Assembly (NCBI GenBank): GCA_947448205.1
Contig: CANFNL010000001.1
Span: 217-64,216, forward strand
From: Bacteriovoracaceae bacterium
Lineage (GTDB): Bacteria; Bdellovibrionota; Bacteriovoracia; Bacteriovoracales; Bacteriovoracaceae
Length of the DNA stretch: 64,000 nucleotides
Direction of reading: 5' to 3'
Below, in pieces: positions 1 through 64,000 of this stretch; the first letter of the stretch is position 1; each line of letters opens with the position of its first letter. The translations under genes were made by a program, and so were the position numbers. The notes under the pieces are model-generated. The model saw only the letters and a program-made list of their open reading frames with translations, ran no database searches and had not been told where the DNA came from.

Positions 1-735
1 GACTTGTTGAATATTAACCCCGCCATCTCAACCGAAAATACAATTCAAAAAAAATCAATCATATCAATTAATGCTCTAAATGCTGGGAAAATTTGGTTTA
101 AGGGTCAGGACTATTTTTTTTCTTATAGCTCTTTTGATCGTCACACAAACACTCTTTATAACCTTAGTCTTTTTATCTACGACAAAAATTTTAAATTTAC
201 AGAGCAAATTAGTGCTGCCTATGCTGAATATCAAAATTCCGATAGGTGGACACTGCATCGCACTTTTCACTACACTAATCTTGATAATCAGACATTTCCA
301 TCGATAAAATACTATGAAACTAAATCCCAAGTTATCCGTGAGACAATTTCGGATTTCCGTCAAATTAACACAGATATTGCTACCCTTAATATTTGGAAAC
401 TTTATGACTATATCGGAGTACTGAAAAACAATGGTATAAATTTTAGTGAATATTATGTTACTTTTTTAGATAAATTTTCTTCTGCATTTACCTGCCTAGT
501 TCTTTCAATCTTAGCTTCTATTGCTCTCTTTAACCCTAATCGCCGCAATAGCTCCTTTGGGTCAAATGTTGCCTTTGTACTCTCATTTACTTTTACATAC
601 TGGTTCATCTATTCTTATTTTCTTTCTCTCGGTCAATCGAGTCGAATTCCTGCAATGGTTGCAACCTTTGGAGTTCCTTCAGTATTTGTTATCTATTTAT
701 TCTTCTATTTTATTTACCATCGCAAATTACGTTAA
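1..735 (+). CDS. LptF/LptG family LPS export permease, 5'-truncated by the window edge
   Basis: Periplasmic beta-rich region followed by three C-terminal TM helices with the typical 'LSLGQSSRIPAMVATFGVP' ending; frame is open from base 1. Confidence 0.8.
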   Translation, partial: DLLNINPAISTENTIQKKSIISINALNAGKIWFKGQDYFFSYSSFDRHTNTLYNLSLFIYDKNFKFTEQISAAYAEYQNSDRWTLHRTFHYTNLDNQTFPSIKYYETKSQVIRETISDFRQINTDIATLNIWKLYDYIGVLKNNGINFSEYYVTFLDKFSSAFTCLVLSILASIALFNPNRRNSSFGSNVAFVLSFTFTYWFIYSYFLSLGQSSRIPAMVATFGVPSVFVIYLFFYFIYHRKLR

Positions 736-754
736 TTTATGATATCAATTTGCT

Positions 755-1345
755 ATGAAAACTAATTTTTTAGAAAATTACAAACTAGAAGGTGAAAAGC
801 TTGATATTTTCACCTACCCAGCACCCATTTTAAAAAAGGTGGCGAAGCCTGTTACCGAGTTCAACGAAGAACTTCATCTTATTATCAAAAACATGCTCTA
901 CACAATGTACCAAGCTCCAGGTATAGGGCTCGCAGCACCACAAATTGGTGTTAGCTTACGTTTTTTTGTCTTAGACATTTGGTATGATCGTGAAAAAATA
1001 ACACATGCGGACGGTAGAGAAGAATATCGTCTTTCTGAATTTAGCCCAATGGTATTTATTAATCCAATTTTTAAAAGCAAATCTGGAGAGATTATCCATG
1101 AAGAAGGATGCTTAAGCGTTCCTGGTATTTACGAAGATGTAAAGCGTGCTGAAATTGTCACCGTTGAGTTTCAAGACATGTTCGGTGTGTCTCATGAAAT
1201 TGAAGCTGACGAGCTTCTCTCTGTTTGCCTTCAGCATGAAAATGATCATCTAGATGGAATTGTTTTTATTGAAAGACTTAGTTTTTTAAAAAAGCAGCTC
1301 TTGGAAAAAAAATTTTTAAAGCAAAAGAAAAAAGCGAATGCGTAA
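755..1345 (+). CDS. def: peptide deformylase
   Basis: GIGLAAPQIG, EGCLS and QHENDHLDG motifs. Confidence 0.98.
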   Translation: MKTNFLENYKLEGEKLDIFTYPAPILKKVAKPVTEFNEELHLIIKNMLYTMYQAPGIGLAAPQIGVSLRFFVLDIWYDREKITHADGREEYRLSEFSPMVFINPIFKSKSGEIIHEEGCLSVPGIYEDVKRAEIVTVEFQDMFGVSHEIEADELLSVCLQHENDHLDGIVFIERLSFLKKQLLEKKFLKQKKKANA

Positions 1346-2282
1346 ATTAAATGTTGTTTTTTGTGGCACACCAGACTTCTCTCTTCCTACACTAGAGCTA
1401 CTTCACCAACACCCCCATATCAATTTAGTTGGTATTGTGACAATGCCTGACCGACCATCTGGACGGGGTCAAGATTTAAAATCTCCTCCTGTCGCTGAAT
1501 ACGCCAAACTACACAAGCTTCCACTTTTTCAAGTTGAAAACATCAATCGTGAAGATCAAATCTTGAATGAATTTGAGAGTAATAATATAGATTTCATTCT
1601 TGTTCTCGCCTTCGCTCAATTTCTTGGCATTCGACTTCTTAATCTTCCAAAACTTGGCTGTTTCAATATTCATACATCCATTTTGCCAAAATATCGTGGT
1701 GCTGCTCCTATTCAGTATGCACTTCTAAATGGGGATACGACTACAGGTGTCTCAATTCAAAAGATGGTTAAAGAAATGGATGCGGGAGATCTTGTCCACT
1801 TTCACGAATTGGCTATTGCAGAAACCGAAACAAGTGGTTTACTTTCTACCCGTTTAAAATTTCAAGCAGCACTTAGTACTAATCAATTAATTAGAGATAT
1901 TCTCGAAAGCAAACTTACCTTCACGCCTCAAGATTCCTCAAGGATAAGCTTTGCTCCTACTTTAAAAAAAGAAGATGGCTTTCTCGACTTTAAAAATTTT
2001 GATTATAAAAAAATTCAGAATCATATTAAGGCACTTGATCCATGGCCAGGAACTTACTGCTTTCTCAATAACCAAAGATTAAAAGTTTTTCAAATAGATA
2101 AGCTCCAGCGTAATTTAACTCCAGGAGAGCTTTCAACTGATCATGGGCATCTTGCCATTGGGTGCAAGGATTGCACCATTAGGCTTTCACTAGTTCAACT
2201 CGAAGGAAAAAAAGTCGGCAGTGATACTGAATTATTAAATGGCTTAAAGAATAAGGGCGGAATCATTTCTATCAATCCGTAA
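1338..2282 (+). CDS. fmt: methionyl-tRNA formyltransferase
   Basis: FCGTPDFS, NIHTSILPKYRGAAPIQ, MDAGD; overlaps def. Confidence 0.97.
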   Translation: MRKLNVVFCGTPDFSLPTLELLHQHPHINLVGIVTMPDRPSGRGQDLKSPPVAEYAKLHKLPLFQVENINREDQILNEFESNNIDFILVLAFAQFLGIRLLNLPKLGCFNIHTSILPKYRGAAPIQYALLNGDTTTGVSIQKMVKEMDAGDLVHFHELAIAETETSGLLSTRLKFQAALSTNQLIRDILESKLTFTPQDSSRISFAPTLKKEDGFLDFKNFDYKKIQNHIKALDPWPGTYCFLNNQRLKVFQIDKLQRNLTPGELSTDHGHLAIGCKDCTIRLSLVQLEGKKVGSDTELLNGLKNKGGIISINP

Positions 2283-2287
2283 TATTT

Positions 2288-2938
2288 ATGACAATTATTT
2301 CACCAAGTCTTCTTGCTTGCGATTTTTTAAATATTGAAAATGAATTAAATTCTTTTTCTGACATAAACGATATTTGGTTTCATCTTGATGTTATGGATGG
2401 ACACTTTGTCCCGAATTTAACTTTTGGCCAACCAATCATTGAAAGTATTTTAAAGAAATCATCTCATAAGTGTGATGCACATTTTATGGTTACTAATCCA
2501 GAATTTCATGCAGAATCTCTTAAAAACTCTGGTCTGCACAATTTCACTTTTCATTATGAAGCTATTAGTGATTGCCTCTCTTTTATAAAGCATTTAAAAA
2601 CACTTTTTGCGAGTGTTGGAATTTCAATAAAGCCAAATACTCCAACAAGTGTTCTTTCAAATGAACTTTTAAAAATAGTTGATTTAGTTTTAGTTATGTC
2701 TGTTGAGCCTGGTTTTGGGGGACAATCTTTTATGCCAAGTGCATTTGAAAAAATTCGCGAACTAAAAACGAGACGAGAGAGCCTCAAAGCTCATTTTCAA
2801 ATTCAAGTTGACGGAGGGATTTCAAATTTAAATTCTAAAGATTTAATCAAAGAAGGAGCCGACAATTTAGTAGCCGGCTCATATATATTTAAAAACCCAA
2901 GAGAAAAATACAATGATATGATTAAATCACTGCGATAG
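2288..2938 (+). CDS. rpe: ribulose-phosphate 3-epimerase
   Basis: ISPSLLACDF, HLDVMDGHFVPNLTFG, MSVEPGFGGQ, VDGG. Confidence 0.97.
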   Translation: MTIISPSLLACDFLNIENELNSFSDINDIWFHLDVMDGHFVPNLTFGQPIIESILKKSSHKCDAHFMVTNPEFHAESLKNSGLHNFTFHYEAISDCLSFIKHLKTLFASVGISIKPNTPTSVLSNELLKIVDLVLVMSVEPGFGGQSFMPSAFEKIRELKTRRESLKAHFQIQVDGGISNLNSKDLIKEGADNLVAGSYIFKNPREKYNDMIKSLR

Positions 2939-2940
2939 AT

Positions 2941-3516
2941 TTATTTTTCGATTACTAATGCCAGAGTTGCATCTTGCTCACATGTTAATAAATCACCATC
3001 TGCCTTACAATCCATATCCGTCGATGTAACTGTACTTGAAATTGAGGCTCCTGCACCAAGAACTTTTAAGTTTTTCAACAAATCTAAGCCTGATTTTTTA
3101 ATACTTGCTGAATATAATGATTGCATGGTTTCAGAACTTATTTTTATTGATTTTAGAGTCCCAAAAAATGATTTAGATATCTCTGCTTCAACTTCCTGAC
3201 TGATAGCTTCTTTTGAATCTTCAATTTTTAAAATGTTTTTACCAGTTACTTCGTATGAAATCACAGTCGTTGTATCTGACTCATTAATCTCTTTTGACAT
3301 TAAGTTTTTCGATGTTGCCCCATTTATATAATCAAGTTGCACAATTCCAGTTGCTGCATCAGAAATTTTTTCAAATCTGTCTTTTGATACTTTTTTTAAC
3401 TTTAGTGTTTCATGAGTTTTAACCGTTAAATTTATTGCTTCGGATGCATTTGAAACATTGGCAAAAGAGACTGATAAAGTAATTAAAATTAATGCTGTTT
3501 TCATCATAAGCTCCAA
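2941..3516 (-). CDS. hypothetical exported protein (real start probably ATG at 3507 or 3504)
   Basis: Signal peptide MKTALILITLSVSFANVSNA; GGAG RBS just upstream of the ATG-ATG; two C-terminal Cys. Confidence 0.75.
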   Translation of the reverse strand: MELMMKTALILITLSVSFANVSNASEAINLTVKTHETLKLKKVSKDRFEKISDAATGIVQLDYINGATSKNLMSKEINESDTTTVISYEVTGKNILKIEDSKEAISQEVEAEISKSFFGTLKSIKISSETMQSLYSASIKKSGLDLLKNLKVLGAGASISSTVTSTDMDCKADGDLLTCEQDATLALVIEK

Positions 3517-3784
3517 GAAAAGTTGTTGTTGGATCCTATGTTAAACGCTTTGTAACTAGAAACAAGTTACCCTGAATTTATTACATCGTTTTAAATGCTA
3601 GAGGTGTATTCCTATCATTGTTCTATGCTAAGGGCTTAAATTTATGGTTGGAATAATCTGCTTATCTCGAGCCCATTTTGCAATTTTCATTTAATTGGAA
3701 ATATTAAATTGATATCTCAAGCTATTATCGCAAATCGACATTACAAAGGATGAGGGTTCGATTAGGATAAGTAAGGTTAAAGTC

Positions 3785-5332
3785 ATGGAGAATTTAATGC
3801 AATTAATACTTAATGGTCAGAATTTATCGATCGATCAAGTCTATAATGTTGCTCATGCAGCACATGGTACATTCGAGCTTTTAATTAATCCAAATTCATT
3901 AATTAAAATGAATGCTTCAAGAGAATTTGTCTTTGATATCGTTAAAAAAGGTAAACCAGTTTACGGTATTAATACAGGGTTTGGAGCTTTATCAAGTAAA
4001 CATATCGCTGAAAAAGATTTAGCACAATTACAAGTTAATTTAATACGATCTCATTGCACAGGGGTAGGAACTCCTTTTTCAAAAGAAATTACTCGAGCCA
4101 TTATGCTTCTTCGAGCAAATTGTTTAATTTCTGGTTATTCTGGAGTAGAACCCTATGCTGTCATGTTACTTCTTGCATTTTTAAATAACCACATTACTCC
4201 TGTAGTTCCTCAAAAAGGATCAGTAGGTGCCTCTGGTGATCTTGCACCACTTTCACACATTGCTTTGGCGCTTATTGGTGAAGGTGATGTTGAATTTAAT
4301 GGTAAAATTGTTCCAAGTAAAATGGCGTTAGAACAAATTAACATGACTCCTGTTGTGCTTGGCCCAAAAGATGGTCTTGGTCTTATTAATGGGACTGCTT
4401 GTATGGCAGCTCTTGGTGCATTGGCCTGTTATGAGGCTAAAAGAATTATGAAGCTTGCCGATATTGCGACAACAATAACACTCGATGGAGTTAAGGGGAC
4501 TTCTGCTGCCTATAATTCTAAGATTACGCAATTAAAACCTCACTCTGGTCAAATTGCTTCAGTTACAAATTTAAATAAGCTTTTAGAAAACTCGCCTCTT
4601 AAGGACTCGCACCCTGATTGCGGAAAAGTTCAAGACCCTTATTCCCTTCGCTGTGTACCTCAAGTTCATGGAGCTTGCAGACAAACGCTAAAACACGCAA
4701 CAGAAGTAATTGAAACTGAGCTTAATGCAGTCACTGACAATCCCCTTATTTTTGTTGAAACAAAAGAAGTTATTTCAGGAGGAAATTTTCATGGTGAAGC
4801 CCTCGCGCTCTGTATGGATTATTTAGCCATGGGGATTGCTGAAATTTGCAACATAAGTGAGCGCCGTATTGAAAAAATGATGAACCCAACATTTTCAGAG
4901 CTTCCGGCTTTCTTAACTAAAAGTTCCGGTTTAAACTCTGGTTTAATGATTGCTCACGTTACCGCTGCTGCTCTTGTGTCTGAAAATAAATATCTCTGCC
5001 ATCCTGCTAGCGTCGACTCTGTTCCTACATCTACTGACAAAGAAGATCACGTCTCTATGGGGGTTACAGCTGGAAGAAAACTTCACGAAGTTATCGAGAA
5101 CGCTAAATCTGTTTTAGCAATAGAGCTCTTATGCAACACTCAAGCTATAGACTTTCAGCGCCCACTTAAGTCTTCACCTGCTATAGAGTCTGTTCATGCT
5201 CTTGTTCGTAAACATGTAGATAAAATTGAAGACGACAGAATATTTTACAAAGATATAAACAATATTATTAAACTTATCAACAGTGGAGAAATTATATCAG
5301 CTGTTGAAAAGCATATTGGTACATTAGAATAA
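3785..5332 (+). CDS. hutH: histidine ammonia-lyase (start probably ATG 3797)
   Basis: [21 protein letters not shown] (ASG MIO motif), [14 protein letters not shown]. Confidence 0.98.
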
Positions 5333-5364
5333 TTAAAAAAATTTCAAGAGATTTAGGAGTTTAT

Positions 5365-7020
5365 ATGAATAGACCAATCCCTCTTCCTCCAACTGGCTCA
5401 ACTCTTACCTGTAAAGGATGGCATCAAGAAGCTGCTCTTCGCTGTCTTTTAAATAATCTGCACCCTGAAGTTGCTGAAGATAGAGAAAATTTAATTGTTT
5501 ATGGTGGTAACGGACAAGCAGCAAGAAATCCTAAGGCACTTTTTGATATTATAGATTCGCTAAAAACATTAGAGAATAATCAAACACTTCTAATACAATC
5601 TGGTAAGCCGGTGGCCATCATGCCTTCACACTCTCACGGGCCCAGAGTTTTAATTGCTAATTCAAACCTAGTTCCTCATTGGGCAACATGGGATCATTTT
5701 AATAAATTAAAAGATGAAGGCTTAATGATGTATGGACAGATGACCGCTGGATCATGGATTTACATAGGAACTCAGGGAATACTTCAAGGTACGTATGAAA
5801 CTTTTATGGCCGCTGCTGAAAAACATTACGGTGAAGGTGCTGACCTCAAAGGCAAGTTAGTATTAACTGCAGGTATTGGCGGTATGGGGGGTGCTCAACC
5901 TCTTGCTGTAAAAATGGCCAATGGTGTTTGCATAGCCTGTGACGTAGAAAAATGGCGAATAGAAAAACGTCTAAAAACTAAATACCTCGATGTGCTTTGT
6001 GAATCTTATGATGAAGCAATTGAACTAGCGCTAATTTCTAAAAAAAATAATACTCCAATTTCAATTGGCGTTGTGGGCAATGCTGCAGATTTTTTTAAAT
6101 ATGTTTACGATAAAGGAATTGTTCCTGATCTCGTAACTGATCAAACCTCTGCGCACGATCCACTTAATGGTTATATTCCTCATGGTATGCCTGTAGAATC
6201 TGCTCTAGAGCTTAGAAGAAAGGATCCTGAAAAATATACTGAACTCTCCTATCAAACAATGGGTGATCATATACGTGTAATGCTAGCTTTTCAAAAAAGT
6301 GGCTCTCATGTTTTCGACTATGGCAACAATTTACGCGAAGGCGCTAAGCTTGCCGGGGTTAAAGATGCCTATAATTTTCCAGGATTTGTTCCCGCTTATA
6401 TTCGCCCTCTTTTTTGTCAGGGCTCAGGTCCATTTAGATGGGTTGCACTCTCAGGAGATCCCGAAGATATTCGAGTGACAGATAATGCCCTAATGGAATT
6501 GTTTCCTGAAAATAAAAAATTACATAATTGGCTAAAAAAAGCTCAAGAGATGGTTGCCTTTCAAGGCTTACCTGCGCGCATCTGCTGGTTAAAATATGGT
6601 GATCGAGAAAAAGCAGGATTACTTTTTAATAAACTCGTACGAGATGGAAAAGTTAAAGCTCCTATCGTTATTGGACGTGATCACCTTGATTGCGGATCTG
6701 TAACAAGCCCCAACAGAGAAACAGAAGGAATGCTTGATGGTACTGATGCTGTTTCAGATTGGTCATTACTCAACTTAATGATCAATACAATGAATGGAGC
6801 CTCTTGGACTTCATTTCACCATGGTGGTGGTGTTGGTATCGGCTATTCTCAACATGCTGGAATGGTCATATGTGCCGACGGCACTAAAGATATGGATGAA
6901 AGATTGTCGAGAGTTTTAAATTCAGATCCTGGTATGGGCATTGTTCGCCACGCTGACGCTGGTTATGAAATAGCTAAAGAATGGGCTCAAAATACTAATA
7001 TTAAATTTCCTAGCTTATAA
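5365..7020 (+). CDS. hutU: urocanate hydratase
   Basis: [44 protein letters not shown]. Confidence 0.98.
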
Positions 7021-7032
7021 AGAGGCTTATTC

Positions 7033-8250
7033 GTGAGTGTTAAAATATTTCGTAACTTTTCAGAAATCGCCACTCTAGCAGGTGCTCATCACAAAGACGG
7101 GCGAAGACTAAATCATGAAGACTTAGGTCTAATTAAAAACGCATCTATTGTTTTTGATCAAGAGAGAATTCTTTGGGTAGGTGAAGATAAACACTTACCT
7201 GACGATATATTAGAAAAAGAATATCCAGAAATTAATATGACTGGGAAAACTTGCTTACCTGAGATTGTTGACTCGCACACGCATTTAGTTTTCGGTGGTG
7301 ATCGGGCCAAAGAATATTCTATGAGACTCAATGGTGCTACTTATGAAGAAATCGCAAACGCTGGCGGGGGCATTTTAAACTCTATGCTTGGCACTCAAGC
7401 ACTTTCTCGATCAGAATTATTAAAACTAGCGAATGCTAGAGCAAAAACGATTAAGGCTTATGGCATAGGCACCATCGAAGTTAAATCAGGGTATGGATTA
7501 ACTTTTGAAAAAGAATACGAACTTGCACATATTATTCACGACCTTAAAAACATTTTGCGCCCCGATATACAAATAATTAATACATTCATGGCCGCTCACG
7601 CAGTTCCCAAAACATTTGCTTCATCATATGAATATATGAAAGAAGTTGTTCTTCCCTTACTAGATAAACTTGGAGAAGAAAAAATTCTTGATTGTGTCGA
7701 TATTTTTCATGAAAAAAATTATTTCTCTGATGAGGATGTTGTTTCTTTGTTTGAACGAGCTAAACGGCATAACCTAAATGTTAAAATTCACGCTGATGAA
7801 TTTAATGATAACAATGGGGCTGTACTCGCCACAAATTTTAATGCACTTTCAGCAGATCATCTCTTAGCTACCGGGCCGCTAGGCATTGAGGCTCTTGCTA
7901 AATCTCAAACAGTTGCGACACTTCTTCCTGGAACTGGTTTGTTTTTAGGTAAACCACAAGCAAATGCTAGGGCCATGCTGGATTCTGGAGTTAAAGTAGC
8001 AATTGCCAGTGATTTTAATCCTGGTTCATGCCACTGTGATAATTTAATTTTACTTGCTTCACTATCTGCTCCAATCTATAAAATGAGTCAATCTGAGCTT
8101 TGGTGTGCAATTACCTTAAATGCAGCTCATGCCTTGGGACTACATTCTCAAGGGGCAATTGTTGTTGACTTAAAGCCTCGTTTTTCAATTTTTAATACCG
8201 ACTCTATTGATCGCATTACCTATAACTGGGGCAAAAACTTAGCCAATTAA
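7033..8250 (+). CDS. hutI: imidazolonepropionase
   Basis: DSHTHLVFGG, EVKSGYGL, IHADEF, SADHL, ASDFNPGS; GTG start. Confidence 0.97.
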   Translation: MSVKIFRNFSEIATLAGAHHKDGRRLNHEDLGLIKNASIVFDQERILWVGEDKHLPDDILEKEYPEINMTGKTCLPEIVDSHTHLVFGGDRAKEYSMRLNGATYEEIANAGGGILNSMLGTQALSRSELLKLANARAKTIKAYGIGTIEVKSGYGLTFEKEYELAHIIHDLKNILRPDIQIINTFMAAHAVPKTFASSYEYMKEVVLPLLDKLGEEKILDCVDIFHEKNYFSDEDVVSLFERAKRHNLNVKIHADEFNDNNGAVLATNFNALSADHLLATGPLGIEALAKSQTVATLLPGTGLFLGKPQANARAMLDSGVKVAIASDFNPGSCHCDNLILLASLSAPIYKMSQSELWCAITLNAAHALGLHSQGAIVVDLKPRFSIFNTDSIDRITYNWGKNLAN

Positions 8251-8312
8251 CTTTTTTAATCTTTTTAGTCAGATAATTAAGACTTAATAAAAATTAATTT
8301 TGTGTCGATAAA

Positions 8313-8675
8313 ATGACTATGATGATTTTAATAAAAAATATTCTTCTTGCATTTTTACTGGCCTCATTAATGGCCTGTGGTGCTGACAAGCTTAATCCTA
8401 AAATGACAGCTTCGATAAACGGATTAAATGCTGGGAACACTTGCCAATGCACCAGCGAGAATTCACCTGTTTGCTCTTCTGACGGTATTGATTATGGCAG
8501 CAGTTGTTTGGCTAACTGTTTTGGAAAAACTATTAAAAACAAAGGTCATTGCGACTGTGCAAGTAATTCCATAATGATTTGTGGAAGTGACGGTAACGAT
8601 CATACGGAATGTGAAGCTAGAGATGCAAAAATACAAATAACTAAATACGTCCCTTGTTCAGTGAAAGAATTATAA
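8313..8675 (+). CDS. lipoprotein with two Kazal-type serine protease inhibitor-like domains
   Basis: Lipobox LMAC; C-x-C-x6-VCSSDGIDY-x3-C and ICGSDG Kazal signatures. Confidence 0.8.
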   Translation: MTMMILIKNILLAFLLASLMACGADKLNPKMTASINGLNAGNTCQCTSENSPVCSSDGIDYGSSCLANCFGKTIKNKGHCDCASNSIMICGSDGNDHTECEARDAKIQITKYVPCSVKEL

Positions 8676-8676
8676 T

Positions 8677-9228
8677 TTAATCCTTTATCCACTTTTTCAT
8701 ATTTTCAATAATCTCTGCTGAAGTAAAATCCATTGGACCGTTGCTAAAGTGCACCACTTTTCCATGGCTAAATATGATTGTTACTGGTATGGCACTTATA
8801 TTAAAACTTTCTGCAATTTTAGTATTTTTATCTGGGATAATTGTAAACTCATCGGTGAGATTTAGCTTCTTCTTTATTTTTTGAATGTTTTTTAATTGCT
8901 CATCTTCATCTGTATTAAAAGCTAGAACCTGAACCTCATTATCTTTAAACTTTTTCTTTAAACTCATTAATGAAGGTATCTCTTCCACGCATGGATTACA
9001 CCAGGAAGCCCAAAAATTGTAAATGACTACTGGAGATTTTAATTTAGAAACATCGATTCTTTTGCCTTCAATTGACTCAAACTGACCCTTGAGAAACATT
9101 TGTTCATATTTAGAAAAGCGGGCATCCTTTTTTGTCGTTTCTGCAAACAATGTTTGCCATCCAACCTGACAAGCTACAAAGCCTGTAAAAGATAATATAA
9201 AAAAAGCTAATGGTAAAAATTTCTTCAT
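8677..9228 (-). CDS. TlpA/ResA-family thiol-disulfide oxidoreductase
   Basis: NFWASWCNPC motif, AIPVT cis-Pro, N-terminal membrane anchor; ATG 9228 preceded by GGAG. Confidence 0.92.
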   Translation of the reverse strand: MKKFLPLAFFILSFTGFVACQVGWQTLFAETTKKDARFSKYEQMFLKGQFESIEGKRIDVSKLKSPVVIYNFWASWCNPCVEEIPSLMSLKKKFKDNEVQVLAFNTDEDEQLKNIQKIKKKLNLTDEFTIIPDKNTKIAESFNISAIPVTIIFSHGKVVHFSNGPMDFTSAEIIENMKKWIKD

Positions 9229-9261
9229 TGTGATTGCTCCTAACCCCATTAAAATTATACT

Positions 9262-9456
9262 ATGAGATCACCGAAAAAAAAATTTTTAAAAGACCAAAGG
9301 GGTCAGACATTTCTTGAATTTATTTTTATCTTGGTTTTATTGATCTCTATCTCTTTTACCTTTATGCGTGGCTTCAACTCACTTATAGGTGCTCGCTGGC
9401 AAGTCATGCTTCGAATAATTGGTAAACCAGAAAACAACGATTTTACATTACCTTAA
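9262..9456 (+). CDS. small TadE/Flp-like prepilin
   Basis: Basic leader then RGQTFLEF (G|Q-x3-E-F processing motif) and a hydrophobic helix. Confidence 0.7.
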   Translation: MRSPKKKFLKDQRGQTFLEFIFILVLLISISFTFMRGFNSLIGARWQVMLRIIGKPENNDFTLP

Positions 9457-9469
9457 ATAGAGAGAATTA

Positions 9470-10963
9470 ATGAAATATATTTTATCCATCGATCAAGGCA
9501 CCACTGGAACCACGGCTTGTTTAATAGATGCTGAAACATTTTTATTTATAGGCAAAGTAAATAGTGAATACCCTCAAATTTTTCCCAAACCAACTTGGGT
9601 TGAACATAATTTAAATGATATCTGGTCAACAGTTGAGCAAACAACTCGAGATTTACTTAAGCTCTTCAACGTTCAAGGAAGCCAAATTTGCTCGATCGGA
9701 ATTACCAATCAAAGAGAGACAACATGTGCCTTTAACCGCCAAGGAATCCCCTTGGCCAATGCCATCGTATGGCAAGATAGAAGAACAACTGATTACTGCC
9801 AGGATTTAAAAAAAATCCCCGGTATCATTGAAAAAATTAAAACAATAACCGGTCTTCCAATTGATCCATATTTTTCTGCGACCAAAATGAATTGGTTGCT
9901 CAATAATAATTCTCACGTTAAAGAAGCTGCGACTAACAATGATTTGCTCTTTGGAACTATCGATACCTTTTTGCTTTTTAAATTGACGGGGCATTCGGTT
10001 CATAAAACTGATGCATCAAATGCTTCTCGAACGATGCTGATGAACTTAAAAGAGACTGCTTGGGATCAAGACCTACTCAAATTATTTTCAATAAAAAAAG
10101 ATTTCCTTCCAAAGATCGAAGACTCATTTCATCTTTTTGGGCAAACAAAAGGTTTATCCTTTCTCCCTGACGGCATTCCCATTACTGGCATACTAGGCGA
10201 CCAGCAATCTGCACTTTTTGGTCAAGCTGGATTTTTCGAAGGAGAAATGAAATGCACCTATGGCACCGGTGCTTTTGTTCTCTTAAATACTGGTGAAAAA
10301 ATTGTCTATTCTAAATCCGGACTTCTTACCACTGTTGAGTATCGCCACAAGGGTAAAACTTTTTATGCACTTGAAGGTTCAAGCTATATAGCTGGAGCTG
10401 CTGTTCAGTGGCTACGAGATAATCTTAAAATTATTTCAAAAAGCTCGGAAGTCGAATCTCTCGCCCTTGAAGTTAAAAATCTCAATGAGCTGGAAAACAT
10501 TCTCTTTTTGCCATTTTTTACGGGAATTGGATCACCCTACTGGAATCCCAGTGCAAAGGCGTCTATCGTTGGATTGACGAGAGATTCGAATCGATCACAC
10601 ATTGCCTATGCTTGTCTCGAAGGAATTGCATTATCCATTAATGACTTATTAAGTGCTATGAAACATGATACTGGTTTGGCCATTGATACATTAAAAGTAG
10701 ATGGTGGTGCAGTTGAAAACAATTTATTAATGCAACTTCAAGCTAGTATTTCAGAAACTAAAATTATTAAGCCTAAAATTATTGAAACTACCGCTTATGG
10801 TGCAGCCCTTGCAGCTGCTGTTGGTGCAGAACTAATTGAATTTGATCAATTAAAATCACTTTGGCAAAAAGATAAAGAGTTTGATCAGGATGATAAATTT
10901 AAGGAATATACAAAAAACAAAAAAGTACTCTGGAAGAAGACGATTCAAACTTTATATTGCTAA
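9470..10963 (+). CDS. glpK: glycerol kinase
   Basis: IDQGTTGT, GITNQRETT, WQDRR, GDQQSALFGQ, KCTYGTG. Confidence 0.97.
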   Translation: MKYILSIDQGTTGTTACLIDAETFLFIGKVNSEYPQIFPKPTWVEHNLNDIWSTVEQTTRDLLKLFNVQGSQICSIGITNQRETTCAFNRQGIPLANAIVWQDRRTTDYCQDLKKIPGIIEKIKTITGLPIDPYFSATKMNWLLNNNSHVKEAATNNDLLFGTIDTFLLFKLTGHSVHKTDASNASRTMLMNLKETAWDQDLLKLFSIKKDFLPKIEDSFHLFGQTKGLSFLPDGIPITGILGDQQSALFGQAGFFEGEMKCTYGTGAFVLLNTGEKIVYSKSGLLTTVEYRHKGKTFYALEGSSYIAGAAVQWLRDNLKIISKSSEVESLALEVKNLNELENILFLPFFTGIGSPYWNPSAKASIVGLTRDSNRSHIAYACLEGIALSINDLLSAMKHDTGLAIDTLKVDGGAVENNLLMQLQASISETKIIKPKIIETTAYGAALAAAVGAELIEFDQLKSLWQKDKEFDQDDKFKEYTKNKKVLWKKTIQTLYC

Positions 10964-12328
10964 AATTGATTCGATATCCTTAGCTTTCTTTAATCCTATT
11001 ATTTCTATATTAAACTTGCCTTTTAATTCTTTTGCAGTTTTTTCAGAAGTTACCACTTTTTTATAATTGAGTTGTGCCATCTCCTTTACTCGCATTTCCA
11101 TCTGTGGAATAGAGCGAACTTCACCTGTAAGTCCCACCTCTCCAACGAAGATTGTACTCGAATCAATTGGTCTTGATCTATAAGAGCTTAGAAGTGATGC
11201 TATAATTGAAAGATCAGACTCTCTGGAGATGAGTTTCATTCCTCCAACAACATTTAAATAAATGTCATTAAAACCTAAAGGCAATCTAAAATATTTTTCA
11301 ATAACTGCAACCATCATGGCCAGTCGATTATTATCTACACCTTGAGTTGTTCTTCTTCCATTCCCAAATTTATTTTCTACAACGAGTGCTTGAATTTCTA
11401 CAAACAAAGATCGAGATCCTTCAATGATACAGGTAAGCGATCTACCGTATGAATCCTGCAATTGATCATCAAGAAAATATTGCGATGGATTTTTTACCTC
11501 ATCCAATCCGCTTTCCTTCATTTCAAAAATACCAACTTCATTTGTGTTTCCAAAACGATTTTTCATGGCCCTTAATAGGCGATAGTGACCAAATTGGTCT
11601 CCCTCAAAGTAAATTACTGTATCGACCATATGTTCTAATATTTTAGGCCCTGCAATTGATCCTTCTTTTGTTATATGGCCAATGACAAAACAAGTAATGC
11701 CATTAGCTTTTACATGATTCATTAATTCATAAGTGACTTCGCGAATTTGAGATACAGTACCTGGGGCAGAATCTATTTCTGAAGATGAAGTTGTCTGAAT
11801 AGAATCGATAACAAGAAAACGAGGTTGTAATTTATTTATCTGTTCTAATATTTTTTGCCAGTTTGTTTCATTGTAAATATAAAAATTTGCTGCATTGACA
11901 CCGACACGCTTTGATCTTTCTGCAACTTGATTAACAGACTCTTCACCACTTACATATAAAACAACTTGTTCCGGGTGAGCCTGAGACAACTTCCCCATTA
12001 CACTTGTCAGTAATGTGGATTTACCAATTCCAGGCTCACCTCCAATTAAAATCAAAGATCCTGGAACAACTCCACCTCCAACCACCCGGTCAAACTCCCC
12101 CATGCCAGTGATAACACGAAATTGTTTTTCTAAAACAATTTCATTAATTAACTTCGGAATTTCATTCCCTTGAGCAGTGCGCTTGTGAGCACGATTTAAA
12201 TCCTTTGCTGCTACTGCTGTTTCTTCTGTAAAAGAATTCCAAGATCCACACTCTGGACATTTCCCCATCCACTTTGAGGTTTGGTATGAGCAACTTTGAC
12301 AAATAAATGTTGTAGTTTTTTTTGCCAT
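10952..12328 (-). CDS. radA: DNA repair protein RadA/Sms
   Basis: C4 zinc finger, GEPGIGKST Walker A, KNRFG motif. Confidence 0.98.
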   Translation of the reverse strand: MAKKTTTFICQSCSYQTSKWMGKCPECGSWNSFTEETAVAAKDLNRAHKRTAQGNEIPKLINEIVLEKQFRVITGMGEFDRVVGGGVVPGSLILIGGEPGIGKSTLLTSVMGKLSQAHPEQVVLYVSGEESVNQVAERSKRVGVNAANFYIYNETNWQKILEQINKLQPRFLVIDSIQTTSSSEIDSAPGTVSQIREVTYELMNHVKANGITCFVIGHITKEGSIAGPKILEHMVDTVIYFEGDQFGHYRLLRAMKNRFGNTNEVGIFEMKESGLDEVKNPSQYFLDDQLQDSYGRSLTCIIEGSRSLFVEIQALVVENKFGNGRRTTQGVDNNRLAMMVAVIEKYFRLPLGFNDIYLNVVGGMKLISRESDLSIIASLLSSYRSRPIDSSTIFVGEVGLTGEVRSIPQMEMRVKEMAQLNYKKVVTSEKTAKELKGKFNIEIIGLKKAKDIESILAI

Positions 12329-12331
12329 AAA

Positions 12332-14218
12332 TTATTTCCTCTCATTCATTAATTCCATTAATTGTGCTTCAGTAATTATTTTAATCTTTAACTCAAGTGC
12401 TTTTTTATATTTGCTTGAACTTGGATCTGTTTCATTTGTGATTAATAGATCTGTATTTTTTGAAACAGATGATACTACTATACCACCACACTCTCTTATA
12501 CGATCTTCAATGGTTTGTCGTTTTTCCGAAAGAGGCCCCGTTATGCAAACTCGAACTCCAGTCAACTCTGTTTGTCTTGCTTGATCTACCTTAAAAACAA
12601 ATCCAAGCTCTATTAATTCATCAATTATTTTATGTTTATCTTTCAATGAACTCAGAAAATCCGTTGCAGATTTCTCAGCAAAGGACTCTATTTCCATCAA
12701 AGCTTCTTTTGTTAAACTTTTAATTTTTATTATAGAATCAAAACCTGCTCGAACAACTTTCTCACATTTATTAAATGCTCCTCCACTTATTCCCAAGGCT
12801 GATAAAAAGGTAATTAAATCAATATTTTTAGTTTTTTGAATGGATTCAATCAATTTACTGCTCAGCTTTTCTTTAATCTTTTCAATTCCCATGAAGTCTT
12901 CTGCTGTTAGCTTGTAAAGATCGGGAATAGTTTTAACAAGTCCTGCACTCATTAATCCATCTAAGCGCTTGCCACTTAAATCTTCTATGCCAATTTTTTG
13001 AATGAAATTGAGAATTACTTCTTTGTTTTTCCCAGGACAAGAATCATTAACACAAAAAATCCTGATATCTTGAATTTCAACTTTTGAATGACAACTAGGG
13101 CAAACTTCTGGAATGCTAAACTTATTTTTTGATGGCACTAACACCGATAAAAACTTAGGTATAACCTCTCCACTTCTAATTATCTCTATAATATCGCCAG
13201 TTTTTAAGTTATTTGCGAAAACAACTCCATAATTATGCAAGGTCACTCGAGAGATCATTGCTCCAGACAATTCAACAGGTGCAACTTCCCCTACCGGAGT
13301 TAAAATTCCATTCCTCGAAACAGACCAAATAATTTCTTTTAGCTCTGTTTGTTTTGATTCTCCTTTAAACTTAAAAGCCATCTTATAGCGCGGGTGATGG
13401 GAAGTTTCACCTAGCTCCTCATGCAGTGACATTTTGTTGAATGTAAAAACTAGTCCGTCTATCTGAAAGTCGCCCTCACTCATAAATTGGCGAGCACGAT
13501 CGATTATTCCCTCTAAACTTTTTTTATCATGGTGAATCTCAATTTCTGGCGTGAGGAAGTTTAACTTATGCAAATTTTCAAATTTCACTTGCTCTAACTC
13601 AATTTTTTCCTCAGAGAGATAATCAAATGCCATAAATTTTATATAACGACAGAGTTCTAGATTATCTTTTCTTCCCATCAATCCAGCAACAATATTGCGC
13701 TGACTTGTGGGTTTGTCTAAACCTATCTTTGTCATCTCCTGAGAAAGCCTAAAGAAACTTTCTTCATCACAAAAAAGTTCACCGCGAATTTCTAATTTAT
13801 TTTTTTCAGTTATTGACTTTGGAACGTTATTTATCCACATAACTTTTTTTGTTATATTTTCACCTAAGGATCCATCCCCTCTGGTTTTAGCAAGGGATAA
13901 TTCACCATCAATATAAATCAGTGAACAACTAATTCCATCTAATTTATAAGTGCTAATAACTTCTTCGTTGCCCATCCAGTTCGCTAGATCCTCTAAAACA
14001 TAAGTTTTCTCAAGCGATAACATTTTTTTGTCGTGCTTAATTTTTTCACTTACTGAAGTTGTGCTACCAACAATTTCTAGTGTCAGATTTTTAGGATCTA
14101 GTTTTTTTAATTCGTCTTCAAGTTTATCGTAATCCAGATCTGATATTTCTGGCCTTCCTTGATAATAAAGTGCCTTATGCTTGATAATTTCAGCTTCAAG
14201 TTTTTGAATCCGACTCAT
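12332..14218 (-). CDS. ligA: NAD-dependent DNA ligase
   Basis: KLDG adenylation motif, TRGDG, EIRGE, C4 zinc finger, C-terminal BRCT. Confidence 0.97.
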   Translation of the reverse strand: MSRIQKLEAEIIKHKALYYQGRPEISDLDYDKLEDELKKLDPKNLTLEIVGSTTSVSEKIKHDKKMLSLEKTYVLEDLANWMGNEEVISTYKLDGISCSLIYIDGELSLAKTRGDGSLGENITKKVMWINNVPKSITEKNKLEIRGELFCDEESFFRLSQEMTKIGLDKPTSQRNIVAGLMGRKDNLELCRYIKFMAFDYLSEEKIELEQVKFENLHKLNFLTPEIEIHHDKKSLEGIIDRARQFMSEGDFQIDGLVFTFNKMSLHEELGETSHHPRYKMAFKFKGESKQTELKEIIWSVSRNGILTPVGEVAPVELSGAMISRVTLHNYGVVFANNLKTGDIIEIIRSGEVIPKFLSVLVPSKNKFSIPEVCPSCHSKVEIQDIRIFCVNDSCPGKNKEVILNFIQKIGIEDLSGKRLDGLMSAGLVKTIPDLYKLTAEDFMGIEKIKEKLSSKLIESIQKTKNIDLITFLSALGISGGAFNKCEKVVRAGFDSIIKIKSLTKEALMEIESFAEKSATDFLSSLKDKHKIIDELIELGFVFKVDQARQTELTGVRVCITGPLSEKRQTIEDRIRECGGIVVSSVSKNTDLLITNETDPSSSKYKKALELKIKIITEAQLMELMNERK

Positions 14219-14238
14219 TTCTTCTCCAATTTTTTGGA

Positions 14239-15711
14239 TTAAAAAGTAAAAATCGTCCCAATTTTAACAGAAACATCTTTGAATTGCTCTTCTTTTGTAG
14301 TCCCTGTGAAATTTGCTTTATTCGAAAGAACTGACAAGCCAGAGCTGAAAGTAATATTTGGCTCAAAAGTGTAAAGACCACCAAGCTCTATACGATAATT
14401 TGAGCTAGAATCATCATTACCAAATATTTGAATTTTCTCTTTGTAAGATGAGGTCAAAAGAAAATCAAAAAGCATATACATCCTAAAGGATTCAACAAGT
14501 GGAACACTCCCCTTTACTCCTAGTAAAATCCCGCTAAAAGTAAAGTCAGTAAGATTATCGGTTGAATTTGTACTTAGGCCATAATCATAACTTGCATAAC
14601 CAAAATAAGCGTCAACTTGAGGTCCGTAAAAAAAGCCCATAGGTAAATACTTATAACCAAGCTTTAATCTAGTAATTGAGTTTGTTGTTGTGTTACTGTT
14701 GCTGGAAAAACTGCCTTGATCTTTTTTATATTCACCAAACTTTTTACCAATATCCAATCCGAACCATAAATTCCTCGTTGCCCACATTTCTGTTTCAATA
14801 TCAATTCCTATCAATAGCCCAGTCATAGATTTTTCAGAAGTACCAGTTTGAGTTGAACTGCCATTTCCAATATTTAAAAAAAGCCCTACTGTTCCCAGTT
14901 TTCCATAATCTTCTTTCTCTTTTTCAGAATAGGTAACTTGTTCTATAGCTTTTCTTTGTTCATTTAATCGAACCTTTACCCAATCTTCTAATTTTAATTT
15001 CTTTTGGCCTTCATAACTAGACACCCTTGCTTGTGCCTGGGTATCACTAACATCAAAAACTTTAGCATCTGCTATTTTTTCTGTTTGATAATCGATTATT
15101 TCTTTTAACAATGGATGTTGTCTTTTAATAGTGGGCCGCTCAATTATAATTTCACTTCCATTGAATAAATGAGATTTTTTTCCAATATCTATTGTAAACT
15201 GATCACCTAACACCCCTTTGACTCTACCTTCGTAGGGAATTGTTTTTTCATATATGTCTAGCCAGTTTTTTATGGTCTGAGCGATTAGAGAACTATCATT
15301 ACTTTTTAATAACGTTTGCTCTTTAAAATACTTATCTTCACCATTTTCACCAATTATTTCGCCCCTAACATCAGTTGTCCCAGCTTGTAATTGTAAATTT
15401 ACTCTTATTAATGTCCCAGCTTTTGTTTTATCGGCGATTACTTTTAAAACATCTTTGTTATTTAAATGGCTTTCAAGTCCTTTCGAATATTGTCCTAATA
15501 TGTTAATTAGTTCTGAATTTGATTTATAAGTGCACCAACTTCCATCCTTAATATAATTTTCAATTTCTTCGAAAACCTTAAACCCAACTCTATTATCCAC
15601 ACCATCCACGATTGGCAGTAGCATACAGTTTCTCATCGATTCTGTCGCATTGGCATGAGCTGTAATTAACAGTCCAGCATAGAGGATTATTTGATTTATT
15701 AATTTATTCAT
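14239..15711 (-). CDS. exported protein with probable C-terminal outer-membrane beta-barrel
   Basis: Signal peptide (AHANA), amphipathic Gly/aromatic strands in the C-terminal half, terminal ...IGTIFTF. Confidence 0.7.
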   Translation of the reverse strand: MNKLINQIILYAGLLITAHANATESMRNCMLLPIVDGVDNRVGFKVFEEIENYIKDGSWCTYKSNSELINILGQYSKGLESHLNNKDVLKVIADKTKAGTLIRVNLQLQAGTTDVRGEIIGENGEDKYFKEQTLLKSNDSSLIAQTIKNWLDIYEKTIPYEGRVKGVLGDQFTIDIGKKSHLFNGSEIIIERPTIKRQHPLLKEIIDYQTEKIADAKVFDVSDTQAQARVSSYEGQKKLKLEDWVKVRLNEQRKAIEQVTYSEKEKEDYGKLGTVGLFLNIGNGSSTQTGTSEKSMTGLLIGIDIETEMWATRNLWFGLDIGKKFGEYKKDQGSFSSNSNTTTNSITRLKLGYKYLPMGFFYGPQVDAYFGYASYDYGLSTNSTDNLTDFTFSGILLGVKGSVPLVESFRMYMLFDFLLTSSYKEKIQIFGNDDSSSNYRIELGGLYTFEPNITFSSGLSVLSNKANFTGTTKEEQFKDVSVKIGTIFTF

Positions 15712-16043
15712 AATTCAATTTCTGGTAATGGCGGTAAACCGAAGTCGTATTCATCTGATTTGTTTTCATAAACACTTAAGAGCATTTTTGAATCAGCTAA
15801 CTCTTCAGATAATTCGCGATTTTTCTTTTTTAAATATTCAATTTCTAGTTTTAGGGCTAATTCATTTTTCTCTGATCTTAATTGAGCAGTATTATCTTTC
15901 ATCCAAATAAAGTATTTCCCACTTTCTTCTTTGTAAATTAAATGCTTTGCTTTAATCGAGCGTCTTATGGTCGAGATAGAGATTTTTTTTACTGTAGCAT
16001 AATCGATTATTGACAACCAAATTCCATCTTGATTCATATTCAC
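15708..16043 (-). CDS. small helix-turn-helix (excisionase/MerR-like) DNA-binding protein with coiled coil
   Basis: WLSIIDYATVKKISISTIRRSIK HTH-like N-terminus, heptad-rich middle. Confidence 0.7.
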   Translation of the reverse strand: MNMNQDGIWLSIIDYATVKKISISTIRRSIKAKHLIYKEESGKYFIWMKDNTAQLRSEKNELALKLEIEYLKKKNRELSEELADSKMLLSVYENKSDEYDFGLPPLPEIEL

Positions 16044-16141
16044 TCCAAATATTTATGGATATTTTAACTTAGATTTTTAACTGTTAGAACCTTTTTATAG
16101 TTGTCTAAAATGCTCTTGTATTTTTTTCGTTTGTTCAAGTA

Positions 16142-17347
16142 ATGATATGTTATTCTATTTCTATGTATCACAATATCGATCTATCTCCTTTTAAAAGTAA
16201 AAAAACAGCACTTGTCCTCTCTGGCGGAGTTGTCAAGGCAGCTTCATGGCATCTGGGCGTTGCCCTTGCTCTAGAAGAATTTGGTTTTGTTTTAAAACAT
16301 AACAAATCACCTATTGATCCTGATTATGAAATATCCACTTATGTCGGATCTTCTGCTGGCTCACTTATTAATTTATATTTTGCTTCTGGCTTTAGACCAA
16401 TAGATGTTATCGATGCAACCATAAATGGTAAAAAATCCCAAACTATACTTCAAGCAGTTGGCTATTCAGATATGCTTTCGCGAAAAATGCCATTGCGGGA
16501 TGCACTTAACTTTGATTTTTACAATCCTCTTGAAGGTTTTCCAAATTTTTTAAAACAGATGGCAAAACCCTTACTCTCAATCTCTGGATTATTTTCAACA
16601 GAAGGTTTAAATCAATATATGCAAAAGCATGTTTTGCTTTCTCAATCCTTTGAAGATTATTTAGCTGATATGTTTGTAGTAGCCACCCAGCTTGACCATT
16701 CTAGAAAAGTTATTTTCAGCAAATACAACTTTCCAAGCCCGATCCATGATTCAACTGCTGAGTATTATACTGGTGTCGATATATCTCAAGCTGTTTCAGC
16801 AAGCATGAGTGTTCCTCCTTTCTACTCACCTTTTCCAATTAAAAACCCTCGCACTCAAAGAATTGACTATTATATAGATGGTGAAATTCGCGAGACTTTA
16901 TCAAATCATGTTGCCGTCGATAATAAATGTGATTTTGTTATTAGCTCTTGGACACATACACCTTATCACTTTCACGATGAAGTTGGATCCCTTATCAATT
17001 ATGGCTTACCGGCTATTTGCATGCAGGCTATTTATTTAATGATTCAAAAAAAGATCGTAGCCTCACGTGGACAAAAAATTCTAGCGCAAGATATAATCGA
17101 GACTGTAAATGACTATATGGTATCAAACAATTTTTCCCAAAAAGATCGCTTGAAGATAACGTCAATTCTTGAAAGAAAAATGAATTACAATCCCAATATT
17201 AAATTTATTGACATCTATCCAGATCATTCTAATTATAAATTGTTTTTTACAAACTCTTTTTCACTAGATCCCAAAAAAGCCAAATATATCATGACTGCGG
17301 GTTATAAGAAAACTTTCGAGGTTTTTAAAAAACTTGAGTGGACTTAA
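16142..17347 (+). CDS. patatin-like phospholipase (start possibly ATG 16163)
   Basis: LVLSGGVVKA glycine loop, GSSAG nucleophile elbow, ASMSVPP, YIDGE. Confidence 0.9.
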   Translation: MICYSISMYHNIDLSPFKSKKTALVLSGGVVKAASWHLGVALALEEFGFVLKHNKSPIDPDYEISTYVGSSAGSLINLYFASGFRPIDVIDATINGKKSQTILQAVGYSDMLSRKMPLRDALNFDFYNPLEGFPNFLKQMAKPLLSISGLFSTEGLNQYMQKHVLLSQSFEDYLADMFVVATQLDHSRKVIFSKYNFPSPIHDSTAEYYTGVDISQAVSASMSVPPFYSPFPIKNPRTQRIDYYIDGEIRETLSNHVAVDNKCDFVISSWTHTPYHFHDEVGSLINYGLPAICMQAIYLMIQKKIVASRGQKILAQDIIETVNDYMVSNNFSQKDRLKITSILERKMNYNPNIKFIDIYPDHSNYKLFFTNSFSLDPKKAKYIMTAGYKKTFEVFKKLEWT

Positions 17348-17348
17348 A

Positions 17349-19016
17349 ATGAAAGTTGGATTTAGCGACATCATATTTATCCTAATTCTTTGTGTTTTAC
17401 TTTTTTTATTTTATTTTCATCTGATTATCCAAGATCCAATTTTAACTTATGACGATATTCAAATCATAGCCCCCATAAAACTTCTTAACTCCCTTCCCAC
17501 TTATTTCAATTTTTTTTCTAAAGGCTTAATTTTCGACATTCAGCCGGTTAGGGATTTTAGCTTTTTTTTGGATAACTTGATCGGAAATGCCATTGGCAGA
17601 TCTCTTTTTCATTTTACTAATTTGTTAATCTGGCTATTAATTTGTGTATGCTTTTATATTTCTGCATCACTTTTTGATAAAAATAAAAGTAATTTTCTTA
17701 TGCTCTATTTATTTGCATTCTCCCCGATTGCTGTTAGCTCGGTCGCTTGGATTTCTGCTAGGAAACATCTCCTTTCATCTTTTTTTATCCTCCTTGCAAC
17801 ACTTTATTCATATTTTAAACGTAAAAATTATAATTTTTTTGATTTAGTAGTTATCACTATACTATACTCCGCCTCTGTTTTTTCTCATCCCATTAATATC
17901 TTATGGCCTTTGGGATTCTTTTATGTATTTGCTAAAAAAAACTATAGTTTCAATTTTAAAGTTTTCATTTTTTGTTTGATGGTAATATTTCTTTTTCTCA
18001 ATTTCTATTATTACAAAGTAGTCTATCCAATTTCTAGCAATGGCATCAATAAAATCATCGCATTTGACCCCGGTTTTTCTCTCTTGGCGCTCGGGCGCTA
18101 TTTATTTTCTTCATTATGGCCTTTTGATTTTTTACCTACTTCTCACAGTGAGGCATCAGTTAAGAATATCATTGGAATCTCACTGCTCCCATTAGCCTTT
18201 TTTTTCCTTTACAAAATAAAGAGTCCTTGGAAGAAAAAAATATCTACGCATCTTTTTCTCTTTTATTTTCTTCCATTGCTTCCTGTTCTAATTATGCAAA
18301 CAAATATATTTAGTAGTGACACATACTTACTCACATCACTTTTTTACTTTAATCTGCTCATTAAGCTTCACTTAAAAGATCACCTTTTTGTTCGACTTCC
18401 TTTAGTAATTCTTCTTGCATTTTTTATGTACACCTCATTTAACTACATTAAAATATTTAACAATACAGATAGTGTTTGGACTTTTTCATTTTCTAAAGAA
18501 GTAACTCCTCGTTCCGCTCTTATAACAGCTCGATCGTACACTAAGAACAAACGTTACGCAGAAGCAGATCACTTATTAAGAATTGTTCAGGAATGGGAAC
18601 CTGGTTTATCTGGATTGCAAACGATAGTCATTGAAAATATATATCTAAATACAAATATAAGTATTGCAGATCGTATAAAACGCTTAAGTAAAATTTCACC
18701 AGATACGACAGCAAAACATTTTTATTTATCACTACTAGCGGTAAACGCTAATGACCATCAACTTTATAATGAACATTTAGTAAAAATCTTTAACGATCCC
18801 CTTTCTTTCAAGATTGATTTTGTTGCTCATAAAGAAATTGCTTTTGCTGCATTTTTTTCAAGTTGTCATTATTTCCAAACTGAGCAACTTTGCAATTTGA
18901 TATTTGATAAGTTTAAGGAGAAAGTGCATATAGAATTGTGGAATGAAGGATTATATAGGGCTACTTTATCTAAGTTTAACTCACAAGGTTCGCAAATAGT
19001 TTATAATGTCTTTTAA
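17349..19016 (+). CDS. multi-pass membrane GT-C/TMTC-like glycosyltransferase with TPR-like C-terminus (copy 1)
   Basis: YDD acidic motif after TM1, QPVRD, VAWISARKHLL, about 10 TM segments, soluble helical tail. Confidence 0.65.
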   Translation: MKVGFSDIIFILILCVLLFLFYFHLIIQDPILTYDDIQIIAPIKLLNSLPTYFNFFSKGLIFDIQPVRDFSFFLDNLIGNAIGRSLFHFTNLLIWLLICVCFYISASLFDKNKSNFLMLYLFAFSPIAVSSVAWISARKHLLSSFFILLATLYSYFKRKNYNFFDLVVITILYSASVFSHPINILWPLGFFYVFAKKNYSFNFKVFIFCLMVIFLFLNFYYYKVVYPISSNGINKIIAFDPGFSLLALGRYLFSSLWPFDFLPTSHSEASVKNIIGISLLPLAFFFLYKIKSPWKKKISTHLFLFYFLPLLPVLIMQTNIFSSDTYLLTSLFYFNLLIKLHLKDHLFVRLPLVILLAFFMYTSFNYIKIFNNTDSVWTFSFSKEVTPRSALITARSYTKNKRYAEADHLLRIVQEWEPGLSGLQTIVIENIYLNTNISIADRIKRLSKISPDTTAKHFYLSLLAVNANDHQLYNEHLVKIFNDPLSFKIDFVAHKEIAFAAFFSSCHYFQTEQLCNLIFDKFKEKVHIELWNEGLYRATLSKFNSQGSQIVYNVF

Positions 19017-19033
19017 TCTTTTGGGTTCATTTC

Positions 19034-20695
19034 ATGAAACTTTTAACTAAGCATAATTTTTCACTTTTTTTTATTTTTCTTTTTTTATTTTTTCTATACT
19101 TCAAGCTTGTTTTTAATGATTACGTTTTAGACTATGATGACAATCTTCTTTTGACTCCACTTCACTCAATGAACACAATGAAAGATTATTTCATTCTACT
19201 TTTTAATGGACTCCTCTCTGACTTCCAGCCAATACGTGACATCAGTTATCTTTTTGATATACAAATAGAAAAATGGTTCCACTTTTCAATTTTCCACTCC
19301 ACAAACCTAATACTTTGGTTTTCTATTTGCTTGTTATTTTATAAATCTTTGTCTTTTTTTTCTAACTCTAAATTAAATTTTTTAATTATGCTTGCTCTGT
19401 TGTTTTCTCCTATTTCAGTTAGCTCCGTTGCTTGGATTTCGGCTCGAAAACATCTACTTGCTTGTTTCTTTATTCTCCTTGCAACCACTTTTTCTGTTAA
19501 AAATCGAAAATCACCCTCTATGTTTTTTTCCTTCTTAATTTTAATTATTTATACTTTGTCTGTTTTATCACATCCCATTACTCTTTTTTGGCCGTTATGG
19601 TTTTTGATCTTTTTTTTAAATAGTAAACACAGCAAGTTTTTTAAAGCTGTACTGATTGTCGATATGTGTTTTTTAGGATTTCTTAATTATAAATACTATT
19701 TAGGCCCCTATGTTTACTTAAATTTTGGAGTTTCCAAAATTCATTCCTTTGATCTAGCATTTTCTCTTCTCTCTCTTGGTCGCTACTTTCAACTCTCATT
19801 TTGGCCTTTTGGATTTTTACCTACACCACATAGTGAGGGATCACTCCAAAATTTAATTGGTTTATTTTTCTTACCCATAATTATTTTTATGGTCACAAAA
19901 ATTAAAAGTGCTTGGACGAAAAAATTAATTTTTTCAATTATGCCTCTCTACTTTTTTTTACTTTTGCCTGTTGTGTCAATTAAAACCAATATCTTTTGCA
20001 GTGATACCTATTTGCTTACACCTCTTGTTGTTTTTTTATTTTGTTCTCGCTCACTTTTAAGAAACAATTTTTCTACTTTATTTTTTTTATCAATCTTTGT
20101 TTTTACCTCTATTTACTTCACTTGGTCTTATATACCCATATTTTATAATTCAAATAATATTTGGAATTTTTCCTTCAGCAAAGAGGCTACTCCAACTTCA
20201 CTTCTTGCTGTTGCGAAAATTTCAACTATTAAAAAGAATTTTTCTAGGGCTGATAAACTTTTAAAAGTTCTACAGGAATGGGAGCCTAACCAAATTGATT
20301 TACAACTAGCAGTTATTCAAAATATTTATTTGAACGAAAGTTCATCACCTCAGGTGAGGATCAATCGATTAAAAAAAATTAAACCAGACAACTCTACAAA
20401 ATCTTTTTATTTAGCTCTGCTCGCTGTTAACATTCATGATTCTTTGTTATTTTATTCTATATACAATGATGTCCTTAGTGAACCTAGGCGCTTTAGTTCT
20501 GATTTTGGTTCAAGGCCTGAATCAGTTCTCGCTGCCTTTTCTGCAAGTTGCCTCTACTTCAATGAGCTTGATAATTGTCAAAAAAAAATAAGCTTTTTAA
20601 ATAAATTTATTGAATTTAGAAGTTGGAATGAAGTGAAATTCAATAGTGAATATTTAAGATTTAAAAAACTTGATGATAAGATATTTTTTAATTAA
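19034..20695 (+). CDS. multi-pass membrane GT-C/TMTC-like glycosyltransferase with TPR-like C-terminus (copy 2)
   Basis: YDD, QPIRD, VAWISARKHLL, SHPI, SDTYLLT, VLQEWEP shared with the upstream paralog. Confidence 0.65.
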   Translation: MKLLTKHNFSLFFIFLFLFFLYFKLVFNDYVLDYDDNLLLTPLHSMNTMKDYFILLFNGLLSDFQPIRDISYLFDIQIEKWFHFSIFHSTNLILWFSICLLFYKSLSFFSNSKLNFLIMLALLFSPISVSSVAWISARKHLLACFFILLATTFSVKNRKSPSMFFSFLILIIYTLSVLSHPITLFWPLWFLIFFLNSKHSKFFKAVLIVDMCFLGFLNYKYYLGPYVYLNFGVSKIHSFDLAFSLLSLGRYFQLSFWPFGFLPTPHSEGSLQNLIGLFFLPIIIFMVTKIKSAWTKKLIFSIMPLYFFLLLPVVSIKTNIFCSDTYLLTPLVVFLFCSRSLLRNNFSTLFFLSIFVFTSIYFTWSYIPIFYNSNNIWNFSFSKEATPTSLLAVAKISTIKKNFSRADKLLKVLQEWEPNQIDLQLAVIQNIYLNESSSPQVRINRLKKIKPDNSTKSFYLALLAVNIHDSLLFYSIYNDVLSEPRRFSSDFGSRPESVLAAFSASCLYFNELDNCQKKISFLNKFIEFRSWNEVKFNSEYLRFKKLDDKIFFN

Positions 20696-22761
20696 AGTTG
20701 TTCTAATAGATAATCACTTTGCGAACAAAATGTTTTTAAGTATTGTGTTGAACCATCTGTATAATCTAGCTTAATGTTTATTTGACCTTCTAAATCACCC
20801 ACAACAAATATCTTTTCGGCTAATTCGAAATTTTCTTTTGAAAAGCTCCCTTCTCTATCTAGAAAGCTTGTTTCTATGTACATTTCACCACTTCTATTTT
20901 TTCCATTTGCTCGAATTTCTTTTAAATCTTTTGTTAAATTTAATTGAATAATACATCTATCTTTAATTGAACTTATATCATTCATTTCCATTACTTTTGC
21001 AATAAAGTCATCTCCTGGAATTTCAATTTCTTTTTCATCCCAGCTGCCCACAAAAATATTTTTGGAAAGATGTTTAAATTCTAAATATTTCCTCATTCCA
21101 CTAACCATTATTGGTGCTTTTACTTCATAGCTATTTAATGTTTTTTTCTTAGCAATAGTTTTAGTATTAAAAAAACTAATTTGATCACCCGGAATTACTA
21201 GTTCTTTTCTTTTTTGTCCCATCAGATTTCTGGTTGTCAGTGAGTAGACATCTCGTTGCCCTGAAATAAAAACTGGGTCTTCAAAATACATTTCGCCATC
21301 ACCGACATAAATTATTTTTTGAGCATTTTCTTTATTTGATAAGTGGTAACGCAGAAGTATGTTTCCACTTTGAACTCCCGCATACATTACAAAGCTTGCA
21401 CCCTTAATATCTGCCAACAATTTAAACGATTTATTAAAGTAAAATCTTTGATCATATTTGCTATCGATTTCGGTATCGATTATTTCAGAGTTTAATCCTA
21501 TCAAAATTAGATTTCCTTCCGCAGAAATATCTCTTTTCTGTAAAAAACGCTGAATAGAATCTTCATTTACTAAGGGGACCTCAATGCCTTGGACGGCATT
21601 CATATTTAATTCAACTCTCGTAGGTATCGCTCCTCTCGCTTGAATAATACCCGTTTGAATATTCATTGTCCCACTTAGATTATTAGAGATTTTAATCTTA
21701 CCACTTGACTGATCATCTGTTCTTTCTGCTCTGTCGTAATCAGGTGAATATTCAAATGAATAGACTTGCTTTTGTTTTTGACTATCCAAAAAGATTTCCT
21801 TTGCCGTTATGGTAAAACTTGTTTCTTTGGTATCCATCTGATTATTAAATGCACTCGCAACAGATACTTCTATGCTTTCATTTTTTGAAGTTTTTTTATC
21901 TAATGAATAGTCATAAATTATATTTTCTTCTTCTGCGATTAAACTATTTGCTTCTTCAATTCTTGACTGAGTATTCACTCTTGAGATTGTTTTTATTTCT
22001 GCTTTTTTAGGCACCTCTCCCATCTCTCTACTAATGGCATTTTTAACTACACTGGAGAGCGGTCTTTCATATAGCTTTTGATTAATATCTTGTTTTCCTT
22101 TTGAGTAATCAAACATTATCATTTCTTCTTCAGGGTTACTTTCTGGCTCTAATGATTTTTTATTTTCATCTCTCACCACCGCCGGTTGAGTTGTATTTAC
22201 TTCATCTGCCTGAATAATTTCTTCATTGGCGACATCTGGACTTGCCTGACTTACCACAATTTCATCTGAAATATCTTTTTCACCATTATAATATTGATGA
22301 GATTCTGCAATTGCTTCAAACTTTGAGTATTCATTAAATTTCAAATCATTATTTAAACTAAACAAAGTAATTAATTCTTTATTATTTATTTCATATTGAC
22401 TTAAGTCTTCTGAAGTATTGCTATGAACTTTTTCTGCATTAGCTATATTCTCTGCTCTGTTTAGTTTTTCACCTAAGTGTACTTTAGTATTAAGTGCCAA
22501 TTTTGTAAGACGATTCTTACTTTTGATTTCATGTTCAACTAACTTAATGATTTGATCGTTAAGTTCATCTGATTTATTTTCATCCGCTATTTCTTTACTT
22601 TTTCTTGAGATCTCTTGAACATTTTCAATAAAATTTGTAAAACCAGAATAATTAATTGTTTTCGGCTCAACTCTCGTTTGCGTATACGAATAGAGCTGAG
22701 ACAGCAGAATTGCTGAAAAAAATAAACTTGAAATTGTGACGAATGTCTTTTTTGTGATCAT
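20692..22761 (-). CDS. large hypothetical protein with N-terminal membrane anchor and acidic linker
   Basis: 689-aa ORF; N-terminal hydrophobic helix; no motif recognised. Confidence 0.75.
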   Translation of the reverse strand: MITKKTFVTISSLFFSAILLSQLYSYTQTRVEPKTINYSGFTNFIENVQEISRKSKEIADENKSDELNDQIIKLVEHEIKSKNRLTKLALNTKVHLGEKLNRAENIANAEKVHSNTSEDLSQYEINNKELITLFSLNNDLKFNEYSKFEAIAESHQYYNGEKDISDEIVVSQASPDVANEEIIQADEVNTTQPAVVRDENKKSLEPESNPEEEMIMFDYSKGKQDINQKLYERPLSSVVKNAISREMGEVPKKAEIKTISRVNTQSRIEEANSLIAEEENIIYDYSLDKKTSKNESIEVSVASAFNNQMDTKETSFTITAKEIFLDSQKQKQVYSFEYSPDYDRAERTDDQSSGKIKISNNLSGTMNIQTGIIQARGAIPTRVELNMNAVQGIEVPLVNEDSIQRFLQKRDISAEGNLILIGLNSEIIDTEIDSKYDQRFYFNKSFKLLADIKGASFVMYAGVQSGNILLRYHLSNKENAQKIIYVGDGEMYFEDPVFISGQRDVYSLTTRNLMGQKRKELVIPGDQISFFNTKTIAKKKTLNSYEVKAPIMVSGMRKYLEFKHLSKNIFVGSWDEKEIEIPGDDFIAKVMEMNDISSIKDRCIIQLNLTKDLKEIRANGKNRSGEMYIETSFLDREGSFSKENFELAEKIFVVGDLEGQINIKLDYTDGSTQYLKTFCSQSDYLLEQL

Positions 22762-22823
22762 AGCTATGTTAAAACTTTAACAAAGCTAGTAAGGGGATCA
22801 AGTAAGAGATAAATTTGCCTAGT

Positions 22824-22858
22824 AAAAAGCGAGTACTCACTCAAAAGAATGAGTACTC
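22824..22858 (-). terminator. intrinsic terminator of the atp F1 operon
   Basis: Minus strand GAGTACTCATTC-TTTT-GAGTGAGTACTC followed by GCTTTTT, 12 nt after the atpC stop. Confidence 0.7.
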
Positions 22859-22870
22859 AGATTGTTTTTT

Positions 22871-23296
22871 TTAGCGCGGACGAAGGAACTCACCAACCTG
22901 AATGCGAATTTTCGCTCTTTCGGCTTTGTTTTGGCAGTGTTCAATCTCTTCAAACGATAGACCGTCTGTATTTCTAAGATGCTCTTCTGCATTCTTAAGT
23001 GATAATTTTGCACGCTCAACATCTACATCAGTACTTTCTTCTGCTGTGTTGGCTAAAATTACAATTTTATCTTCAAGTATTTTGCAAACGCCCTCTGAAA
23101 GAACAAAATTTCTATCAGCGTAATCAGCTCCTCCGAAAATACTTAGTACTCCCGTTGAAAGCTTAGTTACCATGTGCGTATGGTTTTCAAGTACATTGAT
23201 TTGCCCGCGAGTCGTTGGTATTAACAACGACTCAGCATTAACCCCCTTCGCGACAATTTTCGAAGGAGTTAGGACATCAACACTGTAATATTTCAT
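22871..23296 (-). CDS. atpC: ATP synthase F1 epsilon subunit
   Basis: VLTPS, GQINVLENH, position after atpD. Confidence 0.93.
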   Translation of the reverse strand: MKYYSVDVLTPSKIVAKGVNAESLLIPTTRGQINVLENHTHMVTKLSTGVLSIFGGADYADRNFVLSEGVCKILEDKIVILANTAEESTDVDVERAKLSLKNAEEHLRNTDGLSFEEIEHCQNKAERAKIRIQVGEFLRPR

Positions 23297-23312
23297 ATGC
23301 TTTGTTTCCTAA

Positions 23313-25621
<2,309 letters not shown>

Positions 25622-25659
25622 TATTAATTCCTAATTCTATTTCTAGCTTTTAGTCAGTC

Positions 25660-27168
25660 TTAATATTTTTTTGTTGCCAAGAATCCCTTAACTGCTTCAA
25701 GAATTTTTGCTTCATTTGCACCCGAAATTTCTTTAGCATTTTTAATTTCTGCCATCATTTCGCCATGTCTTGTGTGAAAAAACTCAAGTACATCTTTTTC
25801 AGCTATTCTAATTTTTGCCGTTGGAACAATGTCGAAATAACCTTTTGTTGCTACTAAGATTGCGACTGCTTGGTCAATTACATCAGCAGGAGCGTATTGA
25901 TCTTGTTTTAAAAGTTCAACTAATCTCTCCCCTCTGTTTAATTGTCTTTTTGTTGCTTCATCTAAGTCAGAACCAAACGCTGCAAAAGCGGCAAGCTCTC
26001 TGTATTGAGCCAGATCCAAACGAAGTGTACCAGCAACTTTTTTCATTGCCTTAATTTGAGCAGATCCACCAACTCTTGATACCGACAGACCTACGTTCAC
26101 GGCTGGACGGATACCTGAGTTAAACAGATCAGACTCTAAAAAGATCTGACCATCAGTAATAGAAATTACGTTTGTTGGAATGTATGCAGAAACGTCACCT
26201 TCTTGAGTTTCAATAATTGGAAGTGCGGTTAAAGATCCTGCTCCAAGAACATCAGAAACTTTACAAGCACGCTCTAAAAGTCTTGAGTGAAGGAAGAAAA
26301 CGTCCCCAGGGAAGGCTTCACGTCCCGGTGGACGACGAAGAAGTAAAGACATTTGTCTATAAGCTTGAGCTTGTTTAGTTAAGTCATCATAGATAATTAA
26401 AGCGTGACGCTTAGAATCTCTATAGTATTCTCCCATGGTGCATCCTGTATATGGAGCAAGGAATTGCATTGGTGCTGATGCTGACGCAGTTGCCGATACG
26501 ATGATTGTATATTCTAGCGAACCAGCATCTTTAAGTTTTTGTTGCACTTGTCTTACTGTAGATTGTTTTTGTCCAATAGCTACGTAAACACAAATAACAC
26601 CTTTTCCTTTTTGATTGATGATTGTGTCGATAGCGATTGCTGTTTTACCTGTTTTTCTATCTCCAATAATTAGCTCTCTTTGTCCACGCCCGATTGGAAT
26701 CATTGAGTCGATTGCTTTTAATCCTGTTTGCAGTGGTTCATGTACTGATTTACGAGCAATAATCCCAGGAGCTTTTAGTTCTACAACTCTTGTCTCATTT
26801 GATTTAATTTCCCCCATACCATCTATGGGTTCACCTATTGCATTTACAACTCTTCCCAGAAGAGCATCACCAACTGGAACCGATACGATTTTTTCAGTTC
26901 TTTTAACAGAAGTTCCCTCTTTAATTGATGGATCTTCTCCAAGAATGGCAACCCCAACGTTATTTGTCTCTAAGTTTAAAACCATTCCCGTTGTACCCGA
27001 AGCAAACTCCACTAGCTCTCCGGCCATAACATTCTTCAACCCGAAAACGCGAGCAATCCCGTCTCCTACAGTTAAAACAGTTCCTACTTCGTCAACTTGT
27101 AATCTTGTTTGAAAATTAGAGATTCTTTCTTTGATAATACTTGTAATCTCTTCTGGATTCATTGCCAT
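25660..27168 (-). CDS. atpA: ATP synthase F1 alpha subunit
   Basis: [20 protein letters not shown]. Confidence 0.99.
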
Positions 27169-27195
27169 TTTTTACCTCAACGTTCTAAGCGTGTA

Positions 27196-27735
27196 TTACG
27201 AATTTAAAACACTTTCTTTAAATTTTTCTAATTGATTTTCTATTGATGCGTCTAGTTGCAAGTCTTCAACTGTAACTTTATAACCAGCAGATACATTTTC
27301 ACTTTTTGTATATTCAAGAATTGCTTCTTTTCCTAATTTTTGAAAAAGATAGGCTTTTAATTTTTCTCTGACCTCAGCAGGAATTGATTCTTCACTGCCT
27401 TCAATACTTCCACGCAAAAATCCTTTTCTATGATCGTCAACTACAATAACATTTTTATAAACCATAGGCATTAATCCAATTCTTTTTTCTTGAATTAAAA
27501 AATGCATAAAGTTTTTTGTGATCTGTGAAAGATTAAGTTTAGCCATTACAACGTCTAGTACATTTAATTTTTCTTCTACGGTAAAAACCTCTAAAAAAAG
27601 CAATGTCTCAAGCTCGTTACTTTTGTTTATTGTCTCATTTAATTTAGTTAACTCTGAAGCGAGATCGAGTCTTAATTCGTCTGCTAGTTCAACTAACGAT
27701 TGGGCATATGCCTTAGCGATGATTTGTTCTTTCAT
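27196..27735 (-). CDS. atpH: ATP synthase F1 delta subunit
   Basis: IAKAYAQSL N-terminus, LDASIENQL C-terminus, operon position. Confidence 0.9.
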   Translation of the reverse strand: MKEQIIAKAYAQSLVELADELRLDLASELTKLNETINKSNELETLLFLEVFTVEEKLNVLDVVMAKLNLSQITKNFMHFLIQEKRIGLMPMVYKNVIVVDDHRKGFLRGSIEGSEESIPAEVREKLKAYLFQKLGKEAILEYTKSENVSAGYKVTVEDLQLDASIENQLEKFKESVLNS

Positions 27736-27742
27736 TTTAATC

Positions 27743-28291
27743 CTATCTTAGTTCAGATACAATTTTTTGAGTTGCTTTTGACTGCAAATCTTTACTATTT
27801 TTAATTGTTGTTTCTGTACTTGAAACTACTTTTGTTAAAAGATCGTGATTTAATATATCAATAAGTTCTTTGGTTTCCCCATCGAGTTTATTTTCCAAAT
27901 CCCTCTTCATGCGAGTTATCGTTGTTTGTGTTTCCTCTTTTTGGTTTTTTGCAAATTGAGTTACCTCTGATTGATAATCTGTAGTAATTTTTACTATCTC
28001 AGAATCAAGATTTTTAATTTTTGCTTGAAAGGTATTTAATCTATTGTGAGCATCTTTATCGTTTTTAGCCGCGGACTCCATTAGTGATTTTACGTCGTCA
28101 GATTGTTTATTAAATTTTTCTCTCAATGGTTTAATAACCTTTGAAAGCACAGCAAGCATTATTACAAAATTTATAAATGGATACTTCAGATCCATTATGC
28201 TTGCCTCGTGATGAACATGTGCTTGCTCATTTGCTACGGCAATTGAAATAAGTGATGTGAACAAAAATGAATAATAGATTATCGATTTCAC
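27743..28291 (-). CDS. atpF: ATP synthase Fo subunit b
   Basis: INFVIML TM segment then coiled coil; operon position; GTG start. Confidence 0.85.
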   Translation of the reverse strand: MKSIIYYSFLFTSLISIAVANEQAHVHHEASIMDLKYPFINFVIMLAVLSKVIKPLREKFNKQSDDVKSLMESAAKNDKDAHNRLNTFQAKIKNLDSEIVKITTDYQSEVTQFAKNQKEETQTTITRMKRDLENKLDGETKELIDILNHDLLTKVVSSTETTIKNSKDLQSKATQKIVSELR

Positions 28292-28300
28292 TATAATTCC

Positions 28301-28744
28301 TTATTTAGTAAGTTTTTCTACTAGGTTGCTTGCAAGCTTATCAGCTTCGGTCATTACCGTTACTCGTTTATCTGTCATATCTTTTAGTATTTTAGATTTT
28401 CTATCTTCGTATTCAGAACTTATTTTTTCTTCTTCAGCCTTAATCAATTCTTTTTCTTTACTTAATATTTCTGATTTTCTCTTATGGTTTTCATTTTGAG
28501 AATCTTGATGTGTTTTTTCTATTTTAGCTTTGTATTGTTCGGCTAAATCTTCCGCCTGCTTGTACACAGCATGAGCGTTGTTTTCTAATTTAGTCGTCTT
28601 TCCTTCTCTTATTTCTAATATTTCTTGAATTCTTTTAAAAAAAAGTGGCGCTAATAAATTAAAAAACAACAGGAGTAGTCCAAATTGAATGAGTACTGTT
28701 TTGTCGATCAGAAGAGCTTCTATTATTGGCTTTATCATATCCAT
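28301..28744 (-). CDS. ATP synthase Fo subunit b'
   Basis: DKTVLIQF...PLFFKRIQEILEIRE TM plus coiled coil, upstream of atpF. Confidence 0.85.
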   Translation of the reverse strand: MDMIKPIIEALLIDKTVLIQFGLLLLFFNLLAPLFFKRIQEILEIREGKTTKLENNAHAVYKQAEDLAEQYKAKIEKTHQDSQNENHKRKSEILSKEKELIKAEEEKISSEYEDRKSKILKDMTDKRVTVMTEADKLASNLVEKLTK

Positions 28745-28903
28745 AGTTTTTTAAAACTCCGATTTATCTGTCAAAACGATGATCTTTCCTTAAGCGAAAG
28801 CTCGTTCAAATATTTTTTGAAATTGTAAAATTTTTTTCACTTATGAATAATGTTTTAAGTGTTTATCGTCAAGAAATTTTAAGGTATTTGTATTCTAACG
28901 CAT

Positions 28904-29254
28904 TTATGTTTTAGTGTTTTTCTTATCACGCATTTTTGTCGTTCCATGGAAAATAACGCCTTCTTCAACAATTAAACTAGGCGTTGTAATGATTCCTTCA
29001 AATCTTGCCGGTTTTAGTATTTCGACGCGTGAGCTTGCTTTTATATTTCCTTTTACAGAACCTGCGATGATAATAATATTAGCATTAATGTCAGCGTTTA
29101 TGATTGCCCCTTCAGAAATCACTACTGTGTCATTAGAAAATACACTTCCATTAACAATACCTGCTATTCTGGCAGTACCATTAAAAGACAAATTTCCTTC
29201 GAACTTACAACCTTCTTCTATGATGGCTGAAATTTCACCGCGGCTTCTTTCCAT
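28904..29254 (-). CDS. bactofilin (polymer-forming cytoskeletal protein)
   Basis: IIEEGCKFEGNL...GSVKGNI...LIVEEGVIFHG beta-helix repeats. Confidence 0.93.
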   Translation of the reverse strand: MERSRGEISAIIEEGCKFEGNLSFNGTARIAGIVNGSVFSNDTVVISEGAIINADINANIIIIAGSVKGNIKASSRVEILKPARFEGIITTPSLIVEEGVIFHGTTKMRDKKNTKT

Positions 29255-29273
29255 AAATTCATCCTTAAATCAA

Positions 29274-29295
29274 AAGTGGTCCTATGGGACCACTT
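29274..29295. repeat. palindrome AAGTGGTCCTATGGGACCACTT; sixth copy of the mnmE 16-mer and/or parB terminator
   Basis: 9-bp perfect arms; core TGGTCCTATGGGACCA (29277-29292) is 15/16 identical to TGGTCCTATAGGACCA; on the minus strand it runs into a short T tract. Confidence 0.75.
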
Positions 29296-29335
29296 AAATC
29301 TAACATTATTTCTATAAACTAACTTTACACTAAAA

Positions 29336-30265
29336 TTACTTTGATAATAAAAATTCATAAATATCGTTAAATTCTGCCTCATTGCTAAATTTAAGTACAA
29401 TTTGTCCTGAACCATTTTTTCCAGAATTTATTCCATAGTGAAATCCAGTTTTTTGTTCTAGTGACTTTCTGAATTGATCAAGTTTTTCATCAAAGAATGG
29501 ATTTTTCCTTGTCACTTTTTCCTTCAGAGGCTTTTTCGCCTTAATACCACTTTCCAACTCACGAACTGACCAACTATTAGCTACAGTTAAATTAGCGAGT
29601 CTAATAGCTTCTTCGCGCTCTTTTACGGCGGCTAATATTTTAGCGTGACCAAATGAAAGTGCTTCTTTTTGAAGTAGATCAATTACTGGGCGAGGCAGAT
29701 TAAGAATTCTTAAAAAATTTGCCACTGTAGATCTTTCTTTTCCGAGTTTTTTAGCAACATCTTCTTGAGTTAGCTTATACTCATTCATCAATTGATAATA
29801 AGCCAAAGCTTCTTCTACACAATTTAAATCAGAACGTTGAACGTTTTCAATTATTGACATGATCATCTTTTCACGATCAGTAGCATTTTTCACCACGACA
29901 GGTACTTGTTCAAGTCCAGCTTTTTTTGCTGCCCTTAAGCGTCTTTCACCTGCGACAAGTTCAAATTGTCCGTTTTCAATTTTAGCAACAATTAATGGCT
30001 GAATGATTCCATTTTCTTTTATTGATTCTGCTAATTCCTCTAAATCTTTTTCTTTAAAAATTTTCCTTGGCTGATTAGGATTTGTTTTTATTGATCCTAC
30101 GTCTACCATTAGGGGTGAATTCTCTATTCTAACTTCAACTTCTCTTACAGATGATTCTTCTTCTGTCGAAAAATGATTATTGTATGTTTGATTAACAACT
30201 GACTGAGGAGTCGACTCTTGAAGTAATGAAGCGATTCCTTTTCCTAGTGCAATTTTTTTAGCCAT
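29336..30265 (-). CDS. parB: chromosome partitioning protein ParB
   Basis: ALGKG N-terminus, NPNQPRK, GERRLRA CTPase motif, ENVQRSDL, HTH. Confidence 0.97.
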   Translation of the reverse strand: MAKKIALGKGIASLLQESTPQSVVNQTYNNHFSTEEESSVREVEVRIENSPLMVDVGSIKTNPNQPRKIFKEKDLEELAESIKENGIIQPLIVAKIENGQFELVAGERRLRAAKKAGLEQVPVVVKNATDREKMIMSIIENVQRSDLNCVEEALAYYQLMNEYKLTQEDVAKKLGKERSTVANFLRILNLPRPVIDLLQKEALSFGHAKILAAVKEREEAIRLANLTVANSWSVRELESGIKAKKPLKEKVTRKNPFFDEKLDQFRKSLEQKTGFHYGINSGKNGSGQIVLKFSNEAEFNDIYEFLLSK

Positions 30266-30295
30266 GACAACTCCGCAAGCTTAATGCTCGAATTA

Positions 30296-31198
30296 TTAGT
30301 TTCCATCAAAGTTAATATTTTCTAGCGATGGAATAATATCCATAATTAGTTCCTCTGGAACTTTTTCCTCGGCGAGTGCATCTGGTATTGCTGGCGCTCC
30401 CAATGACCCATTTTGCTTACTACTTCCTTTAAATCTTTCTTTAAGAATAAGTTCCTTAGCTAAAGCTAAATACGCTTCACTGCCCTTGGATTCAATATCG
30501 TAAAGAATAATTGGTTTTCCAAACGAAGGACATTCAGCAAGCTTCACATTTCTTGGAATAATAGTACTAAAAACTAAATCACCAAAATGATTTTTAATTT
30601 CATTGGCTACTTGCTTATGTAATCCCGAGCGAGAATCAAACATTGTTAATAAAATTCCATCTAATTCCAAATCTGGATTAAGTGATGACTTTATTAATTT
30701 TACCGTATTTAAAAGCTGAGCAAGCCCTTCCATCGCAAGATATTCTGTCTGCATTGGTACGATATATGAGTTGGCTGCATTTAGTGCATTTACAGTCAAG
30801 AGTCCCAACGATGGAGGACAATCAATGATGATATAATCATATTCTTTTTCTACTGACTTAAAGGCGGCTTTTAATTTTGATTCGCGAGCAAACAAACTCA
30901 CTAACTCTAACTCTGCTCCGACTAAATTATTATCAGAGGGACAAATGTCAAAACATGGTAACTCTGAATGGTAAATCGCCTCTTTAAGAGTAATTTGACC
31001 TATAAGTGCATGATATATATTTTTTTGAGCAAAAGTTTCTTTTGATAATCCAATACTAATACTTCCATTGCCTTGAGGATCAAGGTCTATTAGTAGAGTT
31101 TTTTTCTCGGCTACCGATAGACACGCCGCCAAATTTACTGACGAAGTCGTCTTTCCCACTCCACCTTTTTGGTTCATCATTGCTATAATTTTAGCCAT
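30296..31198 (-). CDS. parA: chromosome partitioning ATPase ParA/Soj
   Basis: NQKGGVGKTT, DLDPQGN, DCPPSLG. Confidence 0.97.
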   Translation of the reverse strand: MAKIIAMMNQKGGVGKTTSSVNLAACLSVAEKKTLLIDLDPQGNGSISIGLSKETFAQKNIYHALIGQITLKEAIYHSELPCFDICPSDNNLVGAELELVSLFARESKLKAAFKSVEKEYDYIIIDCPPSLGLLTVNALNAANSYIVPMQTEYLAMEGLAQLLNTVKLIKSSLNPDLELDGILLTMFDSRSGLHKQVANEIKNHFGDLVFSTIIPRNVKLAECPSFGKPIILYDIESKGSEAYLALAKELILKERFKGSSKQNGSLGAPAIPDALAEEKVPEELIMDIIPSLENINFDGN

Positions 31199-31248
31199 TT
31201 ATGATTCCTTTTAATTGCATTTGTTGTGTTTTATACATTTTTTATCTT

Positions 31249-31887
31249 TTAAAGTAACTCAGAAAATTTAATAATTTTTTCTGTTTGCATTGTTCCACGT
31301 AGAACTTTCCTATTTTTAAAACCTAGTAAAACCCTCCCTTCAGTTCCAGGAACGTCATAAGACTTTTCCTCAATTAATTCCCAATTGCTCTCAATCATTT
31401 CTTCAATATCCTCTAGTTCATAAAAATTTGGCCCTTTATAGAAAAAAACAAATAACGTTTTATTTGAGCGAAGCAGTGGTAGATAATCTGAAACTTTTCC
31501 AACACCCTTAAAGGTAATCACAACGTCTTGATCAAAATCTATTGTTTCCAATCTTTGATGCTTTAAAAAAACATTAGTTAATCCAAGAGCTGCAGCAATT
31601 TTTTGAACCACTTGTGCTTTTTTAGCCCGCGCCTCAAATCCCATAAATGTTTTATCTGGATTAGTAAAAGCTAGAGGCAGAATAGGAAAACCTCCACCAA
31701 AACCGACATCAACCAATAACTTTGTCTGTTCTAAAGCATTTCTAAAAACTTTGCTTTCTTTCTGAGGTAAAACAGAATCAATAATTTGCTTTTGATAAAA
31801 TTCTTCCGGCGTTGTGATTCTTGTTAAATTAATACCAGCGAATTCACCAGTTAGAAGAGTTAAATATTTTTGGCTAAATTCTTTCAT
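31249..31887 (-). CDS. rsmG: 16S rRNA m7G527 methyltransferase RsmG (GidB), divergent
   Basis: INLTRI, DVGFGGGFPILPLA, YKG; located between mnmG and parA. Confidence 0.9.
   Translation of the reverse strand: MKEFSQKYLTLLTGEFAGINLTRITTPEEFYQKQIIDSVLPQKESKVFRNALEQTKLLVDVGFGGGFPILPLAFTNPDKTFMGFEARAKKAQVVQKIAAALGLTNVFLKHQRLETIDFDQDVVITFKGVGKVSDYLPLLRSNKTLFVFFYKGPNFYELEDIEEMIESNWELIEEKSYDVPGTEGRVLLGFKNRKVLRGTMQTEKIIKFSELL
31291..31306. promoter_or_regulatory. parS site (inside the rsmG 3' end)
   Basis: TGTTCCACGTAGAACT, 14/16 match to TGTTCCACGTGGAACA, about 90 bp upstream of parA. Confidence 0.8.
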
Positions 31888-33740
31888 TATATTATGTTCC
31901 CTGCAACGTATGCGAGAGTAGCGGGTCGAATTCCTTCAATTCTTTGCAATTGAGCAAACGTTTCTGGCCGAATTGTTTTAATCCGCAATTTACACTCAAA
32001 AGAAATATTTTTTGAATCGACCAAACTTTCCCAATGAATTTTCTTTTTTCCTAGCCGATTTATTCTTTCTGATTCAACTATTGCCCTATCAATATAACCT
32101 TCATACTTTGTCGAAATTGCAACTGTTCGAATGACATCAATGTCAAAAGCAATTCCCAGTCTTTTTGTTTCTCTATCAAGTACATCGATTGGATTGTTAT
32201 TAGGTCTTTTTAAAAGTTCTTTAAAAGAGATATTAATTTCAAGAGGCCCATAATTTTGAAGTTCAAAATAACCTTTATTCTCAATTGTCGAATAAAACAT
32301 CGTTGAATCCACTAGTTTTTCTAAAAGTGAGACTTCTTCAAGGAATTCTTCTTGATAATCATCGAGTACTGAAGCCAATTCTAACTCTTTTCTATATTTT
32401 CTCATGCGTGGAATTGTATTATCTTCACGCACGTATAACCTATTTTCTGAACGAGCTGTGAACAATCTATAAGGCTCATCTCGCTTATTAGTAACTAAAT
32501 CTTCGATCATAACTCCAATATAAGAATCATTTCTATCCAATATAAGTGGATTTTTTCCTAATAATGCCAAAGCTGCATTTGCACCAGCGATTATTCCCTG
32601 ACCAGCAGCTTCTTCATATCCTGAAGTCCCGCAAACTTGGCCTGCGAAATACAAGCCGGGAATCGAAATATATTCCATTGTTTTTGAAAGTTGAGAGGTG
32701 TCAACGACATCATACTCAACTGCATATCCATGAACGAGTATTTTGGCATTTTCTAATCCTTGAATTGTCCGAATGAAACTTTCTTGAACCTCTTTTGGTA
32801 AAGAAGTTGAAACACCATTAGGATAAATTGTCTCTAAATCTAAGCCTTCTGGTTCGATAAAGACATGATGAACATCTTTTTCAGTGTATCGGAATGCCTT
32901 GTCTTCAATACTAGGACAGTAGCGAGGACCTATACCTTTAATTTGTCCATTGAATATAGGTGATCGCTCTTTATTTGCTCTAATTATTGAAAGTGTCTCT
33001 GAATTAGTTTTTGTTAAATAACATGAAATTTGCTTAGAGTTTCTATTAAAAGGTGAATTCAAAGAGTGAAAGTTTCTAGTTGTTGAATCACTATTTTGTG
33101 GTTCTAGTTTTGTAAAATCTATCGTTTTTCTGTCCAATCTTGGTGGTGTTCCAGTTTTAAATCTATTTGGAAGAGTTTTAATTTCATTAAAAAGCTCGTT
33201 CAGACCGACTGATTCTTTACACTCCACTCTTCCACCGGCGGTTTGATTTTCTCCTGTATGGAGTTTGCCAGCAAGAAAAGTCCCTGTTGTAGCAACTATT
33301 TTCTTAGCTGTAATCTTATTTCCAGCTTCAGTTGTAATGGTGAAAAAAGAATTTTCTCTTTCAACTGATTGAACCATTTCACGAATAATTGTTAAGTTTT
33401 GAACGGTACTTAGAAGTTCTTCTGCATTTTTTGTATATAGATCTTTATCAACTTGAACGCGAGTTGACTGAACTGCAAATCCTTTTGATTCATTTAAAGT
33501 TCTATATTGAATACCGGCTATGTCAGCGACAATTCCCATCAAGCCACCAAGTGCATCGATTTCTCGAACAACCTGTCCTTTCCCTATTCCGCCAATTGCC
33601 GGATTGCATGGTGCAGAAGCCAGGCTAGCATTTGGTGAGGAAATTAATCCCACTTGGAGATCAAATTGTGAAGCAATCCATGCTGCTTCTGAACCAGCAT
33701 GGCCACCACCAATAATTAAAATATCAAAGTTCTTTTTCAT
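31887..33740 (-). CDS. mnmG: tRNA uridine-5-carboxymethylaminomethyl modification enzyme MnmG (GidA)
   Basis: IIGGGHAGSEAA, CNPAIGG, GPRYCPSIEDK, EPYRLFTARSE; ATG at 33740 gives the canonical N-terminus. Confidence 0.97.
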   Translation of the reverse strand: MKKNFDILIIGGGHAGSEAAWIASQFDLQVGLISSPNASLASAPCNPAIGGIGKGQVVREIDALGGLMGIVADIAGIQYRTLNESKGFAVQSTRVQVDKDLYTKNAEELLSTVQNLTIIREMVQSVERENSFFTITTEAGNKITAKKIVATTGTFLAGKLHTGENQTAGGRVECKESVGLNELFNEIKTLPNRFKTGTPPRLDRKTIDFTKLEPQNSDSTTRNFHSLNSPFNRNSKQISCYLTKTNSETLSIIRANKERSPIFNGQIKGIGPRYCPSIEDKAFRYTEKDVHHVFIEPEGLDLETIYPNGVSTSLPKEVQESFIRTIQGLENAKILVHGYAVEYDVVDTSQLSKTMEYISIPGLYFAGQVCGTSGYEEAAGQGIIAGANAALALLGKNPLILDRNDSYIGVMIEDLVTNKRDEPYRLFTARSENRLYVREDNTIPRMRKYRKELELASVLDDYQEEFLEEVSLLEKLVDSTMFYSTIENKGYFELQNYGPLEINISFKELLKRPNNNPIDVLDRETKRLGIAFDIDVIRTVAISTKYEGYIDRAIVESERINRLGKKKIHWESLVDSKNISFECKLRIKTIRPETFAQLQRIEGIRPATLAYVAGNII

Positions 33741-33743
33741 ATT

Positions 33744-33759
33744 TGTTCCACGTAGAACA
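33744..33759. promoter_or_regulatory. parS site (immediately upstream of mnmG)
   Basis: TGTTCCACGTAGAACA, 15/16 match to TGTTCCACGTGGAACA. Confidence 0.88.
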
Positions 33760-33804
33760 GTTTCATTTTGTATTGGGATTAGTAATATAAAATTCTGGAG
33801 TCGG

Positions 33805-35298
33805 CTACTTCCCAATACAAAAATTTTCAAATATGGAATTAAGTACATCATCGGGAGAGAGTATCCCGATTAACTCACTCAGGTATTGAGAAAAAATATT
33901 CAACTCAGATGAAACAATTGCAATATCATTTATATTATTGATTTTATTGATAAAATCCATTTTTTTTAAATATAAAGTATTTATGCATTGCCGATGTCTA
34001 TCTAGTAAAATCGGACTGTTAGATGTCAATGCCTTAAACTTTGAAGATAAATGATTCTTTACAAGTGGTTCTATAGGACCAGAGCATTTTTCCAATTTTG
34101 GTTCTGTAGGGGCAGATTGTGAATGTGGTCCTATAGGTCCATATTTCGAAAATGGTTCTATAGGACCAAGAAGAAAATGGCTCGCTGAAATTGGTCCTAT
34201 AGAACCATTTTCTAAACTAGCAGAGGCAATAAAATTTGCATGAATTTTTGAGAGATCTAAGAGTGAAGTTGCCTTATAAAAATCATCAATGTCTGAGTGA
34301 GAAATAAATAAAATATCAAACTCAACTCCACTTAATTTATCTAAATAATCCGAATTCGTTTCAAAAGGGTTGATAATTAAAATTTTAAAAAAAGCACGAT
34401 TTAAAATTTCAAATGCACGATGAATTCCGATGTTTTCAATAAAGTCATTTGATTCTCTAATGCCAGCTGTATCAACCAATTTATAATTGGTCCCATCAAT
34501 ATGAATAAGTTCGGTAATGTAATCACGAGTAGTCCCAGGGATATTAGAAACTATAGACCGATTCTGTTTAACCAAAAGATTAAAAAGAGAGCTCTTTCCG
34601 GCGTTAGTTTGACCAACAAGCACAACTTCTGGAGAAAGAAGTGAAGAAACATTTCCCTCCGACCGAGCATGAAGGGAGTCCAAAATTTTCGAAAAATGTG
34701 AAAAAGAATTATCAAAAAGTATTTTGGACTGCTCTTCGCCTACATCATCAGAGAAATCAATAGAAATCTCAACTGCTGCTTTAACTTTTAAAAAACTATC
34801 ATAAAGTGATAAATACTGAGTGTGCAATTCACCCTGTAAAATATCGAGACCTTGAGTTAACATTAAATTTGAATTGGCATTCAAAAGCATGTCTAAACCC
34901 TCAACCTGCGAAAGTGATAATTTTTTGTTTTTTAATGCACGATAAGTGAACTCTCCAGGATGTGCGGCTCTAAAACCAGCACTATTAATAAAAAGATCTA
35001 AAATCCTTTGAATGTTAAGCTGATTTCCATGTACTGAGAGCTCAAGGACGTTTTCAGATGTGTAACTTTTATCTTTTGGAAAAAATACCAAAAGGCCATT
35101 ATCAAAAATTTGGTGATTAGAAATTATATTAGTTAAATGTGAAAAACGCGGCTTAACTTTTTTTAGTGCAAAAGAAAAATAAGGCTGAAGGGACAATAAA
35201 TCAGAGAAACCAGAAAGACGTATCACTGCAATAGCAGTATTGGATAATGTACCAGTACTGCATGCAATGATAGGACAATCGTCAGGATAAAAAATCAT
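33805..35298 (-). CDS. mnmE: tRNA modification GTPase MnmE (TrmE) with an internal repeat insertion
   Basis: IRLSG, GEFTYRA, GQTNAGKSSLFN, PGTTRD, DTAGIR, terminal FCIGK. Confidence 0.96.
   Translation of the reverse strand: MIFYPDDCPIIACSTGTLSNTAIAVIRLSGFSDLLSLQPYFSFALKKVKPRFSHLTNIISNHQIFDNGLLVFFPKDKSYTSENVLELSVHGNQLNIQRILDLFINSAGFRAAHPGEFTYRALKNKKLSLSQVEGLDMLLNANSNLMLTQGLDILQGELHTQYLSLYDSFLKVKAAVEISIDFSDDVGEEQSKILFDNSFSHFSKILDSLHARSEGNVSSLLSPEVVLVGQTNAGKSSLFNLLVKQNRSIVSNIPGTTRDYITELIHIDGTNYKLVDTAGIRESNDFIENIGIHRAFEILNRAFFKILIINPFETNSDYLDKLSGVEFDILFISHSDIDDFYKATSLLDLSKIHANFIASASLENGSIGPISASHFLLGPIEPFSKYGPIGPHSQSAPTEPKLEKCSGPIEPLVKNHLSSKFKALTSNSPILLDRHRQCINTLYLKKMDFINKINNINDIAIVSSELNIFSQYLSELIGILSPDDVLNSIFENFCIGK
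34066..34212. repeat. array of five 16-bp imperfect palindromes TGGT(T/C)CTATAG(G/A)ACCA inside mnmE
   Basis: Copies start at 34066, 34099 (degenerate), 34126, 34153 and 34192; start-to-start spacings 33, 27, 27 and 39 nt. Confidence 0.92.
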
Positions 35299-35319
35299 AA
35301 TAAAACATTATTTAAAAAT

Positions 35320-36798
35320 CTAGTCGGCCATTTTATAAACGAGAGCTTGTTGAGCAACACCAACAACAGTTGATACAAAAATATAAAGAACAAGGCCAGC
35401 CGGTAAGCTTTTCATTATAAAAGCAAAAATAACTGGCATAAACATCATTATTTTCTGCTGAGTTGGATCAACCGTTGTTTGTGGAGTTAGCTTTTGCTGA
35501 GCTAGCATAGCTAACCCCATAAACACAGGAAGAATATAAAATGGATCGTGAATACTTAAATCATGAATCCATCCATAAAAAGGAGCTCCGACAAGTTCTA
35601 CTGCACTATAAAGAACTCGATAAATAGCAAAGAAAAATGGCATTTGCAAAAGCAATGGGAGACAACCCGAAAGAGGATTAGCTCCAGCTTTTTTAAACAA
35701 ATCCATAGTTTCTTTTTGCATTTTTTGAGGCTCATCTTTAAATTTCTCTTTTATAGCAGCAAGCTCAGGTTGAATTGCTTGCATCTTCTTCATACTCTTA
35801 AAAGATTTATACTGAAGAGGAAATGTAATTAAACGAATTAAAATCGTAAGAAGGATAATCGCAATGCCATAGTTTGGAATATATTTGTGGATAAACTGTA
35901 GTCCTCGTAAAATTGGCACTGCTAGAACAGCAAAGAATCCAAAATCTACAGATAAATGAAGATTATCCCCTAATCCAATTAAAGTATCGTAATTTTTCTT
36001 AGTGAAAACCAAATCTGCAGAGAATGATTTAGAAACATTAGGAATATCAACAATTAATTGTCCTGTTTCAGTTGTTTTAAATTTAGATGGTATCTTATCT
36101 TTAAAAATGAGAGCAAATAAATGATAATTATAATCCACACCAAACCATTTAAGATTTCCGTCTTCTTCTTTTTCTTTTGAAACAGCAATATGTTTAACAT
36201 CGTTAGTGAAAAGACTGAATTGACGAACTTGACCATTATCTAATTTTTTAGCAACAGCTTGGAAAACAAATCGAAATTTATAAGCTTTATCTGATGACAA
36301 ATTAAAAGATACTCGCCCATTATCTTGAATAAAAGCTACAAAATTTACACCGTAGTTAGCATTTTTTCCAACAATCTTATTAGGACCAACTTGCTCCATT
36401 TGGAAAAATAGATCTAATGGACCATAATCTGTCACTATTTGAATGCGTAATGGGGTTGATGAATCTGTAAGAGAATTAAAACTAAAAACAGAATTCGGAT
36501 TTTTCATATCTGTAACAGATAGATCATTATTAATCTGAAATTCAAAATTATTTAATTTTAAAGTACTAGGAATTATAGTTAGAGGTTGATTAGCATTAGT
36601 AGAAGCGTTAGTCGCGCTTAGTGAAGCAGAATGTAGTGCTGCTTTATCATCTGTTTTTAGAACTTGAACTTCTCCTTTAGTAGAAACCTTTTGAGGATTA
36701 ATTACTTGTTTTGGTGCAAAAAAATATTGCCAACCAAATAATACTATACCTGAAAGGATAACCGCAATGACAGCACGTTTCTGATCTGAATTTAACAT
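35320..36798 (-). CDS. yidC: membrane protein insertase YidC
   Basis: VDFG, NYGIAIILLT, GCLPLLLQMP, DPFYILP, PAGLVLY. Confidence 0.97.
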   Translation of the reverse strand: MLNSDQKRAVIAVILSGIVLFGWQYFFAPKQVINPQKVSTKGEVQVLKTDDKAALHSASLSATNASTNANQPLTIIPSTLKLNNFEFQINNDLSVTDMKNPNSVFSFNSLTDSSTPLRIQIVTDYGPLDLFFQMEQVGPNKIVGKNANYGVNFVAFIQDNGRVSFNLSSDKAYKFRFVFQAVAKKLDNGQVRQFSLFTNDVKHIAVSKEKEEDGNLKWFGVDYNYHLFALIFKDKIPSKFKTTETGQLIVDIPNVSKSFSADLVFTKKNYDTLIGLGDNLHLSVDFGFFAVLAVPILRGLQFIHKYIPNYGIAIILLTILIRLITFPLQYKSFKSMKKMQAIQPELAAIKEKFKDEPQKMQKETMDLFKKAGANPLSGCLPLLLQMPFFFAIYRVLYSAVELVGAPFYGWIHDLSIHDPFYILPVFMGLAMLAQQKLTPQTTVDPTQQKIMMFMPVIFAFIMKSLPAGLVLYIFVSTVVGVAQQALVYKMAD

Positions 36799-36816
36799 GA
36801 AAAAAACTCCAACAAG

Positions 36817-37032
36817 TTATTGCTTAGGAACAGGATCGTGCCCGCCCTCGCAAAATGGATTACATCTTAATATACGATGAGATGAATACCATAGTGCACG
36901 TAAAATTGAAAACTTCTCAAAGCATTCTTTTGAATATTCTGAACAAGAAGGATAAAAGCGGCACTTGGGACCAAAAAGTGGTGATATAAAATAACGATAA
37001 AAGCGAATAAGAAAAATAAATATTAATTTCAT
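36817..37032 (-). CDS. yidD: membrane protein insertion efficiency factor YidD
   Basis: ISPLFGPKCRFYPSCSEY, RILRCNPF, GGHDPVP. Confidence 0.96.
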   Translation of the reverse strand: MKLIFIFLIRFYRYFISPLFGPKCRFYPSCSEYSKECFEKFSILRALWYSSHRILRCNPFCEGGHDPVPKQ

Positions 37033-37406
37033 TTTTTATTAGATATCTGGAGTAAATAATATTTGAAAAACTCTTCAATATTTTTTAGTAAAACTTCCTC
37101 TTTAATAACAAAGGATTCACTCGAGAGATTTCTATTCCAGGAAACAACAAAGAGAATATCAACACCAAGAAATTTATATTCAGATTGACGAAAATATTCT
37201 CTAATTAGCCTTTTAAGACGATTACGAACATTGGCTTTGCCAATTTTTTTAGGAACACTCAAACCAATACGCGATTGATTAAAATTATTTTTTTTGTAGT
37301 AAATAATAAAAGATGGCTTTTTAAATGAAAGCGAATCAACTTTTAACTCAGAAAAATCGCTGGCCGAGAGAAGGCGAAAATTTTTTTCAAACCGACAATC
37401 GACCAC
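37029..37406 (-). CDS. rnpA: ribonuclease P protein component
   Basis: RIGLSVPKKIGKANVRNRLKRLIRE (RNR motif). Confidence 0.95.
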   Translation of the reverse strand: MVDCRFEKNFRLLSASDFSELKVDSLSFKKPSFIIYYKKNNFNQSRIGLSVPKKIGKANVRNRLKRLIREYFRQSEYKFLGVDILFVVSWNRNLSSESFVIKEEVLLKNIEEFFKYYLLQISNKK

Positions 37407-37412
37407 TGACTA

Positions 37413-37565
37413 TTACTTAGTACTAGAAGATACCGTTAAACGAGCTCTGCCTTTAGCTCTTCTCGCTCTAATAACATTCTTACCACCTGGACTAGCCATT
37501 CTTTTAAGGAATCCATGCACTCTTAATCTTTTTAATTTCTTTGGTTGCCACGTTCTTTTGCTCAT
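37413..37565 (-). CDS. rpmH: 50S ribosomal protein L34 (not in the ORF track)
   Basis: Translated by hand: [50 protein letters not shown], with AAGGA RBS. Confidence 0.97.
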
Positions 37566-37609
37566 TTTCGCTGTCCTTCAAAACGATATTAAATATATGA
37601 AGGAATACG

Positions 37610-37636
37610 ATTATATTTTCTTTCGTGAAAGGTCAA
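37610..37636 (-). promoter_or_regulatory. putative sigma70 promoter of the rpmH operon
   Basis: TTGACC-15 nt-TATAAT on the minus strand; spacer is shorter than optimal. Confidence 0.4.
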
Positions 37637-37755
37637 TGCGAAACAACGTGCGTTACATGTAAGAAAATGTGAAAATCTGTTATATTGCTATTAAGTTTTG
37701 AGCCGTGCTACATCTTTTGCTCTCACAAATTTGGCAGAATATTTCGGAGCATATA

Positions 37756-39297
37756 ATGGCGCAAGACTTTCCGTTTGATCATTTTTTAAAAATTGGGTCA
37801 AAAAACACCCAAGTAAACACATTTAGCCCTAATATTCCAATAAATCTTGGAAATAACGATGATGATAATTTTCAAAATGACGAACTAACTAATATAAATC
37901 ACGAGATTTTAAATCATCTGAAGACTATTTTACCAGAAATGCGATTTAAAACTTATTTTGAAAACAACTTAGAATTAAAATCTATAAATGATCAAAATAT
38001 AGTTTTTGAAGTTAAAACTGCATTTATCAAAAGATCGGTTGAACTATATAAAGAAGAAATTGCAAAAGCTTTATTAAACATTCTCGGAACAAATTTTGAT
38101 GTAATTATAAATAGTAAAGATCTAAAAGAAATGGGAGAATCTTCTCCCACAAAGATAGCTAACAACAAATCTTTTAACGATATAAAATTCACTCTGGATT
38201 TAACTCCGACCAGAGATGATCTCCAAGCAAAGGCCCAAGCAAGATACATTGAATATGTGAATCCAAATCAATCTGGTATTATTATTGATCAATTTAAAAC
38301 TTTTGATAATTTTATCGTAGGTCCAACAAACAATATGGCCCAAGCAGCATCAAAAGCTGTCGCTCAAAATCCGGGGAAAAATGGAAAATATCCATCTTTA
38401 TACATACACAGTAATTCAGGATTAGGAAAAACTCACCTTTTGCATGCAGTTGCAAATGAAATAAATGAAAGACATCCTGAATTAACAGTTTGCTTAACAA
38501 CGGCGCGTGATTTTATGGAAGAGATGATTACGTTAATGAAAGTTAACAAAATTAATGAATTTGTAAAAAAATATACCGAAAAAGTAGATGTCTTAATGAT
38601 TGATGACATTCATGAATTAAAGAAAAAAGAAGGTACACAAGATCAGTTTTTTCATGTCTTTAATGAAATGCACAATAAAGGAAAGCAGTTAATATTTACC
38701 TCTGACCAAAGACCAAAAGAAATCGATGGGATTTCAGAGCGTATTAAAACACGACTTCAATGGGGACTTGTAGTCGATATTCAAGCGCCAGATTTAGAGA
38801 CAAGAATTGCCATCTTAAGAAGAAAAATGGAAGCTCTTGACCTCTATGTGACTGAGGATGTTTTAACATTAATAGCTTCAAAAATTAAGACTAATATTAG
38901 GGAGCTAGAAGGCTCTTTAGTAAGGTTAAAAGCAGTGAGCGAACTCATGAATGTAGAAATTGAAATTGATCTCGTTAGAGAGCAATTAATGATTCCTAGT
39001 AATGAGCAAGAAAAAGAAATCAGCATTGAGCATGTTGCTAAAGCAGCAGCACAATATTTCCGCATTCCCCTTGCAGATTTGAAATCCAAAGGAAGAAATC
39101 AAGATATAACAAAGGCTCGGCATATCGCTATGTACTTAGCTAGGAAGATTGCCAATGCAAAACACCAAGAAATTGGAGCTTTCTTTGGTGGGAGAGATCA
39201 CTCATCAGTAATCCACGCAGTAAACACCATTGCAGAAAAACTAAAAGTAGATACTCTTTATTCTAAAGACATTAATTCGATTGAATCAAACCTATAA
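37756..39297 (+). CDS. dnaA: chromosomal replication initiator DnaA
   Basis: TFDNFIVG, SGLGKTHL, IDDIH, RELEG, GGRDHSSVIHA; ATG 37756 follows GGAG. Confidence 0.98.
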   Translation: MAQDFPFDHFLKIGSKNTQVNTFSPNIPINLGNNDDDNFQNDELTNINHEILNHLKTILPEMRFKTYFENNLELKSINDQNIVFEVKTAFIKRSVELYKEEIAKALLNILGTNFDVIINSKDLKEMGESSPTKIANNKSFNDIKFTLDLTPTRDDLQAKAQARYIEYVNPNQSGIIIDQFKTFDNFIVGPTNNMAQAASKAVAQNPGKNGKYPSLYIHSNSGLGKTHLLHAVANEINERHPELTVCLTTARDFMEEMITLMKVNKINEFVKKYTEKVDVLMIDDIHELKKKEGTQDQFFHVFNEMHNKGKQLIFTSDQRPKEIDGISERIKTRLQWGLVVDIQAPDLETRIAILRRKMEALDLYVTEDVLTLIASKIKTNIRELEGSLVRLKAVSELMNVEIEIDLVREQLMIPSNEQEKEISIEHVAKAAAQYFRIPLADLKSKGRNQDITKARHIAMYLARKIANAKHQEIGAFFGGRDHSSVIHAVNTIAEKLKVDTLYSKDINSIESNL

Positions 39298-39840
39298 AAT
39301 GTGGATAACTTTTCGTAAAAAGTGAAAAGTTATCCACGGCCTTTCCACAAATAATTAACAGACTTATCCACATAATTTAAAGAAATTCACAATTTCTAAC
39401 CTATTTTATTATAAATAGTTAATTTATAACTTCGAAGAATATGTTATCAACAATAAATTATTAACATTGTTGATAGCTGTGTGAATAAAAGTTAAAAAAG
39501 AAGCAAAAAAATATAATAGAAAATTTTTAAAAAAAAACCGTGGAAAGGCCGTGAATAAAGTGTTGAGAAATAAAAATTTAACAGGTCTTTAAAATGAATA
39601 TGCGATTAGAATTGATAAATACAAAAAAGTTATTAGAAATAATCAATATAAACAAAAAACTTAAGTTAATGAAATTTATAACCTTTTATTTCTTTTCCAC
39701 TTATCCACACTATAATAATAAAAGTATTAATAATAATAAATAATATATAACAAAAACAAAATTCTAAATTAACCCAGCTTATGGACCCAGTGAATCTTGA
39801 TTTCGAATACCGATAAAGTTACAAAATAATGAAAATATAA
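39298..39840. other. replication origin oriC
   Basis: dnaA-dnaN intergenic region. Perfect DnaA boxes at 39300-39308 (TGTGGATAA), 39364-39372 and 39701-39709 (TTATCCACA). Near-matches at 39330, 39341, 39444, 39458, 39468, 39480, 39539, 39550 and 39693. AT-rich ATA/TAA triplet run after the last box; gene orientation diverges around this region. Confidence 0.93.
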
Positions 39841-39852
39841 TTGGAAAAATTT

Positions 39853-40968
39853 ATGCTTGTTAAAATAGCTGTCGCAGATTTAAAAGAAACACTTAATAAA
39901 ATATTAAGTGTTGTAGATAAAAAAAATACACGTCTCATTCTAAATTTTATTCAAATACAGGCTTTTGAAAATAAAATTGAAATGTGCGCAACTGATTTAG
40001 AAGTATCTGCTAAAATAACGACATCATGTCTTGTGGAAAAGCCTGGTACTTTTTGTGTAAATGCTAAAAATATATTTGATATTGTAAAAGAATTACCAGA
40101 TAAAGAATTAATAATAGAATTACCTGAAGGTTCAAATAGTTTAAAATTAACATGTGATAATATAAATTTTACATTATTAATTTATACAAGCGAAGACTTT
40201 CCTCATCTTCAATTTGGTTCATCAGTCAACGAATTCAAATTAAATTCAAATCAAATAATCGAAATTATCAACAAGACTTCACATGCCATTTCAAATGATG
40301 AGACACGCTTATTTTTAAATGGCATATACCTGCAAGAAGTTGATGGTAAATTAAGATCAGTATCAACTGATGGTTACAGATTAGCACTTGTTGAAACAGA
40401 ATTAAGTAATAGTAAAATAGAAGCACTTATAAACGGAATCATAATACCAAAAAAAGGTGTAGCTGAATTAAAGAAAATATCAGAGACATACTCTGATAAA
40501 GAAATAAGCATATCAGTTGATGAATCATTTATATATTTAAATGCAGATAATACCTACTTATTAGCGATTCGATTAATAGCTAAAGAATATTTAAAGTATC
40601 AAGCTGTAATTCCTAAAAAAACTTCATTTTTCGCTGATATCGAAAGAAGTGCATTTATGAACGCTGTTAGAAGAATTAAAATAATGGCCAATGAAAGATC
40701 AAATGGGGTGAAACTTATATTAAAAGAAAATGAAATGATAATAGCAGCTAATCACCCATCGCTTGGAGATGCTCAAGAAAGAATTGAAATTCACTACTCG
40801 GGAAAAGAATTTGAAATTGGATTTAATGCAAAATTTTTAATAGATACACTTTCAATATTTGGTGATGAAGAAATACGATTAGAATTCAATAATGAATTAA
40901 GCCCTGTAGCTATTAAATCATCAAAAAATCAAAACTATCTCTGCATTGTAATGCCACTAAAATTATAA
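39853..40968 (+). CDS. dnaN: DNA polymerase III beta sliding clamp
   Basis: ATDLE, STDGYRL, IGFNAKFL, IVMPLKL. Confidence 0.97.
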   Translation: MLVKIAVADLKETLNKILSVVDKKNTRLILNFIQIQAFENKIEMCATDLEVSAKITTSCLVEKPGTFCVNAKNIFDIVKELPDKELIIELPEGSNSLKLTCDNINFTLLIYTSEDFPHLQFGSSVNEFKLNSNQIIEIINKTSHAISNDETRLFLNGIYLQEVDGKLRSVSTDGYRLALVETELSNSKIEALINGIIIPKKGVAELKKISETYSDKEISISVDESFIYLNADNTYLLAIRLIAKEYLKYQAVIPKKTSFFADIERSAFMNAVRRIKIMANERSNGVKLILKENEMIIAANHPSLGDAQERIEIHYSGKEFEIGFNAKFLIDTLSIFGDEEIRLEFNNELSPVAIKSSKNQNYLCIVMPLKL

Positions 40969-40971
40969 TAA

Positions 40972-42069
40972 ATGAGTAATTATAAAATTTCTAAATTACA
41001 GGTAACAAATTTTAGAAATTTAAATCCAGATATAATAACATTTTCAAATGGTATTAATTGCATACTAGGCGAAAATGGAAATGGTAAAACAAATATCCTA
41101 GAAGCTATAAATGTATTAGCGACTAAAAAATCATTCCGTAAAAATACAAGTTTTCCACAATTTTTAAGTATAGATGGTGAAAAACCAGAAATAATATTTT
41201 CATCAGTATTAGAAAATCAATTAAATGAAAAAATAAGTTATTCATCAAAGATGACTTCAGAGAGCATTCTTTGGTTCCTAGATGGAGCACCAATTAAAAA
41301 AAAATTGGACATTAAAGTAGTTTTTATAAACCCATTTGATTCATATGGATTTCATAATAGTGCTAGTGATAGACGAGAGTGGATTGATTATTTTATATGC
41401 CAAATTGATGCTAATTATAAAAAAAGTTTAAGCAAATATACAATTGCATTACGATTTAGAAATACACTTCTATCTAAAAAGCCATCAAAGTTTAAAGAAC
41501 AAATAATTGCTTCGGATGGTGAGTTGGCCATGCTTTCGATGTATTTAACTGCAAGAAGAATAGAATTCTTAAAAGACATAGAAAATTATCTCGCAGATAC
41601 TTTTCAAAAAGTTTTTTCAGAAAAGCATAAACTTGAAATAAAACTAGAATCTAAAATAATTAACGTATCAGCTGTAAATGTTCAAAAAATATTTCTTAAC
41701 AACCTAGAAACAGATTGTGATAGAGGGCATACATCTTATGGACCTCATAAGGATGACTATGTGCTTCTATTTGATGGATTAAATTCTTTTGATTTCTGTT
41801 CTTTAGGACAGCAAAAAATGAGTTATTTAAGCCTGTTATTTGCCTATATAGAGCTTTTTCGGTATAAATATACGTCCTACCCTATTGTGTTGATTGATGA
41901 TGTCTCAGGCGAGTTAGATCAATATCGGTGGCGAAGATTAGTTGAGTATTTAGAAAAACGAGAATTTCAAGTTTTGATAACTACAGCAAACGAAAAATTT
42001 AAGGAAGAATTAGATCGAATCAGCGGTGCCAATAAAATTTATATAAATAAAGGCTCTGTTATTCACTAA
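40972..42069 (+). CDS. recF: DNA replication/repair protein RecF
   Basis: NFRN, GENGNGKTNILEA, GPHKDD, SLGQQK, LIDDVSGELD. Confidence 0.96.
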   Translation: MSNYKISKLQVTNFRNLNPDIITFSNGINCILGENGNGKTNILEAINVLATKKSFRKNTSFPQFLSIDGEKPEIIFSSVLENQLNEKISYSSKMTSESILWFLDGAPIKKKLDIKVVFINPFDSYGFHNSASDRREWIDYFICQIDANYKKSLSKYTIALRFRNTLLSKKPSKFKEQIIASDGELAMLSMYLTARRIEFLKDIENYLADTFQKVFSEKHKLEIKLESKIINVSAVNVQKIFLNNLETDCDRGHTSYGPHKDDYVLLFDGLNSFDFCSLGQQKMSYLSLLFAYIELFRYKYTSYPIVLIDDVSGELDQYRWRRLVEYLEKREFQVLITTANEKFKEELDRISGANKIYINKGSVIH

Positions 42070-42107
42070 AATCTTATCTCTATAAAAAATGGAATTTTGC
42101 AACTTAG

Positions 42108-44600
<2,493 letters not shown>

Positions 44601-44618
44601 TTTTAAGGAAATTGAAAT

Positions 44619-47117
44619 ATGTCAGAAGAAAATAATAAGCCTATTAATCATGGAAATATCACTCCTATAGTGATTCAAGATGAAATGAAGAACTGCTATC
44701 TGGATTATGCAATGTCGGTAATTGTCGGCCGCGCACTTCCAGATGTTCGCGATGGGATGAAACCTGTACATCGCCGCGTTTTATTTGCCATGGATTCTTT
44801 AAACAATTATCACAATAAACCATTTTTGAAATCAGCAAGAGTTGTTGGGGATATTATTGGTAAGTATCATCCACATGGTGATTCAGCAGTGTATGGTGCA
44901 ATTGTTCGTTTAGCTCAAGATTTTTCGATGAGATATCCACTTGTGGATGGTCAAGGAAATTTTGGTTCAATTGACGGAGATAGTGCCGCTGCAATGAGGT
45001 ACACCGAAATCAGAATGAAAAAACTCTCTGAAGAAATGATGGCCGATCTCGACAAAGAAACTGTCGACTGGCAGCCAAACTATGATGATTCTTTAATTGA
45101 GCCAAGTGTTCTTCCAACAAAAATACCAAACCTACTTATAAACGGTTCCTCTGGTATTGCTGTTGGTATGGCAACAAATATTCCACCACATAATTTATCA
45201 GAAATCATGAATGGATTGCTTCTCTTAATTGAAAATCCTGCAGCTTCTATAGATGACTTAATGAAAATAATCCCTGGTCCAGATTTTCCTACTGCGGGGG
45301 CAATTCATGGAACAGAAGGAATTCGCTCAGCTTACCATACTGGAAAAGGTGTTCTCCAAATACGTGCAAAAATGGACGTTGAACACAATGCCAAAAAAGA
45401 TCGTGATTCAATTGTTATTACGGAACTTCCTTACCAAGTTAACAAAGCTAAGTTGATTGAAAGAATCGCAGAACTAGTTAACGAAAAAGAAATTACTGGA
45501 ATTTCAGATCTTCGTGACGAGTCTTCTCGCGAAGGGATTCGTGTAGTTATCGATCTTAAAAAAGGTGAGATCGCAACTGTTATCATGAACAAACTTTTTA
45601 AGTCTACACCACTTCAAACATCATTTGGTATAATTTTCTTATCAATTGTAAATGGTCAGCCAAAAGTTCTAAATATTAGAGATCAACTTCTTTACTTTTT
45701 AGATCATAGAAGAGAAATCGTAATCAGAAGGACTGTTTATGAATTAAAGAAAGCAAAAGAGCGAGCTCATATATTAGAAGGTTTAAAAGTTGCAGTTGAT
45801 AATATTGATGAAATTGTAGAACTTGTTAAAAAAGCTGAAGGGCCTCTTCAAGCAAAAACACAATTAATGAGTAGATACACTCTTTCAGAAATACAAGCTC
45901 AAGCAATTTTAGATATGAGACTACAGCGATTAACAGGTCTTGAGCGAGATAAGATAATTAAAGACTATAATGATATTATGAAAGAAATAGCTCGCCTTGA
46001 ATTAATTCTTGGAAGTGATGAAGAGATCACAGCTATTATCAGAACAGAATGCCAAGAAGTTCTTGAAAATTTTGGTGACAAGCGAAGAACTGAAATTATA
46101 GCCAAAGCTGATGAAATCCATATGGAAGATTTAGTTAAGCAAGAAGATGTTATCGTAACAATCACACATAAAGGTTATGTAAAACGAATGGCGATGGATA
46201 CATATCGTACTCAAAAACGTGGTGGCACTGGTGTTAAGGGTGCTGATGGTGCTGATGATGATTTTTATACATCAATCTTTATAGCCAATACTCACTCTAC
46301 CCTCTTTATCTTTACAAATAAAGGTCAAGTATTTTCCATTAAAGTTTACAATATACCAGAAGGCAATCGTACGACTAAGGGACGAAATATTGTCAATCTT
46401 ATCCAGCTTCCAGCAGGAGAATCTGTTAAAAAAATTATGTGCATGCCAGATTCAATTGAAGGTAAGTTCCTAATGATTGCAACTGAAAAAGGTATTGTGA
46501 AAAAATCAGAACTTTCAGAATATAAAAATATTCGTCAATCAGGATTAACTGCAATAAAAATTATAGATGGTGATGAACTGTTATCTGTAAGAATTACCGA
46601 TGGTACTAAAGACGTTCTTTTATGCTCTTCTTCTGGAAAAATAATTAGATTTGCTGAAACAGACTGTCGACCACTTGGTCGAGTCTCTCAGGGAGTAAAA
46701 GGGATAGAACTTTCTGACGATGAAAAAATCATTGGAATGGAAATTATCGATGATTCCGTAGAAATTTTATCTGTTACAGCAAATGGCTACGGAAAACGCA
46801 CAAGTGCCTCTGAATATCGCAAGCAATCTCGCGGAGGTAAAGGAATACTAGCGATGAGATTAACTGAGAAAAATGGTGATATCATTGATATCAAACCTGT
46901 GACCGATAAAGATGATTTGATGATAATCTCAGATAAGGGACAAGTTATCAGAACAAAAATTTCTGGAATTTCATTGATGGGAAGAACCACTCAAGGTGTA
47001 AGATTGATAAAGCTAAAAGAAGCTGAATCAGTTGTAGCAGTGGAGAAAATTATAGATCCAGATGAAGAGCTTGAGGCATCAATAGTAGATGTTAATGAAA
47101 CACCAAAATCAGAATAA
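44619..47117 (+). CDS. gyrA: DNA gyrase subunit A
   Basis: [16 protein letters not shown], GyrA-box QKRGGTG. Confidence 0.99.
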
Positions 47118-47127
47118 TAATTTAATA

Positions 47128-47910
47128 ATGAAAGCAGTCATTTTTAGTACTGCTTTCATTTTATTTAATGCCTGTGACTTTACTCCTCCGATTAATAGAA
47201 AAATTATTGATGCCCAAAATTATATTACCGAACAGAAGTATAATAAGGCTGCTTTTTTATATGAAGATATTTTAAAAAGTAATCCTGGTCCTGAGTTAAG
47301 ACTAAAGATGTGTTATCAATTGGGTGAACTTTATGCAATTTACTTAGGTGAATATAACAAGGCAGTTTATTACTACAATGAAGTAAAAGACTTAACTGAA
47401 GATCCACTTTGGTTGATAAAGATCGAAGAAAAATTAGCAGACATAAATTTTAATTACATAAAAAATTACAAGGACGCAATAAAAAATTACTCTCACCTCT
47501 CTGAATTTACTCCAAAACTAAAAAAATATGATTTTTTTCAATTACAAATTGCACTCTCTTATTACTATTTAAACGAAAGTGAAAATGCAATTACCCAATT
47601 GACTAAGATACAATCAAATCCAAACCATGAATATTTTATAAGATCATTTTATTATTTAGGATTAATTTATTTTGAAAAAAAAGATTATAACAAGTCTCTT
47701 TTTGTATGGTCTGAATATTTAAAAAGAGAAACTAAAAAAGAGTATATAGTCCAAGCAAAATTTTTAGTAGCTAATATATATGAATCTACTGAAAATTTAA
47801 AAATGGCTTATGATATCTATTACTCAATAGCTAATGATTACCCAAACTCAGACGTTATACAAAATCGACTCAGTTCACTTTATGAGAGAAGAGTCTCGAG
47901 AAGGAGATAA
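47128..47910 (+). CDS. TPR-repeat lipoprotein
   Basis: MKAVIFSTAFILFNAC lipobox-like start; repeated YYLG/A..Y TPR patterns. Confidence 0.8.
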   Translation: MKAVIFSTAFILFNACDFTPPINRKIIDAQNYITEQKYNKAAFLYEDILKSNPGPELRLKMCYQLGELYAIYLGEYNKAVYYYNEVKDLTEDPLWLIKIEEKLADINFNYIKNYKDAIKNYSHLSEFTPKLKKYDFFQLQIALSYYYLNESENAITQLTKIQSNPNHEYFIRSFYYLGLIYFEKKDYNKSLFVWSEYLKRETKKEYIVQAKFLVANIYESTENLKMAYDIYYSIANDYPNSDVIQNRLSSLYERRVSRRR

Positions 47911-47913
47911 TCT

Positions 47914-48111
47914 CTGAAAAATGGAAAATGGCTCCAAATAATGGCTTTGGCCATGAGCTTACCTACAACTATACTTACTGTTGTTTGGGGGGCTATGCAA
48001 TTAGAGCAAAAGCATATATTAAATCAATCTGAAGCCTATTTTTTAATCCTTGGCGTAATTTGCGGGATGCTTATATTGATGGTGTATTATGCATACAGAC
48101 GCAAAAATTAA
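47914..48111 (+). CDS. AtpZ/AtpI-like small membrane protein (not in the ORF track; CTG start, or ATG 47941)
   Basis: (M)KNGKWLQIMALAMSLPTTILTVVWGAMQLEQKHILNQSEAYFLILGVICGMLILMVYYAYRRKN*; two TM helices; AGGAG 7 nt before the CTG; first gene before atpI-atpB. Confidence 0.75.
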   Translation: MKNGKWLQIMALAMSLPTTILTVVWGAMQLEQKHILNQSEAYFLILGVICGMLILMVYYAYRRKN

Positions 48112-48451
48112 TTTCAAAAAATATTTAATACTTTCAATAGGACTTTTAAGTATATCTATGTCCCTAATGAGGACGAGATCTGAACTCTATGGTTCAGTTG
48201 GAATCTTTATTGCTGCATGTCTAAATCAAGTAATGTTAGTTGCAGCTGTTAGAAGTGCCAGTAAAACGGCAATAACGGGTGAGCAAACAAATAAATTTAA
48301 AATGCTTTTTTTAATTTTAGGAAAGATGTTATTGCTCTTGGGAGCACTAAGTTTTGGTGTACAAATAATGGGAGATAGGGTACTTATTCCTTTATTAATT
48401 TATGTATTACAAATAGCAGTCCTCTACTTAAGTTTTAATAAAAGCAGGTAG
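48089..48451 (+). CDS. ATP synthase protein I-like membrane protein
   Basis: Four hydrophobic segments, 120 aa, directly upstream of atpB. Confidence 0.75.
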   Translation: MHTDAKINFKKYLILSIGLLSISMSLMRTRSELYGSVGIFIAACLNQVMLVAAVRSASKTAITGEQTNKFKMLFLILGKMLLLLGALSFGVQIMGDRVLIPLLIYVLQIAVLYLSFNKSR

Positions 48452-48467
48452 AAAAAAGGATTATCAA

Positions 48468-49277
48468 ATGAAAAAATTATTAGCTCTAGGTTTATTAAGT
48501 TCAATAAGTACAACTGTATCGGCAAATGAAGGTTTTACTTGGCTTTCACAGGCTGCAGAATTGACTGGAATTAAGGATGCATTTAATCACCAAGGAATAG
48601 AGCATTTTGAACATGTTTTAACATTTTCATTAGTGGGAATAATTTTAATTATTGCTGCATTAATTTATCTAGCTAAAACATCTAATAAAGAAGCTGCAGC
48701 AGTCCCAGAAAGAGGAATTACATTTAAAAATATTACTGAATTGTATGGCTCATTTATAATGATTCAGTGTAAAGCCGTACTTGGAGAAAAGAGTGCTCCA
48801 AAGTATTTTCCATTTGTTGCAACAATTTTCATCCTCATTTTTCTTTCAAACGCCATTGGTTTAATTCCAGGTTTTTTACCTCCGACTGAATCAGTAAATA
48901 CAACTCTCGCTTTAGGTTTTTTCTCATTTCTTTATTTTAATATTAAGGGATGTAAAGAAAATGGAGTCATCAATTACTTAAAACACTTCGCTGGCCCACT
49001 TTGGTATATGGCAATCTTGATTTTCCCAATTGAGATTATTTCAACTTGTATTCGTCCAATTTCATTAACCCTTCGTCTATATGGAAATATGTATGGTGAC
49101 CATATGGTATTGGGTATTTTTTCTGAATTAGTACCACTGGGAGTTCCAGTCATATTTATGCTACTTGGATTAATGGTTTCTTTTATTCAGGCTTATGTAT
49201 TTATTATGCTTTCAATGGTCTACGTTAGTTTAGCTACTGCTCATCACGATCATGATGAACATCACGCTCACCACTAA
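48468..49277 (+). CDS. atpB: ATP synthase Fo subunit a
   Basis: NAIGLIPG, RPISLTLRLYGNM, IQAYVF. Confidence 0.97.
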   Translation: MKKLLALGLLSSISTTVSANEGFTWLSQAAELTGIKDAFNHQGIEHFEHVLTFSLVGIILIIAALIYLAKTSNKEAAAVPERGITFKNITELYGSFIMIQCKAVLGEKSAPKYFPFVATIFILIFLSNAIGLIPGFLPPTESVNTTLALGFFSFLYFNIKGCKENGVINYLKHFAGPLWYMAILIFPIEIISTCIRPISLTLRLYGNMYGDHMVLGIFSELVPLGVPVIFMLLGLMVSFIQAYVFIMLSMVYVSLATAHHDHDEHHAHH

Positions 49278-49312
49278 TAAAACCAAATTATAACTTTTTT
49301 TAGGAGACTAAA

Positions 49313-49639
49313 ATGTCAAAAAAAATGATGGCTTTAATTTCAACTCTTGCTTTTCTTGCTTTAACTGGTGCAGCTTTTGCTCAAGATGCTGCTCACGCTG
49401 CATCTGCTGGTGGATGGTTAGGTTCAGATACTTCAACTAAGTATTTTGCTTACTTTCTTGCTTTAGGTCTTGCTGTTTACGGCGGAACTACTGGTCAATC
49501 AAAAGCTGCTGCTGTAGCTCTTGAAGGAATCGCTAGAAATCCAGCTGCAGCTGATAAAATTCAAACACCAATGATTATTGCTCTAGCTCTTATGGAGTCT
49601 TTAGTAATTTTCGCGCTTATCTCTTCTAAACTTGTTTAA
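49313..49639 (+). CDS. atpE: ATP synthase Fo subunit c
   Basis: GIARNP loop, ALMESL conserved carboxylate. Confidence 0.96.
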   Translation: MSKKMMALISTLAFLALTGAAFAQDAAHAASAGGWLGSDTSTKYFAYFLALGLAVYGGTTGQSKAAAVALEGIARNPAAADKIQTPMIIALALMESLVIFALISSKLV

Positions 49640-49660
49640 TAGTAAAAGAAAATGATAAAT

Positions 49661-49691
49661 AAAAAAGGGAGCAGATGAGCTCCCTTTTTTT
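49661..49691. terminator. bidirectional intrinsic terminator between atpE and trmH
   Basis: AAAAAAGGGAGC-AGATGA-GCTCCCTTTTTTT. Confidence 0.9.
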
Positions 49692-49701
49692 GGTTAAAAA
49701 T

Positions 49702-50454
49702 TTATAAACTCATTTGATAAAGAAAAATAGAAGCTGCATTAGCTGCATTTAAATGCGCAACTTGTGGATCAATTTTTATTCGAAGGACTACATCAGATAA
49801 ATCTAGGATGTCATGATCAACCCCATGCCCTTCACTCCCAATAATCAAAACGTATTTTTTAGGGAATTTAAACTTAGTTATTTCAATAGATTTATCAATA
49901 TTAGCTGTTGATATGATCTGATAGCCAAGTGCTTTAAGTTTGCTAAGATCATCACGAATGCAAATAGAGTGATACGTCTTCATCGAAAAAATATTACCCA
50001 TTGAAACGCGAATACATCTTCTCAGAAATGGCGAACACGTTTTCTCATCGGTAATAATTGAATTAATTTTGAAAGCAGCAGAAGAGCGAATAATACTTCC
50101 AACATTTTCAGGTGAACTTAATCCATTAAGTAATATGATTTGATCATCAAGAAGGGATAGTTCAAAATCTTGAGGCTTCTTGGCAAGAAAAATAATTTCA
50201 AAGAAAATTTTAAAACCAGCGATTTTCTCCAAAATATCCTTAGAGGCAATAAAGTGATTGTCACCATTAAGATTATATCTTTTAGCAAATTCTAGAGTTG
50301 ATAAAGTTTTAATCAGTGGCTTATTATTCGCCTTAAATTGTAAAAATAATTTTTCAGATTCAGCTAATATAAAGCCTTGATCATTAAGAGTATGGTCTCG
50401 AAGTTTAGTAAATTCTAAAATACGAGGATCTAAATGATCTTTAATTTCTATCAT
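49702..50454 (-). CDS. TrmH/SpoU family RNA methyltransferase
   Basis: PENVGSIIRS, RVSMG, IGSEGHGV, LNAANAASI. Confidence 0.92.
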   Translation of the reverse strand: MIEIKDHLDPRILEFTKLRDHTLNDQGFILAESEKLFLQFKANNKPLIKTLSTLEFAKRYNLNGDNHFIASKDILEKIAGFKIFFEIIFLAKKPQDFELSLLDDQIILLNGLSSPENVGSIIRSSAAFKINSIITDEKTCSPFLRRCIRVSMGNIFSMKTYHSICIRDDLSKLKALGYQIISTANIDKSIEITKFKFPKKYVLIIGSEGHGVDHDILDLSDVVLRIKIDPQVAHLNAANAASIFLYQMSL

Positions 50455-53267
50455 GCATTTAAAACTTTTTTTAGGTATTTTCCAGTGTGAGATTTACCTA
50501 TTTTTGAAACTTGCTCAGGAGTTCCTTCTGCAACTATTTCTCCCCCACCAGTACCACCTTCAGGTCCTAAATCAATAACCCAATCAGCTGTTTTAATAAC
50601 ATCTAAATTGTGCTCAATAATTAAAAGCGTGTGCCCTTGATCAACAAGTTGAGAAAGAGCTGAAAGAAGTATTTTTATATCTTGAAAGTGAAGTCCTGTT
50701 GTTGGTTCATCTAAAACGTAAAGGCAATGTCCTTTAGTGCGTTTTGAAAGTTCTCTAGAGAGCTTTAAGCGTTGAGCTTCTCCACCAGATAAAGTAGTAG
50801 CTGGTTGCCCTAATTTCATGTAACCAAGTCCTACAGAACAAAGGGTTTGTAGGACACGAGAAATTTTAGTGTGGTTTTTAAAAAACTCAACACCTTCCTC
50901 TATAGACATTTGTAAAACTTCAGAAATATTTTTACTTTTGTAGAGAACTGATAATGTTTCAGCATTATAACGAGAACCCTTGCACTCAGTACAGGTAATA
51001 TAAACATCTGGCAAGAAATGCATTTCAATCTTCTTTACACCATTACCTTCACACTCTTCACAACGTCCACCTTTTACATTGAAACTAAATCTTCCAGTTT
51101 TATACCCACGAATTTGAGATTCATTAGTAGAAGCGTAGATGTCTCTGATTTCATCAAATAAGCCAGTATAGGTGGCAGGGTTAGAATGAGGCGTTCTGCC
51201 AATAGGAGATTGATCCAATTCAATAATAGTTTTAATTACATCAACACCAGTTAGAGAATTGTAATTAGCTTTTTGATAAAGTGTTTTATGTATATTTGTT
51301 AAATTGGTTTTAACAGCTGGAACTAGAATTTTGTGAATTAGAGTAGATTTACCTGAACCACTTACACCTGAAACACATACTAAGCCTCCAAGAGGAATGG
51401 TGACATTAAGATTTTTAATATTGTGTTCGTTGGCGCCAGTGAGTTTTAAAAACTTACTTGCTTTTCTTCGATTCGAAGGTGTTTCAATTTTGTTTTCACC
51501 CGAAAGATATTTGGCAGTTAAAGACTTTTTATCCTTAAGTATTTCGACAAGAGTGCCATGGGAGACAACTTTGCCTCCATGAATACCTGCACCAGGGCCC
51601 ATGTCGATAATATAATCTGATGCTCTCATTGTATCTTCATCATGTTCAACAACTAGTACAGTATTACCAATGTCTCTTAATGACTTGAGTGTCTTAATTA
51701 AGCGATCATTGTCTCGTTGGTGAAGACCAATACTTGGCTCATCTAATACATAAAGGACTCCAGAGAGCGCAGAGCCGATTTGTGTAGCAAGGCGAATTCG
51801 TTGAGATTCACCGCCGGATAAAGTTACTGCACCTCTATTAAGAGTTAAATAATTTAATCCGACATCTAGAAGAAAACGAAGCCTAGAAATAATTTCTTTT
51901 AAAAGCTTATCTGCGATAACCTTTTTTTCACCTTCAAGTTTAATATTTGAAAGATAATCAAAACTCTCAGCGATTGAGAGTGTACAAAGATCCATAATAT
52001 TTTTTTGTCCAATTTTTGTTGAAAGTGCAACCTTGTTAAGTCTTAATCCTCTACAAGATGGGCAAGTTTTTATATTCATTAATTTTTCTAATTCAATCCG
52101 AACTTTGTCAGATCCAGATTCTAAAAACTTTTTTTCAAGCCAAGCTGATAAACCAGGAAATGCTTTAGAGAATTCAAAATGAGAATTTTCCGATGTAAAA
52201 GAGTATCGATAAATTTTATCAGAGCCGTTAAATAAGATATTGGTCATTTTTTTAGGAAGTTTTTTAAATGGAACAGTGATATCGATACCTTCTTCGTTGG
52301 CGATCGTTTCAACCATTTTATAGAGAAAAGAATTTCGCTTTGATAATGGAGTAATGGCCCCTTCAAGAAGTGGTAAATTTTCATCGAAAATCATAAGGTC
52401 GATGTCAAAAGTTTTTGTTTCTCCTAAACCATTGCAATATTCACAGGCACCTATAGGTGAATTAAAAGAAAAAAGGCGTGGTTCAAGTTCTGGATAAACA
52501 ATTTCACCGCTTGAAGATTTGTTATGCTCTGAAAAAGAAAGCTCTTTGTTATCATTAACCAAAATGGTAACATTGCCATCACCTAATTTAAGGGCATATT
52601 CAATTGAATCAGCAAGTCGCTTTTCAATATCATCTTTGATTACGATACGATCTATGACAATATCAAATGAGTATTTGCCCTTAGGTGCTTTAGTAGTTTC
52701 GTCAATTTGAAGAAGCTCACCATTTAGTCTTGCTCGTGAAAATCCCATAGTGAGAAATTTAGAAATTAAATCTTTGAATTTAATTTTATCTGTTGAAGCA
52801 ATGGGAGCTAATATTTGAAGTTTGGTTTTATCGCCAAGCTTTAGAAGTTCTCGGGTAATTTGTGTGGGGGTGTATTTGCGTACTTCAATACCAGTTTGAG
52901 GATCATAAAGTGTTCCAATTCGCGCATAGAGCACTCGTAAATAATCATAAATTTCAGTTGTAGTTCCAACAGTAGAACGGGGATTTTTATTAGAAGTTTT
53001 CTGATCAATGGCAATAGATGGTGACAATCCGGTTATTGATTCAACTTCTGGAGGCTGATATTGACCAAGAAATTGTCTTGCGTAACTTGAGAGTGATTCT
53101 ATGTAACGTCTTTGACCTTCAACGTAAATGGTATCAAAAGCTAGTGAAGATTTTCCCGAGCCAGAAGGACCAGTAATTACAGTTAAGGTATTTTTTGGAA
53201 TACTTAAAGTTACATTTTGAAGATTATGAACTGCTGCTTTAACAATTTGAATTTCATTTATGGACAC
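50451..53267 (-). CDS. uvrA: excinuclease ABC subunit A
   Basis: Two ABC domains (GPSGSGKSS, GVSGSGKST, LSGGE twice) and zinc fingers. Confidence 0.99.
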   Translation of the reverse strand: MSINEIQIVKAAVHNLQNVTLSIPKNTLTVITGPSGSGKSSLAFDTIYVEGQRRYIESLSSYARQFLGQYQPPEVESITGLSPSIAIDQKTSNKNPRSTVGTTTEIYDYLRVLYARIGTLYDPQTGIEVRKYTPTQITRELLKLGDKTKLQILAPIASTDKIKFKDLISKFLTMGFSRARLNGELLQIDETTKAPKGKYSFDIVIDRIVIKDDIEKRLADSIEYALKLGDGNVTILVNDNKELSFSEHNKSSSGEIVYPELEPRLFSFNSPIGACEYCNGLGETKTFDIDLMIFDENLPLLEGAITPLSKRNSFLYKMVETIANEEGIDITVPFKKLPKKMTNILFNGSDKIYRYSFTSENSHFEFSKAFPGLSAWLEKKFLESGSDKVRIELEKLMNIKTCPSCRGLRLNKVALSTKIGQKNIMDLCTLSIAESFDYLSNIKLEGEKKVIADKLLKEIISRLRFLLDVGLNYLTLNRGAVTLSGGESQRIRLATQIGSALSGVLYVLDEPSIGLHQRDNDRLIKTLKSLRDIGNTVLVVEHDEDTMRASDYIIDMGPGAGIHGGKVVSHGTLVEILKDKKSLTAKYLSGENKIETPSNRRKASKFLKLTGANEHNIKNLNVTIPLGGLVCVSGVSGSGKSTLIHKILVPAVKTNLTNIHKTLYQKANYNSLTGVDVIKTIIELDQSPIGRTPHSNPATYTGLFDEIRDIYASTNESQIRGYKTGRFSFNVKGGRCEECEGNGVKKIEMHFLPDVYITCTECKGSRYNAETLSVLYKSKNISEVLQMSIEEGVEFFKNHTKISRVLQTLCSVGLGYMKLGQPATTLSGGEAQRLKLSRELSKRTKGHCLYVLDEPTTGLHFQDIKILLSALSQLVDQGHTLLIIEHNLDVIKTADWVIDLGPEGGTGGGEIVAEGTPEQVSKIGKSHTGKYLKKVLNA

Positions 53268-54156
53268 TAATTACCTCGAAGGCTTGTTGAAAAAGATAGA
53301 GCATACCTGAAATATTAGCCTTATTTTTACCATATAAATCAAAAGCCGTGCCGTGATCAACACTTAGACGAAGAAATGGCAAACCTAGAGTAATATTTAA
53401 TCCAATTAAACCGTAATGAGATTTAAATTGAGCAAGACCTTGGTCGTGATACATATAAACGAATAATTGTTTAATGTTTGTTTTTTTATATATATGGAGA
53501 ACATCTCCAGAAAAAGGCCCTTTGAAAATTTTACCATATTTTATTTCTAATTCCTCAATAGCTTCATTTATACAAAAATCTTCTGATCCGAGGATACCCT
53601 TTTCTCCGACATGAGGGTTAATACCAGAAAAAACAACTTCGTCGAAAGCAAAAAAATACTTTTTAAAATTATCAAGAGTAAGAGAAATTTTTTTTGTAAT
53701 TAATTCTTTGTTTATAATAACGGATACATCCTTTAGGGCAATATGGTCAGTGATCAAAAGGACATTTTGATTTAACCCTTTAAAAGTCATCGAGATGTTT
53801 TTATTATTAAAGTAACTTCGGAAAAATTCTGTATAACCAGCAAAAAAATTATTATTATATATTAGTTGGTCTTTTGAGGTTGGCAAAGTCACAAGGATAT
53901 CATTACTTTGAATTAACTCTAGCGCTGTTAAAAGGGAATTAGTTGATGAAAAAACAGTTGTTGTTTTATTTTCAATTAGTATTAAATCACCAAATTGCTT
54001 TTGAGATAAGTTAAGTGCTTTAATGTTTTTAGAAAAATCTTTTGTGTTAACAATTAATCTAACTTTGCTTTTTTGATCTTTTGATAAGAGGAGAAAAGAT
54101 TTTAGAAAAATCTCAAGACCAATACCCGATTCATGCCCCTGTGTTACATAAATCAT
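53254..54156 (-). CDS. pdxA: 4-hydroxythreonine-4-phosphate dehydrogenase PdxA family
   Basis: NPHVGE, MYHDQGL, TLGLPFLRLSVDHGTAFD. Confidence 0.92.
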   Translation of the reverse strand: MIYVTQGHESGIGLEIFLKSFLLLSKDQKSKVRLIVNTKDFSKNIKALNLSQKQFGDLILIENKTTTVFSSTNSLLTALELIQSNDILVTLPTSKDQLIYNNNFFAGYTEFFRSYFNNKNISMTFKGLNQNVLLITDHIALKDVSVIINKELITKKISLTLDNFKKYFFAFDEVVFSGINPHVGEKGILGSEDFCINEAIEELEIKYGKIFKGPFSGDVLHIYKKTNIKQLFVYMYHDQGLAQFKSHYGLIGLNITLGLPFLRLSVDHGTAFDLYGKNKANISGMLYLFQQAFEVISVHK

Positions 54157-54172
54157 TCAAAGCCCTCATAAG

Positions 54173-55090
54173 TTAGAGTGAATATTTTATGAAATGCTTG
54201 TTTCTTTCACGTTCAAACCAAACAAGTGCCTCTGATTTAACGGCAACCTCAAAAAGTTCATCATGTATTTTATCTTTTTGTTTTGTAAACTCTTCTGATT
54301 CAACTAGGTCTTTCTTAGCGACATAGAAAATATGGTGTTGACCATTCATGGTTGATGCCAACGATATTGATCCTTCATCTGTATGTTTGAGAAGGTTTTT
54401 GAGTTCAATAGCGATTCCCTCTTCAGAAATATCATCCAGGTTTGTGGCCGTTAAAGTTGAGTATGCCTCAGGGAGGTTTCCATTTATACGGTATTGTCTA
54501 ACAACTTCTTCCATTTGTTTTTTATCTAACTTTGGTAAAACATCAACTGCAATGGCATAATCGATAAGTGTATATTTAAAATTAAGACGAGAATCCTTAA
54601 TATTTTTTTTGAAATAGGTATTTTTAACATCTTGTTCTGAAACAGAAATATTGGGAGAAATAACTCTACTAATGAAGTAGCTATATTCAATGGCTTCTCT
54701 TAAGGTTTCAAAATATTCATCAAAAGTTGAACCTTGTTGATTTAAAAAACTCATTAAAGCTTTGCGATCAACGTTTAACCTTTTTTCATTCCCTTTAATT
54801 TGAGCTTCAACTTGATCATCTGCAATGGTGTAACCCAACTCTGCTAGCTTGGCGCGAATCAAAAGTTTGTTGACTGAAATATTTAAAATTTCTTCGTTAG
54901 TAAAAGAAGCCTTATCGTAAATCATCGGAGCCACATTTTTTTTAATGGCAAGATTTTTACCAACTCTAACAATTTGAGAGAGAGTTATAATATTGTCATC
55001 TACAATGGCCGAAATTTTATCCAATAACTTGGCTTGAGCAGTGGATTGAAAAAGAATAGTGAAAGTAATAATTATGTTTAAAAATTTCAT
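54173..55090 (-). CDS. SurA N-terminal domain chaperone
   Basis: LLDKISAIVDDNIITLS; surA-pdxA synteny. Confidence 0.85.
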   Translation of the reverse strand: MKFLNIIITFTILFQSTAQAKLLDKISAIVDDNIITLSQIVRVGKNLAIKKNVAPMIYDKASFTNEEILNISVNKLLIRAKLAELGYTIADDQVEAQIKGNEKRLNVDRKALMSFLNQQGSTFDEYFETLREAIEYSYFISRVISPNISVSEQDVKNTYFKKNIKDSRLNFKYTLIDYAIAVDVLPKLDKKQMEEVVRQYRINGNLPEAYSTLTATNLDDISEEGIAIELKNLLKHTDEGSISLASTMNGQHHIFYVAKKDLVESEEFTKQKDKIHDELFEVAVKSEALVWFERERNKHFIKYSL

Positions 55091-55164
55091 ATAACCTTCT
55101 ATTAAATACTAAGGTATTTAGAGTAAGTTATATGACTCTTCTAAACAAGTCGCAATAACCAAAA

Positions 55165-55989
55165 TTATTTCAAAAATTCTTTGTTAATTTTAATATTGGC
55201 ACCTTTACGACTTTCAGCGAAATAATCTTCGAGAATTTTATCACGTTTTTGGTCATAAACGATTTTCTTGTAGATCGCTGGATCCACCTCTTTCCATTCA
55301 TGCACACCAAGGACTTTAATTATGTGCAGTCCGAATTGAGTTCTGACAGGGGGAGAAATATAGCCATTTGCTTTACCATTAATAGCTTTAAAAAATTCTG
55401 GAGCATATTTTACAGCTGGCTGGTAACCAAGGTCTCCTCCGGCAGGAGCAGTAGAACTTTGTGAATATTTATTAGCAAGCTCAGGCCATAACTGTGGTTT
55501 AGCCTGGACTTGTTTATACACTTCTAAAGCTTTTTTGGTAGCTTCTTGTGTTTCTTCCTTTTCTGGACTGACTCTGATTCTAAAAAGAATGTGAGCAGTT
55601 CTATATTCTTTATTTTTTGCATAATAATCTTGGGCTTCTTTATCTGACACATTAATGGTTTGTAATTTTTTTTCCAGGTCTTTGGAAATTTGAGCGTGAT
55701 AGAGAACGTCCTCCATTTTTGCTTTTACTACAGGATCATCATTATATTTAGATTCCTTGGCTTTTTTAATTCCTATTTCACGGTTGATAATGTCATTTAA
55801 CACCTTCTCTTTAGTGACAATCTTGTCAGAAACATACATTAGATTTTGTTCGAACGCTTGATCAAGTTGGGTTTTCTTGATTTCCACGCCGTTAACTGTT
55901 GCAACAACAGGGTCAACAACAGTTTGTCCAAAAGTTGAAAAAGAAAAGAGAAGATTTGCGGCCAAAAAAAGATTTGATTTTTTCATCAT
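55165..55989 (-). CDS. parvulin-type peptidyl-prolyl isomerase
   Basis: VVATVNG, TAHIL, GGDLG, SPPVRTQFGLHIIKV. Confidence 0.93.
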   Translation of the reverse strand: MMKKSNLFLAANLLFSFSTFGQTVVDPVVATVNGVEIKKTQLDQAFEQNLMYVSDKIVTKEKVLNDIINREIGIKKAKESKYNDDPVVKAKMEDVLYHAQISKDLEKKLQTINVSDKEAQDYYAKNKEYRTAHILFRIRVSPEKEETQEATKKALEVYKQVQAKPQLWPELANKYSQSSTAPAGGDLGYQPAVKYAPEFFKAINGKANGYISPPVRTQFGLHIIKVLGVHEWKEVDPAIYKKIVYDQKRDKILEDYFAESRKGANIKINKEFLK

Positions 55990-56089
55990 TTGATTCCTGA
56001 TTTATCCAAAGAATTAGTAATTCTGTAACATTTAACTTAGTTTTATATTTATTAATGATAGCAGAAAAATAATTTTAGGTAGAACAAAA

Positions 56090-59000
56090 TCACTTAGATG
56101 GAACTAATTGCTCTGAAATATCTTTTGAAAACTTGAGCAAATCGTTTTGAGTAACGCTAGTTTTATGGGTGTAAATGACTCGATAGTCCGGAGTAAATTG
56201 ATATATTTTAGGACGAGAAATAAAAAAAGAGACAACTTGATCGCGCAGTGAGGGACTAGCCTCCAAAAAAGCTTTATCAAATTTTAAAGTTATAGCAGTG
56301 CCGCCAACTTGCACGGATTTTAATCCTAAGGTTTGCAGATGAATTCTCGTTTCTAAAACAACAAATAAATTACTGATTTCCTCATTGAATAACCCGTAAA
56401 TATCTTGAAATTCTTCGCGAATTTTTTCTAATAAACTTATAGTTTCGCAATTTGAAAGGCGTTTATATTGCTTAAGTCTCTCTCCTGGATCACTAATATA
56501 ATGATTAGGAATAAAAGCTGGAAATGGGGTAAGAATTTCGATATCCTTTTTAAGGATTTTACGCTCTCCTCGAATTTCATTAATAGCATCTTTTAATAAT
56601 TCCATGTAAAGCTCTAGCCCAACTGCTTCAATATGACCTGATTGGGTAGCTCCTAAAATATCACCAGCTCCACGAATCTCTAAGTCAACTGAAGCAATAT
56701 TAAATCCGGCACCCATATCAGCATAAGTTTGAAGTGCATGGAGCCGTTTTTGAGCGATGGTTGAAATCTCCCGCATTCTTGGAACAACAAAATAAGCATA
56801 GGCTTTTTTATCAGATCGGCCTATGCGGCCACGAAGTTGGTGTAATTGAGATAAACCATATGTATCTGCTCTATCGATAATCATAGTATTAGCGTTAGGG
56901 ATATCAATTCCAGATTCAATAATAGTTGTAGCAATGAGAACTTGATAATTTCCATTATAAAAAGAGTTGATTCGGTCTTCGAGCTCTTTCTCACTCATTT
57001 GCCCGTGAGCATAAGTTATTTTTGCCTCAGGAACTAGGTCTTTTATAGAGGCAGCGTATTGTTCTATATCGCTTACTTTATTGTGAACAACAAAGACTTG
57101 TCCGCCTCTTTGCAATTCTTTTTGAATAGCCTGTTGAATGGTTAATTCATCTTCTTTGATGACATAAGTTTTAATCGACTGTCTTCTTGGAGGAGCCGTC
57201 TTTATTAATGATAAATCTCGTAAGCCCAAAAAAGCCATTTGAAGTGTGCGCGGTATAGGAGTAGCAGTTAAAGTGAGAAAATCCACAGATGCTTTCATTA
57301 ATTTTAGTTTTTCTTTGTGACCGACTCCAAAGCGTTGTTCTTCATCTACAATAACTAAGCCTAAGTCTAAAAATTTTAATTTCTCAGAAAGTATCTTATG
57401 AGTACCAATTAATATGTCTATCTCCCCTTTTTCAGCTCGCGCTAAAATGTCTTTTGATTCTTTAGGAGACTTAAAGCGGGAGATAAATTCAATACGAATG
57501 GGGAATTCCTTAAAGCGTTTTGTGAAAGAATTAAAATGTTGTAGGGCCAAGATCGTTGTTGGAACCAAAACCGCTACTTGTTTTTTATCTTCGACAGCTT
57601 TAAATGCAGCCCTCATAGCGACTTCTGTTTTTCCAAATCCCACATCACCACAGACTAAAAAATCCATTGGAACAGGCTTTTGCATAGCGATTAATACTTC
57701 TTCAATCGCCCTTGCTTGATCGGGAGTTTCATCAAATGGAAAAGCTAACTCGAACTCTTTGTAGAGATGATCTGGTTCAGAAAAAGCATAGGCCATAGAG
57801 GATTGTCTTTCTGCTTGGAGTTTTAGTAAATCAAAAGCCAGCGTTTTTGCGGAAGTGCGTGCCCGAGCTTTTAGCATTAAAAATTTGTTAGTTCTTAAGC
57901 TATCTTTTTTTAAGCCAGCATGTGCATCAGCATGCTTTTGAATTTGATTTAATTTATAAACAGGAACATAGACTTTATCATTCTCTGCGTATTTTAAAAC
58001 AAGAAAATCTGTTTTGTCGCCACCTATATCCAGAGCTTCAAGTCCCAAGTACTCACCAACTCCATATTCATTATGGATGACATAATCTCCCGCCTTGAGT
58101 GTAGCTAATTGCTCAGCAAATAAATCCAGATCAACTTTAGAAGATTTTAAAACTTTTGTTTTCTTCGCCGCAAATAAATCACCATCAGTTATTATAAGAA
58201 AATTTTCACCTTCATAATAAAAACCTTCTGTTACCTTGTAGGGAAGAAAGTTAATTCTATCTAGGAGGTCTCTTGGGTATTTTTGAAGTTCAATTAAATG
58301 CTGAATTTCTTTTTTAGAAGTTTCACTGTAAGAAGAAAAATAAATCACTCCTTTAAATTCGAAATGTTTTTTTAAAAAATTAAGAGCAGCAGTTATATAT
58401 TCTGGTTTAGACAAAGCAGGGTTTATAACTTGATTTAAAAATGTTTTTGTCTTAATAAGTCTTAAATCAATTGAATCATCAACTTCACCAAGAGATATGT
58501 TTAGATTTAATTGATCAATTAATAAAACTTTTTGCTTTTCTAAGCTATTAAAGAATGAAAAATCATAAAGAGTAGCAAAGTGAGGTAAAATATTTTCACT
58601 ATTACTATTTTCAGATTCGGATTCAAACTCTAGCCTCAAGGTTTCTATAAGCTCTAAAAAACAACGATGAACTTCATTAGCACCCAAAACAGAAATAATG
58701 ATATCCTTTTGATCGATAAAATCAAAAAGGGAAGCAGCTTGCTTGAAAAATAGCGGAACATAGACAGGGTAATTTTCAAAAAGCAAACCTTCCGAAAGTC
58801 TGGAAAAAAGTGATTTTCGGAACTCAAATTTATTCTTATGCGAGGGTGCTGGCTGTGGAAGATTTTCACGAAGCGTAACTGAAAAATCATGTTTATTAAA
58901 AATACCAGCAGCTGGAGAAACTGTAATTGAGGCAATGGTGCTCTCTTTGATTGATTTCTGTGTATCAAGGTCAATTTTGTGAATTGATTCAATTAAATCA

Positions 59001-59623
59001 TCAAAATAAGAGAGTCGAACAGGATCTCCTCCGACAGGATAAAGATCAAATATTTGGCCTTTTTGTATAAATGTTCCCGGCTCTTCGACAGAGGTCGCGG
59101 AAGAATATCCAAGATCTACTAATTTTTTAGCGAGATCGATTGGCGCAATTATATCGTCAATATTTAGATTAAAACTGTATTGACTGAAAAAAGCAGGAGG
59201 CGGAACTTTTAAGCACAGTGCTTCAAAAGATGTGATTAGTATAAATTTTGTTTTGTTTTGCTTACATTTATCTAACCGACTCAGAACTTCTAAACGCTCA
59301 TAAAAACTCTTTTCCGATGAAATAACTCCACTATAAGGAGAGGCTTCAAGTCCCGGATAAAAATAGATATCAACACCTTGATGCGCCTGGTTTAATGCAG
59401 TTGCCAACTCTTCAGCATCATCATTATTAGCAGTGATAATGAGTTGAGATTTCTTTAAAAATAATTTCGGATTTTCCTGAAGAAAGGAATTTAAAATGAA
59501 AGTCCACTGTTCAAGATTTGTTCCAAAGAGATGCATTTGGGAAGAATGAAATTCATCCCAATTCAGAATTTTTTGAAGCAGTGAATTGAAGTGACTCATA
59601 TGATATTCAGGTTGAGCAAACAA
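56090..59623 (-). CDS. mfd: transcription-repair coupling factor (start possibly ATG 59599)
   Basis: GDVGFGKTEVA, DEEQRFGV, TATPIPRT, QLRGRIGR, DLEIRGAG. Confidence 0.98.
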   Translation of the reverse strand: MFAQPEYHMSHFNSLLQKILNWDEFHSSQMHLFGTNLEQWTFILNSFLQENPKLFLKKSQLIITANNDDAEELATALNQAHQGVDIYFYPGLEASPYSGVISSEKSFYERLEVLSRLDKCKQNKTKFILITSFEALCLKVPPPAFFSQYSFNLNIDDIIAPIDLAKKLVDLGYSSATSVEEPGTFIQKGQIFDLYPVGGDPVRLSYFDDLIESIHKIDLDTQKSIKESTIASITVSPAAGIFNKHDFSVTLRENLPQPAPSHKNKFEFRKSLFSRLSEGLLFENYPVYVPLFFKQAASLFDFIDQKDIIISVLGANEVHRCFLELIETLRLEFESESENSNSENILPHFATLYDFSFFNSLEKQKVLLIDQLNLNISLGEVDDSIDLRLIKTKTFLNQVINPALSKPEYITAALNFLKKHFEFKGVIYFSSYSETSKKEIQHLIELQKYPRDLLDRINFLPYKVTEGFYYEGENFLIITDGDLFAAKKTKVLKSSKVDLDLFAEQLATLKAGDYVIHNEYGVGEYLGLEALDIGGDKTDFLVLKYAENDKVYVPVYKLNQIQKHADAHAGLKKDSLRTNKFLMLKARARTSAKTLAFDLLKLQAERQSSMAYAFSEPDHLYKEFELAFPFDETPDQARAIEEVLIAMQKPVPMDFLVCGDVGFGKTEVAMRAAFKAVEDKKQVAVLVPTTILALQHFNSFTKRFKEFPIRIEFISRFKSPKESKDILARAEKGEIDILIGTHKILSEKLKFLDLGLVIVDEEQRFGVGHKEKLKLMKASVDFLTLTATPIPRTLQMAFLGLRDLSLIKTAPPRRQSIKTYVIKEDELTIQQAIQKELQRGGQVFVVHNKVSDIEQYAASIKDLVPEAKITYAHGQMSEKELEDRINSFYNGNYQVLIATTIIESGIDIPNANTMIIDRADTYGLSQLHQLRGRIGRSDKKAYAYFVVPRMREISTIAQKRLHALQTYADMGAGFNIASVDLEIRGAGDILGATQSGHIEAVGLELYMELLKDAINEIRGERKILKKDIEILTPFPAFIPNHYISDPGERLKQYKRLSNCETISLLEKIREEFQDIYGLFNEEISNLFVVLETRIHLQTLGLKSVQVGGTAITLKFDKAFLEASPSLRDQVVSFFISRPKIYQFTPDYRVIYTHKTSVTQNDLLKFSKDISEQLVPSK

Positions 59624-59698
59624 AATCTTTCCAAGATATTATATTTTCGTGTAATCTAAGAAAACTAAAAAATTGGATTTTTTATCTCGGAGATCAAG

Positions 59699-60127
59699 AT
59701 GTCGACATTTAATCTAGACGTCTACATGCCCGTCGTAATTTTAATTGCGCTCGCACTGCTTGTGGCCGGTGGTTCTATTTTGTTAGGGAGTTTTATACGC
59801 CCTCACAACCCCAACAAACTCAAAGAGACTGCATATGAGTGTGGTGAAGAGCCTGTTGGTTCTGCTTGGGCAAACTTTAACGTAAGATTTTACGTTATCG
59901 CACTCATTTTCATTATTTTTGATGTTGAAAGTGCTCTGATGTTCCCTGTAGCAGCGATCTTCAAAAAATTTAACCAAATTGGTTTGGGTGGAACTTTATT
60001 GCTCTCGATTTTAAGCTTTACCTTGGTTCTAGTAGCGGGAATTGTTTACTGCTGGAAAAAGGGTGATCTTGATTGGGTTAAAAGTTTTAATGCTCCCCAA
60101 GTTAATGTTGCTTCAAAGGATAAGTAA
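59699..60127 (+). CDS. nuoA: NADH-quinone oxidoreductase subunit A
   Basis: YECGEEP, FYVIALIFIIFDVE, WKKGDLDW. Confidence 0.96.
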   Translation: MSTFNLDVYMPVVILIALALLVAGGSILLGSFIRPHNPNKLKETAYECGEEPVGSAWANFNVRFYVIALIFIIFDVESALMFPVAAIFKKFNQIGLGGTLLLSILSFTLVLVAGIVYCWKKGDLDWVKSFNAPQVNVASKDK

Positions 60128-61323
60128 TGAACTCAACTGTTGTCACCTATCTTGCTCAGTCAAATGAATATAGCGCGGTTGTTGCTTGGCTAACTAAATT
60201 GATAGGATTTAATGCTAATTCACTTGTTGCCTTTATGGTTTTTGCTGTTGCCTCACTTGTTGTTGTTGGGGCCCTTGCAACTATTGGCGGTCTTGGAACT
60301 TACGCTGAAAGAAAAATTTCAGCCGATCTTCAAATGAGACAAGGACCTAACCGTGTTGGTCCCTACGGAATTCTTCAGTTTTTAGCAGACGGTGTGAAGA
60401 TGATATTAAAAGAAGATATCATTCCAGCAAACGCCGATAAGTTTACTTTTATTCTTGCTCCCTTTTTATGTATGGTAGGAGTTTTTGCAACTCTAGCAGT
60501 CGTTCCATTTTCAAGCGGCTTTATGCTAGCAGATTTAAATGTTGGTATTTTTTATCTAGTAGGAATGGCTTCACTGGTTGGTGTAGGTGTATTCCTTGGT
60601 GGATATTCTTCAAATTCAAAATGGTCGATGCTTGGTGGAATGAGAGGGGCTTCGCAAATTATTTCTTATGAAATTCCAGCAACTATCACTATTGTATCAA
60701 TTGTACTTTTGGCCGGTGGACTTTCGATTAAAACATTAATCAACGGCCAAGGTGGTCTACCTCAACAATGGTATCTATTTCACAACCCTTTTGCCTTCAT
60801 TGGATTCTTTGTCTATTTCATTGCTGCTTTAGCTGAAACCAATAGAGCTCCTTTCGATCTTCCAGAGGCTGAATCTGAATTAGTTTCTGGTTACCATACA
60901 GAATATTCTGGAATGAGATTTGGTCTATTTGCTCTTGCAGAATATATCGAAGTATTTGTCGTTAGTGGTGTTGCAGTAGCCTTATTTCTCGGTGGATATA
61001 AAGTACCATTCGACTTGGGAACAGGGGCCATATTTGTCGAAAAATTAGGCTTAGATGCAATGATTGCTAAGAACATTGGACAAGTTTTAGAGTTGGGATC
61101 GTTTTTTACAAAAACATTTGCTCTTTATTATGTAGTTATATGGGTTCGTTGGACGCTTCCAAGATTAAGAGTTGATCAGCTTATGACACTTTGTTGGAAA
61201 TACTTAACTCCGATTGCAATTTTCAATTTACTTGGATGTGCTGTTTGGATGTATGCATTTGATGGAAAATCAATTTATTCAATTATTTTTGAATCTGCAG
61301 CAGTAGTAGCAGGACATCATTAA
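60127..61323 (+). CDS. nuoH: NADH-quinone oxidoreductase subunit H
   Basis: ERKISADLQMRQGPNRVG, AETNRAPFDLPEAESELV, PRLRVDQL. Confidence 0.97.
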   Translation: MNSTVVTYLAQSNEYSAVVAWLTKLIGFNANSLVAFMVFAVASLVVVGALATIGGLGTYAERKISADLQMRQGPNRVGPYGILQFLADGVKMILKEDIIPANADKFTFILAPFLCMVGVFATLAVVPFSSGFMLADLNVGIFYLVGMASLVGVGVFLGGYSSNSKWSMLGGMRGASQIISYEIPATITIVSIVLLAGGLSIKTLINGQGGLPQQWYLFHNPFAFIGFFVYFIAALAETNRAPFDLPEAESELVSGYHTEYSGMRFGLFALAEYIEVFVVSGVAVALFLGGYKVPFDLGTGAIFVEKLGLDAMIAKNIGQVLELGSFFTKTFALYYVVIWVRWTLPRLRVDQLMTLCWKYLTPIAIFNLLGCAVWMYAFDGKSIYSIIFESAAVVAGHH

Positions 61324-61350
61324 ATAAGAAAATAGTTAAGGGGACTTACA

Positions 61351-61887
61351 GTGTTTACAAATACACTTTTTTTACTTTCGGCCGTATTAACACTAGGTGG
61401 AGCAGCAGCAGTTGTTTACACAAAAAATTTAATGCACTCATGTGTGTATCTACTCGCTTCACTTTTTGGTGTTGCTGGGCTTTATGCATGTATAGGTGCT
61501 GATTTTCTAGCAGCTACTCAACTTGTTGTTTATGCCGGTGGTGTAGTTATTTTGATGTTGTTTGCTGTCATGTTAACAGGTGGTTCAGGAAATAATATCA
61601 ATAGATACGGTCTTGAAAAAATTACAGCCATGGGAAATACCAAAACTTTTTTTATGGCAGGATTAACAGCAGTCGTTACTTCACTAGTGATACTTAAAAT
61701 ACTTGCAAGTGTTTTTAAATCTCATTCAGCAACAGTGTTGACTGCTAACGAAGCGACTGTAGATAAATTAGGAACATTGTTGGCTACTGACCATATTTTA
61801 GCTTTTGAAATTTCATCAGTACTTCTTTTAGGTGCACTTGTTGGTGCAGCTGTAATATCTAGACCAAGGAAAGAAAAACATGATTAG
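61351..61887 (+). CDS. nuoJ: NADH-quinone oxidoreductase subunit J
   Basis: QLVVYAGGVVILMLFAVML, FEISSVLLL. Confidence 0.95.
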   Translation: MFTNTLFLLSAVLTLGGAAAVVYTKNLMHSCVYLLASLFGVAGLYACIGADFLAATQLVVYAGGVVILMLFAVMLTGGSGNNINRYGLEKITAMGNTKTFFMAGLTAVVTSLVILKILASVFKSHSATVLTANEATVDKLGTLLATDHILAFEISSVLLLGALVGAAVISRPRKEKHD

Positions 61888-62185
61888 CTTAGGATCATAC
61901 TTAGCAATTTCATTTGCACTATTCATATCTGGAATTATTGTAATGATTGCCAGAAAAAATATCATTGCTATGTTATTAGGTATTGAACTTATTTTAAACG
62001 CTTCAGCCCTCAATTTTGTAGCTTATACCAAATTCTCAAACAACAACCTCGATGGACATATCATGAGCTTATTTATCATCGTCATTGCAGCTGCTGAAGC
62101 CGCTGTGGGACTTGGTATAGTTATTAGATTTTTCCAATTAAGAGAAAGCATACATATAGATGATGCGGCCACATTACAAAACTAA
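61880..62185 (+). CDS. nuoK: NADH-quinone oxidoreductase subunit K
   Basis: GIELILNAS, AAAEAAVGL. Confidence 0.96.
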   Translation: MISLGSYLAISFALFISGIIVMIARKNIIAMLLGIELILNASALNFVAYTKFSNNNLDGHIMSLFIIVIAAAEAAVGLGIVIRFFQLRESIHIDDAATLQN

Positions 62186-62209
62186 TGAACTGGTAAGGAT
62201 AAAGAGACT

Positions 62210-64000
62210 ATGGATTATACAATCGCCACCATCGCTCCCATTGTACTACTGCCATTTTTTGCATTTGTTATAAATGCATTCATTGTAAAGAAATTTACAA
62301 ATTTAGCAGTTGCAATTAGTACCGGAGCTATTTTCGTATCATTTTTATTTGCTCTAAGAATCTTTTTAGATTTTATGAATGTTTATTCTGTTGGATACTA
62401 TATTCATAAAACATTTACTTGGTTTGATCTAAGTGCTGGTTCTCATATTTTTAAAGTCAATATGGGGATCTATATAGACAACATGACGTCCGTAATGCTT
62501 TTGATGGTTACAGGGGCAGCGACTTTAATTCATGTTTTTTCAACTTGGTATATGCACGACGACCCAAGATTTGGTCGCTTCTTTGTCTATTTGTCACTCT
62601 TTACTTCGGCCATGTTAGGCTTAGTACTTTCAGACAATTTACTTTCTGTATTTATTTTCTGGGAAATAATGGGCTTTTGTTCCTATTCATTAATTGGCTT
62701 TTATTACGAAAAAGAAGGAGCTGGCAACGCTTCCATGAAAGCCTTTATGACTACAAGAGTGGGAGATGTTTTTTTTCTTTTGGGAATTTTAGCAATATGG
62801 TCAGTAGTAGGATCGGCTTCGTTTGTAGATATTTATAATGCTATCGCAGCTGGAAAATTTTCAAATATGTATGCTTTAGGAATTCCACTAGCAACTTTTG
62901 CAGCATTTTCAGTATTCATGGGAACGATGGGGAAATCAGCTCAAGTACCTCTTCAAGTTTGGTTGCCAGATGCGATGTGGGGACCAACACCTTGCTCAGC
63001 TCTCATACATGCAGCAACAATGGTTGCCGCTGGAGTTTATTTATCATTGAGAATGTATCCACTTATGGAACTTGGACATCTGCTTCCATTTATTGCACTT
63101 ATTGGTGGAATAACAGCTTTTGGTGCAGCTACAATTGCCCTTGTTCAAACAGATATTAAAGCCGTGCTTGCCTATTCTACAATCTCTCAATTGGGATACA
63201 TGGTTATTGGAATCGGGGTTGGATCATACAATGCTGCTTTTATGCATTTAATTACTCATGCTGTTTTTAAGGCCTGTTTATTCTTGTCTGCTGGGTCGGT
63301 TATCCACTCAATTCATTGCCAAGAGATGCCTCAAATGGGTGGCCTTCGTAAAAAACTTCCCTATACATTCTTTGCCATGCTGCTTTGCTGCTTTGCTATT
63401 GCTGGTGTTCCATTTTTCTCTGGATTTGTTTCAAAAGATAGAATTTTAGGCGACGCTCTAGTTATGGCTTTTTCAAATCCAATTTATATTCCAGTTGCCA
63501 TACTGGGTTTTGGTGGAGCCTTCTTAACAGCATTCTATATGTTCAGAATGTTATTTCTAACTTTCTTTGGCGATCCACGTGATCATCATATTTATGATCA
63601 TGCTCATAATGAGCACCTGGGCTGGAACTCTAATATACCTTTATTAATTCTTGCTGTTTTTACCCTTGGTTTATTTTATTCTGGATCTTTTACCGGTCAA
63701 GGTGAAGTCAATCTTTTTGGATCAAAGAATGAATGGTTCTCAACTTTAATCCATAAGCCAGATATAGCAAGCCTTCATCATTTTGCTGAATTTCAGTCAG
63801 AAGATTTTGGAGCTGTTGATACAAGAGATAAGTTAGATCTGCCAAAAGCAACTTATGATGAAAATCATGGAATGAGTGAGGAAGAGGCTCATCATGTACA
63901 TCAAATTCATCATGTGGGGGCAATTGCTTCAATCATTATTGCTTTTTCGGGGATATTTTTAGCATTCTCTATGTATGTTAAAAAATCAATTAACCCTGGC
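62210..64000 (+). CDS. nuoL: NADH-quinone oxidoreductase subunit L, 3'-truncated by the window edge (not in the ORF track)
   Basis: ATG 62210 MDYTIATIAPIVLLP...; FWEIMGFCSYSLIGF, GKSAQVPLQVWLPDAMWGPTPCSALIHAATMV, AYSTISQLG, THAVFKA. Confidence 0.95.
   Translation, partial: MDYTIATIAPIVLLPFFAFVINAFIVKKFTNLAVAISTGAIFVSFLFALRIFLDFMNVYSVGYYIHKTFTWFDLSAGSHIFKVNMGIYIDNMTSVMLLMVTGAATLIHVFSTWYMHDDPRFGRFFVYLSLFTSAMLGLVLSDNLLSVFIFWEIMGFCSYSLIGFYYEKEGAGNASMKAFMTTRVGDVFFLLGILAIWSVVGSASFVDIYNAIAAGKFSNMYALGIPLATFAAFSVFMGTMGKSAQVPLQVWLPDAMWGPTPCSALIHAATMVAAGVYLSLRMYPLMELGHLLPFIALIGGITAFGAATIALVQTDIKAVLAYSTISQLGYMVIGIGVGSYNAAFMHLITHAVFKACLFLSAGSVIHSIHCQEMPQMGGLRKKLPYTFFAMLLCCFAIAGVPFFSGFVSKDRILGDALVMAFSNPIYIPVAILGFGGAFLTAFYMFRMLFLTFFGDPRDHHIYDHAHNEHLGWNSNIPLLILAVFTLGLFYSGSFTGQGEVNLFGSKNEWFSTLIHKPDIASLHHFAEFQSEDFGAVDTRDKLDLPKATYDENHGMSEEEAHHVHQIHHVGAIASIIIAFSGIFLAFSMYVKKSINPG

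Follow-up and report, generated by a model that had tools for sequence, protein, structure and literature searches.

A family-wide, origin-restricted 16-bp DNA site in the Bacteriovoracaceae, a candidate centromere for a second ParA-ParB pair

The 16-bp palindrome repeated inside the mnmE gene of a Bacteriovoracaceae bacterium is a family-wide, origin-restricted DNA site. Judged from sequence, it is most likely a new type of centromere for a second ParA-ParB pair, encoded elsewhere in the same genome beside a complete canonical ParABS system.

The array and its setting at the origin

The window, i.e. the whole stretch of DNA analysed, comprises 64,000 nucleotides of an assembly (2.63 Mb, 203 contigs, 89% complete) that belongs to the genus Bacteriovorax. 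It is a replication origin region, with the genes dnaA-dnaN-recF-gyrB, DnaA boxes and a turn in GC skew. The features relevant here are the following (sites are given without strand).

28904..29254, minus strand, bactofilin gene, adjoining site copy 6
29277..29292, site copy 6, TGGTCCTATGGGACCA, in the gap that follows the parB stop and precedes the bactofilin start
29336-30265, minus strand, canonical parB1, encoding ParB1 with the parS-reading residues R173 and G201
30296-31198, minus strand, canonical parA1 (parA1-parB1 block 29336..31198)
31291..31306, second canonical parS, within the 3' end of rsmG
33744..33759, canonical parS, TGTTCCACGTAGAACA, where mnmE meets mnmG, putative target of ParB1
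33805-35298, minus strand, mnmE, host gene of the array
34066..34081, site copy 1, TGGTTCTATAGGACCA, MnmE residues 407-411, GPIEP
34099..34114, site copy 2, TGGTTCTGTAGGGGCA, APTEP, mixed half-site types
34126..34141, site copy 3, TGGTCCTATAGGTCCA, GPIGP
34153..34168, site copy 4, TGGTTCTATAGGACCA, GPIEP
34192..34207, site copy 5, TGGTCCTATAGAACCA, MnmE residues 365-369, GSIGP
39300..39709, DnaA-box cluster, likely oriC, in the dnaA-dnaN gap, with the GC-skew turn nearby

The original prediction described five 16-mers starting at 34066, 34099, 34126, 34153 and 34192 (spacings 33, 27, 27 and 39), in frame within mnmE, some 300 bp from parS and 5 kb from oriC. Every position was confirmed; the pentapeptides GSIGP, GPIEP, GPIGP, APTEP and GPIEP are read at MnmE residues 365-411, a stretch of 47 codons late in the G-domain that appears from the sequence to follow a G5-like motif, and the measured distances are 307 bp to the canonical parS at 33744-33759 and 5.1 kb to the start of the DnaA-box cluster at 39300. 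The prediction was right about the five copies but overlooked the sixth, at 29277, whose place is conserved in relatives and holds up to five copies there. It had also treated all copies as variants of one perfect palindrome. Copy 5 is copies 1 and 4 in reverse orientation; copy 2 has four mismatches to the perfect palindrome, but only one to the family model, in which two half-site types are permitted.

A degenerate pattern derived from the copies matches the window 12 times on both strands against 1.07 expected (maximum of 5 in 100 shuffles), and in the whole assembly the only matches with at most one mismatch to TGGTCCTATAGGACCA are four of the array copies and copy 6. The array is not an assembly artefact, because a contig from sequencing run X3, a separate study, spans 33926-34294 with zero differences; one contig from run X5 carries G34106A in copy 2, which gives the consensus core. 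Elsewhere in the assembly, unrelated genes contain or adjoin single sites with one mismatch (G000:C9:34781, C44:3160 and C52:11940, G000 being the source genome).

A site maintained as DNA near the origin

The site is also carried by relatives. The exact pattern TGGTYCYATRGRACCA is present in 196 of 211 Bacteriovoracaceae genomes, against 3 of 213 for a reversed control, and in a sample of the phylum the motif occurs in 71/78 genomes of the family versus 2/223 outside it; it is absent from the single sister-family genome examined (n=1), which has one ParB. Within the genus, the same place in mnmE holds an array in all 23 relatives from which mnmE was recovered (24 searched), with unrelated spacers and 4 to 11 copies in complete genes. 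A two-copy pattern run against 185,579 species genomes retrieved 87 stretches (78 MnmE, 6 bactofilin, 2 MnmG, 1 without match). Among the 80 of these that were listed most are labelled as Bacteriovoracaceae or its genera, and one, labelled Flavobacteriaceae, has the same array in an MnmE 40% identical to that of the source genome.

Each half-site reads TGGTYCTA or TGCCCCYA, positions 3-4 switching as a pair, and with the second type allowed, sites are found in all five genomes chosen as motif-poor or rearranged. Combinations of two TGCCCC-type halves are rare across the family (4/370 sites). The arrays of one genus (loci L141 of G222 and L098 of G225) reach ten copies, nearly all of them with mixed half-sites.

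Codon usage indicates that selection targets the DNA, as originally proposed from the flipped copy, the varying peptide and the constant ATA codon. From the 78 mnmE loci, 74 with complete genes gave 286 motif pentapeptides, which are not independent events because copies share descent and duplication, and which we compared with the remainder of the same genes. Ile is ATA in 257/261 cases versus 22% elsewhere, and the other codons are frozen too: GGT at one Gly (261/262 versus 33%), GGA at the other (121/121 versus 29%), GAA for Glu (164/165 versus 61%) and CCA for Pro (272/286 versus 31%), while the base preceding the pentapeptide is T in 272/286 versus 42%. Aligned orthologs vary in copy number with their synonymous positions frozen, the pattern that the prediction had named as its check.

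The site is also found in other genes. Host genes were surveyed in 20-kb origin regions, covering 57 of 59 located genomes (weighted to motif-poor ones) and three same-genus genomes. The 367 sites counted at 59 origin loci, a figure that excludes the sister-family genome, comprise 195 in the array loop of mnmE, 46 elsewhere in mnmE, 57 that are intergenic by first-ATG gene calls, 23 in yidC, 16 in mnmG, 14 in parB, 5 in dnaA and 11 in others. Coding sites occur in all three frames, with 275/307 sharing one. Spacing within arrays is mostly 24-33 bp, which would leave space for one dimer per site. Complete mnmE reading frames vary in length between 455 and 602 codons, and the array probably expanded in this gene since the loop late in the G-domain accepts insertions.

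The origin bias expected by the original prediction is pronounced. In 15 complete or near-complete genomes with 82 exact sites, 70 lie less than 10 kb from dnaA, 78 less than 20 kb and 81 less than 60 kb; the single outlier is 1.19 Mb away, and the reversed pattern gives 2 matches in the same genomes. The rearranged genome G065 has mnmG 0.2 Mb from dnaA and parB1 on another contig, and all three of its sites, together with one canonical parS, have remained at mnmE with dnaA. The genes displaced from its origin region are mnmG-rsmG and parB1, on contigs C16 (L224, L091) and C12 (L238). Frozen codons, family-wide presence and origin bias support the proposal that the array is a DNA-level, origin-proximal platform, putatively for a protein.

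The second ParA-ParB pair as candidate reader

Two ParB_N genes are present in the source genome. The second belongs to an operon on contig C34.

C34:16867-16891, split site in the parA2 promoter region, both half-sites correctly oriented and about one helical turn apart
C34:16962-18653, parA2-parB2 operon, among ordinary chromosomal genes
C34:16962-17735, parA2, 257 aa, AAA_31 match and KGGVGKT motif, directly upstream of parB2
C34:17772-18653, parB2, 293 aa, PF02195 (ParB_N) match and GERR motif

ParB2 is 31% identical to ParB1, and ParA2 29% identical to ParA1. SMC is also encoded in the genome, as is a third ParA-like ATPase (G000:C48:12298-12822), on a contig in which no ParB_N gene was found. 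ParB2 was recovered from 203/211 family genomes, the eight without it being 81-92% complete. At E<=1e-22 it was detected in 78/78 family genomes and in 0/223 from other families, in the same sample that gave 71/78 and 2/223 for the motif, a co-distribution that amounts to one clade, so that any family-specific protein would show it. A ParA with intact KGGVGKT was recovered at 49/49 parB2 loci and is 70-77% identical across genera. In 6 complete genomes the distance between the operon and dnaA is 0.29-0.63 Mb (four origin positions being approximate), and no intact site was found within 1.5 kb of parB2 at 49 loci or within 5 kb at 20.

The residues that would read the DNA differ between ParB1 and ParB2. 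According to the text of Jalal 2020 (PMC7383237), specificity is set by positions 173, 179, 184 and 201, and R173 is invariant in parS-specific variants. ParB1 has R173/G201 in 48/48 sequences parsed of 56; ParB2, numbered by alignment to Noc, has K173, R178 and Y201 in 85/85, a near-invariant helix-turn-helix and no variation in its DNA-reading residues. ParB1 therefore explains the canonical parS, and ParB2 should read another sequence. The fold predicted for ParB2 (mean pLDDT 72.8) has structural matches in Noc, ParB and KorB that extend over both domains. The ParA-binding motif LG[RK]GL, named in the text of PMC12704722, is absent from ParB2, which has instead a conserved, basic N-terminus (F5, R8, K11, R14).

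Another line of evidence comes from the parA2 promoter, where the order is TGGTCCCA, 9 bp, TAGGGGCA, 8 bp and TTGACA; a sigma-70 consensus scan called no plus-strand promoter before parA2. Among 1957 upstream regions of the source genome (both divergent genes counted), the parA2 intergenic region is the only one to hold a pair with no more than one mismatch. From 85 loci we recovered 78 parA2 upstream regions: the split pair (spacer 9-11 bp) is present in 25/78, which include 23/23 regions from the own genus and a single one from each of two other genera, and an exact half-site in 48/78. Counted by genus, which are not independent units, 10/27 have an exact half-site against a 3% background (shuffle mean 0.95, maximum 6, n=300), and 17/27 have none before parA2. 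Position relative to the promoter differs among genera, and the half-sites remain beside the parA2 promoter as the divergent neighbour gene changes. Half-site types are mixed in 13/25 pairs and fully complementary in 1/25; since the halves switch type independently, they do not form a terminator stem, although a T-run lies behind them. A looser split-site pattern, searched in 152 genomes, was near control level outside the own genus and was dropped as evidence. Plasmid par operons commonly self-regulate, and some ParBs bind half-sites without wide spreading, as related in the text of PMC7022226. ParA2 has no N-terminal DNA-binding domain, so ParB2 is the likely binder at this promoter.

Taken on these sequence features, ParB2 is very probably the reader of the 16-bp site. 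The palindrome would then be the centromere (parS2) of the second pair, probably with a role in partition or origin positioning together with ParA2; segregation as the task of loaded ParB2 is suggested by analogy. A ParB2 dimer would bind the intact site with one helix-turn-helix per half, close on CTP and slide off, repeated loading coating the origin region. ParB2 would stimulate ParA2, and the origin would be moved or held alongside ParA1-ParB1-parS1 and SMC. At the promoter, where the halves are one helical turn wider apart, ParB2 might bind without clamp closure and control its own operon, the weakest step of the scheme. Copies may accumulate in mnmE through the tolerance of the GTPase loop, the peptide being incidental.

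ParB2 forms an isolated clade: in a protein library clustered at 50%, 17 proteins were found at E<=1e-30, followed by a gap. Plasmid searches gave distant ParBs only (33% identity over 62% for the top-listed match), and none of the plasmid, phage or metagenome loci joins a ParB2 relative to the motif; the four loci of the metagenome scan all encode full-length ParB2 and lack the motif. A viral scan with ParB2 gave one unrelated ParB-like gene, also lacking it. Conversely, 82 viral matches to a single motif include collagen-like repeats and have no ParB2 domain nearby, and a viral contig of 191 kb contains numerous near-matches scattered inside its own repeats (L161, L201, L202, L207, L215, L216), with no ParB2 domain in the stretches examined.

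Eight short singletons of 111-158 aa on metagenome contigs (P0144, P0154, P0167, P0221, P0224, P0226, P0248, P0255) contain the DNA-binding domain of ParB2, its recognition residues almost unchanged, and no CTPase domain. As phage-borne proteins, if they are such, they might compete for the site; no such standalone protein was found in 238 genomes of the order, in the viral scan or in phage records. One genome of the order with two ParB2 matches has two equal full-length copies. A 244-aa ParB2 relative that looks GC-rich (P0127) has a similar helix-turn-helix and a degenerate CTPase region.

Known systems and competing explanations

Features shared with chromosomal ParABS are a 16-bp inverted repeat clustered in several copies near oriC, often within genes, a ParB, putatively cognate, that combines a CTPase fold with a helix-turn-helix (PF02195, GERR, predicted model), and a ParA ATPase upstream in the same operon. 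The pair differs in lacking the LG[RK]GL motif, in K173/Y201, in an operon 0.3-0.6 Mb from the sites and in coexisting with a complete canonical system at the same origin; the motif differs in core and arms and in its two interchangeable half-site types. In plasmid type I systems (F SopAB-sopC) and chromosome-2 systems we again find tandem 16-bp sites, private specificity and a probably self-regulating operon; a possible likeness of the half-site to the F plasmid sopC arm is given no weight. Here, however, parA2-parB2 are fixed single-copy chromosomal core genes with no close plasmid relative, ParA2 lacks a DNA-binding domain at its N-terminus, and the array lies within a coding gene on the main chromosome. 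For F, PMC3177203 gives 12 repeats, all of which contain an inverted repeat of 16 bp. Bdellovibrio bacteriovorus shares a parA-parB-bactofilin locus, two parS sites and filamentous predatory growth (texts of PMC7186360 and PMC10547168), whereas its extra ParAs are orphans without a ParB neighbour (PMC7186360) and ParA2 is paired with ParB2.

Searches of the literature on par systems of Bacteriovorax, Halobacteriovorax, Bacteriovoracaceae and Bdellovibrio, covering main articles and few subscription journals, found no description of the pair; nor was a paper on the motif itself found with the same limited journal coverage. In the accessible text of PMC11789641 (Marinov 2025) a Hi-C pattern is ascribed to parABS, and 'palindrom' and 'mnmE' were not found. 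The main text of PMC12704722, a survey of ParB folds, does not name Bacteriovoracaceae, although its datasets may list the parAB pair, and the accessible text of PMC10547168 treats two parS and does not mention the family.

The strongest competitor, in our estimation still unlikely, is that ParB2 loads at the sites without segregating the chromosome, and positions other structures relative to the origin (the division site or polar/invasion machinery) or acts as a Noc-like membrane tether or KorB-like regulator. Its best sequence and structure matches are Noc proteins, Noc likewise being an additional chromosomal ParB-family protein with a private 16-bp palindrome; a second segregation motor seems redundant beside complete ParABS and SMC, the conserved N-terminus is not the canonical ParA-binding motif, and one site immediately precedes the bactofilin gene. 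NBS sites are distributed round most of the chromosome, whereas the present motif is confined to the origin. The Noc set Q173/K179/K184/R201 is replaced in ParB2 by K, S/C, K/R and Y, so that QKKR is missing, and the site is unlike NBS, TATTTCCC-GGGAAATA (text of PMC7383237). Noc is moreover an orphan without ParA, as stated in the text of PMC12704722, and ParB2 has the conserved ParA2 directly upstream at every locus parsed for it.

Less probable again, and in our view improbable, is an unrelated, family-specific regulator acting like a cell-cycle master regulator, with the origin sites and the parA2-parB2 promoter alike among its targets. A second perfect split site, the sole other one genome-wide, does lie between two divergent genes (G000:C73:11926-11952, L291, 11-bp spacer), one for a dCMP deaminase and the other a conserved ORF of 148 aa without Pfam match. 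This pair is complete in just 2/29 same-genus genomes, with an exact half-site in 11, and half-sites are not enriched before genes generally (62/1957, 3.2%, versus 3.0% of tiles). The majority of intact sites are within coding sequence. Such a regulator would also leave ParB2 siteless: when 69 parAB2 loci were searched for dyads, no dyad was shared by more than 17.

That ordinary ParB1 reads the motif as a second target is very improbable. The motif equals the local parS form at 10/16 positions, with equal length and symmetry, and lies amid parS sites; against this, it differs at 6/16 positions from the TGTTYCACGTGRAACA consensus and has its own fixed core, ParB1 retains R173/G201, most loci still have canonical parS alongside the motif, and the motif is nearly absent from other families of the phylum. 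The chromosomal consensus given in the text of PMC7383237 is TGTTTCAC-GTGAAACA.

Elements of the REP or Rickettsia palindromic type have many genome-dispersed copies and a conserved stem-loop. A selfish repeat of this kind, which the original prediction had offered as its alternative, a hairpin in RNA or a peptide repeat under selection would fit the in-frame insertion of variable copy number in a conserved gene and the shared frame of most coding sites, yet these readings are largely refuted, and have next to no probability, given origin confinement, halves that vary independently, the scarcity of perfect palindromes (41/370) and the joining of non-complementary half-site types in 146/370, which is evidence against a hairpin, the mixed codons of collagen-like viral GPIGP repeats (both strands counted), and several genomes with no copies in the mnmE loop and copies elsewhere near the origin.

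Reading the palindrome as the centromere of ParA2-ParB2 leads to a wider picture that we put forward only tentatively: a single chromosome whose one origin is served by two orthogonal ParABS machines, a new recognition code, a centromere set in the reading frames of core genes, and intact 16-mers that load clamps with split half-sites serving as a non-loading operator. If true, ParB2 would bring a new natural specificity to the chromosomal ParB family, together with a defined site, candidate residues open to testing in E. coli, and an orthogonal ParB/parS pair for locus labelling. The split operator would be a natural test of half-site spacing as what decides between static binding and clamp loading. 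The odd GPIEP-type insertions in the MnmE, YidC, ParB and DnaA proteins of the family would be DNA signals and not protein features, and the question would become why predators that split a filament into many progeny have two origin-handling systems.
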